Part shown: positions 1-64,000 of the stretch, piece after piece
How the letters are laid out: each line of letters opens with the position of its first letter
Position numbering within the stretch: position 1 is the stretch's first letter
Sequence record: MN342150
DNA length: 64,000 nucleotides
Origin: Escherichia phage vB_EcoM_3HA11
Direction: 5' to 3' (one strand)
Translations under genes and position numbers: made by a program
Notes under the pieces: model-generated
What the model saw: only the letters and a program-made list of their open reading frames with translations
Databases searched by the model: none
Told to the model about the DNA's origin: nothing

Positions 1-196
1 TTTGTCGACATCAGCAGAAATATTGACTGGTATAGTTCTGATTTCAGGATCCCAAAGATCGGTGACAGAAATCACGGACGTGACAAAGATACGGCAGCTT
101 GTAAGTACAAGCACCATTATCATCGTCATGATCCATTTTCTGAATCCGCGTATCAGGAACACTAAAACGTTCTCCACAGCAAAGGTGCTAACATGA
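1..196 (+). CDS. 3' end of an upstream gene (partial; 5' end outside window)
   Basis: Open frame running in from the window edge; its stop overlaps the next start as ATGA (193-196), suggesting translational coupling. Product not recognisable; frame choice uncertain. Confidence 0.3.
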   Translation, partial: LSTSAEILTGIVLISGSQRSVTEITDVTKIRQLVSTSTIIIVMIHFLNPRIRNTKTFSTAKVLT

Positions 197-690
197 CAGG
201 TGTACAATTCAAAAACGAAAATCCTAATTTCGCGGCTTCCGATAAATGGCGCTTAACCATCGGAGACCTGGTGCTGCTAACCCGTTCGATACATGACTTC
301 AGTATCCCTGGCGTGTATTCCGAAGGTATCGAAGGCCCATCCCCTGGCGATGTCCTAAACTCTATACCTTCAGAACGTCTCACGTATGACCCCATCGTAT
401 TTACGTTCGTTATCGATGAGAGTTGGTACAACTGGGAACAGATTTACAATTGGATCGCTTCGAACGCGGGTTCAGATTTAGCCGTCAGTAGAGATATTAC
501 GATTGAACTTTTAGACAACATGAACCGTCCTGTTGGGCTTCAGTTGCTTCTAGAAGAAGGGCGACCAACAGCGCTAGACAACGTGTTGGTTGACGTGGAT
601 GCATCGGTTCCTCAGTTGGTCACAACGGTGACATTCAAATATCTGAAACTGACTCCGACCCGCGTAACCCGCGAAATTGATAAACAATAA
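193..690 (+). CDS. tail tube protein family (T4 gp19/gp48/gp54-like)
   Basis: 165 aa; segment FTFVIDESWYNWEQIYNWIASNAG resembles the gp19-family core (T4 gp19 ...WTVTVMNDEAHDARQKFVDWQSIAAG) as recalled from memory. Not verified by search. Confidence 0.4.
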   Translation: MTGVQFKNENPNFAASDKWRLTIGDLVLLTRSIHDFSIPGVYSEGIEGPSPGDVLNSIPSERLTYDPIVFTFVIDESWYNWEQIYNWIASNAGSDLAVSRDITIELLDNMNRPVGLQLLLEEGRPTALDNVLVDVDASVPQLVTTVTFKYLKLTPTRVTREIDKQ

Positions 691-728
691 GTTATAATAC
701 AGAGAGTTGAAACAGCAGGAAATAAATC

Positions 729-1184
729 ATGAGTGAAACAAAATTTGAAACAATGAAGACCGAAGATATAATCGCGGAATTAGATCCTCTTATTTCGGTG
801 AATCCTGAAGACATGAATTTAGACCAAATATCATTGAAAATTGGTCGTTCATGGATGGCTGTCCAGCGCCATTACATTCGTGAAGGGCGTTATCTAGAAT
901 TTTTGACAGGAAAATTCCGTCAAATCGATCTTTATTTACGTCGGTATTATGCAGGGGAATTACCACCCAATATTTATGTCGAACGTCCCCTGAAAGTTCG
1001 CCCCCTGAAATCTGATATAGACGTTTGGGTAAAGGCTGATGACGATTACATTGAGTTATCGAGCATGTTGCAAGAACAAAAAGCCAAAGTAAAATTAATC
1101 GAAAGTAGTTTAGAACGTTTGAATAAACTCGGCTATGAAGTGAAAAATGCGATTGATTGGCGAAAATATTTGGACGGTATGTGA
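729..1184 (+). CDS. UvsY-like recombination mediator (tentative)
   Basis: 151 aa; sits next to uvsW as in T4; weak pattern similarity to UvsY (YYAGE, C-terminal amphipathic helix). RBS-like GCAGGAAATAAATCATG upstream. Confidence 0.35.
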   Translation: MSETKFETMKTEDIIAELDPLISVNPEDMNLDQISLKIGRSWMAVQRHYIREGRYLEFLTGKFRQIDLYLRRYYAGELPPNIYVERPLKVRPLKSDIDVWVKADDDYIELSSMLQEQKAKVKLIESSLERLNKLGYEVKNAIDWRKYLDGM

Positions 1185-1930
1185 TGGTTTCCCTGCAGGC
1201 TTTGCGTAAACTCAATGATTTTGAGAACCGCCATTACACATTTCAGCAGTATGCCTTGCCCTTTAAGGAACTGACTTGTGTAACAACGGAAAACGGTCGC
1301 CATTATGTGTCTCCAACAGGCGTCAAACTCACATCTGTAACAACGATGTTGGGGCGTACCGGAGATCATACATGGTTAGAAGCCTGGCGGGACAAGTTGG
1401 GACACGAAGCCGCCGATATCGAAACAGAGCGTTGCGCAGACCGTGGGGAAAAACTTCATTTGGCCTGTGAATTATATCTCAAAAACAGGCCGATGAAGGA
1501 AGTGTTAGAAGCCGCAGGGGAATACGTGTTTATGTTTAAACAGGTCTTCCCCTACCTGAACAAAATGAGCAAGATATACGCACAGGAGATTCCGTTATAT
1601 AGCGAAGTCCTTGGTCTTGCTGGTCGTGTTGATCTCATCGGCGTTTACGAGGGAATCCCTAGCATTATCGATTTCAAAACATCCAACACCCTGAAAACTC
1701 GGAGCATGATAGAAGATTACAGCATTCAACTATGCCTGTACTCAGTCATGTTTCAACAGATGTTTAATGTTAAGATCGAACGTTTGGTCAATATTATATC
1801 TAACGAAAATTCTCTTGTCCCGACTATAATCGAATTTAATCGAAAAGACGTTATTTCTAAAATGTTTGATCGTGTTCGCCTGTATCATAAAATGGATAAA
1901 GAACAGAACGGGATCTGGGCGGATCGCTAA
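1184..1930 (+). CDS. PD-(D/E)XK family nuclease (RecB/Cas4-like exonuclease fold)
   Basis: ORF 1157..1930; the internal ATG at 1184 overlaps the upstream stop (TGATG). Motifs GRVDLIG ... IIDFKTS fit a D...(D/E)xK nuclease core. Confidence 0.5.
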   Translation: MVSLQALRKLNDFENRHYTFQQYALPFKELTCVTTENGRHYVSPTGVKLTSVTTMLGRTGDHTWLEAWRDKLGHEAADIETERCADRGEKLHLACELYLKNRPMKEVLEAAGEYVFMFKQVFPYLNKMSKIYAQEIPLYSEVLGLAGRVDLIGVYEGIPSIIDFKTSNTLKTRSMIEDYSIQLCLYSVMFQQMFNVKIERLVNIISNENSLVPTIIEFNRKDVISKMFDRVRLYHKMDKEQNGIWADR

Positions 1931-1958
1931 ATACTCCATAATATTGGGGGAATTAGTG

Positions 1959-3464
1959 ATGTCAGAAATTCAAATAATCAAAGTTAACGAAGTTAGAATG
2001 CGGATCCTTGCCGAGGACTATATCCGTGAAGAACTCAACGATTATTTCAAATTTGAAGATCCTAATTTCCAACCAAATCCATTCAGTAAATGGGACGGCG
2101 TGGTACGCTTGTTCACAAAGAGTTCTGGTCTTATAGACATCGGTCTGTTGTTTGAGGTGTTTAAGTTCTGTAAGATGAATGGTTACACCATCAAATTAGA
2201 TCCCGCCTTAAAATATATCCAAGATATACCAGACGAAGAGATACATACATTTATCAATTCCCTGAACGCTGTTTACCGTGATGAAAACAAGCAATACCAA
2301 ATCGCAACAGTGCGTGACTATCAATTCGACTCAGTGGCCACAGCAATACGCCAATCCAGATGCGTGCTAGAAGCGGCTACGAGCGCGGGTAAATCGTTTA
2401 TTTTGTACATCATGGCGCGTTACTACAGGCAACGCAGAGAGGCACTGGAAAGCAATCTCAAGACGTTGATCGTTGTACCTTCCATTCACTTGGTGACTCA
2501 GTTGTATGACAACTTTGAGGAATACAGCCACGGGACAGATTGGAATCCGATGATGAATGTCCAGATGATATGTGAAGGTGCAACAAAGGATATATTCAAG
2601 CCCATAGTGATTTCCACTTGGCAGGGAATTCAGGATCAGCCCAAAGAATGGTTCCATCAATTTGGGGATATTGTTGTCGACGAAGTACACACATCTAAAT
2701 CTGAAAAGCTATCTTATATCCTGAACAACTGCATTAATGCTGACCAAAGATTGGGTGTAACCGGAACCCTCGCGAATACAAAGGTTGCAGGGTTGCAGGT
2801 CGTTGCCCATTTTGGAGCATACCATAAAATTATTACAGCACGTGATTTAATAAATCTTGGTTATGCCGCAGATATCCATGTCAACATGATTGAAGTCATA
2901 CATCCCATGGCGGATTGTATAGAAATGCATGGTGCTGAGTACCAAAAGGAAATAGAATTCCTCATAGCGAATGAACGTCGAAACGAGTTAATAGCCAGAA
3001 TGGCATTGTCTTTGAAAGGTAACGTGGCCGTTATGTTCGAACGCATTGACGCCCATATGATGATTGTTTATGAAATGCTTTCAGCCGTTAAGAAAAACGT
3101 ATTTGTCATTAACGGCGAAGTTAAGACAGAAGTTCGTAAACAAATTCAGGCAGCGATGGAAGAGGGTGAAGATATAACACTGCTGGCATCTTATGGGACC
3201 ATGCAACAGGGAGTGTCGATCAAAAAACTTCATCATTTGATATTGGCACACCCGAGTAAATCCTATATCCGTGTCATACAGACTTTAGGGCGTCTCATGC
3301 GCCAGCACTCTTCAAAGGATGTCGCCAAGATCTGGGATTTAGTAGACAACTTGCGTTACAATGGATTCTCGTACAACCATGCTCTCAGACATTCGCATGA
3401 GAGATATAAATTTTATCTTATGGAGCGACACCCTGTACAAATGAAGAAAGTGTCGCTCCAGTAA
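1959..3464 (+). CDS. uvsW: UvsW RNA-DNA/DNA-DNA helicase (SF2)
   Basis: Start at internal ATG 1959 (MSEIQIIK) with GGGGGA RBS. Helicase motifs TSAGKS (Walker A), DEVH, TGT, and a C-terminus like T4 UvsW (LHHLILAHPSKS, VWDLVDN). Confidence 0.85.
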   Translation: MSEIQIIKVNEVRMRILAEDYIREELNDYFKFEDPNFQPNPFSKWDGVVRLFTKSSGLIDIGLLFEVFKFCKMNGYTIKLDPALKYIQDIPDEEIHTFINSLNAVYRDENKQYQIATVRDYQFDSVATAIRQSRCVLEAATSAGKSFILYIMARYYRQRREALESNLKTLIVVPSIHLVTQLYDNFEEYSHGTDWNPMMNVQMICEGATKDIFKPIVISTWQGIQDQPKEWFHQFGDIVVDEVHTSKSEKLSYILNNCINADQRLGVTGTLANTKVAGLQVVAHFGAYHKIITARDLINLGYAADIHVNMIEVIHPMADCIEMHGAEYQKEIEFLIANERRNELIARMALSLKGNVAVMFERIDAHMMIVYEMLSAVKKNVFVINGEVKTEVRKQIQAAMEEGEDITLLASYGTMQQGVSIKKLHHLILAHPSKSYIRVIQTLGRLMRQHSSKDVAKIWDLVDNLRYNGFSYNHALRHSHERYKFYLMERHPVQMKKVSLQ

Positions 3465-3465
3465 T

Positions 3466-3810
3466 TCATTTGTCTTGGTTCACATAGGCGGGGGTCGCCT
3501 CGCCTTCTTTGTCAGAACCGAATAAACAACCCATCGTGCTGATGCATTGTTGTAGAACTTCTGGATCCAGAATCTGGCACAACAGTTGTTCATTACATTC
3601 CAGCAATGGGACAACTTTCACTTCCCGCGCCTGTCCTTGTTGAATAATGCCGACATATAGACCTTTGGTGTCTGGCAGTAACGGGATCACCATCATTGGT
3701 GTCACAACAAACTTAGAAGTGCAATAGAGGCTGTGTAAGTAAACACCTTTCAATGCCGGACATGCTTCTTGTTCTTCCCCTACTGCATATAAACCCACGA
3801 ATTGTTTCAT
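3466..3810 (-). CDS. hypothetical protein
   Basis: 114-aa ORF on the minus strand between uvsW and gene 45; weak RBS; no recognisable domain. Confidence 0.35.
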   Translation of the reverse strand: MKQFVGLYAVGEEQEACPALKGVYLHSLYCTSKFVVTPMMVIPLLPDTKGLYVGIIQQGQAREVKVVPLLECNEQLLCQILDPEVLQQCISTMGCLFGSDKEGEATPAYVNQDK

Positions 3811-3901
3811 ATATTACTCTCTTGTTAGTAAACATGACTACATAATAATTTCATGCTGTGTTTAGACCAAATAAATTATTTTGCTAGTTGAATAAAAATC
3901 G

Positions 3902-3931
3902 CTTTCTTGTTGAACAAACCGTGCGTAATAT
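3902..3931 (+). promoter_or_regulatory. candidate sigma70-type early promoter (CTTTCT-N18-TAATAT)
   Basis: In the 335-bp gap upstream of gene 45; -35/-10-like hexamers at about 18-bp spacing. Confidence 0.3.
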
Positions 3932-4016
3932 ACGAGTTGTGAGCTTTGCGAGCAACGAGTATTATCACGAGCGAAGCGAGTAGACTAATAAAGAAAGGTT
4001 TATTAAAACAGAATAC

Positions 4017-4024
4017 TATAAATG
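4017..4024 (+). promoter_or_regulatory. late-promoter-like box TATAAATG
   Basis: One mismatch from the T4 late consensus TATAAATA, about 120 nt upstream of the gene 45 ATG. Confidence 0.25.
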
Positions 4025-4145
4025 CCGTCAGGCATTTATTTATCGCGCGTAGGGCATTTTAACACTTGTTCTATAACTGCAAACACGCGATACTAATTTG
4101 CGTCAAACATGACTTGAACCCCACTATATTTTGAGGATATAAACA

Positions 4146-4814
4146 ATGCAAGAGATCACTCTCTCCGAACGCACTTTACAACTGCTGGCTAACTTTGAAA
4201 CCATCTGCCCCTCTATCGTTCTGGCACCTGGTAAAAAGCTGCGCACCGTTAACGATTCCAGTACAGTTATCGCTATCGCTGATATCGACGAAGACTTCCC
4301 GTTCGAATTCCCGATTCTGGATCTCACCAAACTGCTGGCAATCCAGCGTCTTCCGAGTTTCAAAGGCGGTAAAATTGAAATGTCAGAAGACCACATTTTG
4401 CTGAAAGGTGAAAACTCCCAACTGCAATTCTGGCGTTCCGCTAAAGAATTGACGGTCGTTCCAGCAGACAGCATTGATCTCCCGTCCGTTGAATTCGAAG
4501 CGACGGTCACTCCTGAAAAAATGAAAGAGCTAACCCGCGCCTGTTCTACTCTGGGACACAAAACTGTTCGTCTGGTTGCCAGCGGCGGTAAAACCCGTCT
4601 GGTCGGTACGACTACGACTATCGATAATTCCAACGATTACACCGTTGAATTGGGTGAAACTGCTCTGGCTGATTTCGCTATGCCTGTCGACGTTGTTAAC
4701 CTGAAAATGATCGAAGGCAACTATGTGATCCGCGCCTGTGCTGAAATGCAGCTTGTTAACTTCCAGTCGGCTGACGGCACCATCAACTACTACGTTGGCA
4801 TGCAGCTGGATTAA
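4146..4814 (+). CDS. 45: sliding clamp (DNA polymerase processivity factor gp45)
   Basis: 222 aa; size, position upstream of gp44/gp62/regA, and overall similarity to T4 gp45. RBS GAGGA upstream. Confidence 0.85.
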   Translation: MQEITLSERTLQLLANFETICPSIVLAPGKKLRTVNDSSTVIAIADIDEDFPFEFPILDLTKLLAIQRLPSFKGGKIEMSEDHILLKGENSQLQFWRSAKELTVVPADSIDLPSVEFEATVTPEKMKELTRACSTLGHKTVRLVASGGKTRLVGTTTTIDNSNDYTVELGETALADFAMPVDVVNLKMIEGNYVIRACAEMQLVNFQSADGTINYYVGMQLD

Positions 4815-4844
4815 TCAATATCGCTTCGGCGCTTTATTATCGGT

Positions 4845-4868
4845 GGCGGGGTTATTATCCCGCCCTTT
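4845..4868 (+). terminator. hairpin after gene 45 (possible attenuator/terminator)
   Basis: GGCGGGGttattatCCCGCC followed by a T-containing tract. Confidence 0.35.
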
Positions 4869-4894
4869 GAAATGTTTTATCTAAAGAGGCTGCA

Positions 4895-5884
4895 ATGTCC
4901 AACATTACTATCGTTACAGACCAATACGCGTGGGAAAACAAATATCGTCCTGATAATTTAGATGAGATCGTTCTCCCCTCAGACGTCCGTGCCAAGATCC
5001 ATGGTTATGTTACCTCTGGCAACGGAAACATCCCCTCTATGCTGTTCTACTCCCCTCAGCCTGGTACGGGTAAAACTACTTCTGCTCTGGCCGTGTGCAA
5101 TGAAATCGGTTGTGTGAAACCTCTGATGATCAACGCATCGCTTGACAACAGCATTGATGTGATTCGCGATCGTGTCATTCAATATGCTACTGGCGTCAGC
5201 GTTTTCGGCGGTCGGAAAGTCGTCATCCTCGACGAAGTTGAGCGTCTTTCTATGGCGGCTCAGGAATCATTGAAAGGTATCGTGGAAAAGGTTTCCAAGA
5301 ACTGCTCGTTTATCCTGACCACCAACGCCAAACAGCGTGTCAATGAGCCTCTGCGTTCTCGTTGCCGTGAAATTGATTTCATCTGGTCCGAAAAAGAAGC
5401 CGACGAAGTTAAACTTCAATTTATGCGTCGTTGTGCCACTATCCTGACAGAAGAAGGCATTCCATACGAAGCTGGTGTTATTGCGTCGATTGTCAAGTCG
5501 TATTTCCCCGACAACCGTAAGATTATGGGCACCCTTCAGGATAATGCCACCACGTTTGGTAAAATCGATGAACGTGCTTTAGCTCAGGTGAAAGCGGGTG
5601 AATTCCAGGCGTTGGTCGATTTCTTAAAGGCCAATGATTGGGCTGGTATGAAGCAATGGGTGACCGACAACCAAAACTACATCACAGAGGACTTCTACTC
5701 TCGTTTCTTCCATTTCTGTGTTCCACAGAACAAAGAGAAGAATCCTTTGATCCAGAACGAATCTATCCCAGATTTGGTCTGTGTTTGTGGTCAGTCACAG
5801 ATTGAACATCGTTCAGTTGGAGACGTCTGGTTACACGGCGTTTACTTCCTGACCAACGTCATGCTCAACATCAAGTGGAAGTGA
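4895..5884 (+). CDS. 44: clamp loader large subunit gp44 (AAA+)
   Basis: 329 aa; Walker A PQPGTGKTT, DExx box ILDEVERL, SRC-like arginine finger; follows gene 45 as in T4. Confidence 0.9.
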   Translation: MSNITIVTDQYAWENKYRPDNLDEIVLPSDVRAKIHGYVTSGNGNIPSMLFYSPQPGTGKTTSALAVCNEIGCVKPLMINASLDNSIDVIRDRVIQYATGVSVFGGRKVVILDEVERLSMAAQESLKGIVEKVSKNCSFILTTNAKQRVNEPLRSRCREIDFIWSEKEADEVKLQFMRRCATILTEEGIPYEAGVIASIVKSYFPDNRKIMGTLQDNATTFGKIDERALAQVKAGEFQALVDFLKANDWAGMKQWVTDNQNYITEDFYSRFFHFCVPQNKEKNPLIQNESIPDLVCVCGQSQIEHRSVGDVWLHGVYFLTNVMLNIKWK

Positions 5885-5888
5885 TATT

Positions 5889-6311
5889 ATGGCCGCTCCG
5901 TCACTGTTCGATTACCTGGGTGCTCTGAACAGCACCAAAGAGAATCTGTTGTTGACCGAAGACCCCGAAATCAGAAAGGCTTTTGATCCTTTCATGACTC
6001 GGCGCGGCCTTGCTCAGAGTAAAGACACGTTGGTGGTTGCAGAACGAATGAACCGCTTCCATGCCATTACTCCTTGGATGCAATGGAACCTTGCGTTTCA
6101 TAGTATTCCAGCAAAACGCCGTTATGACAAATGGTCTAAGAAAGGAGCCATGGACCCTGATGTAAAATTGATTTCTGAGTATTACTACATCAGTCCTGAA
6201 AAGGCTTCTGAGTATGTTCGATTCCTGCCGAAAGAAGTCCTGGCTGAAATCAAGGCGAAGGTCGAACGTTCCAACAGCAACGAAAAAGCTAAACCGCGCA
6301 AGGCTAAGTAA
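5889..6311 (+). CDS. 62: clamp loader small subunit gp62
   Basis: 140 aa immediately after gp44 (4-nt gap); position and KRRYDKWSKK segment resemble T4 gp62. Confidence 0.65.
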   Translation: MAAPSLFDYLGALNSTKENLLLTEDPEIRKAFDPFMTRRGLAQSKDTLVVAERMNRFHAITPWMQWNLAFHSIPAKRRYDKWSKKGAMDPDVKLISEYYYISPEKASEYVRFLPKEVLAEIKAKVERSNSNEKAKPRKAK

Positions 6312-6340
6312 TTCAAATTATTGTTAAAGGGGTACGAGTC

Positions 6341-6805
6341 ATGGCGCGTAATACGCTGGACATCTTGAAACTTTCAGCTGTTAACGATGAGGCCAGCATC
6401 GTTGATTGTATGGTTGAAGTTCAATTGAACCAAGATAAACCAGGAATTTTCCTGGGTATCAAGGAAACGCTGAGCCGCATCGGGGTGAACACTCGTCAAG
6501 AGCCGAATACCCTGTACCAAACATGTCATATTCTGCATAAATTTGGCAGATATCACATCGTGCACTTCAAGCATCTTTTCATGCTGGATGGGCATTACAA
6601 CGGCTTTACGCGTGAAGATGTCCTGCGTATGAATCGGATTATTCGGCTTTTGGAGCAGTGGAATATGGTTAAAATACTGCATCCGGAACAGATTACCGAA
6701 GTTGCTGATATGTCTCGAATCAAAGTTGTAAAACATGACCAAGTTTCTGATTGGAAACTGGTTCCAAAATATACCATCCGCCCGAGTCGGGCGAAAAGCG
6801 AATAA
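6341..6805 (+). CDS. regA: RegA translational repressor
   Basis: TCHILHKFGRYHIVHFKHLFMLDG and C-terminal WKLVPKYTI match T4 RegA (SCHILQKKGLYYIVHFKEMLRMDG ... WKLVPKYTI). Confidence 0.85.
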   Translation: MARNTLDILKLSAVNDEASIVDCMVEVQLNQDKPGIFLGIKETLSRIGVNTRQEPNTLYQTCHILHKFGRYHIVHFKHLFMLDGHYNGFTREDVLRMNRIIRLLEQWNMVKILHPEQITEVADMSRIKVVKHDQVSDWKLVPKYTIRPSRAKSE

Positions 6806-6821
6806 CTGGAGTCGCTATATT

Positions 6822-7685
6822 ATGACAACTACATTTAATAAAAACGTGAGACTGAATCTGGCTTTTGGTAATGCTGCAGGGGACGTGACCGACCCCGACT
6901 TTAGCAAAATTCGCAATCAGGCAAAACTCGTGCTGGAAGAGACCCGCGAACTTCTGGAAGCGGCTTATTACGATCATCAAGTGGTTCTAACATTAGAATT
7001 GAATCCTCGAGAAAGCGAGACGCCGACCACTACCGAAGATCTGATGAAAGCCATCATGGACGCGCAGGGTGATATCACTACTGTTAACGACGGTGTGGCC
7101 CATATCGCGGGTTTCAATGGCGATGAGTGTTTACAGCGCGTGTTTGCTTCCAACATGAGCAAGTTTATCCGCTCTGAAGATGAAGTCGGTCCGGCTCTGG
7201 ACTATTACTATTCTCGCGGTTTCCCTGATGGGCAATTGCGTGTGGAAGGCGAATTCCCTCAGGCATGTATTAAAGTTAATGAAACTGTCGTTTGGAATGG
7301 TAAAGAATATCCTAAAGGGAAATTCCTTAAAAACATGGCCGTTTTCCAAGAGCCTGATTTTTCTGACATGCTGACCAAAACTCCTTCCCGCCAGATCAAC
7401 GATATCGTTGCCAGCATGGCGATTGAAGAAGGTCAGGTGTTTATCGATGATCTCAATGGCGTGGCGTTGGTATCCCCGAACACATTGGGTGTAATCCTTT
7501 CCATGGCTGTTGAAAAAACTTCTCAACCTGTAGAGATCGACGGGCAAATCGAAAGTTATGTGCCAGCGTTCATCGTGGATGACACCAATATGCCTAAGCT
7601 GTGTGGGGTGTGGGGTTCTAATGTTCGTGTTTATGCGAGCACTCCAGTGCAGAACACGGTAACACACCTCTCCCGTATCGATTAA
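6822..7685 (+). CDS. hypothetical protein, possible all-alpha NTP pyrophosphohydrolase (MazG/HisE-like) N-terminus
   Basis: Start at internal ATG 6822 with GGAG RBS. LVLEETRELLEAAYYD ... EDLMKAIMDAQGD resembles the EExxE...ExxD metal-binding helices of MazG-like enzymes; weak. Confidence 0.3.
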   Translation: MTTTFNKNVRLNLAFGNAAGDVTDPDFSKIRNQAKLVLEETRELLEAAYYDHQVVLTLELNPRESETPTTTEDLMKAIMDAQGDITTVNDGVAHIAGFNGDECLQRVFASNMSKFIRSEDEVGPALDYYYSRGFPDGQLRVEGEFPQACIKVNETVVWNGKEYPKGKFLKNMAVFQEPDFSDMLTKTPSRQINDIVASMAIEEGQVFIDDLNGVALVSPNTLGVILSMAVEKTSQPVEIDGQIESYVPAFIVDDTNMPKLCGVWGSNVRVYASTPVQNTVTHLSRID

Positions 7686-7708
7686 TATAAACCGTTATTC
7701 ATTAAACA

Positions 7709-7736
7709 ACAGAGGCTATAATGGCCTCTGTTTTTG
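7709..7736 (+). terminator. rho-independent terminator
   Basis: ACAGAGGCtataatGGCCTCTGTTTTTG directly after the 6822..7685 gene. Confidence 0.6.
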
Positions 7737-7751
7737 TATTGAGAGGATACC

Positions 7752-8975
7752 ATGAAAGATAAACCGTGTGACATTCCTTATTGCGGTGTTCGGGAAGCTA
7801 AAATTAAATCTGCACATCCCATGTTAAGCCCATTCCATAAACAACTCGCATACGAATGGATGAGCGAGCGCTATAAGATCCACGTGAGAAAGGACGTCCA
7901 GCGTCTTCCTGCTCCTTGGACGGATAATCCCATACTACGGCAGGTCAAGTTCTGTAACGTCCGGAGAGAGCACGACAGGCAGTCTCTTAACCTGATCAAT
8001 AATATTGTCAAGAACGATGCTCTGGGCATGGCAGACAAGATGTTCAACTGCGTGTTGTTCCGCATGTTCAACCTCTGGGATCCTATCAAGGCTATCGGCG
8101 GTGCTCGCACGATCAAAGAGTTCGCAAACATCGATCTTGATGTAACCCGCAATCAACTTCAGGAATTTGAGGCCAATGGTGGTAAAGTGTTCACCAATGC
8201 ATTCAACACAGGCGGTCTAAAACAATGTCTGGCGTTCCCTGAACTTGTTGTCAACCACAAGGAGCAGCGCTTCGGTGGGATGATGGTTAAGGTACACCGT
8301 GTTGGCCAGGGTGTCGTGGATGAATTGGATTACAAGGTCGCCAAGAAGCTGGTTGAAGAGAATCCTGGGGAGTACACGATTGAGGGTTGGGAGCCGTACA
8401 TGCCAATGCGTGTCATCCGCTCTTTGAAGGCATTCGTCAACAAGTACCCCGATTACTTCAATGATCTTTTACGTCTTGACTCTCCGCTGAAAGTTTACCA
8501 GCGCATGTATGACGACATTGAAGGGCTTGGGCCATTCCTGGCATATCAGATCTGGGTGGACTTCACATACATCCCTGAGTATCCATTCAGTGAGAATCAT
8601 TTCACTATTGCTGGTCCAGGTTGCCGTGCGGGTATTGACCTGATGTTCCTGGATAAGGACGGCATGACTCATGAAGAATGCATCTTCTGGATTCGAGATC
8701 ACCAGTATCAAATGTTTGCTCAGTATGGTTATGTCCGAGAGCAGTTCTGGTCAGCCGAAGCGCCGGAAGATCAGTGCATGAACGTCATGCAGCTGGAGAA
8801 CATGTTCTGTGAATTGAGCAAGTACACCCGCTGTGTTGAGGCCATCGAGAGAGGAGAAAAGCCACGCGGCAAGGTCGGTTATGATGGAGGCGGGGAATAC
8901 AAAAAGCGATGCGATGAAGTTGTCCTCAATCGCGGATCGGTCAATTTGTTAGATCGTTTGAAGAAACCTGAATAA
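7752..8975 (+). CDS. conserved hypothetical protein (407 aa); candidate DNA/nucleotide-modification enzyme
   Basis: Good RBS (GAGAGGA). No motif I can assign with confidence; its placement after regA, where T4 has DNA polymerase, is notable. Confidence 0.5.
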   Translation: MKDKPCDIPYCGVREAKIKSAHPMLSPFHKQLAYEWMSERYKIHVRKDVQRLPAPWTDNPILRQVKFCNVRREHDRQSLNLINNIVKNDALGMADKMFNCVLFRMFNLWDPIKAIGGARTIKEFANIDLDVTRNQLQEFEANGGKVFTNAFNTGGLKQCLAFPELVVNHKEQRFGGMMVKVHRVGQGVVDELDYKVAKKLVEENPGEYTIEGWEPYMPMRVIRSLKAFVNKYPDYFNDLLRLDSPLKVYQRMYDDIEGLGPFLAYQIWVDFTYIPEYPFSENHFTIAGPGCRAGIDLMFLDKDGMTHEECIFWIRDHQYQMFAQYGYVREQFWSAEAPEDQCMNVMQLENMFCELSKYTRCVEAIERGEKPRGKVGYDGGGEYKKRCDEVVLNRGSVNLLDRLKKPE

Positions 8976-9088
8976 AGAATCGCTTTACTTCGTTCTTCAA
9001 TAACCCCCTTTCAGCGTATATTGACCTCACTTTAACGACGCGCCCCGATAAGGGCGCTCACTTTGAACTGAAACAGGAAGACTATACC

Positions 9089-11110
9089 ATGGCAGAATTC
9101 AAACCCTTCGCAACAGCAGTTAATAACAACGTTCTGGCGATGTCCGCAACTGGTCTGTTCATGACCAATATCGATAAAGATGCTCTTTGGGATCTGTATC
9201 TGGCATCTTTCCCTGCTGGTACTAACCCGCTGTACCGCGAACGTACTGAACACGATTGCACCTGCTGTAAACAATTCATCCGTAACATCGGCGGTGTTGT
9301 CACCATCGATTCAGAACTGAACGTAATTTCTATCTGGGACAACATTGATCTGGGTAATGAATATGACGTGGTGGCTGCGGCTCTTTCCGCGTATGTTAAA
9401 CAACACGCAATCGTCGATGTTTATTTTAACGATTCTGCCAAAGTCGGCCTGTCTCACAATCACGAATCTGGTGAAGATGGCAAAATCCGTACTTACAATC
9501 ATTTCCATACCCAATTACTTGGTAGCTATGTTCTGCGTCCGGACGCAATCGCTTCGAAAAAAGGTGAAATCCGCCAGGCTATTGAATTGTTTGAACGCGG
9601 TCTGCGTGAAATTACTCTGGAATCAGCTGAAATCGTTCTGGAACTGATTGACCAGAATTCTCTGTATCGCGGCGCAGAACACAAAGCAGCAGTGAAGGGA
9701 TTCGTTGAAACCAAAAAGGCATATGAACAAATCCCCGAATCAGCCCGTTCTCTGTGGACATGGCATACTGGATACCGTTCAAACAATCATGTTCCACACG
9801 GCATCCGTAACACAGTTATCGGCACTCTGCTGACAGATATCAGCGAAGGCGTGGAACTGGAAAAGGCTGTTAAGTCGTTTGAATCCAAAGTTGCTCCGGC
9901 GAACTACAAACGTCCGACAGCGCTGGTTTCAAAATCCATGATCGAAAACGCTCAGAAAGAAGTTATTGCTCTGGGTTTGGAAGACTCACTGGCGCGTCGT
10001 TATGCGGTTTATGATGACCTGACGATCAACAACGTTTTGTTCGCAGATCTGGCCGCTCAGAAAGCGATGGATCCGTTTGCACAGCTGGCCGCAGAAGTGA
10101 AAACTCCGACTAAGTCCTTAGAAAAAGTTGAAGAGATCAGCGTTGATGATTTCCTGAGCAATGTTCTACCAAAAGCGCATTCAATGGAAGTGCTGGTAGA
10201 GAATTCTCATACCAGCAACCTGATGTCCCTGGTTGCTCCGGCGAACCCAGATGCACCTAACCTGTTCAAGTGGAACAACGGTTTCTCCTGGTCTTACAAC
10301 GGTGAAGTGACCGATTCCATTAAAGAACGTGTAAAAGCTGCTGGTGGTAAAGTTGACGGGTATCTGCGCGTTTCCTTGGCGTGGCACAATAACGACGACC
10401 TCGATCTGCATATGTTCTTTAACAATATGGAGCACGTTTACTTCCGTGATCGTCGCTCTATGACAGGTGCCCATCTGGATATCGATATGAACGGTATGGA
10501 TGGTATCGATCCAAACCGCGCTCCGGTGGAAAATATCATCTTTACAGATGAAAGCAAGCTGCGCGATGGTGAATACCGTTTCGAAATCCACAACTACAAT
10601 CAACGTGAAAAGATCGACGAAGGGTTTGAAGTCGAAGTAGAATACAAAGGCGCAACGCATCGTTTCAGCCATCCCGGCCTGAAAGATCAGGGGCGTATCA
10701 CTGCAGTCATCCTGACTGTTAAAGACAAACAAGTTGTTGGCATTAAGTCCGAACTGGCTAATGTTGATAAGTCTAAAGAAGTTTGGGGTATCAAGACTGC
10801 GACCTTCCAGAAAGTACAGCTGGTCCTGAATTCACCAAACCATTGGGATGGGGAGCAAACTGGTAACAAGCATGTGTTCTTCATTCTTGAAGGTTGTGCT
10901 AATCCTGAAGGTACTCGTGGTTTCTACAACGAATATCTGAAGCCAGAACTGGATAAACATCGTAAGGTTTTTGAAATGTTGGGTAGTAAAATGAAAGTCC
11001 AGCCGAATGAAAACCAACTGTCCGGTCTGGGATTCTCGACGACGCAACGCAACCACGTGTTCGTCAAAGTGTCCGGCGCGTTTAACCGTACTGTAAAAGT
11101 CATTTTCTAA
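9089..11110 (+). CDS. large conserved hypothetical protein (673 aa)
   Basis: Strong RBS AGGAAG. Contains HDCTCC cysteine cluster and a KVDGYLR segment reminiscent of the KxDG nucleotidyltransferase motif (speculative). No P-loop. Confidence 0.6.
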   Translation: MAEFKPFATAVNNNVLAMSATGLFMTNIDKDALWDLYLASFPAGTNPLYRERTEHDCTCCKQFIRNIGGVVTIDSELNVISIWDNIDLGNEYDVVAAALSAYVKQHAIVDVYFNDSAKVGLSHNHESGEDGKIRTYNHFHTQLLGSYVLRPDAIASKKGEIRQAIELFERGLREITLESAEIVLELIDQNSLYRGAEHKAAVKGFVETKKAYEQIPESARSLWTWHTGYRSNNHVPHGIRNTVIGTLLTDISEGVELEKAVKSFESKVAPANYKRPTALVSKSMIENAQKEVIALGLEDSLARRYAVYDDLTINNVLFADLAAQKAMDPFAQLAAEVKTPTKSLEKVEEISVDDFLSNVLPKAHSMEVLVENSHTSNLMSLVAPANPDAPNLFKWNNGFSWSYNGEVTDSIKERVKAAGGKVDGYLRVSLAWHNNDDLDLHMFFNNMEHVYFRDRRSMTGAHLDIDMNGMDGIDPNRAPVENIIFTDESKLRDGEYRFEIHNYNQREKIDEGFEVEVEYKGATHRFSHPGLKDQGRITAVILTVKDKQVVGIKSELANVDKSKEVWGIKTATFQKVQLVLNSPNHWDGEQTGNKHVFFILEGCANPEGTRGFYNEYLKPELDKHRKVFEMLGSKMKVQPNENQLSGLGFSTTQRNHVFVKVSGAFNRTVKVIF

Positions 11111-11147
11111 TTGATTTTACCACAAATTCGTAATAAGGAACAATGAA

Positions 11148-11519
11148 ATGTTTGATCAAGCAACCCGTTTAAAACTGCGTTTCAACTCTAACAAAGGTCT
11201 GCTGTCTGTTGAGCAGGTTTGGGATCTGAACCTGAATGCCCTAAACGAACTGGCGAAAGACCTCAGCCGTCAGGTGAAGGAAGCCGCCAGCGATGAAGAA
11301 GATTTCATCGGCGTGAAAAGCGCAGTCGACTCTCAGTTACAACTGCGTTTCGATATCGTGAAAGCGATCATCGGTGTTAAACTGAAAGAACGTGACGAAA
11401 GCGCAACCGCCGCCGAACGTAAAGCGAATAACCAGGCGATCATGGAACTGATCCAGCGTAAGAAACAGCAGGAACTGGAAGGCCTCTCTGTTGAAGAACT
11501 GGAAAAACTCCTGAAATAA
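11148..11519 (+). CDS. hypothetical protein (123 aa, coiled-coil rich)
   Basis: RBS AAGGAA; followed by a strong terminator. Confidence 0.55.
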   Translation: MFDQATRLKLRFNSNKGLLSVEQVWDLNLNALNELAKDLSRQVKEAASDEEDFIGVKSAVDSQLQLRFDIVKAIIGVKLKERDESATAAERKANNQAIMELIQRKKQQELEGLSVEELEKLLK

Positions 11520-11540
11520 TCTGTCGGCTCCGGCCTGAGC

Positions 11541-11569
11541 AACCCCGCTATGTGCGGGGTTTCTTTTGG
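11541..11569 (+). terminator. rho-independent terminator
   Basis: AACCCCGCtatgtGCGGGGTTTCTTTTGG. Confidence 0.65.
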
Positions 11570-11578
11570 AGAAATATT

Positions 11579-11815
11579 ATGAAACAAATTACTAAGACAG
11601 TACAAATCACCCAATATCAAACGGATGACGGCAGAGTGTTCGATACTCTTGGTCAGGCCGAACATTATGAGAAGATGAAGTCCGGTATTCGCAAGGTATG
11701 CTCTTCTTGTGATGGCAAAGGTCGCGACTCTCCGTCGGGCGACGGGCGTGATATGACGACTTGTCATTATTGTGGTGGTAAAGGCTGGGTAGAAAAGAAA
11801 GAGATATGGGGTTAA
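11579..11815 (+). CDS. small zinc-finger protein (DnaJ-type CxxCxGxG repeats)
   Basis: CSSCDGKG and CHYCGGKG motifs; RBS GGAG. Confidence 0.55.
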   Translation: MKQITKTVQITQYQTDDGRVFDTLGQAEHYEKMKSGIRKVCSSCDGKGRDSPSGDGRDMTTCHYCGGKGWVEKKEIWG

Positions 11816-12225
11816 TGAAACCTGTCATCTGTGATTACTGCGGTCAACCTGCCCAATACGTCGGGGGCGATGCTGTATACCCCCACCGCCCCGACCTCCG
11901 CAATCTGAAGTTCTGGGTATGCTCGCCATGCGACGCTCGTGTGGGTTGCCATACCCATGGGGATGGTAGACAACCTCTGGGAAGGATGGCGAATGCCGCT
12001 CTCCGTGCTGCTAAGCAGGAAGCTCATAGGTCGTTTGACCCTATCTGGAAAAGTGGGCAGAGGAGCAGGAGTGATGCTTACAGCTGGCTGGCTCATAATC
12101 TGGGGATCAAGAAGCGCGATTGCCATATCGGCTTGTTCGATATCGATATGTGCCGTAAAGTAGTCGCTGTGTGTAATCAACTAAAGGCACAAGATAATGT
12201 CAAAGGAAATACAAGAAGCATTTGA
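11815..12225 (+). CDS. zinc-finger protein (CxxC...CxxC, conserved phage family)
   Basis: Start overlaps the upstream stop (TAATG). CDYCG ... CSPCDARVGCH cysteine pattern. Confidence 0.5.
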   Translation: MKPVICDYCGQPAQYVGGDAVYPHRPDLRNLKFWVCSPCDARVGCHTHGDGRQPLGRMANAALRAAKQEAHRSFDPIWKSGQRSRSDAYSWLAHNLGIKKRDCHIGLFDIDMCRKVVAVCNQLKAQDNVKGNTRSI

Positions 12226-12448
12226 AAAATTATCTCAGGTAATGACCGACTGCAACCGCCGGAATTATTGTGATGAAGCGTATACCAAATTGAAAACTGC
12301 TGTTGAAACCGAGCTGGCAGGTCTTTCCGTTTTCAAAGATATTCAGACCGAAGTGCTATATCTGTCGGATGAAGATTTAAGGCGTTGCCCCCGCAAGATT
12401 TACCAATTACTGGATCGTTTGGTGAAAGTGGGGGTGAATAATGGGTAA
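12197..12448 (+). CDS. hypothetical protein (83 aa)
   Basis: ORF with overlapping neighbours; no recognisable domain. Confidence 0.4.
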   Translation: MSKEIQEAFEKLSQVMTDCNRRNYCDEAYTKLKTAVETELAGLSVFKDIQTEVLYLSDEDLRRCPRKIYQLLDRLVKVGVNNG

Positions 12449-13166
12449 TCGTGAAGGGATTAAACTCACACCAGAACTTCTGAAGTCACATATTGCTGAA
12501 GTGATTTATGAAGACCGTGAAGTTGGTGGTCACCGCGTCATTACATGCCATTTCAAGATGGACAATGGGTTCGTTGTGTGGGGTAAGAATAGTTCCACAT
12601 CGGTAGACCCTGCCAACTTCGATGAAGAAATAGGCAAGCAGCTGGCCTATGAAAAGACCCTTTCTCAACTGTGGGAACTGGAAGCATATCGCGCGATGGT
12701 AGAAAAGCAGATCATCGATGTGTCTGCCGAAGATGCTAAGATCAACATTGATGAATATGTGTCAGAAAGGGAAGCGATACATGAGATGGGTGGTTCTGAA
12801 TTTCTTAAGGGTAAAGGACAATCCATCGTGTTTCGTCATCCCAAAGATCCAAGTCGGGGATTTCGCGTTGAATTTGTTCGCACCGATAATGAACGTTATA
12901 ACGAACGACGCAATGGTGAGGCACGATCTTTGGTGGAAGCGTATCTTCGCTCGTTCATGACTTCTGAAGAACTAAATTCTGAACTTGTCTTGCGTTTGGC
13001 GAAAACGTGTAATGCTGCTTCAGGGGATTATCCGTGGTGTGACCTGTCAGAAGACAAACGCCAAGCAGCCTGTGATCGTGTTAAGAAATTCTTGTTAGAT
13101 CCGAAAGCCCAACCTGGTGATTCCGTAGGGGCACTGTATAGAGCCATTGTGGTGTCCTACTTGTAA
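12441..13166 (+). CDS. phage gp49/gp66-like domain protein with C-terminal extension
   Basis: N-terminal GHRVITCHFKMDNGFVVWGK ... VDPANFDEEIGKQLAYEKTLSQLWELEAY resembles the small Phage_gp49_66 family as recalled. Confidence 0.45.
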   Translation: MGNREGIKLTPELLKSHIAEVIYEDREVGGHRVITCHFKMDNGFVVWGKNSSTSVDPANFDEEIGKQLAYEKTLSQLWELEAYRAMVEKQIIDVSAEDAKINIDEYVSEREAIHEMGGSEFLKGKGQSIVFRHPKDPSRGFRVEFVRTDNERYNERRNGEARSLVEAYLRSFMTSEELNSELVLRLAKTCNAASGDYPWCDLSEDKRQAACDRVKKFLLDPKAQPGDSVGALYRAIVVSYL

Positions 13167-13433
13167 TTCTTCAAAAGTCTTTCAAAATCAATAACGTCCG
13201 GCAAAATGCTGGGCGTTTCAATTAATAAGCCAAGGTATAATGGCCCAACTGAAAACGCGGGGGAATTTCTTTGTCCAAGCCATTCATTCGTTCCGGAGTT
13301 GATTCTCTAGACTCCCAATTTAAGCCGAGCGAAGTTTTAATCCAACAAATTGAAACCAATCGTGAATTCATAGAACACATGTTGGCAAAGCCGGAAGGTG
13401 AAGCCGCTCAAACCACCAAAGAAGGTAATAACG

Positions 13434-15650
13434 ATGATTGAATCATTAACATTTAAAAATGCGGTAGCAACCGTCGCGCCGTCTAACCATGTAATCGTTG
13501 TGGATATCTCCGGTTCCATGTACCGTTCACTTCCTGAAGTTCGCAAGCATCTGAAGGAAAATCTCCCGTCTCTGGTTAAACCAGAAGATACCGTCAGCAT
13601 TCTTTACTTTTCATCCCGTGGTGATTTCGGTACGGTATTCGCTGGCCGTCAGATCAATAGCGCGACCGATCTCAGTGAAATCAATAAACTGATTGACCGC
13701 TTCCTGCAACCGTCCGGTTGTACGGGATTTGTAGAACCTCTGAAGTTGGCTGCTGAAACCGCGTTGAGCCTGAACAAACCTGGTTATGTCAATAACCTGG
13801 CGTTCATGACCGACGGCTATGACAACTGCTGGCGCTCTAATGAAATTCTGGCAGCAGCTGAAGTACTGCCCAAGGCGTTCGATAATATTACATTCATCGA
13901 ATATGGCTGGTACTGTAACCGCGAACTTCTGGCCCTGATGTCCGAGCGTTCTGGCGCGACTCACGTGTTTGCCGAAGGTCAGACTGAATATCAGACCGAA
14001 CTGGAAAACGTACTGAAATCATCTACGCCGAAAGTGGTTGTTGATGTTCCCCTGGTTTACACTCATGCCATCTACGTTGAAAACGGCGTGGCAACTGTGC
14101 TAGCCGTACAACCAGATGAAGAACACCCGATTGGCCACGTCAGCATCCCTGAAAGCGTTTCTCAGCTGTGGGTTGTAAACCCCGACATGATCGACCAGCT
14201 GGATAATCTGGCAGACACCCAGGCGGCATACGTGCTGGCATTCTATGGCGTGTACACCATGGACGCCGATCTGGTCTGGGCCGCGCTGAAGAAGACGGGT
14301 GACGTCCGCTTCATCAAACAATACAGCAACTGTTTCACCAAGCAGGACTATTCCAACATCAAAGTCGATCTGACCCAGGCTATCGTGGATGAAACTCTGC
14401 GCGGCGTAGATGGCATCGATTACAATATGGTTCCAGCTGAAGATGCAACAACCATTGTTGATGTCTTGACCTACCTGGCCGAAGCCGATGTCTCTGTTGT
14501 CACTAAGCATCCACTGTTCTCTTACAACAGTATTGGGCGCGGTACTGTACAGAAAGTTGACGACACCGAAGACAAATTGGCCGAAGAGATTGCGAATGCG
14601 ACTTCTAAAGAAGAGCGTAAAGCCCTGGCGCTCAAACTGGCCGAGCACGAAGATTGGACGCCGGAATTTACTCCGGTTGATGACAAAGGGATTGTCCCAA
14701 TTAGCAATCTGGTCTATAATTCAGAACGTCCTAACATCAGTGTACAAACAGTTCAACACGGAACGGTTGTTGTACCCGAGTTCGTACAGAAGAAATATGA
14801 ACTTCCTGAAGAGTTGGGAACCTGGCGTTATCGCAATTACACCATTGTCAAGGATGGTATCATCAACCTGAAAACAATGCCTATTACTGCGGATTCTCCG
14901 ATTGTTCGGGCTAAGGTGGCACAGGATTTGACTGCCATGGGTGTTCATGTGTTTGGTGGACCGGAAGTCTTCATTGTAAATCTGGAAAGTGTCCCAATGG
15001 TTAACCGCGCTATGACAAAGAATATCAGTGCTGCTGAATTCTTTGCAGACAATGTGCGCCGTGAAGCATTGAAGGCGAAACAAAAAGTTCTGAAATTCTA
15101 TCGTGATGAGCTGGTTGGTAAAGGCAATGCTGCTGGTTTGGCTTCAAAATATGGCAAAGAAGCGGCTGATTTCCTGTCAGCAAACGGCATTCGCGACTAT
15201 GGATTTTCACCGAAGACTTCTTCTGTAGAATCAACTGATGTCTATATGAGTCGTGAATTGAATGTGAAAATCAAAGGCGCATCTTCACTGCCGAGCATCG
15301 CGTCTGTTATCAAAAAACAGACGGACGGTAAAAAACTGAATGTCGCTGATCAGCTGATCGCTAATGCCCTGGCTGAATACAATGCATTCGTTAAATCACC
15401 GATGATCACCAGCGTACCGGAAGAGACTCAGAAAAAGCTGATCGAAAGTTGGATTGGTGATGCAGCAAAAGCAGCTATCAACGAAGTTCGCGCTCTGAAC
15501 AAAACGCTGTCCAAGGTAGTTTATGGGATTGTTGCAGGCCATGGTTGGTTTACCGACCTGGATTTGGAAGAATCCACTATGGATGTGGAAGTTGATGGGG
15601 TGAAATACACCGTCACTGCCGAACTGGCCGAAAAAGAAGTCAAAATCTAA
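13434..15650 (+). CDS. von Willebrand factor type A (vWA) domain protein (739 aa)
   Basis: Start at internal ATG 13434 with AGAAGG RBS. N-terminal MIDAS motif VIVVDISGSM plus downstream S/T and D residues typical of vWA. Confidence 0.7.
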   Translation: MIESLTFKNAVATVAPSNHVIVVDISGSMYRSLPEVRKHLKENLPSLVKPEDTVSILYFSSRGDFGTVFAGRQINSATDLSEINKLIDRFLQPSGCTGFVEPLKLAAETALSLNKPGYVNNLAFMTDGYDNCWRSNEILAAAEVLPKAFDNITFIEYGWYCNRELLALMSERSGATHVFAEGQTEYQTELENVLKSSTPKVVVDVPLVYTHAIYVENGVATVLAVQPDEEHPIGHVSIPESVSQLWVVNPDMIDQLDNLADTQAAYVLAFYGVYTMDADLVWAALKKTGDVRFIKQYSNCFTKQDYSNIKVDLTQAIVDETLRGVDGIDYNMVPAEDATTIVDVLTYLAEADVSVVTKHPLFSYNSIGRGTVQKVDDTEDKLAEEIANATSKEERKALALKLAEHEDWTPEFTPVDDKGIVPISNLVYNSERPNISVQTVQHGTVVVPEFVQKKYELPEELGTWRYRNYTIVKDGIINLKTMPITADSPIVRAKVAQDLTAMGVHVFGGPEVFIVNLESVPMVNRAMTKNISAAEFFADNVRREALKAKQKVLKFYRDELVGKGNAAGLASKYGKEAADFLSANGIRDYGFSPKTSSVESTDVYMSRELNVKIKGASSLPSIASVIKKQTDGKKLNVADQLIANALAEYNAFVKSPMITSVPEETQKKLIESWIGDAAKAAINEVRALNKTLSKVVYGIVAGHGWFTDLDLEESTMDVEVDGVKYTVTAELAEKEVKI

Positions 15651-15658
15651 ATTCATCT

Positions 15659-15687
15659 GGCGGGGAAACCCGCCTTCATTTTGAGAT
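15659..15687 (+). terminator. rho-independent terminator
   Basis: GGCGGGGaaaCCCGCCTTCATTTT after the vWA gene. Confidence 0.6.
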
Positions 15688-16005
15688 ATGCTTATGTCAA
15701 ACAAACCAACTTATGTTGAAGTAATGCGTGTTCTGGCTCAGTACGCTTGTGACAACCTGAACATGGAAACTTGGCGCGACGGTGACCATAAAGAAAAGTT
15801 CGATAATATCGACGACAACATCGATGCGTTGGCTCCTCTTCGGGCCAAGAGCGATCTCGGCGGTGATGATCTTGACATGATTGAACTCATCATGGAAGTT
15901 GAAGAACAATATGATGTTGAAATCAGTGATGAATGGGTAGGCAAACATGGTGATGATCCCACGCTCGGCGAATTAGCTGAATTGGTAGTTGCCCTCCGCA
16001 AATAG
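15688..16005 (+). CDS. acyl carrier protein-like protein (Ser to Asp at the phosphopantetheine site)
   Basis: DLGGDDLDMIELIMEVEEQYDVEISDE aligns with ACP helix II (E. coli AcpP [27 protein letters not shown]), but DSL is DDL. Alternative start 15694. Confidence 0.6.
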   Translation: MLMSNKPTYVEVMRVLAQYACDNLNMETWRDGDHKEKFDNIDDNIDALAPLRAKSDLGGDDLDMIELIMEVEEQYDVEISDEWVGKHGDDPTLGELAELVVALRK

Positions 16006-16009
16006 CAGA

Positions 16010-16044
16010 AGTCCCCAACGGTTTGTTGGGGATTTTTACTTTTA
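16010..16044 (+). terminator. rho-independent terminator
   Basis: CCCCAACggtttgTTGGGGATTTTTACTTTT. Confidence 0.55.
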
Positions 16045-16048
16045 GGGG

Positions 16049-16078
16049 GTTTACTTGAATAAACATTTGCCGTATTAT
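16049..16078 (+). promoter_or_regulatory. early sigma70-type promoter (GTTTAC-N18-TATTAT)
   Basis: T4-early-like -35 GTTTAC and -10 TATTAT, about 55 nt upstream of the 16132 ATG. Confidence 0.45.
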
Positions 16079-16131
16079 TCAATAACTGGCTAACGTGGGG
16101 TTGGTCAGACATTGAATAGGTTGGTTATAAC

Positions 16132-16371
16132 ATGTCAAATAAAAAAGTAGAAACGACAGTAGAAATTGATCGTAATTGGGGATTACTCCGCGCTAAAGGT
16201 TTTCGTCGTGTTTATATGACCAAGGAAGTTTATGTTCAGCGTCGCGACGTTATTATCAGCAAGAAAGGTAAAGAGTGGGTTGCTGAAGAAGTTGACATTG
16301 AAACGGGTGTCGTGGGCAAAGTAAAAGCGAAGGCGGCTATTTTGTTTGCTCTTCTGAAGCATATCAATTAA
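16132..16371 (+). CDS. hypothetical protein (79 aa)
   Basis: ORF downstream of a promoter/terminator cassette. Confidence 0.5.
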   Translation: MSNKKVETTVEIDRNWGLLRAKGFRRVYMTKEVYVQRRDVIISKKGKEWVAEEVDIETGVVGKVKAKAAILFALLKHIN

Positions 16372-16409
16372 TTCTATAATTTACGGCGGGGTAATCATAC
16401 CCCGCCTAT

Positions 16410-16431
16410 TTGAAATTGCAGGAACTATATC
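16410..16431 (+). promoter_or_regulatory. conserved 5' leader motif TTGAAATTGCAGGAACTATATC(ATG)
   Basis: Near-identical 21-22-nt leader, including the SD, recurs before three unrelated genes (16432, 32720, 45979). Confidence 0.5.
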
Positions 16432-16710
16432 ATGACAGATCAAAGAAGTATTGCTCGTTCGGAAATCAAAGATATTATACAGAGCAAGACCAACGAAACT
16501 CATGCTCAATCCAGAATGTTATCTCGATTTGTTGAAATTAAGTTTGACATTGAAGAGAATAACAATCAGAGAGCGCTGGAGGGGATGTTGGCAATTATCT
16601 TGCGCCATTTCACCGATTCAGCATATGACATGGATGATTTAACTCGTTTGTTGAACGCCCAGAATATCGTTGGGACTTCTGTTCGTGAATTGCTGTTTAA
16701 GTCTGAATGA
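16432..16710 (+). CDS. hypothetical protein (92 aa)
   Basis: ORF preceded by a hairpin and the conserved leader motif. Confidence 0.5.
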   Translation: MTDQRSIARSEIKDIIQSKTNETHAQSRMLSRFVEIKFDIEENNNQRALEGMLAIILRHFTDSAYDMDDLTRLLNAQNIVGTSVRELLFKSE

Positions 16711-16747
16711 ACTAACTAAGGGATAACCCTATATCCCGAGGTGTGTC

Positions 16748-17197
16748 ATGTTTCTTACATCCTTTATTGACTGGATGAATATCATAAATGGCCTGAGGAT
16801 TCCTGTTGGGAATCTCGGGCTTTCTCGTTCTTCTATGCCGCAAATCGATGCCGACAAACAAGAAGATTTTCACAAATATCTTGAAGACAACGGCGTGTCC
16901 ATAGATGCTGCGCAAGTGCCCATCAAAATGCTTCGTCTTACCCAGAACGAAATCAATAAAATGAAGGTCTGGAAGATCATGAAGCAAATCAGAAATAAGA
17001 AACCTATGGGTCGAGTTTGGGTGTCTTCTGACAATTACGTTGTTGACGGTTCTCACCGATTTGTCGCTGCGTTGAACATGGATGGTAAACAGCGCATGAA
17101 GGTCTACAAAGTTGATTTGCCTGCGATGGAATTCGTAAAACTCGCCAAACAATTTCAGGGTGTGCGGTACAGAACGGTCAGCGATACCCGTTTCTGA
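16748..17197 (+). CDS. ParB/Srx-fold (ParB-like nuclease domain) protein
   Basis: LRLTQNEINKMKV ... VWVSSDNYVVDGSHRFVAA fits the ParB N-terminal/sulfiredoxin motif (...DGhHR..A). Confidence 0.5.
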   Translation: MFLTSFIDWMNIINGLRIPVGNLGLSRSSMPQIDADKQEDFHKYLEDNGVSIDAAQVPIKMLRLTQNEINKMKVWKIMKQIRNKKPMGRVWVSSDNYVVDGSHRFVAALNMDGKQRMKVYKVDLPAMEFVKLAKQFQGVRYRTVSDTRF

Positions 17198-17276
17198 ATA
17201 CGATAGTTTATTGAAACCCTTTACTCAACATGGTGAGCCGACTATCATTTTATCCAATGAAATAAGGAGAATCACC

Positions 17277-17966
17277 ATGAAACGTTTAATCCTCGGGGTT
17301 GTGCTGGCAGGTCTGGCATTACCCGCCACCGCCAAGCTGAACTCCACAGGTGACAAACTGTGGTCTGATCTTTCCTACTGTGCTGGGTTCTCCCAGGCGG
17401 TCGCTATCGACAAGTCCGGTTCCATAGAGAATTTCGCTGAACTTTGGAACACGGGTAACGTCTCCACTGCTGTTGTTAATGCTGGGATTGAGTTCAACCG
17501 TTACAAACAGGGAGCCTACAACTTGAAAGGCTACCTGAATGACGATGAATTTAACCGAGGAGGCATGGAGGCTGGCGATCTCATCATGACTGGCCGTATG
17601 GGCACACAAGGCCGTATGACTGTAAGGCAATGCCGTTCTCTCCCCTCTCCGGCATTACAGAAGGGTGTGCAAATCGGGCGTCGACATTTGGATCTGATCA
17701 ATGATGGCAACCAATGCATCAAGGTGTTTGAATATAGTGCCGACCAAGAATCAGATCGACGTTTGAAAAAGGAATGGCGGACACGTGCCCTTGGATTGAG
17801 AGCATGGCTCGTAGAAAATGATTATTACTATGAGGATCGTGTTCAGAACGGATTGAAAGATCTTTCCACTAATTTGTCTGTCAATCTAGACGACCCAAGG
17901 CTTTCGCGTGAACTCAAGCAAACACGGATTGACTGCGACAATATGATGAAGGAGAACGAAAGATGA
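17277..17966 (+). CDS. secreted/periplasmic protein with signal peptide
   Basis: Start at internal ATG with strong RBS AAGGAG; N-terminus MKRLILGVVLAGLALPATA is a classic Sec signal peptide. Confidence 0.6.
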   Translation: MKRLILGVVLAGLALPATAKLNSTGDKLWSDLSYCAGFSQAVAIDKSGSIENFAELWNTGNVSTAVVNAGIEFNRYKQGAYNLKGYLNDDEFNRGGMEAGDLIMTGRMGTQGRMTVRQCRSLPSPALQKGVQIGRRHLDLINDGNQCIKVFEYSADQESDRRLKKEWRTRALGLRAWLVENDYYYEDRVQNGLKDLSTNLSVNLDDPRLSRELKQTRIDCDNMMKENER

Positions 17967-18283
17967 GAAACATAATATTCTTGTTATTCTTTTCTATGTT
18001 GGCATCATTCCAAGTTATGGCAACTCCGGCTAGCAAATTGAATATCTGTGCGGCCTGGTTGTCTACTTATCAACAATTTCACCCTGATGATAAAGATACA
18101 TCCATCCTTTTATCAGATTATGAAGGTGAGTTGAAACGCCTTGATCTCTACAGCGTGGATCAAATAGAGAATGCTTTGGATTTGCCAATGATGGAGTCCG
18201 CTGCCGACAATAGCAAACAGACGATCAAAGATCTGACTATGTGTCGGGAAATAGCGACTAATTTCGTTGGAAATCAAAGATAA
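17963..18283 (+). CDS. small secreted protein with signal peptide
   Basis: ATGA stop/start overlap; N-terminal hydrophobic signal MRNIIFLLFFSMLASFQVMA. Confidence 0.5.
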   Translation: MRNIIFLLFFSMLASFQVMATPASKLNICAAWLSTYQQFHPDDKDTSILLSDYEGELKRLDLYSVDQIENALDLPMMESAADNSKQTIKDLTMCREIATNFVGNQR

Positions 18284-18333
18284 TTTTCAGGTTAAAATTT
18301 AACTTCCATTGAACTGAAAGGAAATACTTCGTG

Positions 18334-19296
18334 ATGATTATTACTAAAAAGATCGCCGAGTCGATCGTTGAAAAGAATAAGATGTTCGCGCCCAACAAAG
18401 CAAAGGTCATTCTGATTCACGAAGACGGGCGCGTCATCTTCGCTGAGAAGTTTGAGCAGGGTTGTGCTTTCTGGTTCGCAGACACTATGCGCGAAAGCAA
18501 GCTGCAGGGCATCATCTATAAATTGACTCTGGTTGCCAAGCGCAATGATCAGGGTGATTGGGTTACGGTCTGCGATTTCAGCTCTAAGGTTGAAACTAAA
18601 CCCAAAACCCGCCAAGAAAGGATTTTAGAGGCTCAAGAAAAACTTCGAGTCGCTCGCACATCATCCACAGAGAAGCCGGAAATCAAACCAGCCGTTATGC
18701 CTGTCACCAAACTGCCTCCAGTGAGTGAAAAATCTGTTGAGCAGTACGCCGAGAAGCGCAAGGGTGACGGCATGTCTGTTTCAAAGATGTGTAAGATTGT
18801 TGAGCCTTTTAAGGGCGATTCTCCACATGAGCCGAATCCAGTATCTGAATCCCAGCGTTTGGTGAAACTGGAAGACGGCTATGTTGTGGAGAAGTCTGTT
18901 TCGACAGTAGAACCGTTCTGTCCAGATACAGCAAAAGTCAAATCGCTGGCTGAAAAAGTTCACGGTTCAGAATTCATCTCCCTGCGCGAACTCGAACCAC
19001 CTACCCGCCGCCGGATCGCAAATGAGTTATTTGTGTCCTTCAGACCTGACGGGAAGATCATCCTGTGTAAAGCCCTGCGGGATTCTCTACCTTGGACAAC
19101 CTTGAACATGGTAGTGACACGCGACTTCAATAGATTCGGTATCATGCAAGGCAAGGATTACAACGTTAACCAGAGCGGCACTTACGTCAATCGTGCCATG
19201 TGTTCCAAATTGGTCTTCCCTGAAGATACCGGAACCATACGTGTTCGTTTAGAATGGGATGAAACCCTGAACATGTATGTTGGTGATATAAAATAA
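18334..19296 (+). CDS. hypothetical protein (320 aa)
   Basis: RBS AAAGGAAA; no recognisable domain. Confidence 0.55.
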   Translation: MIITKKIAESIVEKNKMFAPNKAKVILIHEDGRVIFAEKFEQGCAFWFADTMRESKLQGIIYKLTLVAKRNDQGDWVTVCDFSSKVETKPKTRQERILEAQEKLRVARTSSTEKPEIKPAVMPVTKLPPVSEKSVEQYAEKRKGDGMSVSKMCKIVEPFKGDSPHEPNPVSESQRLVKLEDGYVVEKSVSTVEPFCPDTAKVKSLAEKVHGSEFISLRELEPPTRRRIANELFVSFRPDGKIILCKALRDSLPWTTLNMVVTRDFNRFGIMQGKDYNVNQSGTYVNRAMCSKLVFPEDTGTIRVRLEWDETLNMYVGDIK

Positions 19297-19309
19297 TTCA
19301 ATAACATTA

Positions 19310-19340
19310 GGGCGGTTATTATTAAACCGCCTTTTATTTG
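19310..19340 (+). terminator. rho-independent terminator
   Basis: GGGCGGTTattattaAACCGCCTTTTATTTG. Confidence 0.55.
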
Positions 19341-19353
19341 AGAGATCTATATT

Positions 19354-20022
19354 ATGAATAAGAAGAGTCGTATCATCATCGGCGCGGATCAGGGAAATCT
19401 GTATTTTGATACAACTGGTGCTATTGCCCACGCCATCCTTCCAACAGGTATTTCTGTTTATTGCGTCGAACATCCAGATCCAGCGATCAAACGACTTTGT
19501 TACATCCATCGTGAAAAGGGATTGATCGTATTACCGGAAGGCGCAATTATGCGCGCTCGTTCTTGGCCGATCGATTTTAATTCCATGAGCAATAGGGAGA
19601 TCGACGCCCGTTTCTTCGCATATAATATGAACCGGACTCTAAAAAATGAAACTCAGAGAGTTGTTAGTTTCGACAATGAAACTCATGGAGTGACGTTAGA
19701 ATTCAGAATTCGTGGTGAAGCTATTCAGGTGAAGAAATCAAGCTGGAAAACTGAAGGGATGTTCACATATGATTATGCGTTAACCGACAAATTGTGCAAT
19801 CAGTTTCGCATTAGTCTGACTGCCAACGACGATTTAGGTCAGTATGTTGTATGGACAGCCCGTTCACCACATATGAACGGTATCATGATGGAGAGTGAAA
19901 CTCGTAATCGCGCTGTGCTCCAACTGCTGCTGTTAGACGCGTATTCTCGCAATCCTCTGGAATATTTGTCTCGAGAGCAAATCGACAACGCTCTTTCCCA
20001 TTGCAATCGTCTGGAGGTGTAA
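19354..20022 (+). CDS. hypothetical protein (222 aa)
   Basis: ORF; no recognisable domain. Confidence 0.5.
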   Translation: MNKKSRIIIGADQGNLYFDTTGAIAHAILPTGISVYCVEHPDPAIKRLCYIHREKGLIVLPEGAIMRARSWPIDFNSMSNREIDARFFAYNMNRTLKNETQRVVSFDNETHGVTLEFRIRGEAIQVKKSSWKTEGMFTYDYALTDKLCNQFRISLTANDDLGQYVVWTARSPHMNGIMMESETRNRAVLQLLLLDAYSRNPLEYLSREQIDNALSHCNRLEV

Positions 20023-20023
20023 T

Positions 20024-20311
20024 ATGTCCGGCGTATGGTGTGATGTATTATTAGTGAGATTTTCAAACGGGATGGATAATCAGATCATTTCATTCTTTTA
20101 TCCTGTCCCTTTTTCTTCGATGGGCCTGACCGTCAAGCGCGTTCTTGACATAGAAGAAAAACTCAACGCCATGCCGTATATGGCGCGACCACACGTGCTG
20201 GGTTGTGAACTGTTAAACGAAATGATGATCGATGAGAATCTTGTTGAAACAATTATCACGCGTGAACAGATGAAAACCATACTGGCTCAGGGAGAACCCC
20301 ATGTCGAATAA
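20024..20311 (+). CDS. hypothetical protein (95 aa)
   Basis: RBS GGAGGTG. Confidence 0.5.
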   Translation: MSGVWCDVLLVRFSNGMDNQIISFFYPVPFSSMGLTVKRVLDIEEKLNAMPYMARPHVLGCELLNEMMIDENLVETIITREQMKTILAQGEPHVE

Positions 20312-20621
20312 ACCGTTTGAACTTAAATTTCGCGTTTGGCATATTCCCCAGGTTCCTGGGATCGCTTTTCATGTTGAGGTTCCAACATTTGAAGAAGCGC
20401 AGCGCCTGAAGAATGCTCTGGGCGATTATGATTTGTTCCAGTTCAACAACAATATCAAGCCGGATTATTGCAATGCTTCGGGCATTCAGATTTATCAACA
20501 TGATCTGACCGATGATGATCTTAATGATATGGGTCTGGATGATCGTTGGGTTGATATGGAAGATGTTGACGAACTTAACGATTATTTCGAGCATCTGCGC
20601 AGTACAGGGTGGGAAATATGA
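20301..20621 (+). CDS. small acidic protein (106 aa)
   Basis: RBS GGGAGAA; Asp/Glu-rich C-terminal half (DDDLNDMGLDDRWVDMEDVDELNDYFEHL). Confidence 0.5.
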   Translation: MSNKPFELKFRVWHIPQVPGIAFHVEVPTFEEAQRLKNALGDYDLFQFNNNIKPDYCNASGIQIYQHDLTDDDLNDMGLDDRWVDMEDVDELNDYFEHLRSTGWEI

Positions 20622-20926
20622 TTTCAAAATATATTGTAAAGCCTGGGGATACTCTGTCCAGCATCGCTCTAAAATTATATGGGGATGCCCAACAGTATAT
20701 CAAATTAGCCAGATTCAACAATATCCAAAACCCAGGCCATATCACGGTTGGTCAGGTTATTTGTTTACCCACACCTGTCGAAGACAAAGAACACATTATG
20801 ATTCCGGTTCAACCGACACAGAAGTGTTTGGATGCGATAGCTGGTTTATTTCGACCAGGTTTTTGTGATGGAACTATTGAACGTCACATTTATCAAGCGA
20901 TTGTGGAAAACGCAGGTGTAAAATGA
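20618..20926 (+). CDS. LysM domain protein
   Basis: YIVKPGDTLSSIALKLYGDAQQYIKLARFNNIQNPGHITVGQVICLP matches the LysM consensus. Confidence 0.65.
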   Translation: MISKYIVKPGDTLSSIALKLYGDAQQYIKLARFNNIQNPGHITVGQVICLPTPVEDKEHIMIPVQPTQKCLDAIAGLFRPGFCDGTIERHIYQAIVENAGVK

Positions 20927-21132
20927 ACGGATTAATTCGTTACCTGTTCATATTCGTAATTTCAACATTCATTTTATTTTTCTTTTTCAAATACTTGAAA
21001 GAGACTAAAATCTACCGAAGTAAACGTTGGCGCAAACGGGTGAGGGTAACTTTCCTGCTGCTGATTTCTTCGGTTACAATAACCGCACTCACATTGGGTG
21101 CATATATCTACATTTTTGAAGGGGTACATTGA
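20923..21132 (+). CDS. small membrane protein
   Basis: 69 aa with two hydrophobic helices; ATGA overlap with the LysM gene. Confidence 0.45.
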   Translation: MNGLIRYLFIFVISTFILFFFFKYLKETKIYRSKRWRKRVRVTFLLLISSVTITALTLGAYIYIFEGVH

Positions 21133-21923
21133 TGTTCAAGAAATTGGTGTTCGGTGCAATTATGGTTCTGGCTGCAAGTCTACTTTCTGGTTGTGGTGGC
21201 GTTATCGATGAAGGTAATGTCGGCGTTCGCACCCAATGGGGTGAAGTAGACATGAACCCTGTAACAGCGGGGATCTACACCAGCTTTGTTTCAAGCGTGG
21301 ATGTTTACACGACCAAAGAAGCCGTTGTGAGTCTGACTAAAATGACGCCAAAGGCCAAAGACAACCTGACTCTGGAAGACTTGGATGTGGATGTTTATTA
21401 CACACCCAATGTCGCAAAGGTTCCGTGGTTCCATACCAAATTTGCTGGCCAGAGCGCTGAACTCGATGATGGCACGATAGCGGTGGGTTTCAATCTAGTT
21501 AAAACTGCTGCAGCATCTTCTTCGATGGACGCCGTTTCTTCTCTTGATTCTATGACAATTCACACCCAACGTGCTGAATTAGAGAAGATGATTAAAGACC
21601 GCACTCAGCAACAATTAGAGACTGCTGCGCCTGGCATGTTCACAATCACACGCGTGTTGGTCAAAAAGGCGCTGACGGATCCTTCTATTGAGCAGTCTAT
21701 CCGTGATAATGTTATGGCGGACAAACGATTGGATACGGCAAGAAAGAACGTTGAAATTCGCGAGCAAGAAGCCCAAGCGAACCAGAAACTGACCACTTCG
21801 CTGACGCCTGAATATCTTCAACATGAATATAACATGGTATTACAATCATGTGCCAATAGTGGAAAATGTACTCTGATCGTTGACGGATCCGGCTCAGGTA
21901 AAATGCTGAACGTCGGCAAATAA
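21129..21923 (+). CDS. SPFH/Band-7 domain lipoprotein
   Basis: Lipobox LLSGC after a signal sequence; IDEGNVGVRTQWGEV and following region resemble the SPFH (HflC/prohibitin-like) domain. Confidence 0.55.
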   Translation: MMFKKLVFGAIMVLAASLLSGCGGVIDEGNVGVRTQWGEVDMNPVTAGIYTSFVSSVDVYTTKEAVVSLTKMTPKAKDNLTLEDLDVDVYYTPNVAKVPWFHTKFAGQSAELDDGTIAVGFNLVKTAAASSSMDAVSSLDSMTIHTQRAELEKMIKDRTQQQLETAAPGMFTITRVLVKKALTDPSIEQSIRDNVMADKRLDTARKNVEIREQEAQANQKLTTSLTPEYLQHEYNMVLQSCANSGKCTLIVDGSGSGKMLNVGK

Positions 21924-22006
21924 ACGCTTTATTCAATAATATTTGTTAGGTAAGCTGTAGTCCTCTTGTAGTGAAACATTGTAAACAACTAACTGGAGTA
22001 ATCCGA

Positions 22007-22285
22007 ATGAACCGTACTGATTTTATCGCTCACATCGCCCAGACTCAGGGTATGACCAAAGGCGAAGCAGAGAAGATCGTGGCATCTTTTATCAACGGCG
22101 TAAAAACTGCAGTCGCAGCTGGCCAATCTGTCCAATTCGTCGGCTTCGGCGCGTTTGAAGTTAAACATCAGGAAGCGCGCACTGGCCGCAACCCGCTGAA
22201 CGGGCAAGCGATTCAGATCGAAGCGAAAAATGTTGTTAAATTCAAAGTCGGCGAAGGTCTGAAAGCTGCCGCCAACGGCCAGTAA
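22007..22285 (+). CDS. HU/IHF-family DNA-binding protein
   Basis: MNRTDFIAHIAQTQGMTKGEAEKIV ... VQFVGFGAFEVKHQEARTGRNPLNGQAIQIEA closely follows the HU consensus. Confidence 0.85.
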   Translation: MNRTDFIAHIAQTQGMTKGEAEKIVASFINGVKTAVAAGQSVQFVGFGAFEVKHQEARTGRNPLNGQAIQIEAKNVVKFKVGEGLKAAANGQ

Positions 22286-22333
22286 TCACATTCAGAGCGG
22301 TCGTGCCTAGCACAGCGTGTTAGGCTAAAAGAG

Positions 22334-22362
22334 AAAGCCGAGGTTAATGCCTCGGCTTTTTC
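22334..22362 (+). terminator. rho-independent terminator
   Basis: AAAGCCGAGGttaatgCCTCGGCTTTTTCG after the HU gene. Confidence 0.7.
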
Positions 22363-22410
22363 GTTGTTGGAATTCGGGTAAACTATAACAGAACCCAAAG
22401 GAGGAACAAC

Positions 22411-24132
22411 GTGACAGCATTTAATCAATACCGAAAGGCAATTGACGCCATAGGCCGTAAGGTTCCTATAGAAGAAATACAAAGCCTTGCCAAAAACGAA
22501 TTTCCATATGACAAGGCGAACCAAGGCCAGATGGAATGTATCGTCGAAGCCGTTGATGCCTTGGTCAACAAAAAGGTCAAACACGTGATCATTGAAGCCC
22601 CAACTGGCGTGGGGAAATCTTTGATCGGGACAACAATTCATAAAGTGATTCGCCATTTGGTTTTACAGGCCGATCCTTATGGGCAATTCCGCACGTCTAT
22701 CAGTACGCCCACCAAAGGTCTACAAGATCAGTATGCTGCTGAAAAGGCGGTGGCGATAGACATCCTGAAAGGCAAGAAGAACTATCGTTGCCACGTACAC
22801 CCAGATGTGTATTACAACGCCGTGCAATGCCGTATAGCATGCCGTGACGGGCATTGTAGCAAACGCCGTTGTCCTTATGTACAGGCGCGCAATTTATGGA
22901 CTGATATTTCGTCATTGCGTTGCACTAATGCAGCTATGATGATTGAGATGTGCACCACCATCTGTATGAAGCCTGAAAACCGTTCCGATATGCTGATCTT
23001 AGACGAGTGTCATAAGATGCCCTCTACGCTCCTAGAGCACACGATAATGGAATACAATACAAAGGCTGTGGATGGGCTGCGAACTATCCCCGAAGGGAAG
23101 GAGATAGTCTCTATCATTGCCGATATCGTAGAACGCACCAAGGACTATGTCTTGGGCAAGTTGTATTCCTTGTCCGGTGAAATGCATTCGATGTTTGAAG
23201 ACCTCCATCTTAAAGTGGAGTCTTTGTTGGAAGTTCTTGAAGAATTGGTTGAAGATGACCGCCTGAGTGAAAGCCAGGTGATGAAACTCGCCGACATTAT
23301 CGATGTACTACACAATCTGAGTGATTATTGTGGTATTATGTCTCAGACAAAGGCCAGCACCTTTATCGTACAGGAAAAGGGAGATGACTTTATTCGGTTT
23401 AAACCCGTCATGCCTTCTGATGTAAGTGAATTTGGATTGTTCAGGAAAGCCGATTACCATGTTCATATGTCGGCAACAATCTGCGGAATCGATTCATATG
23501 CCCGTTCCTTGGGTATCCGCCAGGGGGATTATCATTCAATACAGATTGGAAATCCAATCCCAATTGAAAATCGGAAAGTCAACTATATGCCCATCGTTAA
23601 GATGACCAACAACATGGGCGATTATGAAATGAAAAGGCTGACGGAATACATTGATGAAATAATCGCATTCCATCCAGGGCAATCTGGCATCATACATACA
23701 GTGAGCTATGATCGCGCATTAGCAATACAAAAATTCAGCAAATACCAGAACTTTATCCATGTGCCACGCACTCGAAAGGCGTTGATGGATATTATGGAAA
23801 ATGCCTTCAGGACAAAAACACCTTGTGTTATTGCCAGTCCGGCCATGGAAGAAGGATATGACTTCAAAGGTGATTACAGCCGATTCCAAATACTGATCAA
23901 AGTTCCTTATGATTATTTGGGCGATCCATTGATCGCACATATCAATTCAGTGGATCCGTCTGCGTACTTCCGCAACGCAGTATTGCGCATTGTTCAGATG
24001 TGCGGACGTTCGGTCAGGGGTGTGGATGACTGGGCTGCAACATACATAATCGATTCTTCCTTTGAATCTCTTATGATGCGCAACCCAGAGTTCTTCCCAA
24101 CCTGGTTCACCGATGCAGTATTTGAAGTTTAA
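22411..24132 (+). CDS. DinG/Rad3 (XPD)-family ATP-dependent helicase with Fe-S cysteine cluster
   Basis: Walker A APTGVGKSL, DEAH-like box ILDECH, and a 4-Cys insert (CHVHPDVYYNAVQCRIACRDGHCSKRRC) typical of XPD/DinG. Confidence 0.7.
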   Translation: MTAFNQYRKAIDAIGRKVPIEEIQSLAKNEFPYDKANQGQMECIVEAVDALVNKKVKHVIIEAPTGVGKSLIGTTIHKVIRHLVLQADPYGQFRTSISTPTKGLQDQYAAEKAVAIDILKGKKNYRCHVHPDVYYNAVQCRIACRDGHCSKRRCPYVQARNLWTDISSLRCTNAAMMIEMCTTICMKPENRSDMLILDECHKMPSTLLEHTIMEYNTKAVDGLRTIPEGKEIVSIIADIVERTKDYVLGKLYSLSGEMHSMFEDLHLKVESLLEVLEELVEDDRLSESQVMKLADIIDVLHNLSDYCGIMSQTKASTFIVQEKGDDFIRFKPVMPSDVSEFGLFRKADYHVHMSATICGIDSYARSLGIRQGDYHSIQIGNPIPIENRKVNYMPIVKMTNNMGDYEMKRLTEYIDEIIAFHPGQSGIIHTVSYDRALAIQKFSKYQNFIHVPRTRKALMDIMENAFRTKTPCVIASPAMEEGYDFKGDYSRFQILIKVPYDYLGDPLIAHINSVDPSAYFRNAVLRIVQMCGRSVRGVDDWAATYIIDSSFESLMMRNPEFFPTWFTDAVFEV

Positions 24133-24896
24133 TAACCTGCAATAAACGATAAATGGCACTTGATATTTGGTTCAAGTGTCGTTATCGTGATGATCATATT
24201 ATCCACATCTTGGCTGAAAGATATATTTGCGATCGGTTTGGTCTGAACGTGGTTGTACAGGCTGTATATCAAATCTTCACCACGGTATCCGACTTTACCA
24301 TCAGTATCCTGCCAATGGCCTAACGTGGATTCATGAGCATGTACTCGGAATTCTATCATATGGAACAATGCTTTTGGGATTGTTTTCAGTATGCTGGTTC
24401 CGACAACAGGGATATCAATAGAAGAGTCGTTGGAGTTTCCTTCATAAACTGACGCCCAACCAAATGTTGGATCTCCTCCCGCTACTGGAGTTCTCTTCCA
24501 ATATTGGAATTCCGGATTTCCAGCAGCATTCTTTTGTAGAAGGATAACTTCACCGCCTTCAAAATTAGAAGTGTCTATATCATCACGTGCTAATAAATCA
24601 GCTGGAGAACCAATAAATTTCCAGGTTTCGCGATCTAAAATAGACTTATAATAATCGGTGAATACGTTGCTGTCGTTAGCTGCATTGATTGCGTCTTTAA
24701 GACCTTCACCTGTGACCATCTCATTGAGTTTTAGCCACATGTTTTTGACAGCTGACGCAGCTGCGACCTGACCTTCAGTCCCACCCGCCGTGTAGTCATA
24801 TACGATGTCCAGCTTTTGGATGGAGTCGTTTATGGACAAGAGCAAACGCTCAATTTCTGGGGCGGTCAGACTGAAACGATATGCGCGTTCTGACAT
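24129..24896 (-). CDS. hypothetical protein (255 aa), probable late gene
   Basis: RBS GAGGAA; TATAAGTA (one mismatch to the late consensus) about 33 nt upstream on the minus strand. Stop overlaps the DinG stop convergently. Confidence 0.5.
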   Translation of the reverse strand: MSERAYRFSLTAPEIERLLLSINDSIQKLDIVYDYTAGGTEGQVAAASAVKNMWLKLNEMVTGEGLKDAINAANDSNVFTDYYKSILDRETWKFIGSPADLLARDDIDTSNFEGGEVILLQKNAAGNPEFQYWKRTPVAGGDPTFGWASVYEGNSNDSSIDIPVVGTSILKTIPKALFHMIEFRVHAHESTLGHWQDTDGKVGYRGEDLIYSLYNHVQTKPIANISFSQDVDNMIITITTLEPNIKCHLSFIAGY

Positions 24897-24929
24897 GATT
24901 CGTTCCTCATCGATAAAACCAGTTTGGGA

Positions 24930-24937
24930 TACTTATA
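24930..24937 (-). promoter_or_regulatory. late-promoter-like box TATAAGTA
   Basis: Minus-strand match upstream of the 24896 start. Confidence 0.3.
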
Positions 24938-24938
24938 C

Positions 24939-25466
24939 ATGATTGAAATATACACTGACGGGGCATCTTCCCCGCAGAAGACACAAGCCGCAGGTTGGGC
25001 ATTTGCTATCAGTCCAATCACTGGAGAGCAATGGAAAGTGTTTTATGGGTATTTACCCCCACCGTCAACGAATAATATCGCTGAGTTGCTTGGGGTTATA
25101 AACGCCTTGAAGATTCTATGGAAATTCTCTAATTGCGGGGAACGCTGTATTCCCTCAGCCCGTATTATATCCGACAGCCAATATGTTATCAATAGTGTTT
25201 TGGAGTGGCGTAGAAAATGGGAATATGAAGGGATGCCGCCTAAGAACACAGAACTTCTGCTCGAGTTGTTCGATTATTATGACAAAGTTTGTTCAATTTG
25301 TGAACTTGAATTAAAATGGGTGAAAGGTCATGCGGGGAATATCGGCAACGAAATCGCAGATCAGTGGAGCGTCAGAGCCAAAGAAAATAGCTCGATGGTT
25401 CTTGAAAATAATCGTTTTCTGGTCAGAAAGGTTGTTGGTTCTTTCAATGAATTCATTGGTATTTGA
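24939..25466 (+). CDS. ribonuclease HI (cellular type)
   Basis: IYTDGAS ... NNIAELLGVINAL ... ISDSQYVIN ... WVKGHAGNIGNEIADQWS covers the RNase H catalytic motifs (D, E, D, H..D). Confidence 0.8.
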   Translation: MIEIYTDGASSPQKTQAAGWAFAISPITGEQWKVFYGYLPPPSTNNIAELLGVINALKILWKFSNCGERCIPSARIISDSQYVINSVLEWRRKWEYEGMPPKNTELLLELFDYYDKVCSICELELKWVKGHAGNIGNEIADQWSVRAKENSSMVLENNRFLVRKVVGSFNEFIGI

Positions 25467-25477
25467 GGATTATCACA

Positions 25478-26248
25478 ATGGGTATGAATTTTGTAGACAG
25501 AGGTGATAACGTCACCAAATATTTCACAGACGAAGATAACGATCGAGTTGTGGGGATATTGCGTGATTGGATCCCTGCTCGTAAAAAGGCATTAGCCGAA
25601 GGAACACCCCTACCAAGAATCCCCAATTATGTGGCCATGAATGTTCAGATGATTATTAAGAACATGAGTATGCGCTACAACTATCGTGATTATCCATACC
25701 GCGAAGACATGGTCAGTGAGGCCGTTGTCAACATCCTTCGTTACCTCCATACATTTGATGTCAGTCATATTGGCAAGAAAGGAAAAATCAATTTTTTCTC
25801 TTGGGTAACGATGTGCGCCGACCGTTCATTCGCCAAGAAACTCACCAGTGAAGAAGAACACAATTATATCAAGTTGCGTTCCTTTGAAGAAGCAGGTGGG
25901 TTCGCTGCATTATCGGATGACCCAGACTTCCAACAACAAACCTTCGTTGATAGCACTGGGATAACGATGGACTTTCGTGAGCGTATCGGAAATTTTGAAA
26001 CTAAGAAAGAAGCCCAGCGCGAAAAGGAACGCCAAAAGCAAATCGCCATCAAAGAAGAGGAAAAGAATAAGAAAATTCCTCGCGGTATACTTCAATGTCT
26101 CACAAAGAGTGAAAATACCATTACCGCCGACGCCGAAGATAATTCAGACCATGACTTCGGCTCTACTCAATTTAGTCTTGAAGATATAATGGACAGCCCC
26201 ACATTGTTAGCCGAATCAGTTGGAGAAAAGAATAATGGCGATTGCTAA
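25478..26248 (+). CDS. 55: late-transcription sigma factor gp55
   Basis: Start at ATG 25478 with GAGGA RBS. Architecture and segments (ILRDWIP, RYNYRDYPY, FFSWVTMCADRSFAKKL) parallel T4 gp55 as recalled. Confidence 0.6.
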   Translation: MGMNFVDRGDNVTKYFTDEDNDRVVGILRDWIPARKKALAEGTPLPRIPNYVAMNVQMIIKNMSMRYNYRDYPYREDMVSEAVVNILRYLHTFDVSHIGKKGKINFFSWVTMCADRSFAKKLTSEEEHNYIKLRSFEEAGGFAALSDDPDFQQQTFVDSTGITMDFRERIGNFETKKEAQREKERQKQIAIKEEEKNKKIPRGILQCLTKSENTITADAEDNSDHDFGSTQFSLEDIMDSPTLLAESVGEKNNGDC

Positions 26249-27864
26249 AATTGGCGATTTACACATCGGGAGCCGCAATGGTTCCCGTTACGTTCGTGAA
26301 TTCATAAAGAATTATCTCATCAACTATTTTATTCCCGAATTGGTAGATGCAGACATTAAAGAAGTTTGGCAATTCGGCGACACATTTGATGTTCGTAAAT
26401 TTATGTACGGGCGCGACAAAGATTGGTTGAAAGATGAACTGACGCCAGCCCTGAGAAAGGCGGGTATCAAATGGAATGGCATCGTTGGAAACCATGATAT
26501 CACCTTAGAAGAATCTAACCGTATCAACTGGCCATCCTATCTGAATGAATTAGCGCCAGACGTCTATCATTATTACAGTGAACCCACTGAAGTTTCGATT
26601 GAAGGCGAAAAGGTATTGCTTCTCCCATGGATCAATAAAGAGAATTATGATGCATCTGTTAAAGCGATACAAGATACAGACGCCAAGTACTGTTTTGCGC
26701 ATCTGGAGTTGGCAGGGTTCAAAATGTACCAGTCCTCTGTATGTGATAAAGGTCAGATCGACGTGGCGCTCCTTTCCAAGTTCGAACGCGTGGATACCGG
26801 ACATTTCCATACCCGTTCGATGGAAGGTAACATTCAGTATATTGGGACTCCTTATCACCTTACCTGGGAAGACCATAAAGACGGGACGAACCGAGGATTC
26901 TATGTAGACGATATGAAAGGTGGGGAATTGTTTATTCCCAACAGCGAGCAACAAACGTTGTTCCGATTCATAGAATACGATTACACCCAAATGTCTTCCG
27001 AGAAACCATGATATCACCTTAGAAGAATCTAACCGTATCAACTGGCCATCCTATCTGAATGAATTAGCGCCAGACGTCTATCATTATTACAGTGAACCCA
27101 CTGAAGTTTCGATTGAAGGCGAAAAGGTATTGCTTCTCCCATGGATCAATAAAGAGAATTATGATGCATCTGTTAAAGCGATACAAGATACAGACGCCAA
27201 GTACTGTTTTGCGCATCTGGAGTTGGCAGGGTTCAAAATGTACCAGTCCTCTGTATGTGATAAAGGTCAGATCGACGTGGCGCTCCTTTCCAAGTTCGAA
27301 CGCGTGGATACCGGACATTTCCATACCCGTTCGATGGAAGGTAACATTCAGTATATTGGGACTCCTTATCACCTTACCTGGGAAGACCATAAAGACGGGA
27401 CGAACCGAGGATTCTATGTAGACGATATGAAAGGTGGGGAATTGTTTATTCCCAACAGCGAGCAACAAACGTTGTTCCGATTCATAGAATACGATTACAC
27501 CCAAATGTCTTCCGACACCGAAGGAAATTGGATAGACCCAGATTGGTTAAACAATGATTTGGGTATTGAAGGACAAATCGTTAAGGTGATTGTACAGAAC
27601 CGTGATAATGCTAAGCATTATGAAAAGTTCTGCGACGCGCTGAAGCGTTGTAAATGCATCGATTATAACTTTATAGACCGGACTATCACAGTTGCGTCTG
27701 AGAAGGTAGAAGTCACTGAAGAGATGGTGGCGACTGATGCTGTGGAAGTCCTGAAGAAAGATATCCGCGCCGCCAATAATATCCAGCGCCCTGAAAATGT
27801 TTGCAAATTAGCAGAACAATTCTATAATGCTGCCCAACAACGCCTGAACACATTGGATGCATAA
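26235..27864 (+). pseudogene. 47: recombination nuclease gp47 (Mre11/SbcD-like), frameshifted by a 514-bp tandem duplication
   Basis: Phosphoesterase motifs GDLHIG, GDTFD, GNHD, GHFH. The N-terminal frame stops at 27011 just inside copy 2; a second frame (27130..27864) repeats residues LLPWINKEN..YDYTQMSS and continues to the C-terminus. Confidence 0.8.
26488..27515 (+). repeat. perfect direct tandem duplication, 2 x 514 bp
   Basis: Copies at about 26488..27001 and 27002..27515; ORF-track pairs 26578..26907/27092..27421 (+) are identical and 26550..27041/27064..27504 (-) share an identical 146-aa stretch. 514 is not a multiple of 3. Confidence 0.9.
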
Positions 27865-27866
27865 TA

Positions 27867-30200
27867 ATGAGCAATGTAGATCTATTATCAAAATTTGGTT
27901 CGCTGTTGAAAGAAGCGGACACCCCTGTTACTGTTGAAGCTCCATTTGAGATCCGTGGGGATATTACTCACAAACTGACTTTCCATCGTGGTCGCGCTAA
28001 GAACTTTCGTTCTATCGGTAATGAATTCATGGAAATTGATTACCAACGCAATTCGGCAACCTTGGTTACATCCGATGACAATGGCGCTGGTAAATCTACC
28101 ATGCTTGTCTGGCTGCTGTTCTTCGTGCTGTACAACGACACATACAGCAAGAAAGAAAAGAAAGCCGGATTGGTTAACTCTCAAAACAAAAAGGAATGCG
28201 TGGGTGAAGTTGAGTTCTCCACTCGCGGAAGTGAATGGAAAGTCCGTCGTGGTATCAAACCTGATTTCGTAGAAGTCTATCAGATGGTAGACGGTGAGTG
28301 GAAGCAGGTCGTGAATGATGCGGCCAAAGCCGACATGAACAAATATATTGTGAATCTCATCGGCGTGGACCAGAAGATGTTCGAGAACTCTTTGGTTCTG
28401 GGCAAGGAGAAGTTTATTCCTTTCACAGAGATGTATACTGCTGACCGCCGCGCCATGGTTGAAACAATTTGGGACTTGGGTTTCTTCAGCCTGATGAATG
28501 AGGATGTTAAAGCATCTATCAAGGCGGTAACGAACGAACTCACGACGGTCACCAATGATTACGCCTTTCATGATGTGAATCTAAAAGGCCAGCAAGCGCA
28601 GTTGGAACAGATCAATAATTCCAATGCGATGATCCAGCAACAATCTGCGGATATCCTTGTCCAAGAGAAGGACCGTCTGAATAGCCTGAATTCAGATATC
28701 GGCGCAGTGCAGGAACAACTGACAGAGTCCCGTGCTCAAGACTCTAAATTGGAATCAGAATTATCAGAAGTCCGTAATCGCCTGAACGCTGAAATGAAGG
28801 TGGATATCGATTCCATCAATGACGAGTATTTTGCCAAAATTCAAGCGGTTCAGGATGAGGCTGATACCAAGGCTGAAGACTATGAACGTATCGAGGTGTC
28901 TGATGGCGAACGTTCATTACAAGAAATTCGGGAGAGAATGGCGGTAGTCGCGGAACGTAAAAATGATCTGGTCAGCCAACGGAATGCTAACCTGGATGAA
29001 CTGAACAAAGCATTAGCGCGGCGTCAGCAGGGTGAGAACTTCCGTATCAAATTCGTAACAGAAATGGAAGGACATGAATCTGCCATCAAACGTTTCCACG
29101 ATATGGGCACTTGCCCTACGTGTACGCAATTAGTGTCGGACGATACCAAATCACGCATTGAAAGTCAATATTATCCACAAATCAGTGAACTGACTGACAA
29201 GATTCTTCAGGTTGATACAGCCCTAGAAGAAGTGAATTCCCTGATTGAGAATTACAATGTCAGAGATTCAGAATTATCTTCTCAGATTTCGGTTATTGAC
29301 AAAGAACTGGATGCTTTGCGCAATGAAATCCGAGAAGCGGAATCAGCGATCGCTGCATTAAAACGCGACATCCAAGGATTCTATGATGTCGCTGCTGTTG
29401 AGAAAACATCTTTACAGCGGGAACAACAGTCCAAAATTAACGACGTCCTCAAGGCCGTAGACACCCGTTACGAAGATATCACGACGTCAATCCGTCAAGC
29501 GCGTGAGCAGCTCTCTAAGAGCATCAACGACACGGCTGATAAACTCACCAGCCTGAAATCACGCCGTGCCCCTCTGGAGGCATCCATTGCCGATTTAGAG
29601 CGTAAATTGGCGGTTAAGCCGACACCAACTGACGCCCTGGAAGAAGAGATCGCTCGCATCACGGCATTAATGGAAGATCTGAATGCGCGGCGCGTAAAGT
29701 TGGATGAGAAATTGCAAGACCTGAACCATCTTCTGTTCTTCCTAAAAGATGATCAGACCAAGGCTCGAATTATCAGCCTGTATTTGCCTTTCCTCAATAG
29801 TAAAATAAACGAGTATCTTGAAGCACTCAATATGTTCTTGGATATTGCTGTTGATGATACATTTGAAATCACCATGAGCGCTGCAGGTCGTAAAGGGCAA
29901 AGCATCTTCTCGTTATCTACTGGTCAGCGTAGTCGCCTGAACCTGGCTGTGACATTAGCTTTACGAGATGTTGCAAACCTCAAGGCGTCGGTGCAATGTA
30001 ACCTGTTTGTGTTAGATGAAATCCTTGAGAACATGAGCGAGCGCGGCGTACAAGAATCGGTTGAGATGCTGAAGCATAAATTTGGCGGGAACAATCTGTT
30101 CGTTATCAGTCAACGCGAGCAGGAATTCCAAGAGTATTTCCAACACAACATCCGTTATGGTCTGCGTAATGGCATGACTGAAGTGATTAAGAAGGATTGA
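27867..30200 (+). CDS. 46: recombination ATPase gp46 (Rad50/SbcC-like)
   Basis: N-terminal Walker A DDNGAGKST, long coiled-coil middle, zinc-hook CPTC, C-terminal signature/Walker B region (LFVLDE). Confidence 0.85.
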   Translation: MSNVDLLSKFGSLLKEADTPVTVEAPFEIRGDITHKLTFHRGRAKNFRSIGNEFMEIDYQRNSATLVTSDDNGAGKSTMLVWLLFFVLYNDTYSKKEKKAGLVNSQNKKECVGEVEFSTRGSEWKVRRGIKPDFVEVYQMVDGEWKQVVNDAAKADMNKYIVNLIGVDQKMFENSLVLGKEKFIPFTEMYTADRRAMVETIWDLGFFSLMNEDVKASIKAVTNELTTVTNDYAFHDVNLKGQQAQLEQINNSNAMIQQQSADILVQEKDRLNSLNSDIGAVQEQLTESRAQDSKLESELSEVRNRLNAEMKVDIDSINDEYFAKIQAVQDEADTKAEDYERIEVSDGERSLQEIRERMAVVAERKNDLVSQRNANLDELNKALARRQQGENFRIKFVTEMEGHESAIKRFHDMGTCPTCTQLVSDDTKSRIESQYYPQISELTDKILQVDTALEEVNSLIENYNVRDSELSSQISVIDKELDALRNEIREAESAIAALKRDIQGFYDVAAVEKTSLQREQQSKINDVLKAVDTRYEDITTSIRQAREQLSKSINDTADKLTSLKSRRAPLEASIADLERKLAVKPTPTDALEEEIARITALMEDLNARRVKLDEKLQDLNHLLFFLKDDQTKARIISLYLPFLNSKINEYLEALNMFLDIAVDDTFEITMSAAGRKGQSIFSLSTGQRSRLNLAVTLALRDVANLKASVQCNLFVLDEILENMSERGVQESVEMLKHKFGGNNLFVISQREQEFQEYFQHNIRYGLRNGMTEVIKKD

Positions 30201-30511
30201 TCATGGGAAGTCTGATTCGTGTATCAAAGAAATCCAAGGGCGCTGAAAAGCGCCTGTACAAAGCCGTTCGCCTGATGATCCTCTACAAGTACAAAGCGGA
30301 GAATCAATGCTGGCGCAAGAAGACACGCGCCCGATATCAGTTGGCTCAGTACAATATGAGGCGTCATGTCGTCCGGCTAGCATTGAAGATCGCAGGGAAT
30401 TACAGTTATTGGACATGTGAGGCTGTGGGCAGTCGCAAGGCAATTGATCTTGTCGAAGACCGGAATCTGTCCTTCCTGATCAATCTATCTAATTATGAGG
30501 ATATGTCATGA
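30197..30511 (+). CDS. small basic hypothetical protein (104 aa)
   Basis: ATGA overlap with gene 46; Lys/Arg-rich. Confidence 0.45.
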   Translation: MIMGSLIRVSKKSKGAEKRLYKAVRLMILYKYKAENQCWRKKTRARYQLAQYNMRRHVVRLALKIAGNYSYWTCEAVGSRKAIDLVEDRNLSFLINLSNYEDMS

Positions 30512-30672
30512 TACCTGAACCATACAAAACAGCAATTTTGATATTTGCCACCATATTGGATGTCGTATTGTTTAACCGCCATATATGTGAAAAGAATTGG
30601 GGTAATGCCTCAATATATTTGGGGTTGGCGTTATTTTTCTGTTATCTCCTGGCAGAAAAAATTATCGCATGA
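30508..30672 (+). CDS. small hydrophobic protein (54 aa)
   Basis: Not in the ORF track (below 60 aa). ATGA overlaps at both ends; predicted MIPEPYKTAILIFATILDVVLF... has two hydrophobic segments. Confidence 0.35.
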   Translation: MIPEPYKTAILIFATILDVVLFNRHICEKNWGNASIYLGLALFFCYLLAEKIIA

Positions 30673-30998
30673 AAGTCGTCCACTTCAAGAAGGAGCCATA
30701 CGACGTCTACATTGGGCGGCCTGGCAAATGGGGTAATGACTTCGAAGTCAAAGACCATGGGCGCGGCGTTTGTATCGAGTTGTTTGAAGACGACTTGTAT
30801 GTGCGTCTAATTGAAGGGGCAATCACCGAGGATGAACTCCTTGAACTGGACGGGAAGATTCTAGGGTGCTGGTGTAAACCACGCCCCTGCCACGGGGATG
30901 TTTACGTCAAAGTGATCGGTCGTATTAAACTATTCCGTAAGTTGGGTAAATCTTTTACTGAATATTTGAGACAAACATATGTCAGAAGAGAAAGATGA
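30669..30998 (+). CDS. DUF4326-like protein
   Basis: MKVVHFKKEPYDVYIGRPGKWGN ... GCWCKPRPCHGDV matches the conserved pattern of this phage/bacterial family as recalled. Confidence 0.5.
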   Translation: MKVVHFKKEPYDVYIGRPGKWGNDFEVKDHGRGVCIELFEDDLYVRLIEGAITEDELLELDGKILGCWCKPRPCHGDVYVKVIGRIKLFRKLGKSFTEYLRQTYVRRER

Positions 30999-31263
30999 AA
31001 TACAGATTGCTTGTGATATCGCTGTGGAATTATGGAATCAGCGAAATAAACATCATCAGGTAGCATTGACACCAAAACGTTACCTAGAGCAAGGTGGGTT
31101 GATCGTTGTTGACGCCGTCTTGGGTTTCAACAAGTACACAGATATGCAAATCCTCCAAGGGGATTTCATAGTGGCATCAAAATCAGCATGGGACGATCCT
31201 ATGGAGTTTGTCTACGGCTGGTTAGAGTGCATTGAGGAATCATACCATCTGATCTACGAATAA
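30979..31263 (+). CDS. hypothetical protein (94 aa)
   Basis: ORF overlapping the upstream gene end; followed by a terminator. Confidence 0.45.
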   Translation: MSEEKDEIQIACDIAVELWNQRNKHHQVALTPKRYLEQGGLIVVDAVLGFNKYTDMQILQGDFIVASKSAWDDPMEFVYGWLECIEESYHLIYE

Positions 31264-31267
31264 GGTG

Positions 31268-31301
31268 AAGGGCACTAAATATCAAGTGCCCTTTATCTTT
31301 T
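31268..31301 (+). terminator. rho-independent terminator
   Basis: AGGGCACTaaatatcaAGTGCCCTTTATCTTTT. Confidence 0.65.
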
Positions 31302-31359
31302 AACCCTGTCAGGAGGCTCAATCGAGCTGCAAGTCGACAAACACATAAGGAACGCCATC

Positions 31360-31977
31360 ATGACGATGACAACGTTGAAGGCCATGGCCTTGTCCGTGAC
31401 CTTTACCATTGCCAGCGGGAGTGTGCACGCTTCCCAAAGTACCACCCAATGTGATTACGAATTTTCTGATCAGCAACTTTCAACTATGGCCACTGCCTAT
31501 CACATAGGCAAACAGCAAGACCTTGGTTTCACCCTCGCCGCAATATCATGGAGGGAAAGCCGCGCCGGAGAAGATGTTGTATCCATGCGGAATAACCTGA
31601 AATCGGCTAATATGGGGGCATTTCAAAATCGCGTCCAAACCGTCGGGAAACGGGAGGGATGCAAAACACAGAAGTGTTACGCCAATGTCGCGATCAAATT
31701 ACTGGTCAATCAAGAATATGCTGCCAATGCTGCCCTTGATGAAATGAATTTCTGGCTAGAATATCATAACCAAAACATCCGCAAATCGCTCTCCTCTTAC
31801 AATGCCGGTTTCAGTCGTAACCAAAAATCCAATTCATACGCTGCTGATGTCGTGAAGAAGGCTAAATATCTTCAACGATGTGTGTCTTTCAAAGGCATGG
31901 CAATAAACCCAAAGGTCGACCCAGGAGTGATCGCCATGAATAAGCGCACGATTGAGAAACTCAAGAGGACCCGATAA
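31360..31977 (+). CDS. secreted protein with signal peptide (205 aa)
   Basis: RBS AAGGAA; N-terminus MTMTTLKAMALSVTFTIASGSVHA. Confidence 0.55.
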   Translation: MTMTTLKAMALSVTFTIASGSVHASQSTTQCDYEFSDQQLSTMATAYHIGKQQDLGFTLAAISWRESRAGEDVVSMRNNLKSANMGAFQNRVQTVGKREGCKTQKCYANVAIKLLVNQEYAANAALDEMNFWLEYHNQNIRKSLSSYNAGFSRNQKSNSYAADVVKKAKYLQRCVSFKGMAINPKVDPGVIAMNKRTIEKLKRTR

Positions 31978-32615
31978 TGAATATCACTCCATCTCAGACC
32001 GGATATGAACACTTAATGGTGTTTATTGCGATTCAGGGGGCAAAAGAAGGCATCATCAGTTCTGAATATTCTGGAACGATGCGCCTGGCTGATTATGTTG
32101 CTCCCGAAGCGTTTATCAAGAAATGTATCGACGCATGGTGCCTTTATGCTATCGGCACGTATCCTACTCCTCCGGCAGGTGAGATACTGTTTACCGTTCC
32201 GACCCCAGCCGCTGGCGACACAGACGCGATCTTTGCTGATATGTTGGCCAAAGGTTATCTGGCATATGATAGTGCTCACAATGTCTATGACTTCTCGGCG
32301 TTGAATCGTATCTTCGGATACACCATAACATCCGAAGCCAATATTCCCGACTATGGAATTCTGGCATGGGGTATTGACGGTCTCGGCGCAACATATGCGT
32401 CTTCTGATGTTGGTCCTGTATTGATTGACACAGGTGTGACAATGGAGCAATACATGTCACAATTCCCTCAGCATAATGTTACCGGAAGCGACATCATTAT
32501 TGTCTATCCTGGTTCTAATGCGTTGTCCCGCCTGGTGGACGGCTGGAAGCCTCAGCTGAAGGACATCGTTGCTGGAATCAGATTTCACATCCCTGTCGTC
32601 AATCCCACACCTTAA
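31977..32615 (+). CDS. hypothetical protein (212 aa)
   Basis: TAATG overlap with the upstream gene; no recognisable domain. Confidence 0.5.
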   Translation: MNITPSQTGYEHLMVFIAIQGAKEGIISSEYSGTMRLADYVAPEAFIKKCIDAWCLYAIGTYPTPPAGEILFTVPTPAAGDTDAIFADMLAKGYLAYDSAHNVYDFSALNRIFGYTITSEANIPDYGILAWGIDGLGATYASSDVGPVLIDTGVTMEQYMSQFPQHNVTGSDIIIVYPGSNALSRLVDGWKPQLKDIVAGIRFHIPVVNPTP

Positions 32616-32627
32616 ATTATTCAATAA

Positions 32628-32648
32628 AAGGGGCGTTTGCCCCTTTAC
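32628..32648 (+). terminator. stem-loop/terminator (part of a PeSL-like cassette)
   Basis: AAAGGGGCgtttGCCCCTTTAC, fused to the -35 of the adjacent early promoter. Confidence 0.5.
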
Positions 32649-32671
32649 TTCTTCAATAACCCACGTATAAT
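32643..32671 (+). promoter_or_regulatory. early sigma70-type promoter (CTTTAC-N17-TATAAT)
   Basis: Consensus -10 TATAAT with T4-early-like -35; about 50 nt upstream of the 32720 ATG. Confidence 0.55.
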
Positions 32672-32698
32672 TCTAAACATAAGCAGTACGACACCAAC

Positions 32699-32719
32699 TT
32701 GAAAAGCAGGAACTACATT
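32699..32719 (+). promoter_or_regulatory. conserved 5' leader motif TTGAAAAGCAGGAACTACATT(ATG)
   Basis: Second copy of the leader motif seen at 16410 and 45958. Confidence 0.5.
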
Positions 32720-32995
32720 ATGAAAATCATCCTCGACGCATATATCCGTTACGGCAGCAAATGTCTCATGGCCAAGGTTTATAACGGCGAAGAATTAGTA
32801 CACGCTCAAACTGCTCCTTCTGAACAATTACGTGAAATTATGGCACGTGATTTCCCTGGCGTTGAAATTGTTGAACCCGCCAACCAAGCCGAAGTTGACA
32901 AAGAATGGGAACGCGAATGGAGTCCAGCGGCGCTTACCCAGGCTGAAAAGAATTGGTCTAACCGCGAAAACGCCAACCGTCCTTTCCGTCGTTAA
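32720..32995 (+). CDS. hypothetical protein (91 aa)
   Basis: ORF with SD AGGAA inside the conserved leader. Confidence 0.5.
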   Translation: MKIILDAYIRYGSKCLMAKVYNGEELVHAQTAPSEQLREIMARDFPGVEIVEPANQAEVDKEWEREWSPAALTQAEKNWSNRENANRPFRR

Positions 32996-33073
32996 GACCC
33001 TGGGGCATATAACGCCCCTTTCTTTTCGCTAATTAAGGGAAACCGCACCGATTTTATAATCAGGAGAATTACA

Positions 33074-35461
33074 ATGGCCATCCCATCTTTCTTGAACTTT
33101 CTTGAAGAGTCTAAACAATTAGACGAAGCGTTTAACTCATCCCCGTATGAATTGACTTTCGGCAAGAAGAACGCTGGCGACATTTTCTTCACATTTGTTG
33201 ATGAAGACGAAAAAGAATTCCGTATTCAATTCTATACCCCACAAGGTCTAGGCAAGAATGTTCGCCAAGTCTTTATCGGTCAGAAGCGTGGTTCAACCTA
33301 TCCAGACGCAATCGGTCGTTTCAAAAACCCAATGCGTGTCATCGCATCCATGATCGAAGCGACTAAACAATTCATGGCGACACCGCTGGGTAAAACCATT
33401 GATGGGTTTGCGATTAACTTCTCCAAGAAAGCTCTAGAACGCGGAACGACGTTACTCCCAAAAATTATTCGTCAATCTGGTCTGAAGCAGAAACTCAACG
33501 TCATGGATCTGACTTATACCCCAATCCCTGACCGCGCCTTCGTATGGGTTGTGCGTAAAGGCAAGGATCCTGCTCAGGTATTTGATGGTCCGAAAATGAA
33601 AGGTGTCACATGGGATGATCCGGACAAAGTCGGTGACGTTCCTGACCAGGCTGCTCGTGACGCCGCACTACAAGGTGACATGGATGATTTGAGCCAAGCC
33701 GTAAATGCCGATTCTCGCTGGATTCTGACCAAAGCTGATCATACTCAGCCTATGCTTGTCTGGTCTGGTAAAGAACGTGGGCGGACTATTACCGCCAATA
33801 TCGCACCTCACGCGAATGAACCTGGTGTGTATGCTGGTAGTATCATGAACGAGAAACGGATCCGCGCTCAATCCCCAGACGCTATTGTACGCCAACTGGG
33901 ATTACCGCAGATCCCTCTGAATATTCTGAATGATTTCACCAAGCAGTCGTCCATCTTCTGGAAAGAGATGACGGGGGATTCTGGAAAAATAGACATGCAG
34001 ACTCTTCCAAAAACCGGTTCTATGGATGATCTGCGCAACCAGGGTTATATCGCCCGCATCTTGGGCATCGTTGATACATATGCTCCTCAGCAAGTCGGCA
34101 TGTATGCTGGTGAAAAATTGGCTCGGGTTGGTGCTGGCAAATATCGAACTTCTGGCGGGTTGGATATTCAAGTCTATTTTTGGGGGATTGTCAACAGCAA
34201 ACTCTCTGTAGAAGTGGTTTCTGATTTATCTGGCAATGAACAGCTGATGCTGGAAGGCGACGTGAAAAACGCGGCTTTTGAAATCGTCAGTGCGATATCC
34301 CGTGCTGCTGATTCTCAGTTCAACGGTGAAGTGGAATGTCGTGTTGTTCCGATCAACGGTGCCCCATACCCGATTCAAAAGATTTCCCGTTCCCAGGGTT
34401 ATTCTTATGTCGATTGTATTTCGTTTACTTTGAAGATCGCCGATGCATTGTTAAATCGATTTACTCTGGGTAAGGCAGTCAAACTCGATCTGATAAAAGA
34501 GTTCCCTCGAACGACGTTTATTGTTCGTTATGACTGGCGCGGCAAAGATACTCTGATGGTCCAGTCTTCTGATGGGAAGACTATCTTCGGCGAAATCAAC
34601 ACAAATTCCAGTGATAACGCTGTCATCACTGCGAACCTGAAAGCCCCAAGCAATGCGAAGATATTTGGTGAAACCGTTCATGGGTTCTCTGTGGCTTGGG
34701 ACTTCCAGTTCCCTGCGGGTAGCCAGCTGCAAGCCGCACGGTTCGTTACGAACGTGACTTACGACTTCGATCGTAATAAGGCCAACATCACGACCATGCT
34801 GACAGAAAATGGCCGAAATGTAGTCAATAGCCGCGGATATGACATTCAGTTATCTGTCAAGTCTGTGCAAGATGCTTTGAATGAGACTTCACAACGCCTG
34901 AAAGACGCTGCGGCTCAATTGAGCCATCTCAGTTCATCAAACTATAACCCGAACAATCTGTTCCTGAATGATATCACCGTCAGTAAGTTTGGTGCAATTA
35001 TGTTCCAAGACAAAGATCTGGCACAGTCCAGAAACCGCACGGTAGTCATTGATGCTTTGGCTCGGGCGAAAGATCAGGTCGCTGGTGGTAAGAATGCAGG
35101 TGACCTGGCCACCTATGCCGGATCCATTCGTGACAGCGCTCCTAATGGACGAGATCTGGATTGGCAGGTATACACAGCCAGTAATGGTACAGTTCTGAAT
35201 GTTGCTTGGGATATCACTTTCCGTCGCAACACAACCGAAGGCGCATATCGTGAATTCAAAGATCAGATCAACCGTGCCAACCAATACCTGCAAACGGTAT
35301 ACAACGACGCGAAATCTAAAGGCTATAATCCCACCGAGCCAAATCTCATGACTATTGAACGCGCTCGTCAATCCGACGAATGGGCTATGAGTAATGGTGA
35401 TAGTGCATACAGTGAATATGAACAATCGCTGGGTGGTAATCTCCAGATCCGTCTGAAATAA
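33074..35461 (+). CDS. large virion internal protein candidate (795 aa) with capsid-targeting-like N-terminus
   Basis: RBS CAGGAGAA; N-terminus MAIPSFLNFLEES shares the F-L-x-F-L-E-E pattern with the three downstream internal-protein candidates. Body unassigned. Confidence 0.6.
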   Translation: MAIPSFLNFLEESKQLDEAFNSSPYELTFGKKNAGDIFFTFVDEDEKEFRIQFYTPQGLGKNVRQVFIGQKRGSTYPDAIGRFKNPMRVIASMIEATKQFMATPLGKTIDGFAINFSKKALERGTTLLPKIIRQSGLKQKLNVMDLTYTPIPDRAFVWVVRKGKDPAQVFDGPKMKGVTWDDPDKVGDVPDQAARDAALQGDMDDLSQAVNADSRWILTKADHTQPMLVWSGKERGRTITANIAPHANEPGVYAGSIMNEKRIRAQSPDAIVRQLGLPQIPLNILNDFTKQSSIFWKEMTGDSGKIDMQTLPKTGSMDDLRNQGYIARILGIVDTYAPQQVGMYAGEKLARVGAGKYRTSGGLDIQVYFWGIVNSKLSVEVVSDLSGNEQLMLEGDVKNAAFEIVSAISRAADSQFNGEVECRVVPINGAPYPIQKISRSQGYSYVDCISFTLKIADALLNRFTLGKAVKLDLIKEFPRTTFIVRYDWRGKDTLMVQSSDGKTIFGEINTNSSDNAVITANLKAPSNAKIFGETVHGFSVAWDFQFPAGSQLQAARFVTNVTYDFDRNKANITTMLTENGRNVVNSRGYDIQLSVKSVQDALNETSQRLKDAAAQLSHLSSSNYNPNNLFLNDITVSKFGAIMFQDKDLAQSRNRTVVIDALARAKDQVAGGKNAGDLATYAGSIRDSAPNGRDLDWQVYTASNGTVLNVAWDITFRRNTTEGAYREFKDQINRANQYLQTVYNDAKSKGYNPTEPNLMTIERARQSDEWAMSNGDSAYSEYEQSLGGNLQIRLK

Positions 35462-35511
35462 ACCATAGCCCCTTCGGGGGCTAAATACATCAAAATCCTT
35501 AGGAGATCATG

Positions 35512-36081
35512 ATGAAACCGTTTATCGAATATTTTAAAGAACAAGCCCAGCAGCCGCAAACTCATGGCGGTATACAAGGCAAAAGTGTAACCATCACTAA
35601 ACAAGCCGATGGAACACAATGGTGCTCCGGCGCTACCGTGACCCAGATCACTCCTGACAATCAGGCCGATGTCTATAACCTGGAATTGACTAATGGCAAC
35701 ACCACTAAAGTGAAACTGACGCCGGACCAGGTTCATGCGGTTTCTGTGGGCAAAGATGTTGTTGCCGTTCATGACGGATACGAATTCTTCTTTGGTAAAG
35801 ACGCCAGCAAAGGTCAGGTCACAGAATCCTATGCTCAAGAACTAGCGAATATGGATAAGATGATCGGTAAAGCGCTGGGCGTTGGCAAATCTCGTAAAAG
35901 CGGTCGTACAGAGTTTGAATATTCCGGTATTCCTGGTATTGGAAAACCTGTCGCAATCGACTTCGGCGGCGAAGACGATCCGTATGTGATCGTCACAGTC
36001 GCTGGTAAACAGCATGACATCAGTAAGGGAAAAACCCTAGCTGTGGACATTGCCAAATATATCGGCGTGAAACCTGTCTAA
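35512..36081 (+). CDS. internal head protein candidate (CTS-bearing)
   Basis: RBS TAGGAGA; N-terminus MKPFIEYFKEQA resembles the T4 internal-protein capsid targeting sequence MKTYQEFIAEA. Confidence 0.55.
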   Translation: MKPFIEYFKEQAQQPQTHGGIQGKSVTITKQADGTQWCSGATVTQITPDNQADVYNLELTNGNTTKVKLTPDQVHAVSVGKDVVAVHDGYEFFFGKDASKGQVTESYAQELANMDKMIGKALGVGKSRKSGRTEFEYSGIPGIGKPVAIDFGGEDDPYVIVTVAGKQHDISKGKTLAVDIAKYIGVKPV

Positions 36082-36090
36082 GGAGGTTGT

Positions 36091-36330
36091 ATGAAAGGGT
36101 TCCCGGATTTCCTGAAAGAGGCGAAGGTTGACCATCGCCGCCTTGGACAACAAGGTATGTACGACATCACTGATGTTGGCCGCCCCGAAAAAGGCGAACT
36201 GATCGACTACTATGATCGTAACGGGGACAAACATCAGGGGAAAGTGAAGTCTGTGAACGCACAGAATATCATGACTCTGACAAACACCAGCACTGGTGAA
36301 ACAGTCAAACTGACTCTGATTAAGCCATAA
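36091..36330 (+). CDS. internal head protein candidate (CTS-bearing)
   Basis: RBS AAGGAGG; N-terminus MKGFPDFLKEAK. Confidence 0.55.
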   Translation: MKGFPDFLKEAKVDHRRLGQQGMYDITDVGRPEKGELIDYYDRNGDKHQGKVKSVNAQNIMTLTNTSTGETVKLTLIKP

Positions 36331-36360
36331 AAGAAACCCCGCTTCGGCGGGGTTTTTGTT
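36331..36360. terminator. bidirectional rho-independent terminator
   Basis: AAAGAAACCCCGCttcgGCGGGGTTTTTGTT between convergent genes (ends at 36330 and 36359). Confidence 0.7.
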
Positions 36361-36964
36361 ACTTCACGTACATACAGACCTGGACCTTCTTGCCTTTGTC
36401 GTTCTTGACTTCTACTAATTTAGAAGCGCCATTCAGCTTGACGACAGTCCCCTTTTCCTTCCCACCACTTGGCAATTCATATTCAATCTCTTCACCAGGA
36501 GAAGGCATGCCAGCGCTTGGCCCCATAACAGCAGAGATCTTGTAACGTGCCATACCAGGGCGACCACCTTTGAAGGCATACCAGCCACCTTCTTGCATGT
36601 CTTTCCACTGTTTGTTACCGTCAACAACAATGGATGGATTACCGAAACCGGCCTTGATACCCAGCAAGTCAATTGTCTTTCCCGACTTGTTGTATTTTAC
36701 GGCAGTGTCACCATCAAACTTGTCCAGCATCTGAGTACTGGCGAACTGCCCGTCTTTGATACCAGAAGCAGCGATAACGTCCTTGGCGTTTGTCAGGACA
36801 ATCTTGCGCCCGTCTGGGGTTTCGAAAGTCACCTTATCACCAGAAACATCGGCGTGGAGGAACGTACCCGCAACGTCTTCTGTTGATTTACCGATCTTGT
36901 CAGACTTGATATGTGCAGACATCGGCGGCGCGGCTTCGGTCAAAAAGTCTTGAAAAGTTTTCAT
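36359..36964 (-). CDS. internal head protein candidate (CTS-bearing)
   Basis: RBS TGGAGAA; N-terminus MKTFQDFLTEA is nearly identical to the T4 IPI/IPII/IPIII CTS (MKTYQEFIAEA), with a Glu-Ala processing-site-like junction. Confidence 0.65.
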   Translation of the reverse strand: MKTFQDFLTEAAPPMSAHIKSDKIGKSTEDVAGTFLHADVSGDKVTFETPDGRKIVLTNAKDVIAASGIKDGQFASTQMLDKFDGDTAVKYNKSGKTIDLLGIKAGFGNPSIVVDGNKQWKDMQEGGWYAFKGGRPGMARYKISAVMGPSAGMPSPGEEIEYELPSGGKEKGTVVKLNGASKLVEVKNDKGKKVQVCMYVK

Positions 36965-37051
36965 TTCGTTCTCCAGTTATATTATTCTATATAGTACCTC
37001 ATAGACCCCATTAACACTAAATACTAGACAGTTCAACAATAGGAAACAATC

Positions 37052-37405
37052 ATGGTAAGCGCGAGTATATTCATCAACCGTGGACTGCTTGCTATAGCCC
37101 ACTCTCATGCCCTCCACTTCGTTACAACTTCCTATGCCAAGCACAAGGCACTCGGGGAGTTCTACGGGGAACTGGAGGACTTGCTGGATACCTTTACAGA
37201 GGCATATATCGGCGCGGGTGGTGTATATGTCCCAGGGTTTGAGAATATTAAACTGTACAACCCAGATCCTATATCGTATGTCAACAGCGTTGTTATCGAC
37301 GTAAACGGAATTTATGGTCAATGTGACAGCCATCTTCAAAATACGCTCGATGAAATCAAAACTTTGTGCTATCAGACCATCTACAAACTGAAGCAATTGT
37401 CTTAA
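37052..37405 (+). CDS. hypothetical protein (117 aa)
   Basis: RBS AGGAAA; preferred over the overlapping minus ORF 36977..37396 on strand context and RBS. Confidence 0.45.
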   Translation: MVSASIFINRGLLAIAHSHALHFVTTSYAKHKALGEFYGELEDLLDTFTEAYIGAGGVYVPGFENIKLYNPDPISYVNSVVIDVNGIYGQCDSHLQNTLDEIKTLCYQTIYKLKQLS

Positions 37406-37467
37406 CTCAATAGAACATCCTTCAGGTTATAATTTGCCCATTCGTCATCAATAGGATACAGATAACA

Positions 37468-38085
37468 ATGGGCAAAATCTTTATACCTTCTCATTCGGAA
37501 GGTTGTCAAATCGCTGCAAAATTTCTACACAAACAAATGAATTGTGGTGCTGTGTTCGTAGAACCAAATTCATTCGATAATCGTGAATCCCCTGACGCCA
37601 TCGGGTTCAGACCTGGGGGTTGTTCTATATTAATGGAAGTGAAAGTTTCTCGTTCTGATTTCCTAACCGATAAAAAGAAACCACACAGAATGGATCCTTC
37701 AACAGGAATGGGGGCATACCGATTTTATGTTTGTCCTGCTGATGTGATCAAAGTTGAAGATCTCCCACCAAAGTGGGGATTATTATATTTCACTCCTCGG
37801 AAATCATTGAAGCCCGTTCACGTTCCGAATATGCAATATTCTTCGTTATCTTCTCCGGAACATTATGCAAAATATTTGTCCACAGCATTAGGCAAAAAGC
37901 GGTCGACAGATATTCCTCCTTACCTGTTAGGATATAAGCAGATGTTGGAAGAATTCGCCCACTTTGAACGAAATCAAGTCGCAGAGCAGAATATTCTATA
38001 TGGTGCATGGAGACAGCTTTGCATAGCTCAAAGTCGCGGTGTAAATTATAATGTGACAGAAGTATTCCAAAGGCCAAATATCTGA
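37468..38085 (+). CDS. hypothetical protein, possible PD-(D/E)XK nuclease fold
   Basis: PDAIGFRPGGCSILMEVKVSRSDF contains a D ... E-V-K arrangement; weak. Confidence 0.4.
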   Translation: MGKIFIPSHSEGCQIAAKFLHKQMNCGAVFVEPNSFDNRESPDAIGFRPGGCSILMEVKVSRSDFLTDKKKPHRMDPSTGMGAYRFYVCPADVIKVEDLPPKWGLLYFTPRKSLKPVHVPNMQYSSLSSPEHYAKYLSTALGKKRSTDIPPYLLGYKQMLEEFAHFERNQVAEQNILYGAWRQLCIAQSRGVNYNVTEVFQRPNI

Positions 38086-39149
38086 TGAAATTCTTAGACG
38101 AACAATACATCAATTTCCTCGCCCCTCGGCTTGACAAGTTCAGCTGGGAACGCGTAGGCGCTGTCGCCAAGTTCCGTTGCCCTCTATGCGGGGACTCTAA
38201 GAAGAGTGCCAACAAACGTCGTGGTCACTTCTTTTATGATCGCGATGAAGATGTGTTTCGTTTTAAGTGTCACAACTGCAACGAGATGAGTGGTTGGTCG
38301 TTTGAGTTTTGGTTGAAGAAGTTTGATGAAAGATTGTACAACGAATATAATCTTGAAAAATTCAGAATCATGGGGGACACCAATTCACGCCCCCTACAAA
38401 AACTCAAGCCATTACAGCGCCTCACCCAAACAGCGCGTATCGGCTCCCAAGTTGCCAAAAGAGATGAAGAGCATCTCGGCAACATGATACGATTAGATTT
38501 ACTTGATCGTGACCATATTGCTCGTCGTTACGTGGAAGGCAGGGGAATGCCGGAGAGCGCGTTATCTCTTTTGTATTACAGCAAGAACTTCCGCAAGGAT
38601 CTTTTGAATTTTGAAACAGACGTTGAAAAACAGAAGAAGATCCCTGAAGATGAACGGTTGGTTATCCCATTCTGGACTCAAGACGGTCGCATGAAGATCG
38701 TTCAGGGGCGCGCATTCGGTGATAACCTTCCTGATAATGTGTTGCGGTACGCCACTGTCAAGCCCAAAAACGAGGATACTAAAATCTATGGGGAAGAGCG
38801 CATCATATGGAATAAGACCAAATTGGTCGTTGAAGGTCCAATTGATAGCCTGTTCCTCCCGAATTGTTTAGCAACTGCGGATGCTGACCTTCTGAGCGCC
38901 AAGGGGGATATCTATATCCCTGACAACCAATATCGAAACAAACAAGTTTGTGATGGTATACAGAAAATGATAGACAGCGGAGTCAAAGTCGTTCTGTTCC
39001 CGCCAGAAATTCCATGGAAGGATATCAACGATATGGTTCGCCCCGACAAGGGAAATATCCCGATACGTGATCTGCTTCAGATCATAGCCAAGAACGTATA
39101 TCAGGGGATGTCGGCGTCCTTACGATTTTCTGACTTGAGGAAGATATGA
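38085..39149 (+). CDS. 61: DNA primase gp61 (zinc ribbon + Toprim)
   Basis: KFRCPLCGDSKKSANKRRGHF ... CHNCN zinc ribbon; Toprim motifs LVVEGPIDSLF and DNQ; C-terminal region like T4 gp61. Confidence 0.85.
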   Translation: MKFLDEQYINFLAPRLDKFSWERVGAVAKFRCPLCGDSKKSANKRRGHFFYDRDEDVFRFKCHNCNEMSGWSFEFWLKKFDERLYNEYNLEKFRIMGDTNSRPLQKLKPLQRLTQTARIGSQVAKRDEEHLGNMIRLDLLDRDHIARRYVEGRGMPESALSLLYYSKNFRKDLLNFETDVEKQKKIPEDERLVIPFWTQDGRMKIVQGRAFGDNLPDNVLRYATVKPKNEDTKIYGEERIIWNKTKLVVEGPIDSLFLPNCLATADADLLSAKGDIYIPDNQYRNKQVCDGIQKMIDSGVKVVLFPPEIPWKDINDMVRPDKGNIPIRDLLQIIAKNVYQGMSASLRFSDLRKI

Positions 39150-39355
39150 TGGATTTGAAAGAACTGAATAGTATGGACGATGAAGAGATTCTTCGTGGGT
39201 ATATGCAAGCCCGTGAAGGATATGTCCTATCTGGCTTAGAATCTAAGAGTTTCATCCATGGTTGGAGGAACGGAATGGTGGACTTCGGTGGTTGTCCTAT
39301 CACTGAAGAACAAATGAATTTGGCTCGCCAGTATTTGAAAAAGAAGCCGACCTAA
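39146..39355 (+). CDS. hypothetical protein (69 aa)
   Basis: ATGA overlap with the primase gene. Confidence 0.45.
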   Translation: MMDLKELNSMDDEEILRGYMQAREGYVLSGLESKSFIHGWRNGMVDFGGCPITEEQMNLARQYLKKKPT

Positions 39356-39383
39356 AACTTTTTAACTCAAAAACCTTCTCTCT

Positions 39384-39413
39384 AGGCCTCATTCTACGAG
39401 GCCTTTTAAAATA
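39384..39413 (+). terminator. rho-independent terminator
   Basis: AGGCCTCattctacGAGGCCTTTTAAAA. Confidence 0.6.
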
Positions 39414-39447
39414 CTTCAAAAATAATTTAAAAATTTATTGAAAAAGA

Positions 39448-39477
39448 CTTTACTCTTCAATAATCATGCACTATTAT
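39448..39477 (+). promoter_or_regulatory. early sigma70-type promoter (CTTTAC-N18-TATTAT)
   Basis: Same -35 context (CTTTACTCTTCAATAA) as the promoter at 32643. Confidence 0.5.
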
Positions 39478-39554
39478 AGTTCACATAGGGCGGTACACAA
39501 CACCCCGCCGAATGAAAAGTGAAACGACCCAACTACATTATGAGGAATTACATC

Positions 39555-40043
39555 ATGGCTACTACCAAAACTCTGATCACCAACGGCACCATCTCTTTTG
39601 AACTGAACACCGAAGTTGCAAAAGTTGAAATGTTCCGCATCGCGCAGGCAGCTGGCTTCACTGGTGGCAAAACTTCCTTCATGAATCTGCTGAACGGCAA
39701 AGTGAAAGCAACCAACGGTTTCACCCTGGTAGAGCAGGTTGTCGTAGACAAAGCCGTGGTTGCCAAGACTGCTGACAAGGTTGGCATGCTGAAAGGCCTG
39801 GGTCATGATATCCACGTCGTTGAAGCCAACACAGAGACCTACGGCACAATCGTAACAGAAAAAGGCCGTGTGCAACTGAACCCTCTTAACAACGGCACCT
39901 TCTCGGTAATGGTCTTCCCTAAAAAGGGCTATGCCAACGACGACATCGTCAAGGCGGCGGGCGGCGAAGCGAAGTCCCAGTATGTCAAGATGGGCAAGCT
40001 GAGCGCCGACGCAGTAGAAACTCTGGTGAACAAACTGGCTTAA
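39555..40043 (+). CDS. hypothetical protein (163 aa), monocistronic early gene
   Basis: SD GAGGA; lies between its own promoter and terminator; Ala/Val/Lys-rich. Alternative start 39540. Confidence 0.55.
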   Translation: MATTKTLITNGTISFELNTEVAKVEMFRIAQAAGFTGGKTSFMNLLNGKVKATNGFTLVEQVVVDKAVVAKTADKVGMLKGLGHDIHVVEANTETYGTIVTEKGRVQLNPLNNGTFSVMVFPKKGYANDDIVKAAGGEAKSQYVKMGKLSADAVETLVNKLA

Positions 40044-40047
40044 TTGA

Positions 40048-40074
40048 AAGGGGGAGGTTTCTCCCCTCTTTTTC
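40048..40074 (+). terminator. rho-independent terminator
   Basis: AGGGGGAGgtttCTCCCCTCTTTTTC. Confidence 0.65.
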
Positions 40075-40098
40075 AAAGTTTTGGTGGGAGAATGATAC

Positions 40099-40287
40099 AT
40101 GAGTAGAGCAATTATCCAAGCCTCTCCTGGCGCTCTATGGGTTGCCGACCGAATTCCCAACGCGCACTTTCCTCAGTTCCAGGAGGAACTGGAACAAGCA
40201 ATGTTGAAAATATTTGAAAAATATGGGTATGATTCCGAAGTTAGGATTTCCTTCAAAGAAATCATGCCTGTCGTCGTAGTCAGATAA
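40099..40287 (+). CDS. small hypothetical protein (62 aa)
   Basis: RBS GGGAGAA. Confidence 0.4.
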   Translation: MSRAIIQASPGALWVADRIPNAHFPQFQEELEQAMLKIFEKYGYDSEVRISFKEIMPVVVVR

Positions 40288-40318
40288 TCGACACTAAATC
40301 CTCAAGTTCGACTTTCAC

Positions 40319-40326
40319 TTTAAATA
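40319..40326 (+). promoter_or_regulatory. late-promoter-like box TTTAAATA
   Basis: One mismatch from TATAAATA, about 30 nt upstream of the endolysin ATG. Confidence 0.3.
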
Positions 40327-40356
40327 CCTTCGCATACATTGCGGAGGTATTTTCTT

Positions 40357-41151
40357 ATGGCCATTCTAAAACTTGGCAACCGAGGTTCTGAAGTCAAAGC
40401 GCTTCAACAAAGCCTCAACAAAATCGGTTTCTCCCTTACAGCCGATGGCATATTTGGTAAAGCAACAGAGAATGCTGTCAAATCCGTTCAGGCAGGTGCT
40501 GGATTGGTTATTGATGGTATTGCTGGGCCAAAGACCTTCTATGCTATCCGCAACTCTGGAGACGCTCATCAGGAACATCTGACCGAAGCGGACTTGGTTG
40601 ACGCAGCACGTGAACTTGGTGTTGAGCTGGCCAGTATGAAAGCTGTGAATCAGGTAGAATCCCGTGGCACGGGTTTTACCAAAACCGGCAAGATCAAAAC
40701 TCTGTTTGAGCGCCACATCATGTACAAAAAGGTGACGGCCAAATTCGGACAAGCAAGAGCCAATGCTCTGTACCAACTCTACCCAACATTGGTTAACCCC
40801 AATTCTGGCGGGTATATCGGCGGAGACGCGGAGTTGGAACGCCTTCAGGGTGCAATCGCCCTTGACGAGGACTGCGCTTACGAGAGTGCTTCCTACGGCC
40901 TATTCCAGATCATGGGGTTCAACTGCCAAATCTGTGGATATCCAAATGCCAAAGAGATGTTCACTGATTTCCTGACTGGTGAACGCGCTCATCTTCTGGC
41001 ATTTGTCAAGTTCATCAAGGCTGATGCCAATATGTGGAAAGCCCTGAAGAACAAGAATTGGGCCGAGTTTGCTCGTCGGTACAATGGTCCGGCATATGCG
41101 AAAAACCAGTATGATACTAAACTGGCGGCAGCATACAAGAGTTTCTGTTAA
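40357..41151 (+). CDS. endolysin: peptidoglycan-binding domain + N-acetylmuramidase-like catalytic domain
   Basis: RBS GGAGG. N-terminal LKLGNRGSEVKALQQSLNKIGF ... DGIFGKATENAVKSVQ is a PG_binding_1 repeat; C-terminal region (LFQIMGFN, YNGPAYAKNQYDTKL) resembles the muramidase family. Confidence 0.7.
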   Translation: MAILKLGNRGSEVKALQQSLNKIGFSLTADGIFGKATENAVKSVQAGAGLVIDGIAGPKTFYAIRNSGDAHQEHLTEADLVDAARELGVELASMKAVNQVESRGTGFTKTGKIKTLFERHIMYKKVTAKFGQARANALYQLYPTLVNPNSGGYIGGDAELERLQGAIALDEDCAYESASYGLFQIMGFNCQICGYPNAKEMFTDFLTGERAHLLAFVKFIKADANMWKALKNKNWAEFARRYNGPAYAKNQYDTKLAAAYKSFC

Positions 41152-41152
41152 C

Positions 41153-41180
41153 AAAAGGCCGGAAACGGCCTTTTTCTTTA
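41153..41180 (+). terminator. rho-independent terminator
   Basis: AAAGGCCGgaaaCGGCCTTTTTCTTT. Confidence 0.65.
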
Positions 41181-41256
41181 TCTAACATACAGGTATGCTG
41201 GGCACGTCGCTTAATTAAAGGTGTCGACAACCCCTGTAGATATAGGAAGGTTCAAC

Positions 41257-42096
41257 ATGCAATCTGCGTCTAAAGTTGTATCCATGAAGCCAGCGAAGAC
41301 AAAATCTGCTCGTAAGAAAGACACCATCCAGAAGGAAGAAGACTGGATGAAGTTTTCCAAAGGCGATTTCAAAATTGCTCCGTTCAATGGCCTCTCAGAA
41401 AATCAGAACCTCGCATATCAATCCGCATTAAACGAACACCTCACTATCGCTATCGGTCCGGCAGGTACAGGCAAATCCTATTGTGGTGCGTCCGCTGCTG
41501 CCAAGCATCTGATTGACAAAACCATCAACAAGATTATCATCACGCGTTCTCCTTTACCGACCGGAACCACAGCGGGGTTCCGGCCTGGTGACACATATGA
41601 AAAGCTGATGCCTTATTTGATGCCGCTCATACAGACATTCAAAAAGGTTCTCAAAACAGATACGGGTTCCGACGGTTTCTTCAACTATCTGTGGGAGAAA
41701 CGGATCATAGAAATTCAAGACCTTGAAACTGTAAAGGGAATGACCTTCGATGATTGTTTTCTGATTATCGAAGAGGCGCAGGAATGCGATATGGAGCAGC
41801 TGAAGAACTTACTGACCCGTGCTTCAGATTCTTCGTACATCTTCGTGAATGGAGATATCAAACAGTCTAACAAGCGACTGCGTGATAGTGCGTTACAGAC
41901 GTATGTGGATTCCTTTAAAGACTTCAACAACAAGCTGGAAACATATTCCTTGCAAATTGACGGTGTAGAAATCGGAGATGAATATCCAGAGTGGGTTCAA
42001 CCATTCAGCATCATCGAATTCGATAAGTCTGATCGTAATGGACGCGGTAACTTCACCCGCCTGATGTTAGAAATTAACGACCTGTACAACATTTAA
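41257..42096 (+). CDS. phoH: PhoH-like ATPase
   Basis: RBS AGGAAGG; Walker A GPAGTGKS and Walker B-like FLIIEEAQ in PhoH-type arrangement. Confidence 0.7.
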   Translation: MQSASKVVSMKPAKTKSARKKDTIQKEEDWMKFSKGDFKIAPFNGLSENQNLAYQSALNEHLTIAIGPAGTGKSYCGASAAAKHLIDKTINKIIITRSPLPTGTTAGFRPGDTYEKLMPYLMPLIQTFKKVLKTDTGSDGFFNYLWEKRIIEIQDLETVKGMTFDDCFLIIEEAQECDMEQLKNLLTRASDSSYIFVNGDIKQSNKRLRDSALQTYVDSFKDFNNKLETYSLQIDGVEIGDEYPEWVQPFSIIEFDKSDRNGRGNFTRLMLEINDLYNI

Positions 42097-42181
42097 ATAC
42101 CACACGAACTTCCCCGTCGCCTTCAATCCATGGAGGCGACGTATAATAACAGCCTGCATTAACACAAACCAAGGAACCGTT

Positions 42182-44464
42182 ATGATTAACATCATTAAAC
42201 GGGACGGATCTTCTGTCCCCTTTGACATTGAAAAACTCCACACTGTTCTTGAACGTGCCTGTGAAGGATTAGAAGGAGTTTCGGTGTCTGAGGTGGAAGC
42301 AGCATCGAAGATTCAGTTCACAGACAATATGAAAACCGAACGCATTCAGGATATTATCATCCAAGCGGCGGCTACATTGATTTCTGTAGAAAAACCCAAC
42401 TACCAATATGTTGCTGCCCGTCTGAAATCGTATGACCTGCGAAAAGTCGTCTATGGGCGATACAAGCCACCTCACTTGCTTGATATATTCGCTAAAAACA
42501 TCAAGCAGGGCGTTTATGATCGTGAATTCCTCGAACTCTATACGAAAGAAGAATTTGAAGAACTGAACACGGTCATCAATCACAAACGCGACAAGAATTT
42601 TACTTGGGCGGCTATGGGCCAGCTCACGCAAAAATATCTTTTGCGCGATCGCTCAGCAGACAGCAAAGTGTATTACGAAACGCCTCAAGTCATGTATATG
42701 GCGATAGCGATGGCTCTGTTCTCTGCATGGGATAAAGAAACCCGCCTGACGATGGTGAAGAAATTTTATGAATACGCCAGTACAGGTAAATTCAGTCTTC
42801 CAACACCCATCATGTCCGGCGTTCGTACCCCAACCCGCCAATTCAGTTCTTGTGTTCTTATCAAAACCGGTGACACTTTGGACTCAATCAATGCTACAGC
42901 CAAAAGTATTGTTGATTATGTATCCAAACGCGCTGGGATCGGATTTGATGTCGGAGCAATTCGCGGCATCGGTAGCCCTATCCGAAAAGGCGAAATGGTG
43001 CACACAGGCCTGGTTCCTTTCATCAAATATCTGACTGGGGCATTAAAGTCTTGCTCTCAAGGCGGTATTCGTGGCGGATCAGCAACTTGCTATATCCCTA
43101 TCTGGCATTATCAATTTGATGATGTTGTGGTCCTGAAGAATAACCGTGGTCTTGAAGAGAACCGTGAACGCCGTATCGACTATGGTATTCAGATCAACCG
43201 CGTCATGTTCGAACGTCTGGTGAACAAACAACCCCTGTATTTGTTCGATCCGAAAGACAACCGCGATATGTACGAAGCGTTTTTCGCAGATGTCGATAAG
43301 TTCCGTACCCTGTACGACAACATGGTCAAAGCTGCTGATGCTGGTTTGGTTCGTGCCAAGAAGATGAATGCGGAAGAAGTATTCCAGATGTTGTTGGATC
43401 AGCGTTCAGATACAGGCCGCATCTACATCGCGTTTGTCGACCACATGAACCAGTACAGTCCATTCAATCTAGACACAATCTATAGTTCTAATCTGTGTCT
43501 GGAGATTGCGCTTCCTACTCGTGAATTCCAACAGTACGACGATGAAGAAGGTCGGATCGCTCTGTGTACTTTGGCCTCTTTTAACCTGACGGCGTTTGAA
43601 GACCCGACAGAAATGGAAGACGTTGCATATGTCTTGGTTTCGGCTTTGGATATGCTGCTGGAATACCAAGATTATCCAGCACGTCAAGCCCGTCTGGCTG
43701 TGGAAGAATATCGTCCTCTGGGTATCGGTGTCGTCAACGTTGCACATTTCTTCGCCAAGAACTTCACGGGGTATGGATCTCCTGTTGGGTTAGAACTCCT
43801 GGACAAGTGGATGGCGCACCTGCATTTCTATCTGGTAAAGGCTTCGAATCGTCTGGCCATGAAGTTTGGGGCATGTAAGAAGGAAACCATTCATCGTTCT
43901 GGTAAGATAACAGCCGACCTTCAACCGTTGCCGCTGGATATCCTCCCCAATGGTAAAAAGCCGGAAGGTATGGCATACGGCCTTGACTGGGACGGTTTGA
44001 AAGACTCTCTGCGTTGCCATGGTATCCGCAATGCTACTCTCTTGGCGATAGCACCAACTGAAAGCTCCTCTCAGGTGCTGAACGCCACGAATGGTATAGA
44101 GCCACCCAAAGGCCTCATCAGTATCAAAGGCAGCAAGGATGGCGTTTACAAGCAGATCGTTCCGGACGTTGAAACCCTTGGTCCTCTATATGACCTGAAA
44201 TGGAATCTGTCTTGTATCGACTATTTGAAAACAGCGGCGGTCGCCCAGCGTTGGGTAGACCAATCCATCAGCGTTAATACACATTATGATCCAGAGAAAT
44301 TCCCAGACGGGAAGATCCCGCGCTCTCTCATGATGCAGGATATTCTGTCTTTCTACATGTGGGGTGGTAAAACTCTGTATTACAACACCAACAAAGACTC
44401 TAAGGAAGATGAAGAGTTGAAACAAATTGAAGATCCGAATCACTGTGACACCTGTGTTGTCTGA
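42182..44464 (+). CDS. nrdA: ribonucleotide reductase class Ia large subunit
   Basis: 760 aa; N-terminal ATP-cone-like region, active-site NLCLEI, C-terminal cysteine pair (CDTC). Confidence 0.9.
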   Translation: MINIIKRDGSSVPFDIEKLHTVLERACEGLEGVSVSEVEAASKIQFTDNMKTERIQDIIIQAAATLISVEKPNYQYVAARLKSYDLRKVVYGRYKPPHLLDIFAKNIKQGVYDREFLELYTKEEFEELNTVINHKRDKNFTWAAMGQLTQKYLLRDRSADSKVYYETPQVMYMAIAMALFSAWDKETRLTMVKKFYEYASTGKFSLPTPIMSGVRTPTRQFSSCVLIKTGDTLDSINATAKSIVDYVSKRAGIGFDVGAIRGIGSPIRKGEMVHTGLVPFIKYLTGALKSCSQGGIRGGSATCYIPIWHYQFDDVVVLKNNRGLEENRERRIDYGIQINRVMFERLVNKQPLYLFDPKDNRDMYEAFFADVDKFRTLYDNMVKAADAGLVRAKKMNAEEVFQMLLDQRSDTGRIYIAFVDHMNQYSPFNLDTIYSSNLCLEIALPTREFQQYDDEEGRIALCTLASFNLTAFEDPTEMEDVAYVLVSALDMLLEYQDYPARQARLAVEEYRPLGIGVVNVAHFFAKNFTGYGSPVGLELLDKWMAHLHFYLVKASNRLAMKFGACKKETIHRSGKITADLQPLPLDILPNGKKPEGMAYGLDWDGLKDSLRCHGIRNATLLAIAPTESSSQVLNATNGIEPPKGLISIKGSKDGVYKQIVPDVETLGPLYDLKWNLSCIDYLKTAAVAQRWVDQSISVNTHYDPEKFPDGKIPRSLMMQDILSFYMWGGKTLYYNTNKDSKEDEELKQIEDPNHCDTCVV

Positions 44465-44534
44465 TTAGGTCTATACCACACAATCGTTTAATATCAGGGG
44501 TGATTCGTCACCCCTTATTCATCAGGAAAGAAAC

Positions 44535-45638
44535 ATGAACGAACAAAAGCAATTCTCAGTATTCGATCCATCTTCAAATAATACAGGACTGCCATTCTTT
44601 GGCGACCCTGTAAGTATCCAGCGTTATGACAAAGTGGCTTGGCCTTTTGTTCAAAAATGGTATGAAAAAGGCCTCAGCCAATTCTGGCGTCCGGAAGAAG
44701 TGGATGTCACCAAAGACAAAGCGGACTTTGCCACGCTCTCCGCAGCAGAACAACACATCTACTTCAGCAACCTGAAACGCCAAACCATGCTGGACTCTAT
44801 TCAGGGCGCTGCTCCGTTCGAAGCGTTTGGCCCGTGGGCATCAACACCAGAAGCGCAATTTGCTATTCTGGAATGGACGCGCCAAGAAGCCATCCACTCA
44901 CTATCTTACACGCATATCCTTCGTAACACAGTGAATGATCCTGGTATCGTTTTTGACCATGTTCTGGACGTTCAGGAGATCGTAGATTGCGCCGGACAGA
45001 TCAGCGTATACTACGACGACATGGTGCGTTACAGCGGGATGCGTATGGCTGGACGCGCGTTCACCCGTGAAGACATCATGAACGCCAAGCGTGCATTCTG
45101 GCGTGCTCTGTTTGCTGCCAACTCCCTCGAAGGCGTCCGTTTCTATGTTTCATTTGCGTGTTCTTGGGCATTCATGCAATTCCTCAACAAAATGGAAGGC
45201 AATGCCAAGATTATTCGCCAGATCGCTCGTGACGAGCAAGATCACCTCATTCTGACACAGACTTTCCTGAATCGTCTTCCGTTGTTAGACCCTGATTTTG
45301 GTATCATCCGTGAAGAACTGCGTGGCGAAATGACCCAGATGTATGTGGATGTGGTCAACCAAGAGAAAGAGTGGGCGAACTATCTGTTCAAAGACGGATC
45401 CATGCTGGGTCTGAACGCAAATATCTTACACCAAATGGTTGATTGGCTAGCAACACATCGTATGGGCGCGATTGGCCACCCGTACCCTGGGCAAGCCCGT
45501 AAAGACAATCCGGTTCCATGGATAAATGAGTGGCTAGATAATAAAACAATGCAATACGCATTACAGGAAGCGGAAGCCCCTGATTATCTGACTGGTGTCC
45601 TTACTGGATCAGTCTCCGACGGTCTGAAATTTGTTTAA
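44535..45638 (+). CDS. nrdB: ribonucleotide reductase class Ia small subunit
   Basis: 367 aa directly downstream of nrdA; di-iron/tyrosyl-radical protein signature residues (E/H ligands). Confidence 0.85.
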   Translation: MNEQKQFSVFDPSSNNTGLPFFGDPVSIQRYDKVAWPFVQKWYEKGLSQFWRPEEVDVTKDKADFATLSAAEQHIYFSNLKRQTMLDSIQGAAPFEAFGPWASTPEAQFAILEWTRQEAIHSLSYTHILRNTVNDPGIVFDHVLDVQEIVDCAGQISVYYDDMVRYSGMRMAGRAFTREDIMNAKRAFWRALFAANSLEGVRFYVSFACSWAFMQFLNKMEGNAKIIRQIARDEQDHLILTQTFLNRLPLLDPDFGIIREELRGEMTQMYVDVVNQEKEWANYLFKDGSMLGLNANILHQMVDWLATHRMGAIGHPYPGQARKDNPVPWINEWLDNKTMQYALQEAEAPDYLTGVLTGSVSDGLKFV

Positions 45639-45647
45639 AGGTGAGAA

Positions 45648-45872
45648 ATGATTACGATCTATTCCAAACAAGGTTGTGCGCAGTGTTTACAAGCCGAAAA
45701 CATCTGCCGCATTCGCGGTATTGAACACCAAATTCTGAAGCTAGACAAAGACTACAAGCTGGAAGAATTACAGAAAATCACTGGTAAGCAACGCATGTCT
45801 ATGCCCGTGATTGTTCTGGCTGACCAAACCGTGACCGACGTTACTGGACTCGCCGCAAGTTTGAAACGCTGA
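45648..45872 (+). CDS. glutaredoxin-like redoxin (NrdH/NrdC-like)
   Basis: 74 aa with CAQC active-site motif immediately after nrdB. Confidence 0.7.
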   Translation: MITIYSKQGCAQCLQAENICRIRGIEHQILKLDKDYKLEELQKITGKQRMSMPVIVLADQTVTDVTGLAASLKR

Positions 45873-45880
45873 TCTTTCAA

Positions 45881-45908
45881 AGCCCCTGATCTAGGGGCTT
45901 TACTTTTG
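45881..45908 (+). terminator. stem-loop/terminator (part of a PeSL-like cassette)
   Basis: AGCCCCTGatctaGGGGCTTTACTTTTG, overlapping the -35 of the next promoter. Confidence 0.55.
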
Positions 45909-45927
45909 AAACCTTTCCGCCTATACT
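45898..45927 (+). promoter_or_regulatory. early sigma70-type promoter (CTTTAC-N18-TATACT)
   Basis: T4-early-like -35 with a -10-like hexamer, about 50 nt upstream of the 45979 ATG. Confidence 0.45.
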
Positions 45928-45957
45928 TCCCAGTAATTCATTGGCAAACGCCACAAA

Positions 45958-45978
45958 TTGAATAGCAGGAACTATATC
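45958..45978 (+). promoter_or_regulatory. conserved 5' leader motif TTGAATAGCAGGAACTATATC(ATG)
   Basis: Third copy of the leader motif. Confidence 0.5.
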
Positions 45979-46212
45979 ATGACCAACTCTGAAATATATC
46001 ATGCTTCTATGCATTATCACGACCTACGCGCCCGTCCAGGACACGCCAAACAAAAAGCATTCTGGGTGGCAGAACTCAGATTACGCCGTGCTGTCGTTAA
46101 CCACCAAATAATCATGAATCGGAAAAACGACAAATCACCGTTGTTGGCAGATTCTTATCTTGAACTCCGCACAGCCTATGAACAAGCCAAACAGCACGTA
46201 ATAGGAGCATAA
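45979..46212 (+). CDS. hypothetical protein (77 aa)
   Basis: ORF with SD AGGAA inside the conserved leader. Confidence 0.5.
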   Translation: MTNSEIYHASMHYHDLRARPGHAKQKAFWVAELRLRRAVVNHQIIMNRKNDKSPLLADSYLELRTAYEQAKQHVIGA

Positions 46213-46213
46213 T

Positions 46214-46675
46214 ATGTCCAACAAATTACTCACCAACCCCCGCCACAACTTTGGTTATATCCAATTACCAGAAGTGATAGACACGTTGTTTGCTGAAGAC
46301 AAGGAAGAAGTTTGTTGGGCACCAGCGACCCTTATTGAACGCGAAATTTTCAAATCTGAAGTAGACGTGATGTTCCGCATCGGTTCATCCGGAGACCTTC
46401 ATTATTTGGGGAAAGTGACCGAGTTAAAGACCTGCCATGCTCAAAGATTTTTGCGCATTGACACCACTCAATGTGAAGACATTTCATTTAGCATTCTGCG
46501 TGAATATGTTCAGGTCAACCGTCCTGTGTATCAGCACCGTCCTTATTTGACGTCGATGCACATAGACAATTATATTTCCGACATTCATTTACGTGCATCA
46601 ACTATCCATGAAGAAGATTCTGGTATCGCGGTTGATACAGTACTCAATATGATCGTCATTACTTTGGTGCCGTGA
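46214..46675 (+). CDS. hypothetical protein (153 aa)
   Basis: Tightly packed ORF; no recognisable domain. Confidence 0.5.
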   Translation: MSNKLLTNPRHNFGYIQLPEVIDTLFAEDKEEVCWAPATLIEREIFKSEVDVMFRIGSSGDLHYLGKVTELKTCHAQRFLRIDTTQCEDISFSILREYVQVNRPVYQHRPYLTSMHIDNYISDIHLRASTIHEEDSGIAVDTVLNMIVITLVP

Positions 46676-46676
46676 T

Positions 46677-47015
46677 ATGTACAAATTCCCGATATTCGAA
46701 ACAGTGTACTCTGTTCACAAAAAGGAAGGTCCATTATTTGAAAATTTGGATATTCTGTTAAAGGAAAAAGTCCGTATCCCTCTGGTTCTAAAGGGAAAGC
46801 AAATAGGATATAGCCATGACTGCCAAATAATGCGTTCTGAAGGCACCGACGTCTTACGCATCCGTCTAACATTTGTGTTGACGGGGAGACTAGATGGTGT
46901 GGTGGTTAACCTAAAGCCAACCACCATAGTCCACAGAACGGGTGGGAAAATATTATATCGTTTATTAACTCATTTTGAGTTGGTGACAAAATGCTCTGCC
47001 ACGGACGTTCTTTAA
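46677..47015 (+). CDS. hypothetical protein (112 aa)
   Basis: ORF; no recognisable domain. Confidence 0.45.
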   Translation: MYKFPIFETVYSVHKKEGPLFENLDILLKEKVRIPLVLKGKQIGYSHDCQIMRSEGTDVLRIRLTFVLTGRLDGVVVNLKPTTIVHRTGGKILYRLLTHFELVTKCSATDVL

Positions 47016-47396
47016 TCAATTTGTCCGTTTCAACCATATCGTGTCTGTTATCGGCTCTGGGTTGTTGACCACATAGAACGTGATGGTTACGCCCAGAGAA
47101 TGATAATCGTCAGACAATGACACATCAACTGATTGTATCTCCGCTCTCGGTTCAAATAAAGCAATCGCGTCTTCAACTTTGTTTTTAACATCAACCTGAA
47201 TTGTGGGATTCGTATTTTCCCCCAGCATGGTATACAGCCCAGCCCCGATACTTGGGTATGTCGGCCAATCCCCAACTGTTGTCATCACGATATTTCGTAC
47301 GGATTGCAACACGGCATAGACACCTGTTTTCTTTGTGACATCTTTGGTGACCGGATGCATGCCAAACTTCAGGTCAATGTCCTTGTACTCTTTCAT
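47016..47396 (-). CDS. 25: baseplate wedge protein gp25-like (GPW/gp25 family)
   Basis: ATG 47396 with SD AAGGGG (the track start at 47429 is GTG). YKDIDLKF ... VRNIVMTTVGDWPTYPSIGAGL ... EPRAEIQSVDV ... ITFYVVNNPEP parallels T4 gp25. Confidence 0.75.
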   Translation of the reverse strand: MKEYKDIDLKFGMHPVTKDVTKKTGVYAVLQSVRNIVMTTVGDWPTYPSIGAGLYTMLGENTNPTIQVDVKNKVEDAIALFEPRAEIQSVDVSLSDDYHSLGVTITFYVVNNPEPITDTIWLKRTN

Positions 47397-47460
47397 GTTA
47401 ATCCCCTTTGGATATTGCCTCTCCGGCACGAGAGGGCATTATCTACCCTCGCCAGTGTAA

Positions 47461-49086
47461 TCATGCGTCTTTACCACCAAAGTTGCCGCCATTATCCTCC
47501 AGTTCCGGTTTTATATCAATTGGACCAGGACCAGAAGTAGATACTGGAGTTGCCCCAGCGCGTGATGCAGCACGACCAGCACCTTCAGCATATTTGATGT
47601 TGCCTTCAATAGTCTGCGCCACCGACAACTTATCACAAACTATTTCACTAGCCAGTATTTTAGGCACTTTTAAAGTATTGGAAACTTCCAACATCTCACA
47701 GATGATACGCATCACGTTTTGCGCTTGAATTTCGGCCAGCTGTGAAAATTTCATCAACGCCGTGCCAGCAACCACATTGGAGTAGTTCGATGAATGTAGA
47801 TGATAGACCTCACCTGTCTTGCGCTGAACTTCAGTCCCACCAATGGTCAGGTTGTGATCACGACCAACATAGTAACGTTTGTCAAACATCGTCAGATCAT
47901 AATGATCTTTGACTGATTTATTGACCACGTCCCCGTCAGGAAGCATCTGCTTATAAGACCCCGAGGAGTGCATCCAATGGAGACGTTCCCCGCCTGGTGT
48001 GTCATCAACCTCCATAATATGCCCCGACCGAGATGCCATGACATTGTTGTAAGGATAACGAGACCCGCCAGCAGAAGGAACCGACACCTCTCCTGTGTTA
48101 TCAATATCTTGAACACGCCCAGAAGGAGGCGGAGTTTCCTGAACTTTTGGTGTACGATCAGGGATTGGCTCAGACCATTTACCATTTTGTTGCGCAGGAG
48201 CCGCCGATGCTGTCGTAGCAGGACCAGGCCAACGATAACCCAACACAGATGAGCGGCTGAAGCGACTCACCTTCACAGAATCTGATTGGTTGCCTCCAAT
48301 ACACCAAACATAATTGGCATCGAATTTCTGCACGAACGCAACGTGTCCGAATGTTGGGTTGTTGCCACGCCGGAATACAACAACAGCGCCGTAACGGGGT
48401 TCTGACAAAGGGGAACCCCATTGCAAATATGAACGAGCCAAAGCCGAGCGCGTTGAAGTGTATCCTGCTTGGATCAACACCCATCCCACAAATGAAGCGC
48501 ACCAGCTGACTTCATCTTCCGAAGCGCCCAAAGATGTTGTCTTGTGATATTCCAAAATCCTTGGGTTATTATTGAATTTGCCAGAATATTCTTTGACACC
48601 TAATTCACCACGAGCCACTGTCATCCATTTCTCGGGATCATAACCGTCCACAGGCGGTTGAGGTTCTGGTTGTGGGTCGTCTTCAATCTTGACAGGAACA
48701 TTTTCAACGGCGTTATATTTCTGTCTTTCTATAGATTGAACAACCTGGCCCAGCGCCAACGGGTTTGTGTCTGAACCATCCGTTGGTGTCGCCGCTGGCC
48801 AAACCCAGGCGATACGAATATTTTGGTATGCTTCATCCAAAGCAAATCCCATAACATCCGACCCGACTGTAATACCCGTTGGAGACCAGCCTAAACCTGC
48901 CGAGGAGGCGTTAGATGCTGGCATGAGCATTTTACCCCAAGGCAATAATTCGGTAGGTAAGAGAGTGGTATCTTCCGTGTGTACACCATAGATGCGCACA
49001 GCGACGCGCCCGTTCTGGTCGGGATCATTCACGTCTTCAACGCGCCCGTAAAACCAACGCATGTTGTCTAACATATTGAAACCCAT
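47461..49086 (-). CDS. 5: baseplate hub/cell-puncturing protein gp5-like with CHAP peptidase domain
   Basis: N-terminal OB-fold WFYGRVEDVNDPDQNGRVAVRIYGVH typical of gp5/VgrG; central Cys/His region (SWCASFVGWVLIQAGY ... GHVAFV) fits a CHAP domain rather than T4-type lysozyme. Confidence 0.7.
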   Translation of the reverse strand: MGFNMLDNMRWFYGRVEDVNDPDQNGRVAVRIYGVHTEDTTLLPTELLPWGKMLMPASNASSAGLGWSPTGITVGSDVMGFALDEAYQNIRIAWVWPAATPTDGSDTNPLALGQVVQSIERQKYNAVENVPVKIEDDPQPEPQPPVDGYDPEKWMTVARGELGVKEYSGKFNNNPRILEYHKTTSLGASEDEVSWCASFVGWVLIQAGYTSTRSALARSYLQWGSPLSEPRYGAVVVFRRGNNPTFGHVAFVQKFDANYVWCIGGNQSDSVKVSRFSRSSVLGYRWPGPATTASAAPAQQNGKWSEPIPDRTPKVQETPPPSGRVQDIDNTGEVSVPSAGGSRYPYNNVMASRSGHIMEVDDTPGGERLHWMHSSGSYKQMLPDGDVVNKSVKDHYDLTMFDKRYYVGRDHNLTIGGTEVQRKTGEVYHLHSSNYSNVVAGTALMKFSQLAEIQAQNVMRIICEMLEVSNTLKVPKILASEIVCDKLSVAQTIEGNIKYAEGAGRAASRAGATPVSTSGPGPIDIKPELEDNGGNFGGKDA

Positions 49087-49089
49087 TAG

Positions 49090-49097
49090 TCAATTAG
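49090..49097 (-). promoter_or_regulatory. late-promoter-like box CATAAATA upstream of gene 5
   Basis: Minus-strand ...CGCCATAAATAACCC... about 25 nt upstream of the 49086 start; coordinates approximate. Confidence 0.3.
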
Positions 49098-49422
49098 AAT
49101 CATGGGTTATTTATGGCGGGGATTTGAAATCTGTCGAATAGTAATATTATAGGAAGCTCTGCTTCCGTTCAACTTTATTCTTTTCGTTTCTACTCGCTGA
49201 AGCTCGTAACACCGCCTTGACAGGCAGTCCCATTCCAATGCCATGGAGGCATAAAGGCGAGGAAAATACTGTACACCTCAGAACATGCGTAGAAAAGGAT
49301 TATTTTTGCTTCAAAACAAATTCAAACCCCAATTCACACAACACTTACTTCAGCAACAACGGTGTTATAGCAATTTAAGGTTAAATGTTCCTGTCTTAAC
49401 CTATAAAACAGGTAAGCAAAGA

Positions 49423-49450
49423 AAACCCCACATTACGTGGGGTTGGAAGA
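49423..49450 (-). terminator. rho-independent terminator (minus strand)
   Basis: AACCCCACGTAATGTGGGGTTTTCTTTG on the minus strand, downstream of the 50397..49594 gene. Confidence 0.55.
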
Positions 49451-49593
49451 TTTCTTGGACAAACGTATCTTTAGTGTCTCTGTTAGCAAATCAAGATGCC
49501 AAGGCATCGACTCGCTTATTTCAAATATGCTATAGCCATGTGCCTTTAATTCGTCACACATCACAAAGTAGGAGAGTAAATCAATTTCAAAAA

Positions 49594-50397
49594 TTAAATG
49601 AAAATTTCAGTGACACTGTTAAATTTGACTTCATGTTCTTTCCCACACGAAGGACATTTAATTTTCGTCGCGTAACGGATACGAGGAATCTTTTTAAAGA
49701 AATCGTCGGATATATCTTGAACAATCTCAGATTCAATATTTTCCCCCACCCATTTAACAAATTCATCTTTGACACGTTGACGTTCTTTAGCAACATCAGG
49801 TGCTATGCCAGGCTCTGCCGGATTCTCTACTTTCCAAACCTGACCATCATCGTCATACAAACAATCAATAAATGTCGCGATCATTTGCTCCACAGATGAT
49901 GCTTCGTTGAGCACTGAGGCGTCCGAGAAGGACGGTTGACGCATCTTGATGTGATAGCCACCAGGGAGGTCAAATGTTTCCCTGAAGCCTTCTGGGGACA
50001 CGCATTTCACTTGGTTGAGGGGGATCGGTAAAACAAGTTCTTGACCACATTCTTTAAGGCCAGAAACTGGTTCTTCACCTTCATTTGTGTCGGATGGAAC
50101 TTTGTTGTTACATTTGTATCGTATCTTCATGACCTCGCCGATAGATATACAGCGCATCTTTAAAAATACTTCTTCAGTAACACCGATTGGCAGTTTACTA
50201 AAGGGAACCCCAGCGTCAACACAACTATCAAACAGTTGCTCCAGCGTCGCTACACGTTCACTCATAGGAGTGTTCGGATCAGCAACCTGAAGTAGCATGG
50301 TCTGTTGCCCAGCTGTGAAAGCGCGGTATTTAATCACCGTCGGCCAGAAATCACTTTTGTGTGTTCTCTCAGTTTTGGGCAATGATGGTAAATTCAT
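49594..50397 (-). CDS. late structural protein, probably baseplate/tail-associated, with C-terminal zinc ribbon
   Basis: Start at internal ATG 50397 with SD GGAG and a perfect late promoter TATAAATA about 29 nt upstream; C-terminal CPSCGKEHEV. Upstream of gene 5 where T4 has baseplate genes. Confidence 0.55.
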   Translation of the reverse strand: MNLPSLPKTERTHKSDFWPTVIKYRAFTAGQQTMLLQVADPNTPMSERVATLEQLFDSCVDAGVPFSKLPIGVTEEVFLKMRCISIGEVMKIRYKCNNKVPSDTNEGEEPVSGLKECGQELVLPIPLNQVKCVSPEGFRETFDLPGGYHIKMRQPSFSDASVLNEASSVEQMIATFIDCLYDDDGQVWKVENPAEPGIAPDVAKERQRVKDEFVKWVGENIESEIVQDISDDFFKKIPRIRYATKIKCPSCGKEHEVKFNSVTEIFI

Positions 50398-50425
50398 AAT
50401 GTATCTCCACGGTATATTGTAACCA

Positions 50426-50433
50426 TATTTATA
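50426..50433 (-). promoter_or_regulatory. T4-type late promoter TATAAATA
   Basis: Perfect consensus on the minus strand, correctly spaced to the SD and ATG at 50397. Confidence 0.6.
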
Positions 50434-50446
50434 ATGAGGACCGAAA

Positions 50447-50971
50447 ATGCACGCGTTCTGTTTCAGTAAAGTTGGAGAACAACTTACCATTAATTATCCG
50501 GATACAAATACGGATTTCTTTGTATTGCTAACGGATTTCGCAAATAAATTGGGGATCAAGAATATCGCCATGACTGTGGACGATATGAAATTTGGTCGTC
50601 TGGGTGTAAAAGATTTATTGAATTACGGATTCAACGTAATCATCGTCGATCAGACATACAGCCCAATTGACGAGGAAGATGTTATTCCAGTTTGGGTTCA
50701 ACGAGACATAAACACTCTGGATAAGCATTATCCCGATTGTGTCATCATTGGCGAATTAATACCATATTTTCATAAACGTCGTCGGCTTGAATCAATTAAA
50801 AGTTATTTTCAAGATAGCGATGACGGATATAAAATGGATGTCCTTACGAGCGGTTGGGTTGTGAAGAATACCACAGGCAATGCCGACCGAATTACTTCCC
50901 GTCTTTATGAATATGTTAAAGAACGGGATTATGAACTGGAGAACAATAATGCCAAACGTAGAACGCGCTGA
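50447..50971 (+). CDS. hypothetical protein (174 aa)
   Basis: SD GAGGA; divergent from the late gene. Confidence 0.5.
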   Translation: MHAFCFSKVGEQLTINYPDTNTDFFVLLTDFANKLGIKNIAMTVDDMKFGRLGVKDLLNYGFNVIIVDQTYSPIDEEDVIPVWVQRDINTLDKHYPDCVIIGELIPYFHKRRRLESIKSYFQDSDDGYKMDVLTSGWVVKNTTGNADRITSRLYEYVKERDYELENNNAKRRTR

Positions 50972-51434
50972 TATTCAGCAGGTACAAGACGTCATCCTTC
51001 AACGCCTCCGCGCCGTGATCACAAATGAAAAGGGAGAAATTGCGCCAGGGTTTGAAGGCGCATTCGACGGTTTCGTTGCCGATGATCAGGGGAACCCCGT
51101 TGTACAAACGATCGCTGGCATGATTATGCTGAATAGCGAATTTATGGCTGATGGTAAAATCCATTATTCTCCCAATCTCAGTGTTGACGGAGAATCTTTG
51201 GCTTCCGAAGTGGTTGATTTAACGGTTGCCGTTGGTGAGTTGGGTTATGTTTTGATGGTTTGCACCGCGCATTATGTGGACGCCAACGGCCATGTGTCAT
51301 ATGGTGATGAAGCGCGGGGAATCAAACGTCATGTAGATACTGCGGCGGTTCTGCAGCAGATCCGTCAGATGCAAGACAATATGGATTCCAAACCCCGCCT
51401 GATTTTGCCAGATAGTAAAATCGTGACAAGATAA
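50949..51434 (+). CDS. hypothetical protein (161 aa)
   Basis: Internal ATG with SD GGAG; overlaps the upstream gene end. Confidence 0.5.
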   Translation: MPNVERADIQQVQDVILQRLRAVITNEKGEIAPGFEGAFDGFVADDQGNPVVQTIAGMIMLNSEFMADGKIHYSPNLSVDGESLASEVVDLTVAVGELGYVLMVCTAHYVDANGHVSYGDEARGIKRHVDTAAVLQQIRQMQDNMDSKPRLILPDSKIVTR

Positions 51435-51483
51435 TCCGGTCTAAATACCCATAACACAATGAAACTTCGTTATGGGTATTTTT

Positions 51484-52083
51484 ATGAAATTTTGCGGAAT
51501 CGACTATTCTTATGGCTGTCCTGCCATGTGCTTCTGGGATGATAAAGATCCTTTGGATTTTGACCATCTTCATTTCTATGCGCATCATACTGTAGAAAAA
51601 CATTGTCGTCAGGTACGGCATAACATCCTCATTTTACGCCAGCCGAAATATGAATCCCCAGAAGAACGCTTCTACAATATCTCCAAATGGGCCGAAGCTG
51701 TTCTTCTAACCGAGAAGCCTGATTTCATCACCCTTGAGGGGTACGCAATGGGCAACTCGAAGAATTCCAATAACATATGCCAGACTGCTGAAAATACATC
51801 TTTATTGAAGCAAGCAATGCGCCGGAATAATATGGAATTCCAGATCGTCACTCCTTCTTTCGTTAAAAAGCATTTCTGTGGTAAAGGAAACGCCGATAAA
51901 TTGGTAATGATCGATCATTTCGAGAAGCTGTTCAACGTTAAGATGCGTGGTATAATGGACATGTTGGACGTGAAGGATCCAAAGCCTATCGATGATCTTG
52001 TAGACTCATTCGCAAACATGGTGTCTGGACCTTACTTCATAGAAAATTATCCCGATTTCAATAGAGGTGTAAGAAATGATTAA
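51484..52083 (+). CDS. RuvC/YqgF-like Holliday junction resolvase fold protein (tentative)
   Basis: N-terminal KFCGIDYSYG (GID.G motif) and later ITLEGYAMGN resemble the first two acidic motifs of RNase H-fold resolvases. Confidence 0.4.
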   Translation: MKFCGIDYSYGCPAMCFWDDKDPLDFDHLHFYAHHTVEKHCRQVRHNILILRQPKYESPEERFYNISKWAEAVLLTEKPDFITLEGYAMGNSKNSNNICQTAENTSLLKQAMRRNNMEFQIVTPSFVKKHFCGKGNADKLVMIDHFEKLFNVKMRGIMDMLDVKDPKPIDDLVDSFANMVSGPYFIENYPDFNRGVRND

Positions 52084-52372
52084 TTACTGGCTGTTGGCAG
52101 ACATACTGCTTTTCGCCTTGCTGTTGATAACGGCATTTATTTGGGTTAAGGGATTTCTGACATTCCTACACTCGTTGAGTGCCATGATATCTTTCTATGC
52201 TGTGTCCCCCCATAGTGACGTCAATGTACGAGCGGCAAATCAATCTGACATGTTGGCTGAATACGTCATGATGCGTGATAAAGCATCCAGGATCGTCCTG
52301 TTTTCTACACTGGCGGGGGCGGTTATTATATTCATACAACACGTCTTGGAGGCAACTCATGCCGTTTTATGA
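52076..52372 (+). CDS. small membrane protein
   Basis: Hydrophobic N-terminal helix (WLLADILLFALLLITAFIWV). Confidence 0.4.
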   Translation: MINYWLLADILLFALLLITAFIWVKGFLTFLHSLSAMISFYAVSPHSDVNVRAANQSDMLAEYVMMRDKASRIVLFSTLAGAVIIFIQHVLEATHAVL

Positions 52373-52604
52373 TTATGCCTGTACAGGTTGTGGTAATTCT
52401 TTCAGTACCAGAAGGTCTTGTGCTGAACGCCATACGCCTGAATTAGATCCATGCGCTGAATGTGGCGGTGAAATCAAAATGGTCATTGGAGCACCAAAGA
52501 TCGTATCTGGTGTCCGTGGCCCACAATCCGCACCTGATGGCTTCAAAGACGTATTGCGTCATATTAAGAAGCAGTCTGGTAAGGGGAATACAATCGATGT
52601 CTGA
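52359..52604 (+). CDS. FmdB-family zinc-ribbon protein
   Basis: MPFYDYACTGCGNSF ... CAECGG is the CxxC...CxxC zinc-ribbon pattern of this family. Confidence 0.55.
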   Translation: MPFYDYACTGCGNSFSTRRSCAERHTPELDPCAECGGEIKMVIGAPKIVSGVRGPQSAPDGFKDVLRHIKKQSGKGNTIDV

Positions 52605-52839
52605 CCAACAAATAGCACAAGTCCTCACACCTGATTCATTCTCAGAATTGGTGTTGATGCGAGCGAGCCAACGCAAGGAATCAATCCTTGAAACAATGGC
52701 CAGTGTTTGTGAAGAGTATGACATCGAAGAAGCAAAGGTCAAAAAATTGATCACGCCCCCTCTTCTGTCAAGGCTAACAGCTGAATGTTCTGATGCTCGG
52801 TTGTTGAAGGGTGAATTGAAATCTAAAAAACTCATTTAA
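52597..52839 (+). CDS. hypothetical protein (80 aa)
   Basis: Internal ATG with SD AAGGGG. Confidence 0.45.
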   Translation: MSDQQIAQVLTPDSFSELVLMRASQRKESILETMASVCEEYDIEEAKVKKLITPPLLSRLTAECSDARLLKGELKSKKLI

Positions 52840-52848
52840 GGTTGTAAC

Positions 52849-53088
52849 ATGAGCAAAGAGCAAATTTATAAATTGTTGAAGGCGCAAGAGTATCTGCCAG
52901 GTTCTATCCGCTGGCGTCACGGTAGCCTCAATGAACATGCTGATGATATGGATCGCGTTCGTTTCACAACGCCGGAAGGTAAATCCTATGTCATTGAGTA
53001 CCATACATTCTTGGAAGGTCATAAAACCTTCTCGGATGTGTACGACATTATTGAAATAAACCCAGCAAAACAAATGATTGCAGGTTAA
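52849..53088 (+). CDS. hypothetical protein (79 aa)
   Basis: ORF; no recognisable domain. Confidence 0.45.
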   Translation: MSKEQIYKLLKAQEYLPGSIRWRHGSLNEHADDMDRVRFTTPEGKSYVIEYHTFLEGHKTFSDVYDIIEINPAKQMIAG

Positions 53089-53184
53089 CTCAATAGCAAA
53101 ACGCAGTATAATTACACCGTCGGAATAATTGACAAATACATTTACAGAATAGCCCGAAGGGGCGGATTATAGAGGAATATTAAA

Positions 53185-54222
53185 ATGGGTAATTTATTTG
53201 ATCGTCTTAAACAATCTCGTGGCCAACAAGCCGAAGCTATGCAACAGCGACTCGCTCAGCAAGGCCAGCGTGTTGGTGGCGGTCGTGACCCACGCATCTG
53301 GAAGTGGACCTGGAATGAAAAGGGTACTTCCGAAAACATCATTCGTTTCCTGCCGATCCCTTTAGTGGACATGAAGGCTCAAGAAGAAGGCACCATCCCT
53401 GAAGATGCTGTGTTAACTCCGTGTGCCATGATCATGAAACACGCATTCCAGGGTGCTGGTGGTTGGTATATCGAAAACTCACCTCAGACTTTCGGTAACG
53501 ATGATCCGGTTCGTGACCACGATCGTCCTCTGTGGGCACAACAGAAAGAAACGAACGATGAAAAACTGAAGACAGTCTTGAAAAAACGTCTGCCGGACAC
53601 CAAATACTACGCCAATATCCTGGTGATCAAAGATGGCAATAATCCGGAAAATAACGGCAAGGTCTTCTTGCTGGAATTCGGTAATGCCGTCAAGAAAATC
53701 CTGGATTCGGCTCAGAATCCTAAGTTCTCAACCGACCCGAAATTCGACCCGTTCGATATGTGGGAAGGTGCGAATCTGATTCTGAACCTGTTTGGTGAAG
53801 AGAAAGAGTTCGGAAACTGGAAAGGCCTGGTTGCCAACTTCACCAACGTGAAGTGGGATAGTCCGGCACCGCTGGGAACCGACGAATACATTGAAGAGAT
53901 CTGGGAAAAAGAGCACAGCTTGTTTGAGTTCTTTAATCCGGCCAACTTCAAATCGTACGAAGATCTGGAAAAACGTTTGCGCAAAGTTCTGTCCATCCCT
54001 GATAATCAGCCTCTGGTTGAAGGTGGTGCTTCTACTATGGCACATGCGCCTACCCAGTCTCAGGAACCCCAGCGCCCGACAGCGCAGGAAAGTCTGAACC
54101 AACAACAATCTCAGCCTTCTAATGCACAGCAATCTGTTCCAGCCAATAATGGTGGTGCGGGTGCCGATGCGAAACAGACGGCTTCCATTGATGAGTTCGA
54201 GCAGTTCCTGAAGCAAGACTAA
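53185..54222 (+). CDS. 32: single-stranded DNA-binding protein gp32
   Basis: IIRFLPIP, YYANILVIKDGNNPENNGKVFLLEFG, MWEGANLILN parallel T4 gp32 (VIRFLPS, YWANILVVKD..ENEGKVF, WEGANF); Gln/acidic C-terminal tail. Confidence 0.85.
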   Translation: MGNLFDRLKQSRGQQAEAMQQRLAQQGQRVGGGRDPRIWKWTWNEKGTSENIIRFLPIPLVDMKAQEEGTIPEDAVLTPCAMIMKHAFQGAGGWYIENSPQTFGNDDPVRDHDRPLWAQQKETNDEKLKTVLKKRLPDTKYYANILVIKDGNNPENNGKVFLLEFGNAVKKILDSAQNPKFSTDPKFDPFDMWEGANLILNLFGEEKEFGNWKGLVANFTNVKWDSPAPLGTDEYIEEIWEKEHSLFEFFNPANFKSYEDLEKRLRKVLSIPDNQPLVEGGASTMAHAPTQSQEPQRPTAQESLNQQQSQPSNAQQSVPANNGGAGADAKQTASIDEFEQFLKQD

Positions 54223-54228
54223 TTTCAC

Positions 54229-54258
54229 TAAAGCCCCTTCGGGGGCTTTTTAGTTTTT
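54229..54258. terminator. rho-independent terminator (between convergent genes)
   Basis: AAAGCCCCttcgGGGGCTTTTTAGTTTTT. Confidence 0.7.
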
Positions 54259-55194
54259 AACGACGTCCTGTAACAATCCGAGTAAACTACTCTTCTCAGA
54301 CGCCGTCAGGTTATCATTGCCTAATATATCCCTCTGGATGCCGATAGAGATCCTTTCGAAGTCTGCCAGGCTGATACCCGCCAAATTATTTACAAGCTGA
54401 TCGAGTTGCTTGTAGGCCAGTAGGGCTTCACCTGTAAAGTTTCCTTCCTTAATCTTTTTATACAGCTGTCCGGCTTTTGACGCTGCGGTTTCCCAATCTC
54501 CGGAAGCAAGAGCATCAGCAATGCCCAAAGGAAGAAAATCGCTGGCGAGGCTGCGCGTTTCATATTCAGTCTCCGATAATACTTTATTGTAAGAGAACGA
54601 TATATTGTACTGGTTAAATTGGTCGGCGGCACTTTTGTCGAGGTCGATGGAACTGAAGTTAATAGGATGAGCCTCAGTCACATAAACGCGATGAACAACC
54701 TGATCTTCCGTATCCATCTGCTCTATACAAATGTCTGTAACGAAGTCTTCATAATAACCCATCTTGGTTGTGTATGGGTCGAATATCAGGTTCTTCCATT
54801 TGTCCATGACCGACTTTTCATAATAATCGTTGGCGAGGAGGAACGACAACTCCAGATCAACGTTCGTCTTGTTATTTGGCATTTTAATGTGGTTGCCGTT
54901 GTTGGTCATGGGAGTAGTGTCAATCCCTGTACCAGGTAAAGATGCGACCATACACATCATTTGTAAGGAACGAGACGTCTGGTTTGTCCCTCCAAAGAAA
55001 GCGTTTACAATACGGGCGCTTTGTTTGAACAGATCCCCAAATGATGAAGATGAAGGATATGCGTTGCCGTCATTGGATAGAGTCGCATTAGAATCGAAAA
55101 TACCAGGCGGCAACGGGATTGTAACACGAAATCTGTTCTTGCGGGAAATCCCCCGCTGAAGCAATTGCGTTAGAAAATTGCGATAGTCTTCCAC
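54250..55194 (-). CDS. tail tube/baseplate tube initiator family protein (gp19/gp48/gp54-like), late gene
   Basis: Proposed GTG start 55194 with SD GGAG 8 nt upstream and a perfect TATAAATA about 35 nt upstream. Core (CMVASLPG ... VDLELSFLLANDYYEKSVMDKW) resembles the gp19 family; 54960 is an alternative start. Confidence 0.5.
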   Translation of the reverse strand: MEDYRNFLTQLLQRGISRKNRFRVTIPLPPGIFDSNATLSNDGNAYPSSSSFGDLFKQSARIVNAFFGGTNQTSRSLQMMCMVASLPGTGIDTTPMTNNGNHIKMPNNKTNVDLELSFLLANDYYEKSVMDKWKNLIFDPYTTKMGYYEDFVTDICIEQMDTEDQVVHRVYVTEAHPINFSSIDLDKSAADQFNQYNISFSYNKVLSETEYETRSLASDFLPLGIADALASGDWETAASKAGQLYKKIKEGNFTGEALLAYKQLDQLVNNLAGISLADFERISIGIQRDILGNDNLTASEKSSLLGLLQDVVKN

Positions 55195-55228
55195 GATGAG
55201 GACTCCATTTAAATAATATATCTGCTGA

Positions 55229-55236
55229 TATTTATA
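55229..55236 (-). promoter_or_regulatory. T4-type late promoter TATAAATA
   Basis: Perfect consensus on the minus strand upstream of the 55194 start; overlaps the RBS region of the divergent + gene. Confidence 0.5.
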
Positions 55237-55248
55237 AGGAGTTGACAA

Positions 55249-55953
55249 ATGGCCAAGAACGCTATGGGTGAAGAAGACCCGTTGTTGCTTCCTGCCGAGA
55301 TGGACGCCCCAGAATTGGTCAAGCGTTACATCCGCAAATATCGTCAACATTTTGGACCAGAAGCGAAACGTAATATCCGTCGGTCTCACGTGTGGTTTAT
55401 GGAACGCGTATCGAAAGATGCCAATTTATCCCCCAACCACATGATGAAGGCGTTTGCTGAAAATAAACGTCCTGTTCAGGGTGTGCGCTATATTGTTGGT
55501 CGCATGTACTATTTCAAATATGATGCGCTGACCAAAGATGAACTCCCGTATTGGGATATGTATCCTCTTGTATTCTTCTTCAATTTTGTGAAGGGTGACG
55601 GGGTAAAATTTGGGGAACGTGGTGTGACCTATCTTTATGGTCTCAACCTTCATTATTTGCCACCAAAGCTCAGATTATTAGTGTTTGAAGATCTTATCAA
55701 GTTGAGGAACGAAAGAGCGTATCGTTCTAAAACTCGTTTGAGACTTACTTGGGATGCCCTGAAACGGTTCGCCAATCACCCTCTATACAACCATTGTGTG
55801 AAACTGTACCGCGCTGATCAATTTCGTTCACAGCTTTATGAGATTGAGCCTCAATACTGGGAAGTTGTTTTGTTTATGCGCACTGCTCGATTCCAGAAAC
55901 AGAGCCAGATGTCTGTTTGGAAAGACGCTCGTCGTAAACACAAAAATGGTTAG
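55249..55953 (+). CDS. conserved hypothetical protein (234 aa)
   Basis: Strong RBS AAGGAG 8 nt upstream; no domain assigned. Confidence 0.6.
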   Translation: MAKNAMGEEDPLLLPAEMDAPELVKRYIRKYRQHFGPEAKRNIRRSHVWFMERVSKDANLSPNHMMKAFAENKRPVQGVRYIVGRMYYFKYDALTKDELPYWDMYPLVFFFNFVKGDGVKFGERGVTYLYGLNLHYLPPKLRLLVFEDLIKLRNERAYRSKTRLRLTWDALKRFANHPLYNHCVKLYRADQFRSQLYEIEPQYWEVVLFMRTARFQKQSQMSVWKDARRKHKNG

Positions 55954-55957
55954 TTCT

Positions 55958-55995
55958 AAAAGCCGTTCTATGGGATAATTCGCGAACGGCTTTCT
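55958..55995 (+). terminator. hairpin/terminator
   Basis: AGCCGTTCtatgggataattcgcGAACGGCTTTC. Confidence 0.4.
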
Positions 55996-56015
55996 ATAAA
56001 CATGAGGTTCCATAT

Positions 56016-56747
56016 ATGTCATATCTACACAGAATTTTTGGTATTGAATTCGGTTCCAACAGCGTTCGTTATGACCGCACTCACAAAGACTCCGGCGGCA
56101 AGACTGGTTACGAACTTGGATCTCGTTTGGGGTATACTGAAGAGCGCCGCCTGAGTGAACAAACTCTTTTCACAGCTATGGGTATTGAATTTGAATCCGA
56201 GGCTGCTTTAGATCTGGGGGATGAGGTTCGTTTTGGTAAGCCTGAAGTCTTAGAATTTGTTGAAGACTTCGTGACAGGTTATACCCATGCCGCTAACAAT
56301 CGTCGCGCCGCCAATGATGCTGTTGGTAAATTTCATTTTGCTGTGAAATACCTTGCCGACAAGCGTATTCAAATGGAAGCCGAATTCAGTGAAGAAAACT
56401 TGAAAGCAGTTTTCGGAGAGACTGGCGATTTCCTATTGACAGAAGAATCCGGCACTTCTTCCGCTCGTCATTTCTTTAGTCAACCGTTTATCGTGAAGGG
56501 ATGTAAAATTCTGATTGATGAAGAACATGTTTTTGGTATTCATCCGGATGTTGTATACGATGAAGAGACGTGTCTGATCATTTCCAGATTGTTTAACAGC
56601 CTGGCGTACACTTCATATTCATTGATCGAACGCTGTATGGAAGAAGAGCATCGCCAAGTTGTTGTCAACAAAATTCGCTTACATGTTGAGCAGAATTTTA
56701 ATGGATTCCATTGCGCGTCTGGTGAGATTCCAAACTTCTACATGTAA
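56016..56747 (+). CDS. hypothetical protein (243 aa)
   Basis: ORF; no recognisable domain. Confidence 0.5.
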   Translation: MSYLHRIFGIEFGSNSVRYDRTHKDSGGKTGYELGSRLGYTEERRLSEQTLFTAMGIEFESEAALDLGDEVRFGKPEVLEFVEDFVTGYTHAANNRRAANDAVGKFHFAVKYLADKRIQMEAEFSEENLKAVFGETGDFLLTEESGTSSARHFFSQPFIVKGCKILIDEEHVFGIHPDVVYDEETCLIISRLFNSLAYTSYSLIERCMEEEHRQVVVNKIRLHVEQNFNGFHCASGEIPNFYM

Positions 56748-56764
56748 AGATATCAGGGGGCTGT

Positions 56765-57052
56765 ATGAAGAAATATGTTCGTCTGAACACTGTACTTGAA
56801 TCAGTTATAGAATATTTCATAATGCAGCACCTCAGAGCAGAAAATGATCATGTGAGCGATGCTTTGACTTATGACCACAGGATAGTGGTTCATTCCGTCG
56901 AAATAGTGGATGACGAATTGTTGATTGCCAATGTTGAGCATGCTCTCTGGGATGAAGTGTTAGATCAGTATGTTCAACCGAAGTTCACACAGATCGAGTT
57001 ATCTGCCATGTGGCCACCTGAAACAGTTTTCAATATTGATATACAAAGTTAA
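56765..57052 (+). CDS. hypothetical protein (95 aa)
   Basis: ORF; no recognisable domain. Confidence 0.45.
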   Translation: MKKYVRLNTVLESVIEYFIMQHLRAENDHVSDALTYDHRIVVHSVEIVDDELLIANVEHALWDEVLDQYVQPKFTQIELSAMWPPETVFNIDIQS

Positions 57053-57129
57053 TATTCACGTCAGTCCGCGCTGTTCCAGCGTTCCGTTGTCTAACACAGA
57101 AGTGTTAACCAACTTTTCAATAAAAAGTG

Positions 57130-57158
57130 GTTTACATCTTCTAAAAAGGCAGTATATT
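57130..57158 (+). promoter_or_regulatory. early sigma70-type promoter (GTTTAC-N17-TATATT)
   Basis: T4-early consensus -35 GTTTAC; about 70 nt upstream of the 57226 ATG. Confidence 0.5.
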
Positions 57159-57225
57159 AATGTTCCAGACGCACAGTTGAACATTAAACTGCCAAAGAAG
57201 GTTACTACACAAAAGGGTTTTTATT

Positions 57226-58185
57226 ATGTCCTATATTCTTCATATCGAGTCCGGCCTGAAATTTGAAATTGATGGTAAAACCGCTGCTGATCTTCAAGCA
57301 GAAATCAAAGGTGCAGACCTTATCATCGGCAACGTCACGTTACGCCGTATGATGGAAGGCGTCCTCCAGTCAGCCAACGGCTTTGAACTCATTGAAGGTC
57401 TGAGCCAGGAAGAGAAAGAAGAGACTCTCGAAGCTCTTGACCGCGCTGAAGCCGAAAAAGTTAAACCGACCGAAGATGCGGGGGTTAAACAGGGCGACGG
57501 TGAATCAAATCCGGTGATTGACGCTGAAGAAACGGTTGGGCAACCTGCCGGTGATCAAAATTCCCAGACCGTCGAAGACGGTTCTCTTGAAGTCAACAAA
57601 GACGGTTCCATTTCCCTGGTAGTTGAAGGCGAAGAAGTTCTTGACGAAGAAGCGCAAGCCCGTGCTGAAGAAGTTCGCCGTCGTATGCTGGGCACAACCG
57701 TTGCTGAAGCAATCGCCGACGTTGAAAATCCGAAGGATGATCAGGCTTTAGCGAACGCGAAGGCGGTTCTGGCCAAGAAATCTTCTGAAATGCGTCCTGC
57801 GTCTTCTACTGAAGAACGCAAGCGTCGTCATAACAAACGTGAAGAAATGGTTGACGCCGCTCGTGCTTCTAACTATGGTCCAATCCTGGCGGCGGTTGAA
57901 GCAGGGGTTACTCCTGAAGTATATTTGAGTTATGTGAACCCTGATATGCGCTGGTTCCAGTTCCCTGTCACTGAATTGGCAGACGAAGCCAATCCGCATG
58001 CCCGCACCAACACCTATGTTGATCTGGCACCTATCGTTTCCGGCGGCTGGGGTTTCAGTCTGTATGTGAATGGTAAGTCATTCACCAAGCGTCAGAAAAT
58101 CAAAGAAACTGACGCTGAATCTCTGGTAAAGGCTATCAACGAATGGTTGCCTCAGGCGTTGGCCGAAGCGAAAGCTGCTGCGTAA
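57226..58185 (+). CDS. acidic hypothetical protein (319 aa)
   Basis: Glu/Asp-rich central region; no domain assigned. Confidence 0.5.
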   Translation: MSYILHIESGLKFEIDGKTAADLQAEIKGADLIIGNVTLRRMMEGVLQSANGFELIEGLSQEEKEETLEALDRAEAEKVKPTEDAGVKQGDGESNPVIDAEETVGQPAGDQNSQTVEDGSLEVNKDGSISLVVEGEEVLDEEAQARAEEVRRRMLGTTVAEAIADVENPKDDQALANAKAVLAKKSSEMRPASSTEERKRRHNKREEMVDAARASNYGPILAAVEAGVTPEVYLSYVNPDMRWFQFPVTELADEANPHARTNTYVDLAPIVSGGWGFSLYVNGKSFTKRQKIKETDAESLVKAINEWLPQALAEAKAAA

Positions 58186-58257
58186 TTTAACTCAGAAGCA
58201 TTCAATAGATGAAGGGGTTGCTATAATAGCAGCTCCTTTTGTTTATTGGAGCATGTC

Positions 58258-58920
58258 ATGTCTTATTCGCTCAAAGGGCTGTTGAAGCGCCCTGTGCATT
58301 TGTTTGTCAAACCACCTGCTGTAGAAGGGGAATATTCGGCACGAGGAGAGTTGTATTACATTAAAGGCTCCAATGGTAGTGGTAAGTCTACTGTGCCCTC
58401 TTATTTGGCGGAGAATGATCCTCAGGCGTATGTCGTAACCCATAACAGTAAGATCATGCTCACGGTTTGTCCATCTTACAATATTGTCTGTGTCGGTAAA
58501 TATGACAAGTCTAAGTCCAAAGGGGTTGATTCTCTGAAGGATACTGAGCAGATGTTGTTCGCGTTGTCTATTTCTGACCAACCAGAATACCTGAAATATG
58601 ATGTGATTTTCGAAGGCATCATTCCGTCTACATTATTGAGTTCTTGGATCCCCCGCCTGACACGCCCACCACGTGAATTGGTCGTCCTCTTTATGGATAC
58701 CCCTCTTGAAACCTGTATTGCCCGTGTTAAATCGCGTAACGGTGGCGCAGACTTCAATGAAAGTCTGGTGGTCGAGAAGTGGGAGCGCGTTCACAACCAT
58801 CGGGGGCGGCATAAAGAGTTGTTCCCTACCGTGTGTGCGGGTATGATGAAGTCTCACGGTCTAACTGTAGACCAAGCTGTAATGGCGTTCCTCCTCCGTG
58901 ACTTTGGGAGCATTGACTAA
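58258..58920 (+). CDS. P-loop kinase (AAA_33/polynucleotide-kinase-like); candidate DNA or nucleotide kinase
   Basis: ATG 58258 with SD GGAG (track start 58246 is TTG). Walker A GSNGSGKST, Walker B-like VIFEGI, lid-like ARVKSRNGG. Confidence 0.6.
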   Translation: MSYSLKGLLKRPVHLFVKPPAVEGEYSARGELYYIKGSNGSGKSTVPSYLAENDPQAYVVTHNSKIMLTVCPSYNIVCVGKYDKSKSKGVDSLKDTEQMLFALSISDQPEYLKYDVIFEGIIPSTLLSSWIPRLTRPPRELVVLFMDTPLETCIARVKSRNGGADFNESLVVEKWERVHNHRGRHKELFPTVCAGMMKSHGLTVDQAVMAFLLRDFGSID

Positions 58921-59966
58921 TGGAAATTAAAGCTATCAATAACAACGACATGCTGAAACAGGCTGTCTTGGCTATCCGTGAATACGGGATTGAATCTGAT
59001 CCTGGCAACGCGGAGATCAACACTGACGGCACCCGCTTTCTTGATGGTGTGACTATCACCGTCAGTGATATCCGTGACCGCTGGTTATCCGTTGAAGGTC
59101 GCAACTCATCGGCCATCGCAGCTATCGGTGAGACTTTCTGGGTGCTGGCTGGGCGCAATGACCTGAAGTTCCTGTCACGTGTCCTGCCCCGCGCTGCCAA
59201 CTTCTCCGACGATGGCCTAACATGGCGAGCCGCTTATGGGCCGCGCCTGTACGCCCATGGTCAGTTACAGAGCGTCATCAACCGTCTCCGCAAAAACATC
59301 AACACCCGTCAGGCGTATCTCACCATCTATGATCCGTCTCTGGACTCTGATGTTGGTCTGGCCAAGCACAACGGCTCAAACGAAGCGAAGACCAAAGACA
59401 TGGTGTGTAACCTGGCTCTGTTATTTGCTGTCGTTGAAGGTCGTCTGAACCTGACGGTCATCAACCGCTCACAAGATGTCCTGTGGGGTATGAGTTCAAT
59501 CAACTTCATTGAGTTCTCTATCCTTCAGGAAGTGATCGCGCAGGTGCTGGATGTAGACGTCGGCCAGTACAAGCTGTTCTCTAACAATCTTCATTACTAC
59601 AACAATGAAGTCAGCCAGAAGCAGCTGGGTAAGATCACGAAGGACACCAAAGTAGAAGCTGGGTTCATCAACTCCATGATTCACTTCACGAACGTGACCA
59701 ACCAGAACCATATCCGCAATCTGTTCACTGGTGTGCTTCATCACTGTGATATCGGTAGCCCGTGGGAAACTGTGGTCGCCCACCTGAAGGAGTACGATGC
59801 TGATCGCGGCCTGATCGTACAGATGGCATACTGCCTGTACTGCAAGCTGAACGACAAGCTCATCAACATGAACCTGATTCAGGATCATGGCCTGAACATT
59901 GCACTCACTCACTCTCCGGTTGACCGCAAGATCGTTGATCCAAAGTTCCTGGAAGGTGCGTTATGA
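58920..59966 (+). CDS. thymidylate-synthase-family deoxypyrimidine hydroxymethylase (dUMP- or dCMP-hydroxymethylase-like)
   Basis: TS-fold core C-N-x18-RSQD-VLWG (catalytic Cys, RSxD 19 residues later, conserved Gly). Cys is followed by Asn not His; the base-specificity position after the Gly is I/N, not the Asp of T4 dCMP hydroxymethylase. 348 aa. Confidence 0.6.
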   Translation: MEIKAINNNDMLKQAVLAIREYGIESDPGNAEINTDGTRFLDGVTITVSDIRDRWLSVEGRNSSAIAAIGETFWVLAGRNDLKFLSRVLPRAANFSDDGLTWRAAYGPRLYAHGQLQSVINRLRKNINTRQAYLTIYDPSLDSDVGLAKHNGSNEAKTKDMVCNLALLFAVVEGRLNLTVINRSQDVLWGMSSINFIEFSILQEVIAQVLDVDVGQYKLFSNNLHYYNNEVSQKQLGKITKDTKVEAGFINSMIHFTNVTNQNHIRNLFTGVLHHCDIGSPWETVVAHLKEYDADRGLIVQMAYCLYCKLNDKLINMNLIQDHGLNIALTHSPVDRKIVDPKFLEGAL

Positions 59967-60532
59967 TGTATCCAAACCTTGAATTCTTTACGGGGCGTAA
60001 GCGCTCCGGCAAGGACTTCTGTTTGGAGTCCCTGATCAGCTACCACCATCTACAGGGAGACAAGGACATTCAACGCCTGTCTTTCTCGGATGAGCTGCGC
60101 CGTGTTGCCAACTACATCTACCCGTGGCTGCCTGAGGAGGTGGAGGATGCTGTGAAGGACGTTTCATTCATACACCCCGATAACCCCAAGGGCTTAACTC
60201 CACGGCAGATCTGGCTTCATCTCGGCAGCGATACGGGCTTGCGTTACGTACAGCCTGATCTGTTCCTGGCGTTCTTCAAGCGCTTCCAGCTTCCTCTGGT
60301 AGAGCAGAACCCTCACGTCCATTATATCGTGAGCGACCTGCGCACCCCCCAGGAATATGAATGGGCGCTGAGTACGAAATGTCCTATCACCCGCATTTCA
60401 AAGGCCGACCGCGCTGGTATCATAGAGGACGATATAGAGGCTTTCATTGATAAGATGGAAGTTGATTATGAATTTGTCAATCCGTTTGAAGGTTGGCAAC
60501 CGTTCGTCAAATTTTATAGGGATCGGAAATGA
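59963..60532 (+). CDS. deoxynucleoside monophosphate kinase (T4 gp1-like)
   Basis: N-terminal P-loop FTGRKRSGKD matches T4 gp1 (LSGVKRSGKD); ATGA overlap with the upstream gene. Confidence 0.65.
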   Translation: MMYPNLEFFTGRKRSGKDFCLESLISYHHLQGDKDIQRLSFSDELRRVANYIYPWLPEEVEDAVKDVSFIHPDNPKGLTPRQIWLHLGSDTGLRYVQPDLFLAFFKRFQLPLVEQNPHVHYIVSDLRTPQEYEWALSTKCPITRISKADRAGIIEDDIEAFIDKMEVDYEFVNPFEGWQPFVKFYRDRK

Positions 60533-61077
60533 TCACAACAGAGCATATTAAAAGTCTGCTCGAACTTCAAAAGGCCACCAACGTGGCCTATTTTGGGGAA
60601 GAGTGGAAGAATGTATGGAGTCAGAACGCGATCATCAACTCCATCTATCGCGAGTGGGCGGAGTTCCTTGACGAAACCACCCGCGACTGGAAGGTCTATG
60701 GTAACGACATCGGGTTTCACCATGCGAACGCAGTCTATGAACTGGTGGACGTGGTTCACTTCATGCTGTGTTTCATCCTCGTCGATCGCACCAAAGGAGA
60801 GATTGAAGAAGAAATGGAGAATCTTGGCCGACGGCTCGTCCCAGGGACGAGTTCAGTAGGGCATCGCAATGTTACGTATCGCCTTGGGCAGTTCATGAAC
60901 GATCCTTGCGTCGAGACTCTCATGGTCTTCCTATCGACTGTGTGTTCTTACATGGAGATCGACATTGAGACCTACATGCTGGCACACAAGCGCAAAAACG
61001 ATCGCAATCGGCTGCGTGCTGCTGGCGGCGCGAATTACGATAAGTCCGCAGAAACCCCTCTGACCCTGGAGTTCTAA
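60529..61077 (+). CDS. MazG-like dNTP pyrophosphatase (gp56 dCTPase/dUTPase-like)
   Basis: All-alpha protein with acidic helix motifs (REWAEFLDE, ELVDVVHFML); positioned in the nucleotide-metabolism block. Confidence 0.45.
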   Translation: MITTEHIKSLLELQKATNVAYFGEEWKNVWSQNAIINSIYREWAEFLDETTRDWKVYGNDIGFHHANAVYELVDVVHFMLCFILVDRTKGEIEEEMENLGRRLVPGTSSVGHRNVTYRLGQFMNDPCVETLMVFLSTVCSYMEIDIETYMLAHKRKNDRNRLRAAGGANYDKSAETPLTLEF

Positions 61078-61607
61078 TGTTTACAGTTGTCGTATCATAT
61101 TATGCGGAACATGCCCCGCAAATGGCAGAGAACTTTGCTGAGTTTATTAAACCTGGCAGACATGTCGTTATCGCGACCAAATTCAACAAAGAACCAGATG
61201 GTGCGGCTACTGTAACGCAACATATTACAACTCCAGAGCCGGAAACCCTTTTCAAACGTATTGAAGATTTTGCTTTTGGCGGGGAAGAAATTCCAGAGTC
61301 ATTACAGCATATCTATTTTGAAGATGCGATATATTATGTTCATGCTATTCCAAAGGATGTTACAACTGAACAAATGATGTATATCCTGAATATCGCATTG
61401 AATGTTTCTTGTGTCAACAGGGCACAGCACAATCGTCTGCGTAATATGTATTTAACAGAACGCGGGGGTTCCGAAATTAACGATGAAAAACTCCCGTCAA
61501 TAATGGCGATTCACGAAGCAATCAATATATTGTCCAAGAAAGTCTTGGGCACCGATTTATTAATTACGATCAACAAGCAAGAGGAAACGAAATGGCCGAT
61601 TCATTGA
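61077..61607 (+). CDS. hypothetical protein (176 aa)
   Basis: ORF; no recognisable domain. Confidence 0.45.
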   Translation: MFTVVVSYYAEHAPQMAENFAEFIKPGRHVVIATKFNKEPDGAATVTQHITTPEPETLFKRIEDFAFGGEEIPESLQHIYFEDAIYYVHAIPKDVTTEQMMYILNIALNVSCVNRAQHNRLRNMYLTERGGSEINDEKLPSIMAIHEAINILSKKVLGTDLLITINKQEETKWPIH

Positions 61608-62677
61608 TGGCTCGCATGCTCAAGACAGCAAAGAAACTGGACCCGAATGCCGAAGTGCTGTCAAAGACCGATGCGCTGAAGCCTGACATTATTTGCAGTA
61701 CGGGTATTCCTATTCTGAATTTGGCCTGGTCCGGTCGTATTGATGGTGGTCTGATATCAGGCATCAAACAGTTGGTGGGGGATTCTCGTACATTCAAAAC
61801 CATGTTTGGGCTGGTAGATGTTAAGGCTTACATGGATAAGTTTCCTGATGCAATTTGTATCTTCGCGGATTCCGAAGGCGGTGCGAATGAAAACTACTGG
61901 ACATCTATGGGTATTGACATGGACCGTGTCTTGTATCTGCCGATTGAAAACGTTGAAAAGACGAAGATCAAGCTGACACAGCTTCTGAATGATGCTCAGA
62001 AAGGTGACAAGATCATCGTATTCATCGACTCAATCAGCCAGTTGCCGTCTACCAAAGAAGTTGATGATGCTATCGCGGGCAAAGACACACAAGATATGAC
62101 TCGCGCTCGCGCTCTCAATAGTTTTTGGCGTGTTATCACTCCGTTGGTCACTGAAAAGAAATTCGTTTTGGTATGGATCAACTCGTACTATGATGAAATC
62201 GGGAACCAATACGCCGAGCCGAACATCAAAGGCGGTAAACAGGGGTTCCTGTCTTCTAACCAATTGTGGTTCATCACGCGTTCTCAAGTAAAAGAAGACA
62301 AAGACCTTTTGGGATGGCAGTTTACAGTCAACATCATGAAAGGTCGCTTTGTCCGTGAAAAATCCAAGTTCCCTGTCACTGTGTTGTATGAAGGCGGTAT
62401 TGACCGTTGGTCCGGTATGTTAGAAATTGCGCGCATGCTGGGGTATGTGGATTTGGTGAGTGGTTCTTGGTATCAACGTACTGCCAAAGGCGGGTTTGAT
62501 CCAGAAAAAGAAAAGAAATATCGTAAGGCAGAGCTGGGGGATGACTTCTGGTATCCGTTGCTGGAAAACCCAGACTTTGTTGACGATGTGAACAACATGT
62601 TCGGTATCTCTCAGAGTTCGGTTATGCCTGCAGATATGCTGGAGCGCCTCGATAATGTCATCAAAACAACCGAGTAA
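61592..62677 (+). CDS. uvsX: UvsX recombinase (RecA/Rad51 family)
   Basis: Near-colinear with T4 UvsX: GIPILNLAWSGRIDGGL, VFIDSISQL, DMTRARALNSFWRVITP, LLGWQFTVNIMKGRFVREKSKF, GGIDRWSGMLEIARMLGYV. Confidence 0.9.
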   Translation: MADSLMARMLKTAKKLDPNAEVLSKTDALKPDIICSTGIPILNLAWSGRIDGGLISGIKQLVGDSRTFKTMFGLVDVKAYMDKFPDAICIFADSEGGANENYWTSMGIDMDRVLYLPIENVEKTKIKLTQLLNDAQKGDKIIVFIDSISQLPSTKEVDDAIAGKDTQDMTRARALNSFWRVITPLVTEKKFVLVWINSYYDEIGNQYAEPNIKGGKQGFLSSNQLWFITRSQVKEDKDLLGWQFTVNIMKGRFVREKSKFPVTVLYEGGIDRWSGMLEIARMLGYVDLVSGSWYQRTAKGGFDPEKEKKYRKAELGDDFWYPLLENPDFVDDVNNMFGISQSSVMPADMLERLDNVIKTTE

Positions 62678-62984
62678 TATTGCAGGGGGAGGAGACTCCC
62701 CCGTTAATTACAAAATCATCGACCCTGGTTCTGATCAGTTAGCTATTATCGAAATAACGGAAGGCAAGTTCCGCGGTGTTCAATTTCGTATAGGAAAAGT
62801 GGGTGTCCATGTAGACAATGGAGAACCTCGGTTATCCTTTACGACGGATATATTGAAGAAACCATGGCGTTTGTTATTTGTTAATTTGAAAGAAAATGAC
62901 TTGTTCACTGTGGTGTCTGGGGATATCTTAGTTGATCTGATACAGCAAAATGCTCAGGATTACAACAAAATTTTGGTGGGGTAG
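62655..62984 (+). CDS. hypothetical protein (109 aa) between uvsX and gene 41
   Basis: Occupies the position of gene 40 in T4; homology not established. Confidence 0.4.
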   Translation: MSSKQPSNIAGGGDSPVNYKIIDPGSDQLAIIEITEGKFRGVQFRIGKVGVHVDNGEPRLSFTTDILKKPWRLLFVNLKENDLFTVVSGDILVDLIQQNAQDYNKILVG

Positions 62985-62990
62985 TTGCCA

Positions 62991-64000
62991 ATGTTACTCG
63001 AATCTGTCGTGCTTTCCCAATTAATCTACAATGAAGAATATCAAAGAAAGATCCAGCCGTATTTGAAAGCCGATTATTTCGATAACGAAGGCGAGAAGAT
63101 TATATTTGGTCTTATAGACCATTACACTTGCGAATATAATGCTCGTCCTTCGGTTGAAGCGCTGTCTATTATGCTGGAAAAGACTTCGCTCAATGAACAC
63201 GTATTTGATCAGGCCATTTCTGCTCTTGAAAATATTAATGACAATACTTTTCATCAGGACTGGTTAGTAAAAGAAACAGAAAGTTGGGCGCGTCAGAAAG
63301 CTGTTCATAACGCAATTAGACAAGCCGTTAACATATACGGCGATGAGAAACGCAAAGATGAGATGAACAACATCCCTACTTTGCTGCAAGAAGCCCTGGC
63401 GATTCAGTTTGATTCATATCTCGGTCACATCTATTGGGAAATGGCTGAGCAACAATACGACCACATGAACTCTAATGAAGCGAAGATCCCTTTCGCCGTA
63501 GAGATATTCAACAAAGCAACTCGTGGTGGTGTTGGCAAGAAGACATTGAACATCGTTACAGGCGCAATCAACGCAGGTAAGACAACAACTCTGATTGATT
63601 TGGCTGCTGGTTATGCCGAGCAGGGGTTGAATGTGTTCGTATTCACCCTCGAAGTGGCCGAGAACGTCTGGCGACACCGCCTTGATGCCCGTATGATGCG
63701 CAGGGACTTCGAGTCCTTAGAGAAGCTCTCACGGCACGAGTATATTGCCACCATACAAAAACTGAGAACCCGTCAAGACGGTTCCATGAAGGGTGATATT
63801 GTTATCAAGGAATATCCTTCGGGCGCGGGGCATACAGGTTTGTATCGTCGTGATATTCTTGATTATGCGACTGTAACAGGAATTACACCCGATGTCATCA
63901 TTATTGACTACTTGGGGGAATCTGCGTCTTCTCGCCTTCCCGCTCACTTGATGCAAAACACCAACGTGTATTATACATCCGTGGCGCGAGAATTCCGTGC
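62991..64000 (+). CDS. 41: replicative DNA helicase gp41 (DnaB-like), partial; continues beyond the window
   Basis: Not in the ORF track (no stop in window). N-terminus MLLESVVLSQLIYNEEYQRKIQPYL parallels T4 gp41 (MVEIILSHLIFDQAYFSKVWPYM); Walker A GAINAGKTT. Confidence 0.8.
   Translation, partial: MLLESVVLSQLIYNEEYQRKIQPYLKADYFDNEGEKIIFGLIDHYTCEYNARPSVEALSIMLEKTSLNEHVFDQAISALENINDNTFHQDWLVKETESWARQKAVHNAIRQAVNIYGDEKRKDEMNNIPTLLQEALAIQFDSYLGHIYWEMAEQQYDHMNSNEAKIPFAVEIFNKATRGGVGKKTLNIVTGAINAGKTTTLIDLAAGYAEQGLNVFVFTLEVAENVWRHRLDARMMRRDFESLEKLSRHEYIATIQKLRTRQDGSMKGDIVIKEYPSGAGHTGLYRRDILDYATVTGITPDVIIIDYLGESASSRLPAHLMQNTNVYYTSVAREFR

Follow-up and report, generated by a model that had tools for sequence, protein, structure and literature searches.

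Gene content of the gp47 locus

The window, a 64-kb stretch of DNA from Escherichia phage vB_EcoM_3HA11 (MN342150), belonged to a Kuttervirus (Vi01-like, Ackermannviridae) and included a gene block (Table 1) that is annotated in Salmonella phage vB_SenM_UTK0005 as RNase H, Gp55 late sigma factor, Gp47 recombination protein subunit and Gp46 recombination endonuclease subunit. Genes in the block were tightly packed, with the ATG of gp47 lying 14 nt inside the end of gp55 (26235-26248) and the stop of gp47 and the start of gp46 only 2 nt apart (27862-27869, TAATAATG), a spacing that fits translational coupling of the RNaseH-gp55-gp47-gp46 block. In the record as written, gp47 was interrupted by a perfect tandem duplication of 514 bp.

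With one copy of the repeat deleted, gp47 became a single ORF, 376 codons long when read from TTG 26220 and 371 aa when read from ATG 26235, and the 371-aa protein was 100% identical to gp47 of UTK0005 (WDR21384). Residues are numbered here from the ATG, which is the start annotated in relatives; the TTG is where the mechanically listed ORF starts. The restored protein matched PHROG_100, 'SbcD-like subunit of palindrome specific endonuclease' (E=3.9e-108), over residues 1-370, and it possessed all five calcineurin-like phosphoesterase motifs: DxH (D8, H10), GDxxD (G48, D49, D52), GNH[D/E] (G85, N86, H87), H (H156) and GHxH (G189, H190, H192). The residues in brackets were invariant in an alignment of gp47 from Kuttervirus, a T4-type phage, a cyanophage, a vibriophage and a campylophage. 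A Pfam search of the restored protein returned no family at E<=0.01, an NCBIfam search returned only Mre11_Sulfo (E=0.0012, far below the cut-off of that family), and a PDB sequence search gave no match. The identification of the gene in an earlier note, made from the sequence alone, as gene 47 encoding an Mre11-like nuclease agreed with the PHROG_100 match, the Gp47 annotation in relatives, the five motifs and the neighbouring gp46; this gp47 is a typical representative of the phage gp47/SbcD/Mre11 family.

Table 1. Coordinates of genes, repeat copies and reading frames in the 64-kb window.
Feature	Coordinates	Strand	Details
RNase H gene	24939..25466	+	PHROG_531, E=1.9e-60; upstream in the conserved block RNaseH-gp55-gp47-gp46
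gp55-like late sigma factor gene	25478..26248	+	PHROG_234, E=3.8e-53; 3' end overlaps the gp47 start by 14 nt
Truncated N-terminal gp47 frame	26235..27011	+	258 aa: residues 1-255 followed by EKP, then TGA
Copy 1 of the 514-bp unit	26488..27001	+	gp47 codons 85-256; from repeat search and direct comparison
Novel junction	27001..27002	+	…ATGTCTTCCGA / GAAACCATGATAT…; 0 bp microhomology
Copy 2 of the 514-bp unit	27002..27515	+	100% identical to copy 1
Candidate C-terminal gp47 frame	27130..27864	+	+1 frame; 244 codons from TTG 27130; residues 128-371
gp46 Rad50/SbcC-like partner gene	27867..30200	+	PHROG_77, E=2.4e-169; 777 aa, intact
ORF in or overlapping 35826-37049	35509-36081	+	
ORF in or overlapping 35826-37049	36091-36330	+	
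ORF in or overlapping 35826-37049	36359-36964	-	

The duplication and its effect on the reading frame

Direct string comparison of 26488-27001 with 27002-27515 found 0 mismatches over the 514 bp of each copy, and the period-514 identity run (s[i]==s[i+514]) was exactly 514 positions long. An exact match of this length is far beyond chance, and the pair was the sole repeat of at least 40 nt found by a repeat search of the whole window. Tandem Repeats Finder returned nothing for the window because its longest period (500) is shorter than the unit. Both unit boundaries fell inside codons, the first base of copy 1 being the second base of the Gly codon in the GNHD motif. The junction, which can also be written …TCTTCCGA / GAAACCAT…, had no microhomology on either side, and the nearest 5-mer shared by the endpoints, GGAAA, leads to a unit of 522 bp, not 514. 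A microhomology-mediated origin was rejected on these grounds; microhomology at endpoints is usual, not obligatory, for slippage or illegitimate recombination.

As 514 is 3x171+1, the second copy shifts the frame, and gp47 therefore ended at a TGA (27009-27011) 10 nt into copy 2, with the terminal residues …YTQMSS-EKP. This N-terminal product retained all five phosphoesterase motifs (residues 8-192) and would lose the C-terminal 115 residues, including, by analogy with Mre11 proteins, the Rad50-binding end; in Mre11 proteins it is a C-terminal helix-loop-helix that binds Rad50 (bioRxiv 10.1101/2025.07.29.667502). The C-terminal part of gp47 was readable only in the +1 frame, which was open from 26974 with TTG 27130 as its first start codon and 27238 as its first ATG, and translation from the TTG would yield a product without motifs I-III. 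A single uninterrupted gp47 frame that includes the C-terminal region was absent from the record as written and present after removal of one copy. This layout reproduced that of the earlier note, which had described identical head-to-tail copies at 26488-27515, an N-terminal frame stopping at 27011, a C-terminal part in a separate frame at 27130..27864, and an ORF of about 376 aa with all motifs once one copy is taken out. We also considered programmed frameshifting or translational coupling at the junction and rejected both: the ATGA at 27008-27011 lies in the third frame and encodes MISP-stop, and the next start in the C-terminal frame sits 119 nt downstream.

Copy number in related phages

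Megablast of positions 25400-28900 matched 265 phage records, the best being UTK0005 (OQ359884) at 99.8%. Among the 40 matches listed of these 265, 34 spanned 2987 bases, which is the 3501-base query minus 514 and is consistent with a single copy, while the other six differed through small indels, a shorter match or endonuclease insertions. BLAST alignments to Matapan and UTK0005 split precisely at 27001/27002, with subject ranges that overlapped by 514 bases. The restored gp47 matched 2450 records by tblastn (T4-like phages and Ackermannviridae); all 40 rows sampled from these were in one piece, at full length in close relatives, and a single full-length, uninterrupted gp47 was present in each of the 23 IMG/VR relatives that include the region. 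The single-copy version that the earlier note proposed to look for in related genomes was found in 23 of 23 IMG/VR relatives, and the 34 of 40 listed spans of 2987 bases were consistent with it. The 24-mer across the junction was absent from IMG/VR viral contigs, metagenome contigs and GTDB genome contigs, and exact-protein look-ups for the truncated N-terminal fragment and for gp46 retrieved nothing on record.

After removal of one copy, positions 25502-28330 (2.8 kb; gp55, gp47 and the start of gp46) had no nucleotide difference from UTK0005, whereas the rest of the window was ~96% identical to UTK0005 and to every other record. From this pattern of identity, the tract looks like a recent recombinational exchange (mosaic tract). 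A 27-mer over five differences between the window and UTK0005 was absent from metagenome and genome contigs, and in IMG/VR it matched only three more distant relatives.

Variation of other kinds was also seen around the block. In BRM 13312, Mutine and Maynard, an extra GIY-YIG homing endonuclease or 'putative endonuclease' lay inside the RNaseH-gp55-gp47-gp46 block and lengthened their spans by ~0.7 kb. The record of UPM 2146 (NC_049472.1) ended 5 bp after gp47, and the IMG/VR contig IMGVR_UViG_2974650499_000001 started at gp46; breakpoints of records and contigs therefore occur in this neighbourhood.

Base-level accuracy of the window and opening of the record

Compared with Matapan, all other small indels in the 64-kb window were intergenic, formed a compensated cluster in a divergent stretch, or were multiples of three, and no other uncompensated coding indel or frameshift was found. 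The window therefore appears accurate at the base level, with the duplication as its sole gene-breaking anomaly, and we rejected a low-quality, indel-rich assembly as the source since uncompensated coding indels were not found elsewhere in it.

Position 1 of the window aligned to position 64008 of Matapan, whose record opens at the end of rIIA, and to position 64020 of Mooltan, placing the start of the window within 7-19 bp of base 64001 in the records of relatives opened at rIIA. Circular permutation and terminal redundancy, without fixed ends, are described for the genomes of Kuttervirus, as is their re-opening at rIIA (PMC10282790). The coincidence of coordinates is circumstantial and suggests that the window represents bases 64001-128000, or the second tile of 64 kb, of a record that opens at rIIA like those of its relatives, which in turn implies manual or scripted re-orientation of the assembly.

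Two further regions departed from Matapan. Identity fell to 81-86% across the uvsX region (59963-62991), against ~96% elsewhere, and an HNH endonuclease gene found upstream of the gene 41 helicase in Matapan was missing from the window (8 bp in the window vs 537 bp in Matapan), a pattern reminiscent of presence or absence of a homing endonuclease with flanking co-conversion. Positions 35826-37049 held ~0.94 kb more DNA than their Matapan counterpart (1223 bp vs 285 bp; ORFs in Table 1).

Origin of the duplication

The earlier note had left two options, a real duplication or an assembly artefact, and the evidence favours the latter. We consider the second copy to be, most likely, an artefact of sequence finishing and not phage DNA, and infer that its history was as follows. 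An overlap of 514 bp would have been left untrimmed at a join. Such a join could have linked two overlapping contigs or the opposite ends of one linear contig whose length slightly exceeded 100% of the circularly permuted genome, and cutting and re-opening at the conventional rIIA start would then have turned the overlap into an internal head-to-tail duplication. Artificial overlaps of contig ends, contigs of >100% of the genome and internalised repeats are recognised errors of phage assembly (PMC5923482; PMC8785237). Old contig ends abutted with a 514-bp overlap would give a perfect, blunt and arbitrarily placed tandem duplication, as seen here, and identical copies with 0 bp of microhomology are what would be expected of an arbitrary cut-and-paste. 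The real phage would then encode a single, intact 371-aa gp47 (Mre11/SbcD-like nuclease) that would act with gp46 (Rad50/SbcC-like) in DNA-end resection.

We favour a finishing artefact because the duplication was unique among the relatives examined, its junction was blunt and arbitrary, the window was otherwise clean and the record had apparently been re-opened. Amber mutants of T4 genes 46 and 47 are DNA-arrest conditional lethals. The T4 Gp46/Gp47 complex is regarded as critical for resection of double-strand breaks (PMC3016280), and this role, together with the conservation of gp47, would make a plaque-purified, high-titre stock with a broken gene unlikely a priori. An artefact accounts for every observation and spares us from assuming such a stock. 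Against it stands the size of the repeat: 514 bp does not correspond to the k-mer overlaps of fixed length that de Bruijn assemblers in common use produce (127 bp in a SPAdes example; PMC5923482), and an artefact of this length would have to come from a manual merge or from an assembler of the overlap or long-read type. The blunt junction is also compatible with a real duplication.

A real and very recent tandem duplication, fixed in the stock or in a major subpopulation and frameshifting gp47 into two products, we regard as unlikely. Headful-packaging phages tolerate ~0.5 kb of extra DNA. The duplication is unambiguously present in the sequence as given, the remainder of the window carries no signs of sloppy assembly, and the complete identity of the copies is in keeping with a recent event; intragenic tandem duplications do arise in lytic phages (PMC6365445). 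The products could be a 258-aa N-terminal fragment with five motifs and possibly a C-terminal fragment initiated at TTG 27130 or ATG 27238, so that a functional Mre11-Rad50 complex would be absent or split. However, the event would be out of frame and would break a gene that was uninterrupted in every relative examined, leaving an N-terminal fragment without the C-terminal region, which is Rad50-binding in Mre11 proteins (bioRxiv 10.1101/2025.07.29.667502), and a C-terminal frame whose earliest ATG is at 27238 and whose TTG start is weak. Since the phage encodes UvsX, UvsY and UvsW (assigned from the annotation used for the comparison with Matapan), homologous recombination should, moreover, quickly remove a perfect direct repeat of 514 bp, and single-copy revertants would regain gp47, although, going by T4 genetics, loss of gp46/gp47 would itself lower recombination and slow the loss of the repeat. 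The 0 bp of microhomology at the endpoints and the absence of the junction 24-mer from viral, metagenome and genome contig collections also count against a real event. We find it improbable that a viable, plaque-forming Kuttervirus physically carries the duplication and either dispenses with its MR nuclease or runs it as two polypeptides; in the latter case the N-terminal polypeptide would supply the nuclease core, and a C-terminal one with its own initiation would bind Rad50.

Least credible, and in our view highly implausible, is that the 514 bp were a direct terminal repeat, true or called by software, that was written at both ends and internalised on re-opening: the length is within the range of short direct terminal repeats (463 bp, for example; PMC5923482), but the circularly permuted, terminally redundant genomes of Kuttervirus are described as having no fixed ends (PMC10282790), fixed termini inside a codon of a conserved gene would mean that injected DNA lacked an intact gp47, and a repeat merely called by software is a sub-case of the finishing artefact.

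Consequences for the record and for gp47

The duplication most likely falls into a class of phage-assembly errors that is already well described; less probably, it is an inactivating mutation of a transient kind. Neither would be new, and the main value of the finding lies in quality control of the record. Without correction, gp47 would appear in the record as two fragments or as a pseudogene, the stated genome length would be 514 bp too great, and false claims of gp47 loss or splitting in Ackermannviridae could follow. A real duplication would mean that propagation of a Vi01-like phage is possible with a Mre11 subunit that is broken or split, which would be moderately interesting for recombination biology as a natural experiment on the essentiality of the MR complex in T4-like, recombination-dependent replication; it would still be a single unstable mutation and not a new system.

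Comparison with known systems

The restored protein could be aligned with gp47 of the T4 type, and all five phosphoesterase motifs were invariant; in T4 itself, gp47 and gp46 form a Mre11/Rad50 (SbcD/SbcC-like) recombination nuclease. The order in which gp47 follows gp55 and precedes the Rad50-like gp46 is shared with T4-related genomes. The gp47 in the window differed from T4-type gp47 in being only ~30% identical, in a C-terminal third that aligned poorly and in being interrupted as written. Tandem duplications in T4 rII, known from the genetics of the 1960s-70s, are unstable, and headful T-even-like phages can carry duplications at the cost of terminal redundancy. These rII duplications were recovered under selection for heterozygosity and segregate rapidly, whereas data from the window give no hint of selection for a broken gp47.

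The tail-fibre duplications of Enterococcus phage EfV12-phi1 (PMC6365445) are likewise perfect, intragenic and tandem in a lytic myophage. They are, however, adaptive and in frame, vary in copy number, recurred in four of four coevolution replicates and are tied to host resistance, whereas the duplication in the window is out of frame, has exactly two copies and lies in a DNA-metabolism gene. The EfV12-phi1 duplications also produced coverage spikes and were confirmed by PCR and long reads, while that in the window was seen in the sequence of the record. Also close to our case are contig-end overlaps or terminal redundancy that become internal when phage genome assemblies are re-opened (Phage Annotation Guide, PMC8785237; Philipson et al. 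2018, PMC5923482). The 514 bp found here are unlike a standard assembler k-mer (127 bp, SPAdes), and we infer membership of this class from the shared features: the repeat is perfect, head-to-tail and arbitrarily bounded, the genome type is circularly permuted, the record was apparently re-opened at a conventional gene, the remainder is intact and relatives lack the repeat.

Follow-up and report, generated by a model that had tools for sequence, protein, structure and literature searches.

The window analysed here is a 64-kb stretch (64,000 nucleotides) of the genome of a Vi1-like phage (Kuttervirus, Ackermannviridae). [quoted passage not shown] The initial annotation had proposed four such neighbouring open reading frames, and all of them were found in place with the N-termini it described. 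The genes and their putative tags are as follows.

33074–35461, plus strand: gene A, 795 aa, starting MAIPSFLNFLEES; corresponds to CBA120 orf111, Sajous1 gp214 and Guerrero_93.
35512–36081, plus strand: gene B, 189 aa, starting MMKPFIEYFKEQA, with an alternative ATG at 35509; corresponds to Sajous1 gp215.
35512–35541, plus strand: putative CTS of B (aa 1–10).
36091–36330, plus strand: gene C, 79 aa, starting MKGFPDFLKEAK; corresponds to Sajous1 gp216.
36091–36120, plus strand: putative CTS of C.
36359–36964, minus strand: gene D, 201 aa, starting MKTFQDFLTEA.
36935–36964, minus strand: putative CTS of D (aa 1–10).

For gene B, the second ATG (35512) is favoured by Shine-Dalgarno spacing, and it yields MKPFIEYFKE, in register with T4. 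The tags of B, C and D are exactly in the T4 register; that of A is offset by +2. The start of D is identical to the T4 sequence MKTYQEFIAEA at 7 of 11 residues, and the remaining four are conservative replacements.

We scanned for the tag with the motif [KRP]x[FYW]x[DENQ][FYW][LIVFM]xE. It occurs five times in the six-frame translation of the window, four of these being the N-termini of A–D. In the complete genome of a relative, Guerrero (157,565 bp), the motif was found at the starts of open reading frames only for the homologues of A, B and C; in 30 shuffled genomes such starts numbered 0.07 on average and never more than 1. A scan of IMG/VR with the pattern M-K-x-[FY]-x-[DE]-[FY]-[LIVMF]-x-E-A retrieved T4-like contigs carrying MKTYQEFIAEA; 96% of its 136 matches were at the starts of open reading frames, and a T4-core gene lay within 14 kb of 55 of 120 loci.

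The tag is kept in homologues from Kuttervirus, Agtrevirus, Limestonevirus, Taipeivirus, and Serratia and Erwinia phages. In the D family, M1, K2, F4, L8, E10 and A11 are invariant, position 7 takes either F or Y, and positions 3, 5 and 9 vary freely. Across the 27 distinct tags pooled, F4 and E10 never vary. Mutagenesis of T4 IPIII has identified positions 4 and 7 as critical for targeting and positions 8 and 10 for processing (PMC9026906). The conservation across the Ackermannviridae genera falls on these same four positions. This agreement and the restriction of the motif to the locus confirm the T4-like character of the N-termini, and a loss of N-terminal similarity in related phages, which would have spoken against the proposal, was not seen. 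The comparative data thus support the view that the common N-terminus acts as a T4-type peptide for capsid targeting and processing.

The shared 5' ends could also be explained at the nucleotide level, as recombination joints for the exchange of cassettes or as optimised translation starts encoding a peptide that has no targeting role. When D of phage FEC14 is compared with that of the window, ∼50 nt at the gene start and the region upstream are near-identical and the gene body is only ∼79% identical, a pattern that a recombination boundary lying at the tag could explain; starts of the MK type are also frequent among phage genes. However, 8 of 11 residues are identical between the C and D tags, and six of those eight are specified by different codons, which indicates that selection acts on the tag peptide and that the peptide is kept through synonymous codons. 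The fixed and variable positions of the tag moreover agree with the functional map from T4, and the tag recurs on unrelated proteins in distant genera, only in genomes having T4-type head genes. We therefore regard the nucleotide-level explanation as very improbable in its strict form, although nucleotide-level and targeting roles are not mutually exclusive.

The product of gene A could be divided into the following parts.

33074–33127, plus strand: leader of A (aa 1–18), a predicted propeptide ending L16-D17-E18, followed by A19.
33083–33109, plus strand: IP-type motif PSFLNFLEE within the leader.
33128–33643, plus strand: N-module of A (aa 19–190), 89–96% identical across genera.
33644–35458, plus strand: variable region of A (aa 191–795), mosaic, 46–77% identical, with a length that differs between phages.

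Among 25 homologues of A, F6, F9, E18, A19, F20 and N21 never vary, and 53 distant family members have the Glu at the junction of leader and N-module almost without exception. An exhaustive search grouped the N-module family into 92 representative clusters. The module is N-terminal in every one of them and is always preceded by a short leader ending in [LI]xE; the proteins range from 279 to 1681 aa, and Vibrio phage genomes each carry two to three paralogues. Six distant clusters have a C-terminal Alt-type ADP-ribosyltransferase domain (PF03496), which is also present in T4 Alt.

Direct comparisons of A with T4 Alt by BLASTP, phmmer and HMM gave nothing significant (HMMER E-value about 0.016). 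Profile–profile alignment (hhalign) of the A N-module with the Alt N-terminus, using an Alt profile of only five sequences, gave E = 5.2e-4 over 157 collinear columns; the score was 31.5, and the best of 30 column-shuffled controls reached 24.3. In this alignment the module is collinear with Alt residues 4–184, and LDE18/A19 of A is placed on the gp21 cleavage site ITE-6 of Alt. These alignments suggest, with moderate confidence, that the A N-module and the first ∼180 residues of T4 Alt are homologues, a family link that is new in this analysis. No ADP-ribosyltransferase or any other Pfam domain was detected in A or in the Ackermannviridae variants tested; A is therefore to be described as an Alt-N-module protein and not as an Alt enzyme. 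AF2 modelled the variable region with pLDDT of about 75–90 and the N-module poorly. A Foldseek search of the variable region against the PDB gave no match at E < 1e-3, and a search for internal repeats in A found none.

The initial annotation had expected A to be processed through a CTS-like leader. The leader is indeed present, but the relevant site is probably the Alt-type junction LDE18/A19 and not only the earlier FLEE.

Published proteomics covers the homologues of A, B and C and bears directly on the suggestion that these are virion proteins. In CsCl-purified Sajous1 virions, gp214, gp215 and gp216 (A, B and C) were represented by 196, 32 and 20 spectra, respectively, which ranks A among the five most-detected virion proteins. 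The A homologue of LIMEstone1 was detected with 23 unique peptides, and the products of LIMEstone1 ORF80–82, of which ORF80 is the B homologue, are structural. Absence from purified virions, the outcome that would have told against packaging, is thus contradicted for the homologues of these three proteins.

The same proteins have been described as products of a tail-associated ‘ferrojan horse’ operon, gp214–217, that uses host iron uptake for entry, under the labels tail completion protein, molybdate-binding protein, helicase and ferritin. Their presence in virions and the co-orientation of the genes fit this description, as do Phyre2 matches (confidence 63% for gp215 and 27% for gp216; PMC10892097) and the match of an adjacent DUF5856 protein to a Dps-like PHROG. 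On the other hand, the functions named for A, B and C find no support in Pfam, PHROG, PDB-sequence or Foldseek comparisons, the TonB and FeoB mutants in the ferrojan publication had no effect, and the DUF5856 protein lacks the tag. The proposal also leaves the T4-type tag, its conservation pattern and the Alt-family N-module unexplained, and we consider it extremely improbable. The database annotation of A as a tail completion protein was likewise rejected, as no Pfam, PDB-sequence or Foldseek match was found for it and the PHROG family of A, phrog_3867, is of unknown function. Because four neighbouring genes bear the T4 tag and A appears to be a relative of Alt, we favour reading A–D as a group of proteins inside the head, probably injected, over the published iron-uptake operon of the tail.

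The window does not include the head genes; these were studied in a relative with 95% identity. Pfam searches of Guerrero identified a Peptidase_S77 protease (1.3e-27), a T4_CASP scaffold (9.4e-45) and Gp23. The Guerrero scaffold has 12 [LI]xE sites against 4.2 expected (P < 0.0005), an excess that could partly stem from coiled-coil heptads. Enrichment of [LI]xE, which speaks indirectly for removal of the tag after Glu, was seen in scaffold and protease; in the sheath, terminase, portal and major capsid protein (MCP) of Guerrero the counts were as expected. Candidate cleavage sites in the MCP are ambiguous (E30, E41 and E51), and the gel mass of the AG3 protein best matches E30. In most B homologues the P3 residue is Phe, not Leu or Ile. 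The predicted cuts in the four proteins, and the mature N-termini expected from them, are given below.

A: predicted cut E18/A19, mature N-terminus AFNS[AS]PYELTFGK.
B: predicted cut E10/Q11, mature N-terminus QAQQPQTHGGIQGK.
C: predicted cut E10/A11, mature N-terminus AKVDHR....
D: predicted cut E10/A11, mature N-terminus AAPPMSAHIK.

The initial annotation had also called the locus a hypervariable cassette and had taken the sequences downstream of the tags to be unrelated. Two domains bear on the latter point.

36145–36318, plus strand: small Tudor/SH3-like barrel of C (aa 19–76).
36371–36565, minus strand: C-terminal Tudor/SH3-like barrel of D (aa 134–198).

BLASTP (E = 3e-5) and structural matches show C to be a homologue of the C-terminal barrel of D; in BFVD, the D barrel matches C-family proteins of 79–80 aa. 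Between tag and barrel, D has a novel alpha/beta region. For B and D the original view holds, as hhalign aligns residues 1–17 alone (E = 6.6e-5); the mature parts are nevertheless not all unrelated, because C and D have this domain in common.

Hypervariability likewise applies only in part, since the Enterobacterales loci examined contain A and B; the two Vibrio loci show A paralogues only. Both genes belong to the core, with all variation falling in the slot after B and the C-terminal 600 residues of A. The slot is occupied by C in the window and in other phages by unrelated tag-bearing open reading frames of 142 aa, 58–59 aa or 80 aa; D is an accessory cassette that occurs sporadically. When A and D were used as queries in tblastn and protein searches, the matches lay in Ackermannviridae-type phages only, with no T-even IP among them.

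The intergenic regions contain several terminator-like and promoter-like elements.

33029–33037, plus strand: candidate element CTAATTAAG upstream of A; resembles those preceding the portal and tail-tube genes in Guerrero.
35467–35488, plus strand: hairpin AGCCCCTTCGGGGGCT downstream of A that overlaps the late-promoter-like CTAAATAC preceding B.
36334–36355, no strand assigned: GC-rich hairpin bordered by runs of A and of T, in the gap where C and D converge; resembles a bidirectional terminator.
36976–36996, minus strand: putative promoter-like TACTATATAG... upstream of D, with one mismatch to the family late-promoter-like ACTAAATA.

The hairpin between C and D is restricted to D-bearing phages. 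A late-promoter motif, CTAAATAY, was considered and set aside: its placement is suggestive, and the window is only weakly enriched in it (6 against 2.9 expected, with at least 6 in 8 of 100 shuffles).

Taking these data together, we propose that A–D are loaded into the prohead through a T4-type scaffolding core, processed, kept in the head and probably ejected, a scheme that we consider likely. B, C and D would carry a 10-residue IP-type CTS, M-K-x-F-x-[DE]-[FY]-[LF]-x-E, whose aromatic residues at positions 4 and 7 may direct it to the prohead core by analogy with T4 IPIII. A prohead protease of the gp21 type (Peptidase_S77) would then cut after Glu10, leaving the mature protein inside the head. 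A, as a presumed member of the Alt family, would use its 18-residue leader, with the predicted cut LDE18/A19 equivalent to ITE-6/L7 of Alt, and its mosaic 600-residue C-terminal part would take the place of the Alt ADP-ribosyltransferase. The mature proteins, with A abundant among them, would remain in the DNA-filled head and would probably be ejected with the DNA, as the T4 IPs and Alt are. A and B may thus serve as core components, and C, D and the alternative slot cassettes as accessories that are perhaps host-specific, for example in counter-defence.

An anti-defence role for A–D would be speculative: no anti-defence similarity was found in Pfam, PHROGs, PADLOC, PDB or fold searches. The proteins may alternatively be pictured as head-internal and processed, but serving assembly, DNA condensation or ejection, on the model of T4 gp67/gp68 or the basic IPs, and not counter-defence. 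Such a role would suit the status of A and B as core genes in the Enterobacterales phages examined, the 89–96% identity of the A N-module across genera, the rank of A among the five most-detected virion proteins and the lack of any defence-related or anti-defence similarity in our searches. Mature A, C and D are also mildly basic (pI 8.8–9.1). What does not fit is the mosaic nature of the C-terminal 600 residues of A and the exchange of unrelated cassettes in the slot after B among close relatives, a pattern that matches the T-even IP loci, as well as the Alt-type toxin domains borne by relatives of A. We judge such a role in assembly, condensation or ejection to be a serious contender, though on balance somewhat improbable.

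More tentatively, the N-module and its [LI]xE leader might constitute a general and portable carrier by which T4-type heads package and inject large polymorphic cargo; this is possible but rather doubtful at present. If it were true, the module family, with its 92 clusters, would represent a repertoire of capsid-delivered effectors analogous to polymorphic toxins, and the mosaic C-terminus of the Kuttervirus A protein would be an uncharacterised effector and not a structural part.

The head-internal reading of A–D would mean that capsid targeting and Alt packaging of the T4 type also operate in the Ackermannviridae, which are widely used in the biocontrol and diagnostics of Salmonella and E. 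coli. It would also replace unsupported published labels (‘tail completion protein’, ‘ferrojan horse operon’) for a protein that ranks among the most abundant of the virion. The analysis defines an Alt-like N-module family with diverse unknown cargo, supplies exact, testable predicted cleavage sites for A–D, and provides a short list for defence-system screening, with C, D and the alternative cassettes as candidate injected accessories. The 10-residue tag could in addition serve for loading foreign proteins into Kuttervirus heads.

Among known systems, the closest are the T4 internal proteins IPI, IPII and IPIII with their CTS (Mullaney & Black 1996; reviewed in PMC9026906 and PMC3012670). As in T4, a tag of ∼10 residues, M-K-x-[FY]-x-[DE]-[FY]-[LI]-x-E-A, stands on otherwise unrelated small proteins at one locus, conservation falls on the same critical positions, the head machinery includes a T4-type scaffold and an S77 protease, and virions contain the proteins. 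The mature parts of A–D, however, have no similarity to any T-even IP; Phe invariably stands at position 4, where T4 has Tyr, position 8 carries Leu or Phe in place of the Ile of T4, and B is a conserved core gene and not a variable one.

T4 Alt is a head-packaged ADP-ribosyltransferase of about 40 copies that is cut by gp21 at ITE-6 and LTE-619 and coinjected with the DNA (PMC5694885). Like Alt, A has an [LI]xE leader directly before a module of ∼170 residues, and it is large and abundant in virions. Unlike Alt, it has no ADP-ribosyltransferase or other recognisable catalytic domain, and its leader is of 18 residues (6 in Alt) and includes an IP-like aromatic motif.

In the giant phages phiKZ, 201phi2-1 and SPN3US, ejection proteins of the head carry N-terminal propeptides that direct their targeting and are removed after Glu by a gp21-related protease. 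Diverged head-protein paralogues with conserved N-termini are common to these phages and to the present family, but the giant-phage propeptides are mostly of 60–130 residues with AxE or SxE sites, whereas the tags of A–D are of 10–18 residues and of the T4 type. The Dar proteins of P1 (DarA, DarB, Hdf and others) are packaged in the capsid and injected; some are very large, and they have anti-restriction roles. They belong to another head assembly system with its own incorporation hierarchy, and no sequence relation to A–D is known; by analogy, their function is of the kind proposed for the accessory cassettes.

The four ORFs that the initial annotation had noticed for N-termini echoing the T4 capsid targeting sequence (CTS; MKTYQEFIAEA) were all borne out:

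33074–35461, plus strand: gene A, 795 aa
35512–36081, plus strand: gene B, 189 aa (alternative ATG at 35509)
36091–36330, plus strand: gene C, 79 aa
36359–36964, minus strand: gene D, 201 aa

A motif derived from these N-termini, [KRP]x[FYW]x[DENQ][FYW][LIVFM]xE, has five matches when the 64-kb window is translated in all six frames, and the starts of A–D account for four of them. Across the whole 157,565-bp genome of the relative Guerrero, the only ORFs that start with it are the homologues of A, B and C (control mean 0.07 over 30 shuffled genomes). The shared tag is real and highly non-random. For B, the second ATG (35512) is favoured by Shine–Dalgarno spacing and by the homologues, and places F4, Y7, F8 and E10 in the T4 register.

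N-terminal similarity was conserved as well, the tag being kept by every homologue in a set of 37 loci of Ackermannviridae drawn from GenBank and IMG/VR. In family D (7 sequences, identity down to 60%), M1, K2, F4, L8, E10 and A11 never change, position 7 takes F or Y, and variation is free at 3, 5 and 9. When 27 distinct tags are pooled from five families that are unrelated to one another, all have F4 and E10, with F/Y at position 7 and L/F/I at position 8. The C and D tags have 8 of 11 residues in common, six of these eight in different codons, and therefore selection acts on the peptide. Profile–profile alignment of families B and D was limited to residues 1–17 (E = 6.6e-5). Unrelated tagged ORFs stand at the same place in Klebsiella phages (142 aa, MRGFQDFLTEA), Erwinia and Klebsiella phages (58–59 aa, MKTFQEFLKE) and Serratia phages (80 aa, MKSFGDYLTE).

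The region has 88–96% DNA identity to many Salmonella and Escherichia Kuttervirus phages (Ackermannviridae), including SJ2, Sajous1, Guerrero and CBA120. The A–D locus lies amid replication genes, with the gp46/gp47 recombination nuclease genes on one side and the primase gene on the other; the frame in the Enterobacterales loci examined is SLT-like, DUF7270, (orf98), A, B, a variable slot, DUF5856, orf205 and primase. Features around A–D are:

31360–31977, plus strand: SLT-like transglycosylase, signal-peptide-like N-terminus
31977–32615, plus strand: DUF7270 protein, structural in LIMEstone1
37052–37405, plus strand: DUF5856 protein, 117 aa, PHROG 'starvation-inducible regulator', Dps- or ferritin-like
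35467–35482 and 54232–54247: identical 16-nt hairpin AGCCCCTTCGGGGGCT, twice in the window

The transglycosylase is similar to T4 Vs.1, although relatives are annotated with the name 'RegB' for it; Sajous1 virions yielded 31 of its spectra. The DUF5856 protein, where a CTS-like N-terminus is absent, was also found in virions of relatives (Sajous1 gp217, LIMEstone1 ORF78). The SLT-like, DUF7270, A–D and DUF5856 genes make up an island of virion-protein genes within the replication region. The SLT-like gene, B and DUF5856 are each preceded by a motif that resembles the late-gene element of the family, ACTAAATA[CT], which stands in front of the genes for scaffold, sheath, neck and VrlC; variants precede A and D. 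These occurrences are only suggestive of a late-gene upstream signal. The hairpin copy at 35467–35482 is directly 3' of A and overlaps the late-promoter-like CTAAATAC.

Consistent with the packaging proposed initially, A, B and C homologues were detected in purified virions. In CsCl-purified Sajous1 (95.5% identical at the locus), gp214 (A), with 196 spectra, ranked in the top five proteins by detection, and gp215 (B) and gp216 (C) gave 32 and 20 spectra, respectively (PMC10892097). In LIMEstone1 the B homologue, ORF80, is a structural protein, as is the A homologue, which is annotated there in two pieces as ORF81+82 (23 unique peptides covering 55%); its authors described ORF78–ORF85 as a cluster of structural genes without explanation. 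The Sajous1 authors read gp214–217 as a tail 'ferrojan horse' operon, which we consider highly improbable; it was based on low-confidence Phyre2 hits, and their own TonB and FeoB mutants showed no effect (PMC10892097). In our literature search, Ackermannviridae were nowhere linked to internal proteins or a CTS.

The tag also accompanies T4-type heads elsewhere. Scanning IMG/VR with ATG-AAR-NNN-TWY-NNN-GAN-TWY-NTN-NNN-GAR-GC yielded at least 136 matches in at least 120 stretches. Among the matches listed, 96% are ORF starts, many lie in 165–175-kb T4-like genomes and read MKTYQEFIAEA... (IPII- and IPIII-type proteins), and 55 of 120 short loci also carry a T4-core gene (gp23, gp21, gp20, gp18, gp17, gp41 or UvsX). 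The Guerrero genome has genes for a prohead protease (Peptidase_S77), a scaffold (T4_CASP) and a capsid protein (Gp23); in the last, the Pfam match begins at residue 62. [LI]xE sites are enriched in its scaffold (12 vs 4.2 expected, P<0.0005) and protease (7 vs 2.1), and are at expectation in its sheath, terminase, portal and capsid protein. This enrichment is consistent with a gp21-like specificity, to which coiled-coil periodicity could contribute. A further Guerrero protein is:

L038:24003–24320, minus strand: prohead core protein, 105 aa, very basic, starting MMEITEIATFADFLASRMDE/Q (...TFADFLASRMDE/Q; slash, junction)

It carries the tag core FxDFL and, after it, an M-D-E site. This suggests that an assembly protein shares the signal for core binding. 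Marine metagenome contigs with T4-core genes encode metabolic enzymes with an 11-residue add-on, MKxFx[DE]F[IL]xEA, before the normal N-terminus:

IMG/VR loci L117, L122, L135, L151: tagged adenylate kinases
IMG/VR loci L039, L051, L093, L143: tagged nucleotidyltransferase-like proteins (FGRxNPPTxGH)
IMG/VR locus L078: tagged HAD-like protein

Homology of a tagged adenylate kinase with other kinases begins only at residue 15–17. Such enzymes may be packaged into heads, or the tag may have a wider role. Small proteins of 130–155 aa (L063, L120, L148, L155) have a tag-like start and then a conserved ...HHGTS...; a 154-aa Vibrio phage protein (L032:10319–10783) with ...YHGTN... adjoins Alt-like paralogues and had no Pfam match. 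These could be small catalytic domains.

The statement that the sequences downstream of the tags are unrelated held for B against D, where only the tag region aligns, but not for C, which is roughly a tag plus a barrel homologous to that of D (BLASTP E = 3e-5 to D residues 134–198). At pI 8.8–9.1, A, C and D are mildly basic in their mature forms. No match bearing on the suggested anti-defence role was obtained in Pfam, PHROGs, PADLOC, PDB or fold searches. The description as a hypervariable cassette fits the slot after B and the C-terminal part of A, but not A and B themselves, which are present in the Enterobacterales loci examined; two Vibrio loci have A paralogues only. The slot is either empty or filled by C, the 142-aa or the 58–59-aa cassette, or reverse-oriented D. 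Just 14 GenBank records contain D, and they are spread across Kuttervirus, Taipeivirus and one Aglimvirinae phage (six 90% clusters in a large protein database); it is missing from the window's closest relatives and, where present, brings a hairpin terminator and a promoter-like element of its own. Recombination of modules is seen as well: in CBA120 the end of B differs. Erwinia phage phiEa2809 has a natural fusion:

L034:9831–10385, plus strand: NW77_067, N-terminal half of B joined to a C-type barrel under one tag (MKSFSDFLITEA)

This shows domain shuffling among tagged proteins.

Residues 31–180 of A are 89–96% identical across genera, against 46–77% and varying length for the remainder. 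When 1.84 billion representatives were searched exhaustively, its N-module (residues 19–190) was found in 92 clusters. The proteins measure 279–1681 aa, and the module invariably occupies their very N-terminal end, behind a leader that is short and variable and that ends in [LIF]xE, with [AS][FL][DN]S.PY directly after the leader; across 53 distant members, the Glu at the junction hardly varies. Vibrio phages have two or three paralogues with this module. At their C-terminal end, six clusters carry an ADP-ribosyltransferase (ART) domain, PF03496, related to the T4 Alt catalytic domain (BLASTP E 2e-14 to 1e-5); Alt itself matches PF03496 at 5.8e-36. Alt starts MELITE/LFDEDTT, and its T-even relatives MEILNE/VLDES. 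With hhalign, the N-module profile and a five-sequence Alt N-terminal alignment matched at E = 5.2e-4 with a score of 31.5; 157 columns are collinear, module 10–176 on Alt 4–184. None of 30 column-shuffled controls scored above 24.3, and none extended beyond 50 columns. The alignment superposes L16-D17-E18/A19 of A on I-T-E6/L7 of Alt, a gp21 cleavage site known by experiment; about 40 copies of Alt are packaged and injected with the DNA (PMC5694885). Judged by these alignments, the gene A product is an Alt-family protein.

According to the T4 record (L161:13066–13451), alt.-1 and alt.-2 stem from an old duplication of the start of alt. MELITE/LFDG is preserved in alt.-1, and thus the module has been duplicated and has decayed in T4 too. 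Beside Alt-like paralogues of Vibrio phages stands a 'minor head protein' (...GDGWE...) like T4 Inh, which in K444 starts MASFKLIFEA, a hint that the locus collects head-internal proteins:

L033:14123–14701: 'minor head protein' by annotation, phage YC
L032:10848–11468: 'minor head protein' by annotation, phage K444

The best explanation of the locus is a set of internal head proteins targeted to the prohead core, namely an Alt-family A and three IP-type proteins, B, C and D, for which we infer cleavage, location in the head interior, ejection and function. This provides a useful re-annotation of the locus and newly delineates the Alt-N-module family. In the CTS of T4 IPIII, amber-suppression mutagenesis assigned residues 4 and 7 to targeting and 8 and 10 to processing, Asp at 10 preventing cleavage (PMC9026906), and this functional map agrees with the fixed and variable positions of the Ackermannviridae tags. 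The ART domain is a feature of T4 Alt, whereas in A neither this nor another recognisable domain was found, and its AF2 model (pLDDT 69) had no significant PDB neighbour; it is the N-module that can be aligned between the two.

Follow-up and report, generated by a model that had tools for sequence, protein, structure and literature searches.

A large Kuttervirus virion protein with a T4 Alt-like N-terminal domain: probably an accessory ejection protein with a different payload

Phage proteins that are delivered together with the DNA decide the first minutes of an infection, and to our knowledge very few of them have been described outside T4 and P1. The genome of Escherichia phage vB_EcoM_3HA11 (MN342150), of which a stretch of 64,000 nucleotides was analysed here (the window), contains a long reading frame that could encode such a protein. 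A first-pass annotation had placed it at 33074-35461, described its product as a 795-aa protein with a CTS-like N-terminus and proposed that it is a packaged enzyme delivered at infection. What is this protein? Where in the particle does it reside? Is it an enzyme at all?

Coordinates, length and start of the reading frame (33074..35461, + strand) all agree with that description. It begins with ATG and its stop codon lies within these coordinates; an AGGAG lies 8 nt 5' of the ATG, and the same methionine is the start in homologues. Kuttervirus genomes (ViI/CBA120-like, Ackermannviridae) match the window at 94-96% identity, and the orthologues of the gene in CBA120 and Sajous1 are orf111 and gp214, respectively. 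The protein is 97% identical to Sajous1 gp214 and 92-98% identical to many Kuttervirus proteins, and it is a full-length member of PHROG 3867 (E = 0, residues 1-795), a family labelled 'unknown function', 'tail completion' or 'tail fiber'; in Vi01 the homologue is called 'phage associated protein'. The precursor is a multi-domain protein of 88.3 kDa with an overall pI of 8.4, far larger, as had been pointed out, than the T4 internal proteins (8-21 kDa). The literature found on PHROG 3867, CBA120 orf111 and Sajous1 gp214 mentions neither the relationship to Alt nor the propeptide site, nor the argument from dispensability set out below. The features of the gene and its flanks are as follows:

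33002..33018, + strand: predicted terminator-like hairpin (GGGGC-loop-GCCCC, then TTTCTTTT) closing the upstream gene, from a consensus scan
33055..33066, + strand: TATAAT (33055-33060) and Shine-Dalgarno AGGAG (33062-33066), from the sequence
33074..33127, + strand: predicted propeptide, aa 1-18 (MAIPSFLNFLEESKQLDE), with LEE-12 in a CTS-like segment, then LDE-18 followed by AF
33128..33643, + strand: Alt-N-like domain, aa 19-190, from alignment, AF2, Foldseek and hhalign
33644..33988, + strand: variable segment, aa 191-305, prone to insertion or swapping, from homologue comparison
33989..35143, + strand: central part of the cargo, aa 306-690, made up of several small alpha+beta domains (sheet plus long helix) in which no catalytic fold was recognised
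35144..35461, + strand: swappable C-terminal module, aa 691-795 (W-x-[IL]-TFRRNT motif), and stop codon
35466..35483, no strand assigned: GC-rich hairpin with a UUCG loop directly after the stop codon, with no T-run on the + strand

Is the protein packaged, as had been proposed? Its orthologues are indeed found in virions. In CsCl-purified particles of Sajous1, gp214 gave 196 spectra, compared with 924 for the MCP and 89 each for the sheath and the portal, spectral counts being a rough guide to copy number; it is among the five most-detected virion proteins, and the prohead protease and the scaffold of this phage are both present and detected by mass spectrometry (PMC10892097). The window itself has no gene for a gp21-type prohead protease or a gp22-type scaffold. 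The N-domain and the cargo are annotated as separate ORFs in LIMEstone1 and Ag3, and ORF081 and ORF082 of LIMEstone1 are confirmed structural proteins, with 23 and 4 peptides, respectively (PMC3296691). The LIMEstone1 virion contains both; if the split is real, cis-linkage is not required.

Can the phage do without it? Viable genome-reduced selz/SenALZ1 mutants (Kuttervirus selz) have been isolated (PMC9825161), and in-frame fusions in these mutants (P0156, P0168) have removed residues 1 to ~735 from the orthologue. Because selz mutants without the gene are viable, the 795-aa protein is no essential component of the tail; the same deletions show that it is not required for the assembly of infectious particles. 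Sequence and profile comparisons placed it in no tail completion or terminator family, and no fibre, beta-helix or coiled-coil architecture with a baseplate-binding N-terminus was found, nor any match to fibres or spikes. With no family match and with viable mutants that lack the gene, the 'tail completion' and 'tail fiber' labels are unfounded. In PMC10892097 no structure or sequence match is reported for gp214, the use of Phyre2 and HHpred on hypothetical proteins being mentioned in general terms.

How would such a protein reach the inside of the head? The CTS-like N-terminus holds up as a non-random feature: MAIPSFLNFLEE fits the pattern aromatic-x-x-aromatic-[LI]-x-E, which is also that of the T4 IPII/IPIII targeting sequence MKTYQEFIAE (read from the T4 record). 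In the T4 CTS the key residues stand at positions 4 and 7, both aromatic in IPII/IPIII, with [LI] at 8 and Glu at 10 (PMC9026906); in IPSFLNFLEE (aa 3-12) these places are taken by F, F, L and E. F6 and F9 do not vary in the homologue alignment, and E12 hardly does. Within the window the pattern stands at the N-terminus of 4 of 90 ORFs, which are adjacent (33074+, 35509+, 36091+ and 36359-), where 0.39 would be expected; it was defined post hoc for this count, the P value of which is indicative only.

It is the second L-x-E, LDE-18 followed by AF, that is conserved, in 37 of 37 close homologues. In the 82-sequence family alignment the Glu-18 column has E in 81 of 81 residues and one gap, with L or I at the -2 position in 73 of 82 sequences and A or S, then F or L, after the Glu; it is the sole invariant residue among 38 diverse N-domains. 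Leader length ranges from 4 to 45 aa across the N-domain family, and the 795-aa protein has five [LI]xE motifs, two of them within its first 18 residues. In the profile alignment E18 aligns with E6 of Alt, which is cut at ITE-6 by gp21 (PMC5694885; the X15811 annotation was consulted too). Judging from the sequence, the prohead protease would remove the leader after E18. The unprocessed protein would carry the tryptic N-terminal peptide QLDEAFNSSPYELTFGK, and a cut after E18 would leave AFNSSPYELTFGK as the N-terminus.

The three other ORFs with the pattern lie directly downstream:

35509..36081, + strand: 190-aa protein with CTS-like leader MMKPFIEYFKE, found in virions
36091..36330, + strand: 79-aa protein with CTS-like leader MKGFPDFLKE, found in virions
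36359..36964, - strand: 201-aa protein with near-canonical T4 CTS MKTFQDFLTE followed by AAPP, of sporadic presence

The 190-aa protein corresponds to Sajous1 gp215 (32 spectra) and to the confirmed structural ORF080 of LIMEstone1, and the 79-aa protein to Sajous1 gp216 (20 spectra). The 201-aa protein is not in CBA120, Guerrero or Sajous1; it is present in S117, and versions with ~77% identity occur in Gloob, MK-13 and FEC14. For gp214-217 a 'ferrojan-horse tail operon' has been proposed (PMC10892097), a reading that is disfavoured in view of the head-targeting leaders on three of these four proteins.

What follows the leader? The Alt-N-like domain is basic (pI 9.7) and near-invariant across Ackermannviridae. 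In hhalign, a profile of 82 N-domain sequences aligned with the N-termini of 10 Straboviridae Alt proteins with a probability of 95.3% and an E of 2.4e-8 over 163 columns (query 14-180 to Alt 2-181), while reversed and column-shuffled controls gave E values of at least 0.08. The diversity of Alt was assembled from phage records, as a search with T4 Alt gave only sequences at least 98% identical to it. The AF2 model of the domain (pLDDT 88, pTM 0.81) matched six Alt ADP-ribosylases in Foldseek (phiAS5, CF1, HY03, 50AhydR13PP, SP18 and Henu6; E 1e-6 to 1e-4, probability 1.0, TM 0.56-0.61), and among the matches there are also proteins with annotated deaminase and ParB/sulfiredoxin domains. A direct BLASTP comparison with T4 Alt fell short of significance (E 0.58), the N-domain profile against the T4 Alt sequence alone gave E 0.019, and a profile search of a large protein database with the N-domain alignment as query returned six short proteins and nothing else. 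The Alt relationship is a remote homology that surfaces only with profiles and structure. The 795-aa protein has the N-terminal domain of Alt (~aa 7-185 of T4 Alt), and the comparison with Alt made in the first-pass annotation turns out to be literal homology over the N-terminal ~170 residues. PF26846 is listed for Alt in a precomputed table.

Three distant relatives (P0188, P0200 and P0186) combine the same N-domain with a PF03496 ART. In P0188 the N part matches phrog_3867 (E 2e-20) and the ART matches the Alt family phrog_802 (E 2e-36); its gene adjoins gp23, scaffold, Peptidase_S77 and portal.

What does the N-domain carry in the 795-aa protein? In homologues whose N-domain stays 84-99% identical, aa 191-305 show insertions or replacements of ~100 aa. 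The pLDDT is low at aa 172-212, and the model is confident for aa 310-795, where the cargo is a string of sandwich domains of ~90-110 residues and not one large catalytic core; internal repeats, sought among six segments, were not found. Conserved polar residues in the cargo are D457, E533, D633 and R479. From aa ~190 to 795 the protein is a recombining mosaic, exchanged between lineages that have a 99%-identical N-domain. The C-terminal module is also found alone, in small proteins with CTS-like leaders, 19 of 36 of which have [LI]xE at residues 4-16 compared with a background of 9.8%.

Is the cargo an enzyme? It could be a catalytic fold absent from databases that modifies a host target after delivery, as in Alt: the N-domain family has true enzymes, namely the three members with a PF03496 ART, Foldseek matched the deaminase- and ParB/sulfiredoxin-annotated proteins, and size and packaging resemble those of Alt. 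However, Pfam, NCBIfam and PDB sequence searches with the whole protein, as single sequence and as profile, gave nothing useful, and Foldseek of the full model against the PDB returned noise only. Family, profile and fold searches revealed no ART, nuclease, peptidase or kinase fold in the cargo, the classes for which remote homology and structure prediction had been recommended, although the model of this part is confident; an ADP-ribosyltransferase catalytic domain (PF03496, R-S-E type) is likewise missing. Most of the invariant positions in the cargo hold Gly, Pro or a hydrophobic residue, with no conserved His/Cys/acidic cluster, and a chain of small sandwich domains also argues against an enzyme. 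Thus, of the packaged enzyme first proposed, the packaging and the likeness to Alt stand, the enzymatic part found no support in these searches, and we consider it unlikely. Most likely the cargo is not an ART and is probably non-enzymatic.

Would the protein then be a passive component that builds the core, or fills or neutralises the head, with no role after ejection? [quoted passage not shown] Yet swapping of a mosaic cargo among lineages with a 99%-identical N-domain fits host-facing, arms-race proteins and therefore counts against a filler, and in relatives the same N-domain bears ART effectors, which makes a purely passive role quite unlikely. An external structural accessory (tail completion, neck, tail-fibre-associated or capsid decoration), as some database records have it, is very unlikely: the 'tail completion' name comes without reported support (PMC10892097), Pfam and PHROG tail families are unmatched, the gene is missing from viable phages, a head-internal protein has a homologous N-terminus, in which there is a predicted prohead-protease site, the neighbours of the gene are replication genes and CTS-bearing genes, with the tail module far off, and the predicted secondary structure has no long fibre-like coiled coil or beta-helix. 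The purely structural fold (tail fibre or decoration protein) that the first-pass annotation had named as evidence against its own proposal was not found.

It seems reasonable to regard the 795-aa protein as an accessory, head-internal ejection protein that is built like T4 Alt with a different payload, a reading that we hold to be moderately probable. Its location inside the head, its ejection and the function of its cargo, as we infer them, would be as follows. The 88-kDa precursor would be synthesised late in infection and directed into the prohead scaffolding core by the CTS-like FLNFLEE leader, possibly aided by the Alt-N-like domain (aa 19-190). A T4 gp21-type prohead protease (Peptidase_S77) would cut after Glu-18 (LDE followed by AFNSSPYE), perhaps also at LEE-12, and many copies of the mature 86-kDa protein would remain in the DNA-filled head and exit with the DNA at infection. 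In the host, the cargo (aa ~190-795) would most likely act early by binding, for take-over or counter-defence, and not by catalysis. The thymidine of these phages is hypermodified. In T4 a 10-residue CTS suffices for packaging, which gives the 170-residue N-domain no evident role and counts against this reading.

How does this protein compare with known systems? Besides the homologous N-terminal ~170 residues, it has in common with T4 Alt (gpAlt, NAD+--arginine ADP-ribosyltransferase, PHROG 802, PF03496 plus an N-terminal region) a short leader ending in [LI]-x-E right before the N-domain, a large size (precursor of 88 kDa compared with 76 kDa), presence in the virion and non-essentiality, and relatives in its family have the Alt-type ART domain. 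In contrast to Alt, it has no ART, there is no relationship between its cargo and residues 190-682 of Alt, its leader, with an additional CTS-like segment, is longer, no conserved [LI]xE equivalent of the C-terminal LTE-619 site of Alt was found in it, and its virion signal seems, on a rough comparison, to be above the ~40 copies of Alt. The T4 proteins IPI, IPII and IPIII are CTS-bearing, packaged in the head and ejected, and IPI* inhibits GmrSD. Shared with them are the aromatic-xx-aromatic-[LI]-x-E leader, the cluster of CTS genes in a variable locus and dispensability, and by analogy a counter-defence role may be considered; they differ in being single-domain, basic proteins of 8-21 kDa without Alt-N, whereas the protein studied here is multi-domain with 88 kDa, and no sequence or fold relationship between them was found. 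The Dar proteins of P1 (DarA, DarB, Hdf and Ulx) are large and dispensable, are loaded into the head during assembly and are delivered with the DNA. They are known as anti-restriction proteins; PMC12810830 and PMC9024508 are papers on this subject. Their resemblance to the 795-aa protein would be a functional analogy only, as there is no detectable homology, the head-assembly system is another one, and methyltransferase and helicase domains are missing here.

Could the same N-domain deliver other cargoes? Tentatively, the Alt N-domain and the L-x-E leader in front of it may form a delivery chassis, common to Straboviridae, Ackermannviridae and related Vibrio phages, that does not depend on the cargo and by which polymorphic effectors are loaded into the head and co-injected; this is possible, although we would not yet bet on it. 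It would be the phage counterpart of polymorphic toxin systems. Among the cargoes seen or suggested are ARTs and novel alpha+beta arrays, and perhaps domains that resemble deaminases and ParB/sulfiredoxin; proteins with the N-domain reach 1,677 aa, with up to three copies per genome. On such a chassis, the Kuttervirus cargo would be a new effector, abundant and non-enzymatic, for counter-defence or take-over.

Biocontrol and therapy work makes wide use of Ackermannviridae. If the 795-aa protein is ejected as Alt is, these phages have an abundant and previously unrecognised injected factor, and its cargo, which differs between otherwise near-identical phages, is a candidate for host-range or counter-defence functions. 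The relationship also offers a testable role, in loading or ejection, for the N-terminal third of Alt, points to a natural modular handle by which foreign proteins could be packaged in phage heads, and corrects the 'tail completion' and 'tail fiber' labels that are spreading in databases.

The promoter/terminator arrangement that had been proposed around the gene is weakly borne out: the hairpins and the TATAAT are there, but a normal leader spacing is not, nor is a T-run on the + strand at the hairpin after the stop codon. [CT]TATAAT is enriched 5' of genes in the window. The TATAAT at 33055-33060 is too near the ATG for a standard leader, and its status is therefore uncertain, a candidate promoter at most; no T4 late promoter (TATAAATA) was found near the gene. 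Downstream, the hairpin at 35466..35483 extends into CTAAATAC (35481-35488), which is the candidate late promoter for the gene that follows, and a 'putative late promoter' is annotated at the equivalent site in the LIMEstone1 record.

We infer the location, cleavage, ejection and function of the 795-aa protein, and consider it rather probable that it is an Alt-type internal head protein, an ejected accessory whose cargo is not an ADP-ribosyltransferase (ART). Re-reading of the sequence agrees with the first-pass annotation on the coordinates, strand, start and length of its ORF, listed here with three adjoining genes (slashes, here and below, mark prohead-protease cuts, predicted except that of T4 Alt).

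The 795-aa ORF and adjoining genes with leaders like a capsid targeting sequence (CTS)
33074..35461, plus strand, 795-aa ORF, ATG start, 795 codons
35509-36081, plus strand, gene with CTS-like leader MMKPFIEYFKE, Sajous1 orthologue gp215
36091-36330, plus strand, 79-aa gene with CTS-like leader MKGFPDFLKE, Sajous1 orthologue gp216
36359-36964, minus strand, extra 201-aa gene, N-terminus MKTFQDFLTE/AAPP, nearly the T4 IPII/III CTS

The window is a Kuttervirus genome (Ackermannviridae, ViI/CBA120-like). The gene has a Shine-Dalgarno-like AGGAG 8 nt 5' of its ATG, is flanked by the gp46/gp47 recombination genes and the gp61 primase gene, outside the tail and head modules, and is 94-96% identical in DNA to its counterparts in Matapan, SJ2, Guerrero and CBA120 (orf111); Sajous1 gp214 shares 97% protein identity. 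PHROGs assigns the protein to phrog_3867 ('unknown function'), and Pfam and NCBIfam searches gave no match. In a literature search the family appeared only as 'unknown function' or mis-named, and no description of a relationship to the Alt N-terminus was found; the Alt side may be covered by PF26846, a more recent Pfam family for Alt.

What, then, links this protein to Alt? Profiles and structural models together give good computational support for homology between its N-domain (aa ~19-190) and Alt, with equivalent processing sites, predicted in the query. Three distant N-domain proteins carry PF03496, the ART domain responsible for catalysis in T4 Alt. In one of the three, P0188, the N part matches phrog_3867 (E 2e-20) and the ART part the Alt phrog_802 (E 2e-36); its gene adjoins those for gp23, a T4-type scaffold, Peptidase_S77, portal, tail tube and sheath. 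BLASTP of the query against T4 Alt was not significant, the best segment being nonetheless in register at the N-termini. Against a profile of ten Alt N-termini from Straboviridae records, hhalign aligned the N-domain with probability 95.3% and E 2.4e-8 over 163 columns (query 14-180 on Alt 2-181), reversed and column-shuffled controls giving E 0.08-0.77. The AlphaFold2 N-domain model from a deep alignment (pLDDT 88, pTM 0.81), compared by Foldseek with predicted viral structures, matches Alt RNA-polymerase ADP-ribosylases next after its own family (Aeromonas phiAS5 and 50AhydR13PP, Citrobacter CF1, Escherichia HY03, Shigella SP18, Acinetobacter Henu6; E 1e-6 to 1e-4, probability 1.0, TM 0.56-0.61); deaminase- and ParB/sulfiredoxin-annotated proteins are also among the matches. 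A PDB search returned no structure of Alt or of an Ackermannviridae virion. T4 Alt and the query would share loading module and processing site and differ in cargo; the query was rejected as an Alt enzyme, the defining ART domain having been tested for and found absent. On the metagenomic T4-like contig of P0188 (616-3968), this 580-aa protein is followed by a 516-aa gene, both directly beside the gp23-scaffold-protease-portal block; from its length, our guess is that the second is P0180, another N-domain family member. The T4 record (5066-5451) describes alt.-1 and alt.-2 as having arisen by an old duplication of the beginning of alt, so the Alt N-terminal module also duplicates alone in T4.

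The hhalign register places query L16-D17-E18/A19-F20 on Alt I4-T5-E6/L7-F8. Glu-18 is the sole invariant residue across 38 diverse aligned N-domains, and the site consensus of 82 sequences is [L56/I17]-x-E(81/81)-[A64/S15]-[F71/L9]-[N/D]-[S/T]-x-P-Y, behind a leader of 4-45 residues whose length is not conserved. The specificity of T4 gp21 is L/I-x-E; of only five such motifs in the 795-residue query, two fall within the first 18 residues, LEE-12 (conserved in 35/37 close homologues) and LDE-18 (37/37). In T4 Alt, gp21 cleavage at ITE-6 takes off six residues (PMC5694885; X15811 annotation), and the same position reads QLNE/VFDE or QLNE/AFESE in other Alt proteins and QLDE/AFNS in the query.

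In the T4 record the N-termini of IPII and IPIII are MKTYQEFIAE and that of IPI is MKTFKEFTS...ITE; mutagenesis ties CTS positions 4 and 7 to head targeting, and 8 and 10 to gp21 cleavage (PMC9026906). The query N-terminus, MA-IPSFLNFLEE, matches these positions with F, F, L and E, which upholds the CTS-like start first proposed for it. Among 90 window ORFs only these four neighbouring genes carry the pattern at the N-terminus (0.39 expected), a comparison that is indicative only since the pattern was defined after seeing them. Purified Sajous1 virions yielded 32 spectra of gp215 and 20 of gp216 (PMC10892097, which assigns them to a 'ferrojan horse' operon of the tail), and LIMEstone1 ORF080, counterpart of the 35509-36081 product, is a confirmed structural protein; both products are likely true Ackermannviridae internal head proteins. 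The minus-strand gene, which runs towards the 79-aa gene with a bidirectional hairpin (36334-36355) between them, is missing in CBA120, Guerrero and Sajous1, has a 97% copy in S117 and ~77% counterparts in Gloob, MK-13 and FEC14, and looks like a mobile internal-protein cassette within a hyperplastic locus. The query itself was rejected as a classical small internal protein.

The protein had also been proposed to be a packaged enzyme. Its presence in particles is borne out by mass spectrometry (MS) of orthologues in virions, Sajous1 gp214 (PMC10892097) and LIMEstone1 ORF081/ORF082 (PMC3296691). In CsCl-purified Sajous1 virions gp214 gave 196 spectra, among the top five most represented (MCP 924, VriC 311, sheath 89, portal 89); the virions also contained prohead protease and scaffold (PMC10892097). 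Its label there, 'tail completion protein', has no reported structural or sequence match behind it; Phyre2/HHpred analysis is mentioned in that paper, but for hypothetical proteins generally. The Dickeya phage LIMEstone1 annotation divides the orthologue between two overlapping ORFs, both MS-confirmed (PMC3296691): ORF082 is the N-domain and ORF081 the cargo (23 unique peptides, 55% coverage). Such a split into a stand-alone N-domain ORF (163 aa) and a cargo ORF, in overlapping frames in LIMEstone1 (2916-4512 of its record), recurs in Shigella phage Ag3 (gp098), and PP35, of the same species as LIMEstone1, has a single 531-aa ORF; the split is either a sequencing frameshift or real, and if real the cargo is packageable without a covalent N-domain. 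Is the gene essential? CRISPR-based genome reduction of Kuttervirus selz/SenALZ1 gave viable mutants (PMC9825161). Two mutant-genome proteins fuse an upstream gene in frame to only the last 57-66 residues of the orthologue SeLz1_174, so the rest was deleted in those mutants. In the laboratory the phage can do without this gene, just as T4 can do without alt and the ip genes.

The enzyme part of the proposal fared less well. In the AlphaFold2 model, aa 310-795 are well predicted (pLDDT 80-90) and form a chain of small domains built of sheet plus helix; Foldseek against the PDB gave nothing at E <= 1e-3, no ART, nuclease, peptidase or kinase fold was found in the cargo (aa ~190-795), no internal sequence repeats were found in the query, and the invariant cargo residues are chiefly Gly, Pro and hydrophobic. 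A novel enzyme is an unlikely cargo; nothing points to one. Homologues occur across Ackermannviridae and are mosaic: aa 1-192 are 84-99% identical everywhere, ~193-305 contain ~100-residue insertions or replacements, ~306-678 drop to 45-65% even beside a 99%-identical N-domain, and ~678-795 are independently swappable. In an exhaustive HMMER search of 1.8 billion representatives, the N-terminal ~180 residues alone were shared by ~80 proteins (300-1,677 aa), and the C-terminal ~105 alone by ~45, mostly small. By tblastn the N-domain is in 355 phage records (Salmonella 158, Vibrio 73, Klebsiella 44, also Dickeya, Serratia and others), with up to three copies per genome in some Vibrio phages. A passive head-core or DNA-packing component would fit the abundance and not this mosaicism, and is unlikely. 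Recombination of cargo against a near-frozen N-domain is expected if the N-domain has a conserved task in the virion, such as loading or exit, while variable hosts confront the cargo. Small stand-alone proteins consisting of the C-terminal module (W-x-[IL]-TFRRNT motif) also occur, and 19/36 of them have [LI]xE at residues 4-16 (9.8% background; e.g. MKLTQITE/MAAKK); P0196, a further one outside that count, starts T4-CTS-like, MKTFKEFVKE. With such leaders they look, by sequence, like ordinary CTS-bearing internal proteins.

As an Alt-type internal protein, which is the simplest account, the query would be directed to the core of the prohead and trimmed after Glu-18 by the S77 protease; many trimmed copies would stay in the head and be ejected with the DNA, and the non-ART cargo would probably bind a host target rather than catalyse. 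One point is not a neat fit: a 10-residue CTS suffices for packaging in T4, so the 170-residue N-domain (pI 9.7) must do something more, possibly binding DNA or scaffold, ordering at the portal or helping passage through the tail.

Other window genes deserve mention. The 117-aa protein at 37052-37405 (+), reported as ferritin/Dps-like (Phyre2 96.7%; PMC10892097) and named 'starvation-induced DNA protecting protein' in PP35, has orthologues in Sajous1 and LIMEstone1 virions, yet no CTS motif. The 205-aa protein at 31360-31977 (+) starts like a signal peptide and carries an SLT lytic transglycosylase domain (Pfam E 2e-4); its name in several records, 'RegB endoribonuclease', is probably wrong, and its counterpart gave 31 spectra in Sajous1 virions. 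The 212-aa DUF7270 protein (31977-32615, +) has a confirmed structural counterpart, LIMEstone1 ORF085, despite which the smallest viable selz mutants lack the 3' part of the gene, its N-terminus being joined there to the last stretch of the orthologue of the 795-aa gene. PMC3184105 reported no identified late promoter for ViI-like phages. TATAAATA is not used as a promoter in the window; the 80 nt ahead of window genes are enriched 8-13-fold in the 7-mers [CT]TATAAT and TAAATAC (examples of such upstream sites are 35481-35488, 37017-37024, 33055-33060 and 49151 on the minus strand), and CTAAATAC precedes the ATGs of the 35509 and 37052 genes by 20-35 nt, at the place for which the LIMEstone1 record gives a 'putative late promoter'.

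Follow-up and report, generated by a model that had tools for sequence, protein, structure and literature searches.

A Kuttervirus gp5-type central spike with a TIGR02594 cysteine peptidase as its enzyme cassette in place of the T4-type lysozyme

The cell-puncturing device of bacteriophage T4 is built on gp5 (PDB 1K28, 1WTH, 5IV5), in which an OB domain is followed by an enzyme held between two linkers and by a C-terminal beta-helix, and whose gene lies in a baseplate-hub context. The T4 enzyme is a GH24 lysozyme. The protein is cleaved between its lysozyme part and its beta-helix part, and the N-terminal OB domain is said, after work by Kanamaru in 2002, to dock on gp27. A departure from this design was described in 2011 by Kutter et al. 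(Virol J 8:430; PMC3184105), who reported in their section 'Baseplate Lysozyme' that the 537-aa gp5 homologue of phage CBA120 is without the usual lysozyme and carries a putative CHAP domain (AA 150-282; TIGR02594 family, NLPC_P60 superfamily), flanked by two T4-gp5-like regions (AA 3-109 and 334-437). Here we analysed the corresponding gene in a 64,000-nucleotide stretch of Escherichia phage vB_EcoM_3HA11 (MN342150), referred to below as the window. Its product shares with T4 gp5 the OB domain, the enzyme between two linkers and the gene context, probably also the C-terminal beta-helix, and differs from it in having a cysteine peptidase as enzyme; from CBA120 gp5 it shows no difference of substance. 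The exchange of lysozyme for peptidase is thus real but already known, and what is added here is a confident fold model, a set of structural neighbours, an analysis of conservation and a wider distribution.

The spike gene lies on the minus strand, where an open reading frame of 541 codons exactly fills the interval given below in the ORF listing of the window:

47461..49086, minus strand: gp5-type central spike / baseplate hub gene (ORF as listed, 541 aa; PHROG 430; near-identical homologues)

The encoded protein is 100% identical to that of Salmonella phage vB_SenM_UTK0005; Vi01_076 and the orthologues from dozens of Kuttervirus genomes (Ackermannviridae) share 99.8% identity with it, while CBA120 orf092 is 97% identical over 537 aa, with a peptidase domain that is 100% identical. 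Because the spike is near-identical to these Kuttervirus orthologues, the window is part of a Vi01/CBA120-like phage genome. The gp5 family profile PHROG 430 matched residues 1-504 (E 1.5e-157). The reading frame had been delimited correctly in the first-pass annotation, made from the sequence without database searches, but its start is probably misplaced: the ATG at 49086 is not kept in Taipeivirus or Aglimvirinae, whereas the ATG at 49074, which opens the sequence MLDNMRW, is conserved and is the start used in CBA120 and Marshall. Since the upstream ATG is unconserved and homologues including that of CBA120 begin with MLDNMRW, the true CDS is probably 47461..49074 (minus strand), encoding 537 aa.

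Along the protein, profile searches, comparison with the PDB and structure prediction delimited six segments, all encoded on the minus strand:

48793..49068, minus strand: N-terminal OB-fold domain, residues about 7-98, homologue of the corresponding T4 gp5 domain (Pfam Gp5_OB; alignment to T4 gp5 in the PDB)
48628..48792, minus strand: linker 1, residues 99-153, made up of a short helix and then a Pro/Glu-rich stretch, with low pLDDT and low conservation
48229..48627, minus strand: TIGR02594 / CHAP (NlpC/P60 superfamily) cysteine peptidase domain, residues 154-286
48076..48228, minus strand: linker 2, residues 287-337, with many Pro, Ser and Ala residues, a pLDDT of about 30 and the lowest conservation of all segments
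47746..48075, minus strand: gp5C-like segment, residues 338-447, sharing homology with the first part of the triple-stranded beta-helix of T4 gp5
47464..47745, minus strand: family-specific C-terminal part of about 94 residues, ending in a conserved ...GATPxSxxGPGxIxI..L.DNGGNF motif

Consistently with the gp5-like N-terminal OB-fold proposed beforehand, Pfam Gp5_OB (PF06714) matched residues 39-98 (E 5e-10; 40.2 bits against a cut-off of 25), and the beta-strands of this domain had pLDDT values of 75-84 in the full-length model. Alignment to the T4 gp5 structures (1k28, 1wth and 1pdl/5iv5) was confined to residues 4-87 and 338-436 (E about 1e-28), with the middle skipped. In the single-sequence comparison with the PDB, the residues from 338 onward corresponded to T4 gp5 384-477; a family profile of the C-terminal part extended this match to T4 gp5 385-490 (E 2e-17), which was the only match obtained in profile searches of the C-terminal 212 residues against Pfam and the PDB, the last ~94 residues having none. 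This distal part, which is not alignable to T4 gp5, keeps its terminal motif in alignments A1 (18 spike homologues) and A3, and some genera carry an extra extension of ~70 residues at the C-terminus. The full-length AlphaFold2 monomer model (mean pLDDT 50) was confident only in the OB and peptidase domains and was not used for the needle or for domain packing. Since T4 gp5 aligns on both flanks and the middle is a TIGR02594/CHAP domain, the order OB, linker, enzyme, linker and needle is, as judged from these alignments, that of T4 gp5, with another enzyme as cassette.

The middle domain had been predicted to hold a Cys...His arrangement of CHAP type. Both motifs on which this prediction was based occur in the protein, SWCASFVGW spanning residues 194-202 and GHVAFV residues 247-252, and Pfam CHAP (PF05257) matched residues 191-266 with E 3.4e-10 (40.7 bits, cut-off 26). 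A better fit was given by NCBIfam TIGR02594, which covered residues 154-286 (E 8.1e-39; 133 bits, cut-off 70.55), so that the CHAP label stands but is refined to this family within the NlpC/P60-CHAP superfamily. As profile matches, those to CHAP, Gp5_OB and TIGR02594 are all far beyond chance. The companion claim, that the enzyme is not the lysozyme of T4 gp5, was borne out as well: the Pfam search of the spike protein returned no lysozyme family at E<=0.1, and neither of the two Foldseek match lists for the enzyme domain contained a lysozyme.

An AlphaFold2 model of residues 140-300 (mean pLDDT 89.1, pTM 0.85) has a papain-like alpha+beta fold and not that of a GH24 / T4-type lysozyme (PF00959). 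Its structural matches in Foldseek agreed with the profile search and included MepS, Tae3 and CHAP lysins, and a profile of 27 TIGR02594 domains compared with the PDB led to NlpC/P60 DL-endopeptidases (CwlO, Tn916 Orf17-like) and to the T6SS effector Tae3, with the WC... and GHV... motifs aligned to the catalytic Cys and His of the CwlO and Tn916 Orf17-like hydrolases. The predicted active site consists of Cys196, His248 and probably Asn266:

48499..48501, minus strand: codon of Cys196, predicted nucleophile, invariant in 18 spike homologues and placed at the N-terminus of a helix starting at residue 195
48343..48345, minus strand: codon of His248, predicted general base, invariant in both alignments, in a beta-strand starting at residue 247 and aligned with the GHVG motif of CwlO
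48289..48291, minus strand: codon of Asn266, candidate third residue of the triad, within a GGNQ motif invariant in both alignments

In the model, Asn266 sits at the end of a strand hairpinned with the His248 strand. Trp195, Cys196, His248 and Gly264-Gly265-Asn266-Gln267 were invariant in the 18 spike homologues, and His248 and GGNQ were so across the 27-domain TIGR02594 alignment too. Thus, of the two outcomes named in advance as refuting the CHAP reading, a lysozyme fold and a missing Cys/His pair, both were looked for and neither was seen. We conclude that the GH24 lysozyme is replaced in this cassette by a papain-like cysteine peptidase of family TIGR02594, within the NlpC/P60-CHAP superfamily.

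The neighbourhood of the gene and the lysis gene of the phage are relevant to the role of this peptidase:

47016..47429, minus strand: gp25-like baseplate wedge / sheath-initiator gene, immediately downstream of the spike gene (Pfam GPW_gp25, E 2.5e-9; PHROG 261)
49594..50490, minus strand: gp26-like baseplate hub gene, upstream of the spike gene (Pfam T4_baseplate, E 1.9e-51; PHROG 150)
49108..49115, minus strand: CATAAATA box resembling a T4-type late promoter, a putative function, 33 nt upstream of the ATG at 49074
40339..41151, plus strand: separate endolysin with PG_binding_1 (E 3e-16) and N-acetylmuramidase PF11860 (Pfam Muramidase, E 3.6e-58) domains

With its gp26-like and gp25-like neighbours, the latter annotated likewise in Vi01, Marshall and CBA120, the spike gene belongs to a baseplate module. 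The CATAAATA box was invariant in 7 phages of 4 genera. The pattern YATAAATA has four matches in the window, a total not above chance, and the late-promoter reading rests on their position: three of the four lie 28-36 nt upstream of the starts of baseplate genes (gp5, the gp26-like gene and the baseplate tail-tube gene). As the phage has genes for homologues of gp33 and gp55, these boxes would fit T4-type late promoters. The product of the gene is found in virions, since a 99.8%-identical protein was detected with 20 spectra in CsCl-purified virions of Sajous1 (PMC10892097) and the ViI orthologue is present in Pickard's virion proteome, as reported by PMC3184105. The endolysin, named 'endolysin N-acetylmuramidase' in PMC10892097, is unrelated to the spike peptidase; in T4, by contrast, spike lysozyme and endolysin are paralogues (PMC3184105).

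The ~520-bp 'gap' between the gp26-like gene and gp5 is conserved in the family, with 73-76% DNA identity between genera. It holds a small ORF (49433..49564), annotated as a 49-aa protein in AG3, Ds9CZ and AV101, an intrinsic terminator (49424..49444), with compensatory changes in its stem from genus to genus, and a nearly invariant non-coding core. A 46-nt part of this core (49209..49254, minus strand) is a conserved pseudoknot-like RNA motif upstream of gp5 and has a second copy, located in Vi01 upstream of gp6, a baseplate wedge gene, at a distance of about 115-165 nt and in sense orientation; a covariance model found exactly these two copies in a whole Kuttervirus genome. Modelled as a two-hairpin structure with a loop-to-downstream pseudoknot, the motif had pairing in 100% of 160 cells, taken from 10 distinct sequences that span both copies and four genera, a score obtained on the same 10 sequences from which the structure was derived and reflecting few independent substitution events, while slid controls paired at only 22-52%. 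Five pairs showed compensatory double changes, and one pseudoknot pair is changed from A-U to C-G in both Taipeivirus copies. In IMG/VR, a pattern scan combined with the covariance model gave full-length matches (65-73 bits) only in two-copy contigs of ~150-160 kb and in one contig of 9.8 kb; shorter contigs, not of Ackermannviridae size, gave only matches of 16-27 bits, seeded by the search pattern itself. Rfam returned no family over the window at gathering thresholds, the sole sub-threshold match being isrJ (E 0.57), on the terminator, ARAGORN found no tRNA, and a literature search for Ackermannviridae transcriptomics yielded nothing relevant. Since the motif lies upstream of the late-promoter-like box, it may be a small RNA in its own right or else belong to a longer leader transcribed from an upstream promoter.

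Taken together, we consider it very probable that the protein is the gp5 orthologue of Kuttervirus, that is, its central spike and cell-puncturing device, with the T4 gp5 layout and a cysteine peptidase as enzyme cassette. From the baseplate context, the detection in virions and the existence of a separate endolysin, the best-supported mechanism is therefore that of a virion-borne, spike-mounted peptidoglycan peptidase. The spike gene would be expressed late, and its product would trimerise and be built into the baseplate hub. Contraction of the sheath would then drive the needle through the outer membrane, bringing the peptidase domains into the periplasm, where they are predicted to cut the stem peptides of peptidoglycan locally and thereby open a hole in the murein for the tail tube, and lysis at the end of infection would be left to the separate and unrelated muramidase, a glycosidase. 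A literature search found no enzymatic assay of the spike protein or of any TIGR02594 member, and no biochemical or structural study of gp5 or the baseplate of Ackermannviridae.

Two readings deny the protein this part in entry, and both appear to us highly improbable. If the domain were a catalytically dead spacer, a pseudoenzyme kept only for the geometry of the spike, its role would parallel the situation in some contractile-tail phages that have no spike enzyme (PMC11948020); the activity of the domain is moreover a prediction. Catalytic residues are, however, normally lost in dead domains, whereas Cys196, His248 and GGNQ are invariant here and, over four genera, no other part of the protein is as well conserved as this domain. 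It came out as the most conserved segment in every Ackermannviridae comparison (78-92% identity, with 53-90% in the OB domain and 40-80% at the C-terminal end), which argues for an active enzyme under purifying selection. Equally hard to credit is that the protein is the endolysin of the phage or a lysis accessory rather than an entry enzyme, even though free-standing TIGR02594 proteins are called endolysins in Pseudomonas siphophages (PMC5418858) and ICP1 ORF207 combines PG_binding_1 with CHAP. Here the domain is fused between a gp5 OB domain and a gp5C needle, its gene stands in the baseplate cluster behind a late-promoter-like box and its product occurs in virions; the canonical muramidase endolysin that the window encodes at another place, 40339..41151, shows that lysis is not the task of the spike enzyme.

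For an active peptidase mounted on the spike, the choice of bond is more delicate. Our best guess, which has nearly as good a chance of being right as of being wrong, is that it would hydrolyse gamma-D-Glu-meso-DAP, because its structural neighbours favour an endopeptidase of that kind; the fold alone cannot give bond specificity, because the superfamily also includes MurNAc-L-Ala amidases, DD-endopeptidases and LD-carboxypeptidases. With the same architecture, the domain could be an N-acetylmuramoyl-L-alanine amidase that frees the glycan of entire stem peptides, an activity of several CHAP domains, which we regard as unlikely since gamma-D-Glu-diamino-acid endopeptidases (Acd24020, LytE, CwlO, YkfC-like) head the structural and profile matches. 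To the same low degree it might cut the mDAP-D-Ala (4-3) cross-link or trim stems, as a DD-endopeptidase or LD-carboxypeptidase like MepS, Tae2 and Tae3, enzymes that are among its matches but score slightly below the DL-endopeptidases.

The practical value of a peptidase on this spike is modest, and confirming its activity would overturn nothing. About 280 Ackermannviridae records, together with unrelated proteins such as ICP1 ORF207, are labelled 'tail lysozyme' though the enzyme is a cysteine peptidase, a mislabel that matters for the mining of phage enzymes and for reasoning on 'lysis from without'. According to a 2017 review, gp5 of phi6 was the only virion-associated lysin of phages of Gram-negative bacteria shown to be an endopeptidase (PMC5380687). 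No later assay for virion lysins of such phages was found in our literature search, so that the spike, if its endopeptidase activity is true, would supply a second case, long predicted, and apparently the first among tailed phages. In T4, Spackle inhibits the gp5 lysozyme and thereby blocks superinfection. The swap could conceivably change the rules of entry and of phage-phage competition, with a spike that escapes lysozyme-directed exclusion and, by analogy with the Tae-Tai pairs of T6SS, Kutterviruses that have their own Tai-like immunity or exclusion protein against TIGR02594, a speculation that we hold to be quite improbable.

The fusion of OB domain, TIGR02594 domain and needle is present in about 280 records of Ackermannviridae (Kuttervirus, Taipeivirus, Agtrevirus, Limestonevirus and relatives). 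Outside this family, Pootjesviridae also join Gp5_OB and CHAP/TIGR02594 in one protein (gp121 of Sinorhizobium phage phiM9, and 'baseplate hub + tail lysozyme' of Agrobacterium phage Atu_ph04), with a peptidase domain 38-42% identical to that of the window; these proteins are only about 290 aa long and are without the gp5C beta-helix segment, and the phiM9 record already notes the similarity to NLPC_P60. ICP1 ORF207, whose record cites similarity to the Vi01 gp5 protein, was set aside as a further member, as it has no OB domain.

Machines directed at Gram-positive cells offer structurally documented examples of NlpC/P60 or CHAP enzymes carried on a spike or hub, namely the diffocin CD1368 hub-hydrolase (8v3w_H), the hub CHAP/C51 domain of Staphylococcus phage 812 (9euf_E, 9eum) and the tail-tip lysin gp10 of phage Andhra (8ej5). 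They resemble the window spike in bearing a cysteine peptidase on the hub or tail tip, but sit on different carrier proteins, have thick Gram-positive walls as target and are without a gp5-type frame of OB domain and beta-helix. Closer in their target are the T6SS amidase effectors Tae1/Tse1, Tae3 and Tae4, which belong to the same superfamily and are delivered by a contractile spike into the Gram-negative periplasm, and closer still in family are Stenotrophomonas T6SS effectors encoded next to VgrG, which share TIGR02594 with the spike enzyme. One TIGR02594 T6SS effector contributes to the lytic killing of E. coli, on genetic evidence (PMC13340143); Tse4 of A. baumannii, considered as a characterised TIGR02594 precedent, was discarded, its peptidase domain being Zn-binding and ShyA/LytM-like. 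The Tae and Stenotrophomonas effectors are separate cargo proteins with immunity partners, whereas the peptidase of the window is built into the spike itself. Finally, metagenomic proteins with a gp5 OB domain carry still other cassettes (M15 peptidases, lysozymes, SLT + CHAP), and because these cassettes are so varied, modular exchange of the enzyme is the rule on gp5-like spikes.

A conserved 46-nt motif (UUAUGCCUCCAUGGCAUUGGAAUGGGACUGCCUGUCAAGGCGGUGU) is present in exactly two copies per Kuttervirus genome, as found with a covariance model in a whole genome. Each copy precedes a baseplate gene, gp5 (which encodes the central spike) or gp6, by about 115-180 nt. The copies are:

49209..49254, minus strand: motif copy 1, inside conserved non-coding sequence that spans about 49120..49300
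Vi01 NC_015296, about 133817..133862 (36818..36863 of the Vi01 locus L013, minus strand in L013): motif copy 2

The predicted structure has two hairpins and a pseudoknot, and 160 of 160 cells (100%) were paired among 10 distinct sequences from 4 genera, the same sequences from which the structure was derived. Compensatory changes were present in this set at five motif pairs, and in both Taipeivirus copies one pseudoknot pair was changed from A-U to C-G. The motif matched no Rfam family and is a candidate new phage RNA motif. A 49-nt Ackermannviridae motif core was also found, with 94-96% identity, in two records of 'Enterococcus phage Efm 3-10' (OR844942.1 and OR844944.1); its presence in an Enterococcus phage is unexpected and suggests contamination or chimeric assembly behind these records. 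Elsewhere in the Vi01 RefSeq genome, outside the window, about 4.1 kb between Vi01_178 and Vi01_179 (NC_015296 134831..138942; L013 37832..41943) carries no annotated feature.

Three (C/T)ATAAATA boxes were found 28-36 nt upstream of the start of a baseplate gene (range over the three):

49108..49115, minus strand: box of gp5
50426..50433, minus strand: box of the gp26-like hub gene
55229..55236, minus strand: box of the baseplate tail-tube gene

Upstream of gp6, an invariant GCTAAATA takes the place of the box. Over the whole window such boxes are no more frequent than chance predicts (4 observed vs 4.55 expected); the positions of the three suggest T4-type late promoters in Kuttervirus, a group in which late promoters were not identified according to Kutter et al. 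2011 (PMC3184105).

Two features lie downstream of the gp26-like gene, the ORF immediately after it:

49433..49564, minus strand: small ORF without annotation, encoding 43 aa if started at its GTG
49424..49444: intrinsic terminator, overlapped by the stop codon of the small ORF

The ORF is conserved in the family; the annotations of AG3, Ds9CZ and AV101 list it as a hypothetical protein of 49 aa. The terminator stem covaries between genera (AACCCCAC/GTGGGGTT vs AATCCCGC/GCGGGATT).

The gp5 start, as annotated and as listed (ATG 49086, MGFNM...), is probably wrong: comparison across genera left ATG 49074 (minus strand, MLDNMRW) as the sole conserved start, and gp5 of CBA120 and Marshall begins there. 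At its other end, the protein carries a distinct segment:

47464..47745, minus strand: C-terminal ~94 residues of gp5 (columns ~770-852 of A1, the alignment of 18 spike homologues)

No homologue of known structure was detected for this segment, which finishes in a strongly conserved GATPxSxxGPGxIxI..L.DNGGNF. In six A1 homologues of 605-617 aa, including those of Serratia phage 3M and Erwinia phage phiEa2809, a further extension of ~70 residues ends in ...SNGSxWExM.

For Vibrio phage ICP1 ORF207 (2252..2968 of the ICP1 locus L004), the record's note points to a resemblance to gp5 of Vi01; ORF207 is more likely an endolysin-type protein. Metagenomic spikes with a gp5 OB domain (P0026, P0029, P0045, P0051 and P0052) bear other enzyme cassettes, namely Peptidase_M15_3/M15_4 and phage lysozymes. 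In P0026, an SLT transglycosylase and a CHAP domain both precede the gp5 C-terminal trimerisation domain, an arrangement that would make it a two-enzyme spike.

The window also encodes a separate lytic enzyme:

40339..41151, plus strand: endolysin, PG_binding_1 plus N-acetylmuramidase (PF11860, E 3.6e-58)

This endolysin and the spike peptidase are unrelated, unlike the two enzymes of T4, in which the lysozyme on the spike is paralogous to the endolysin.
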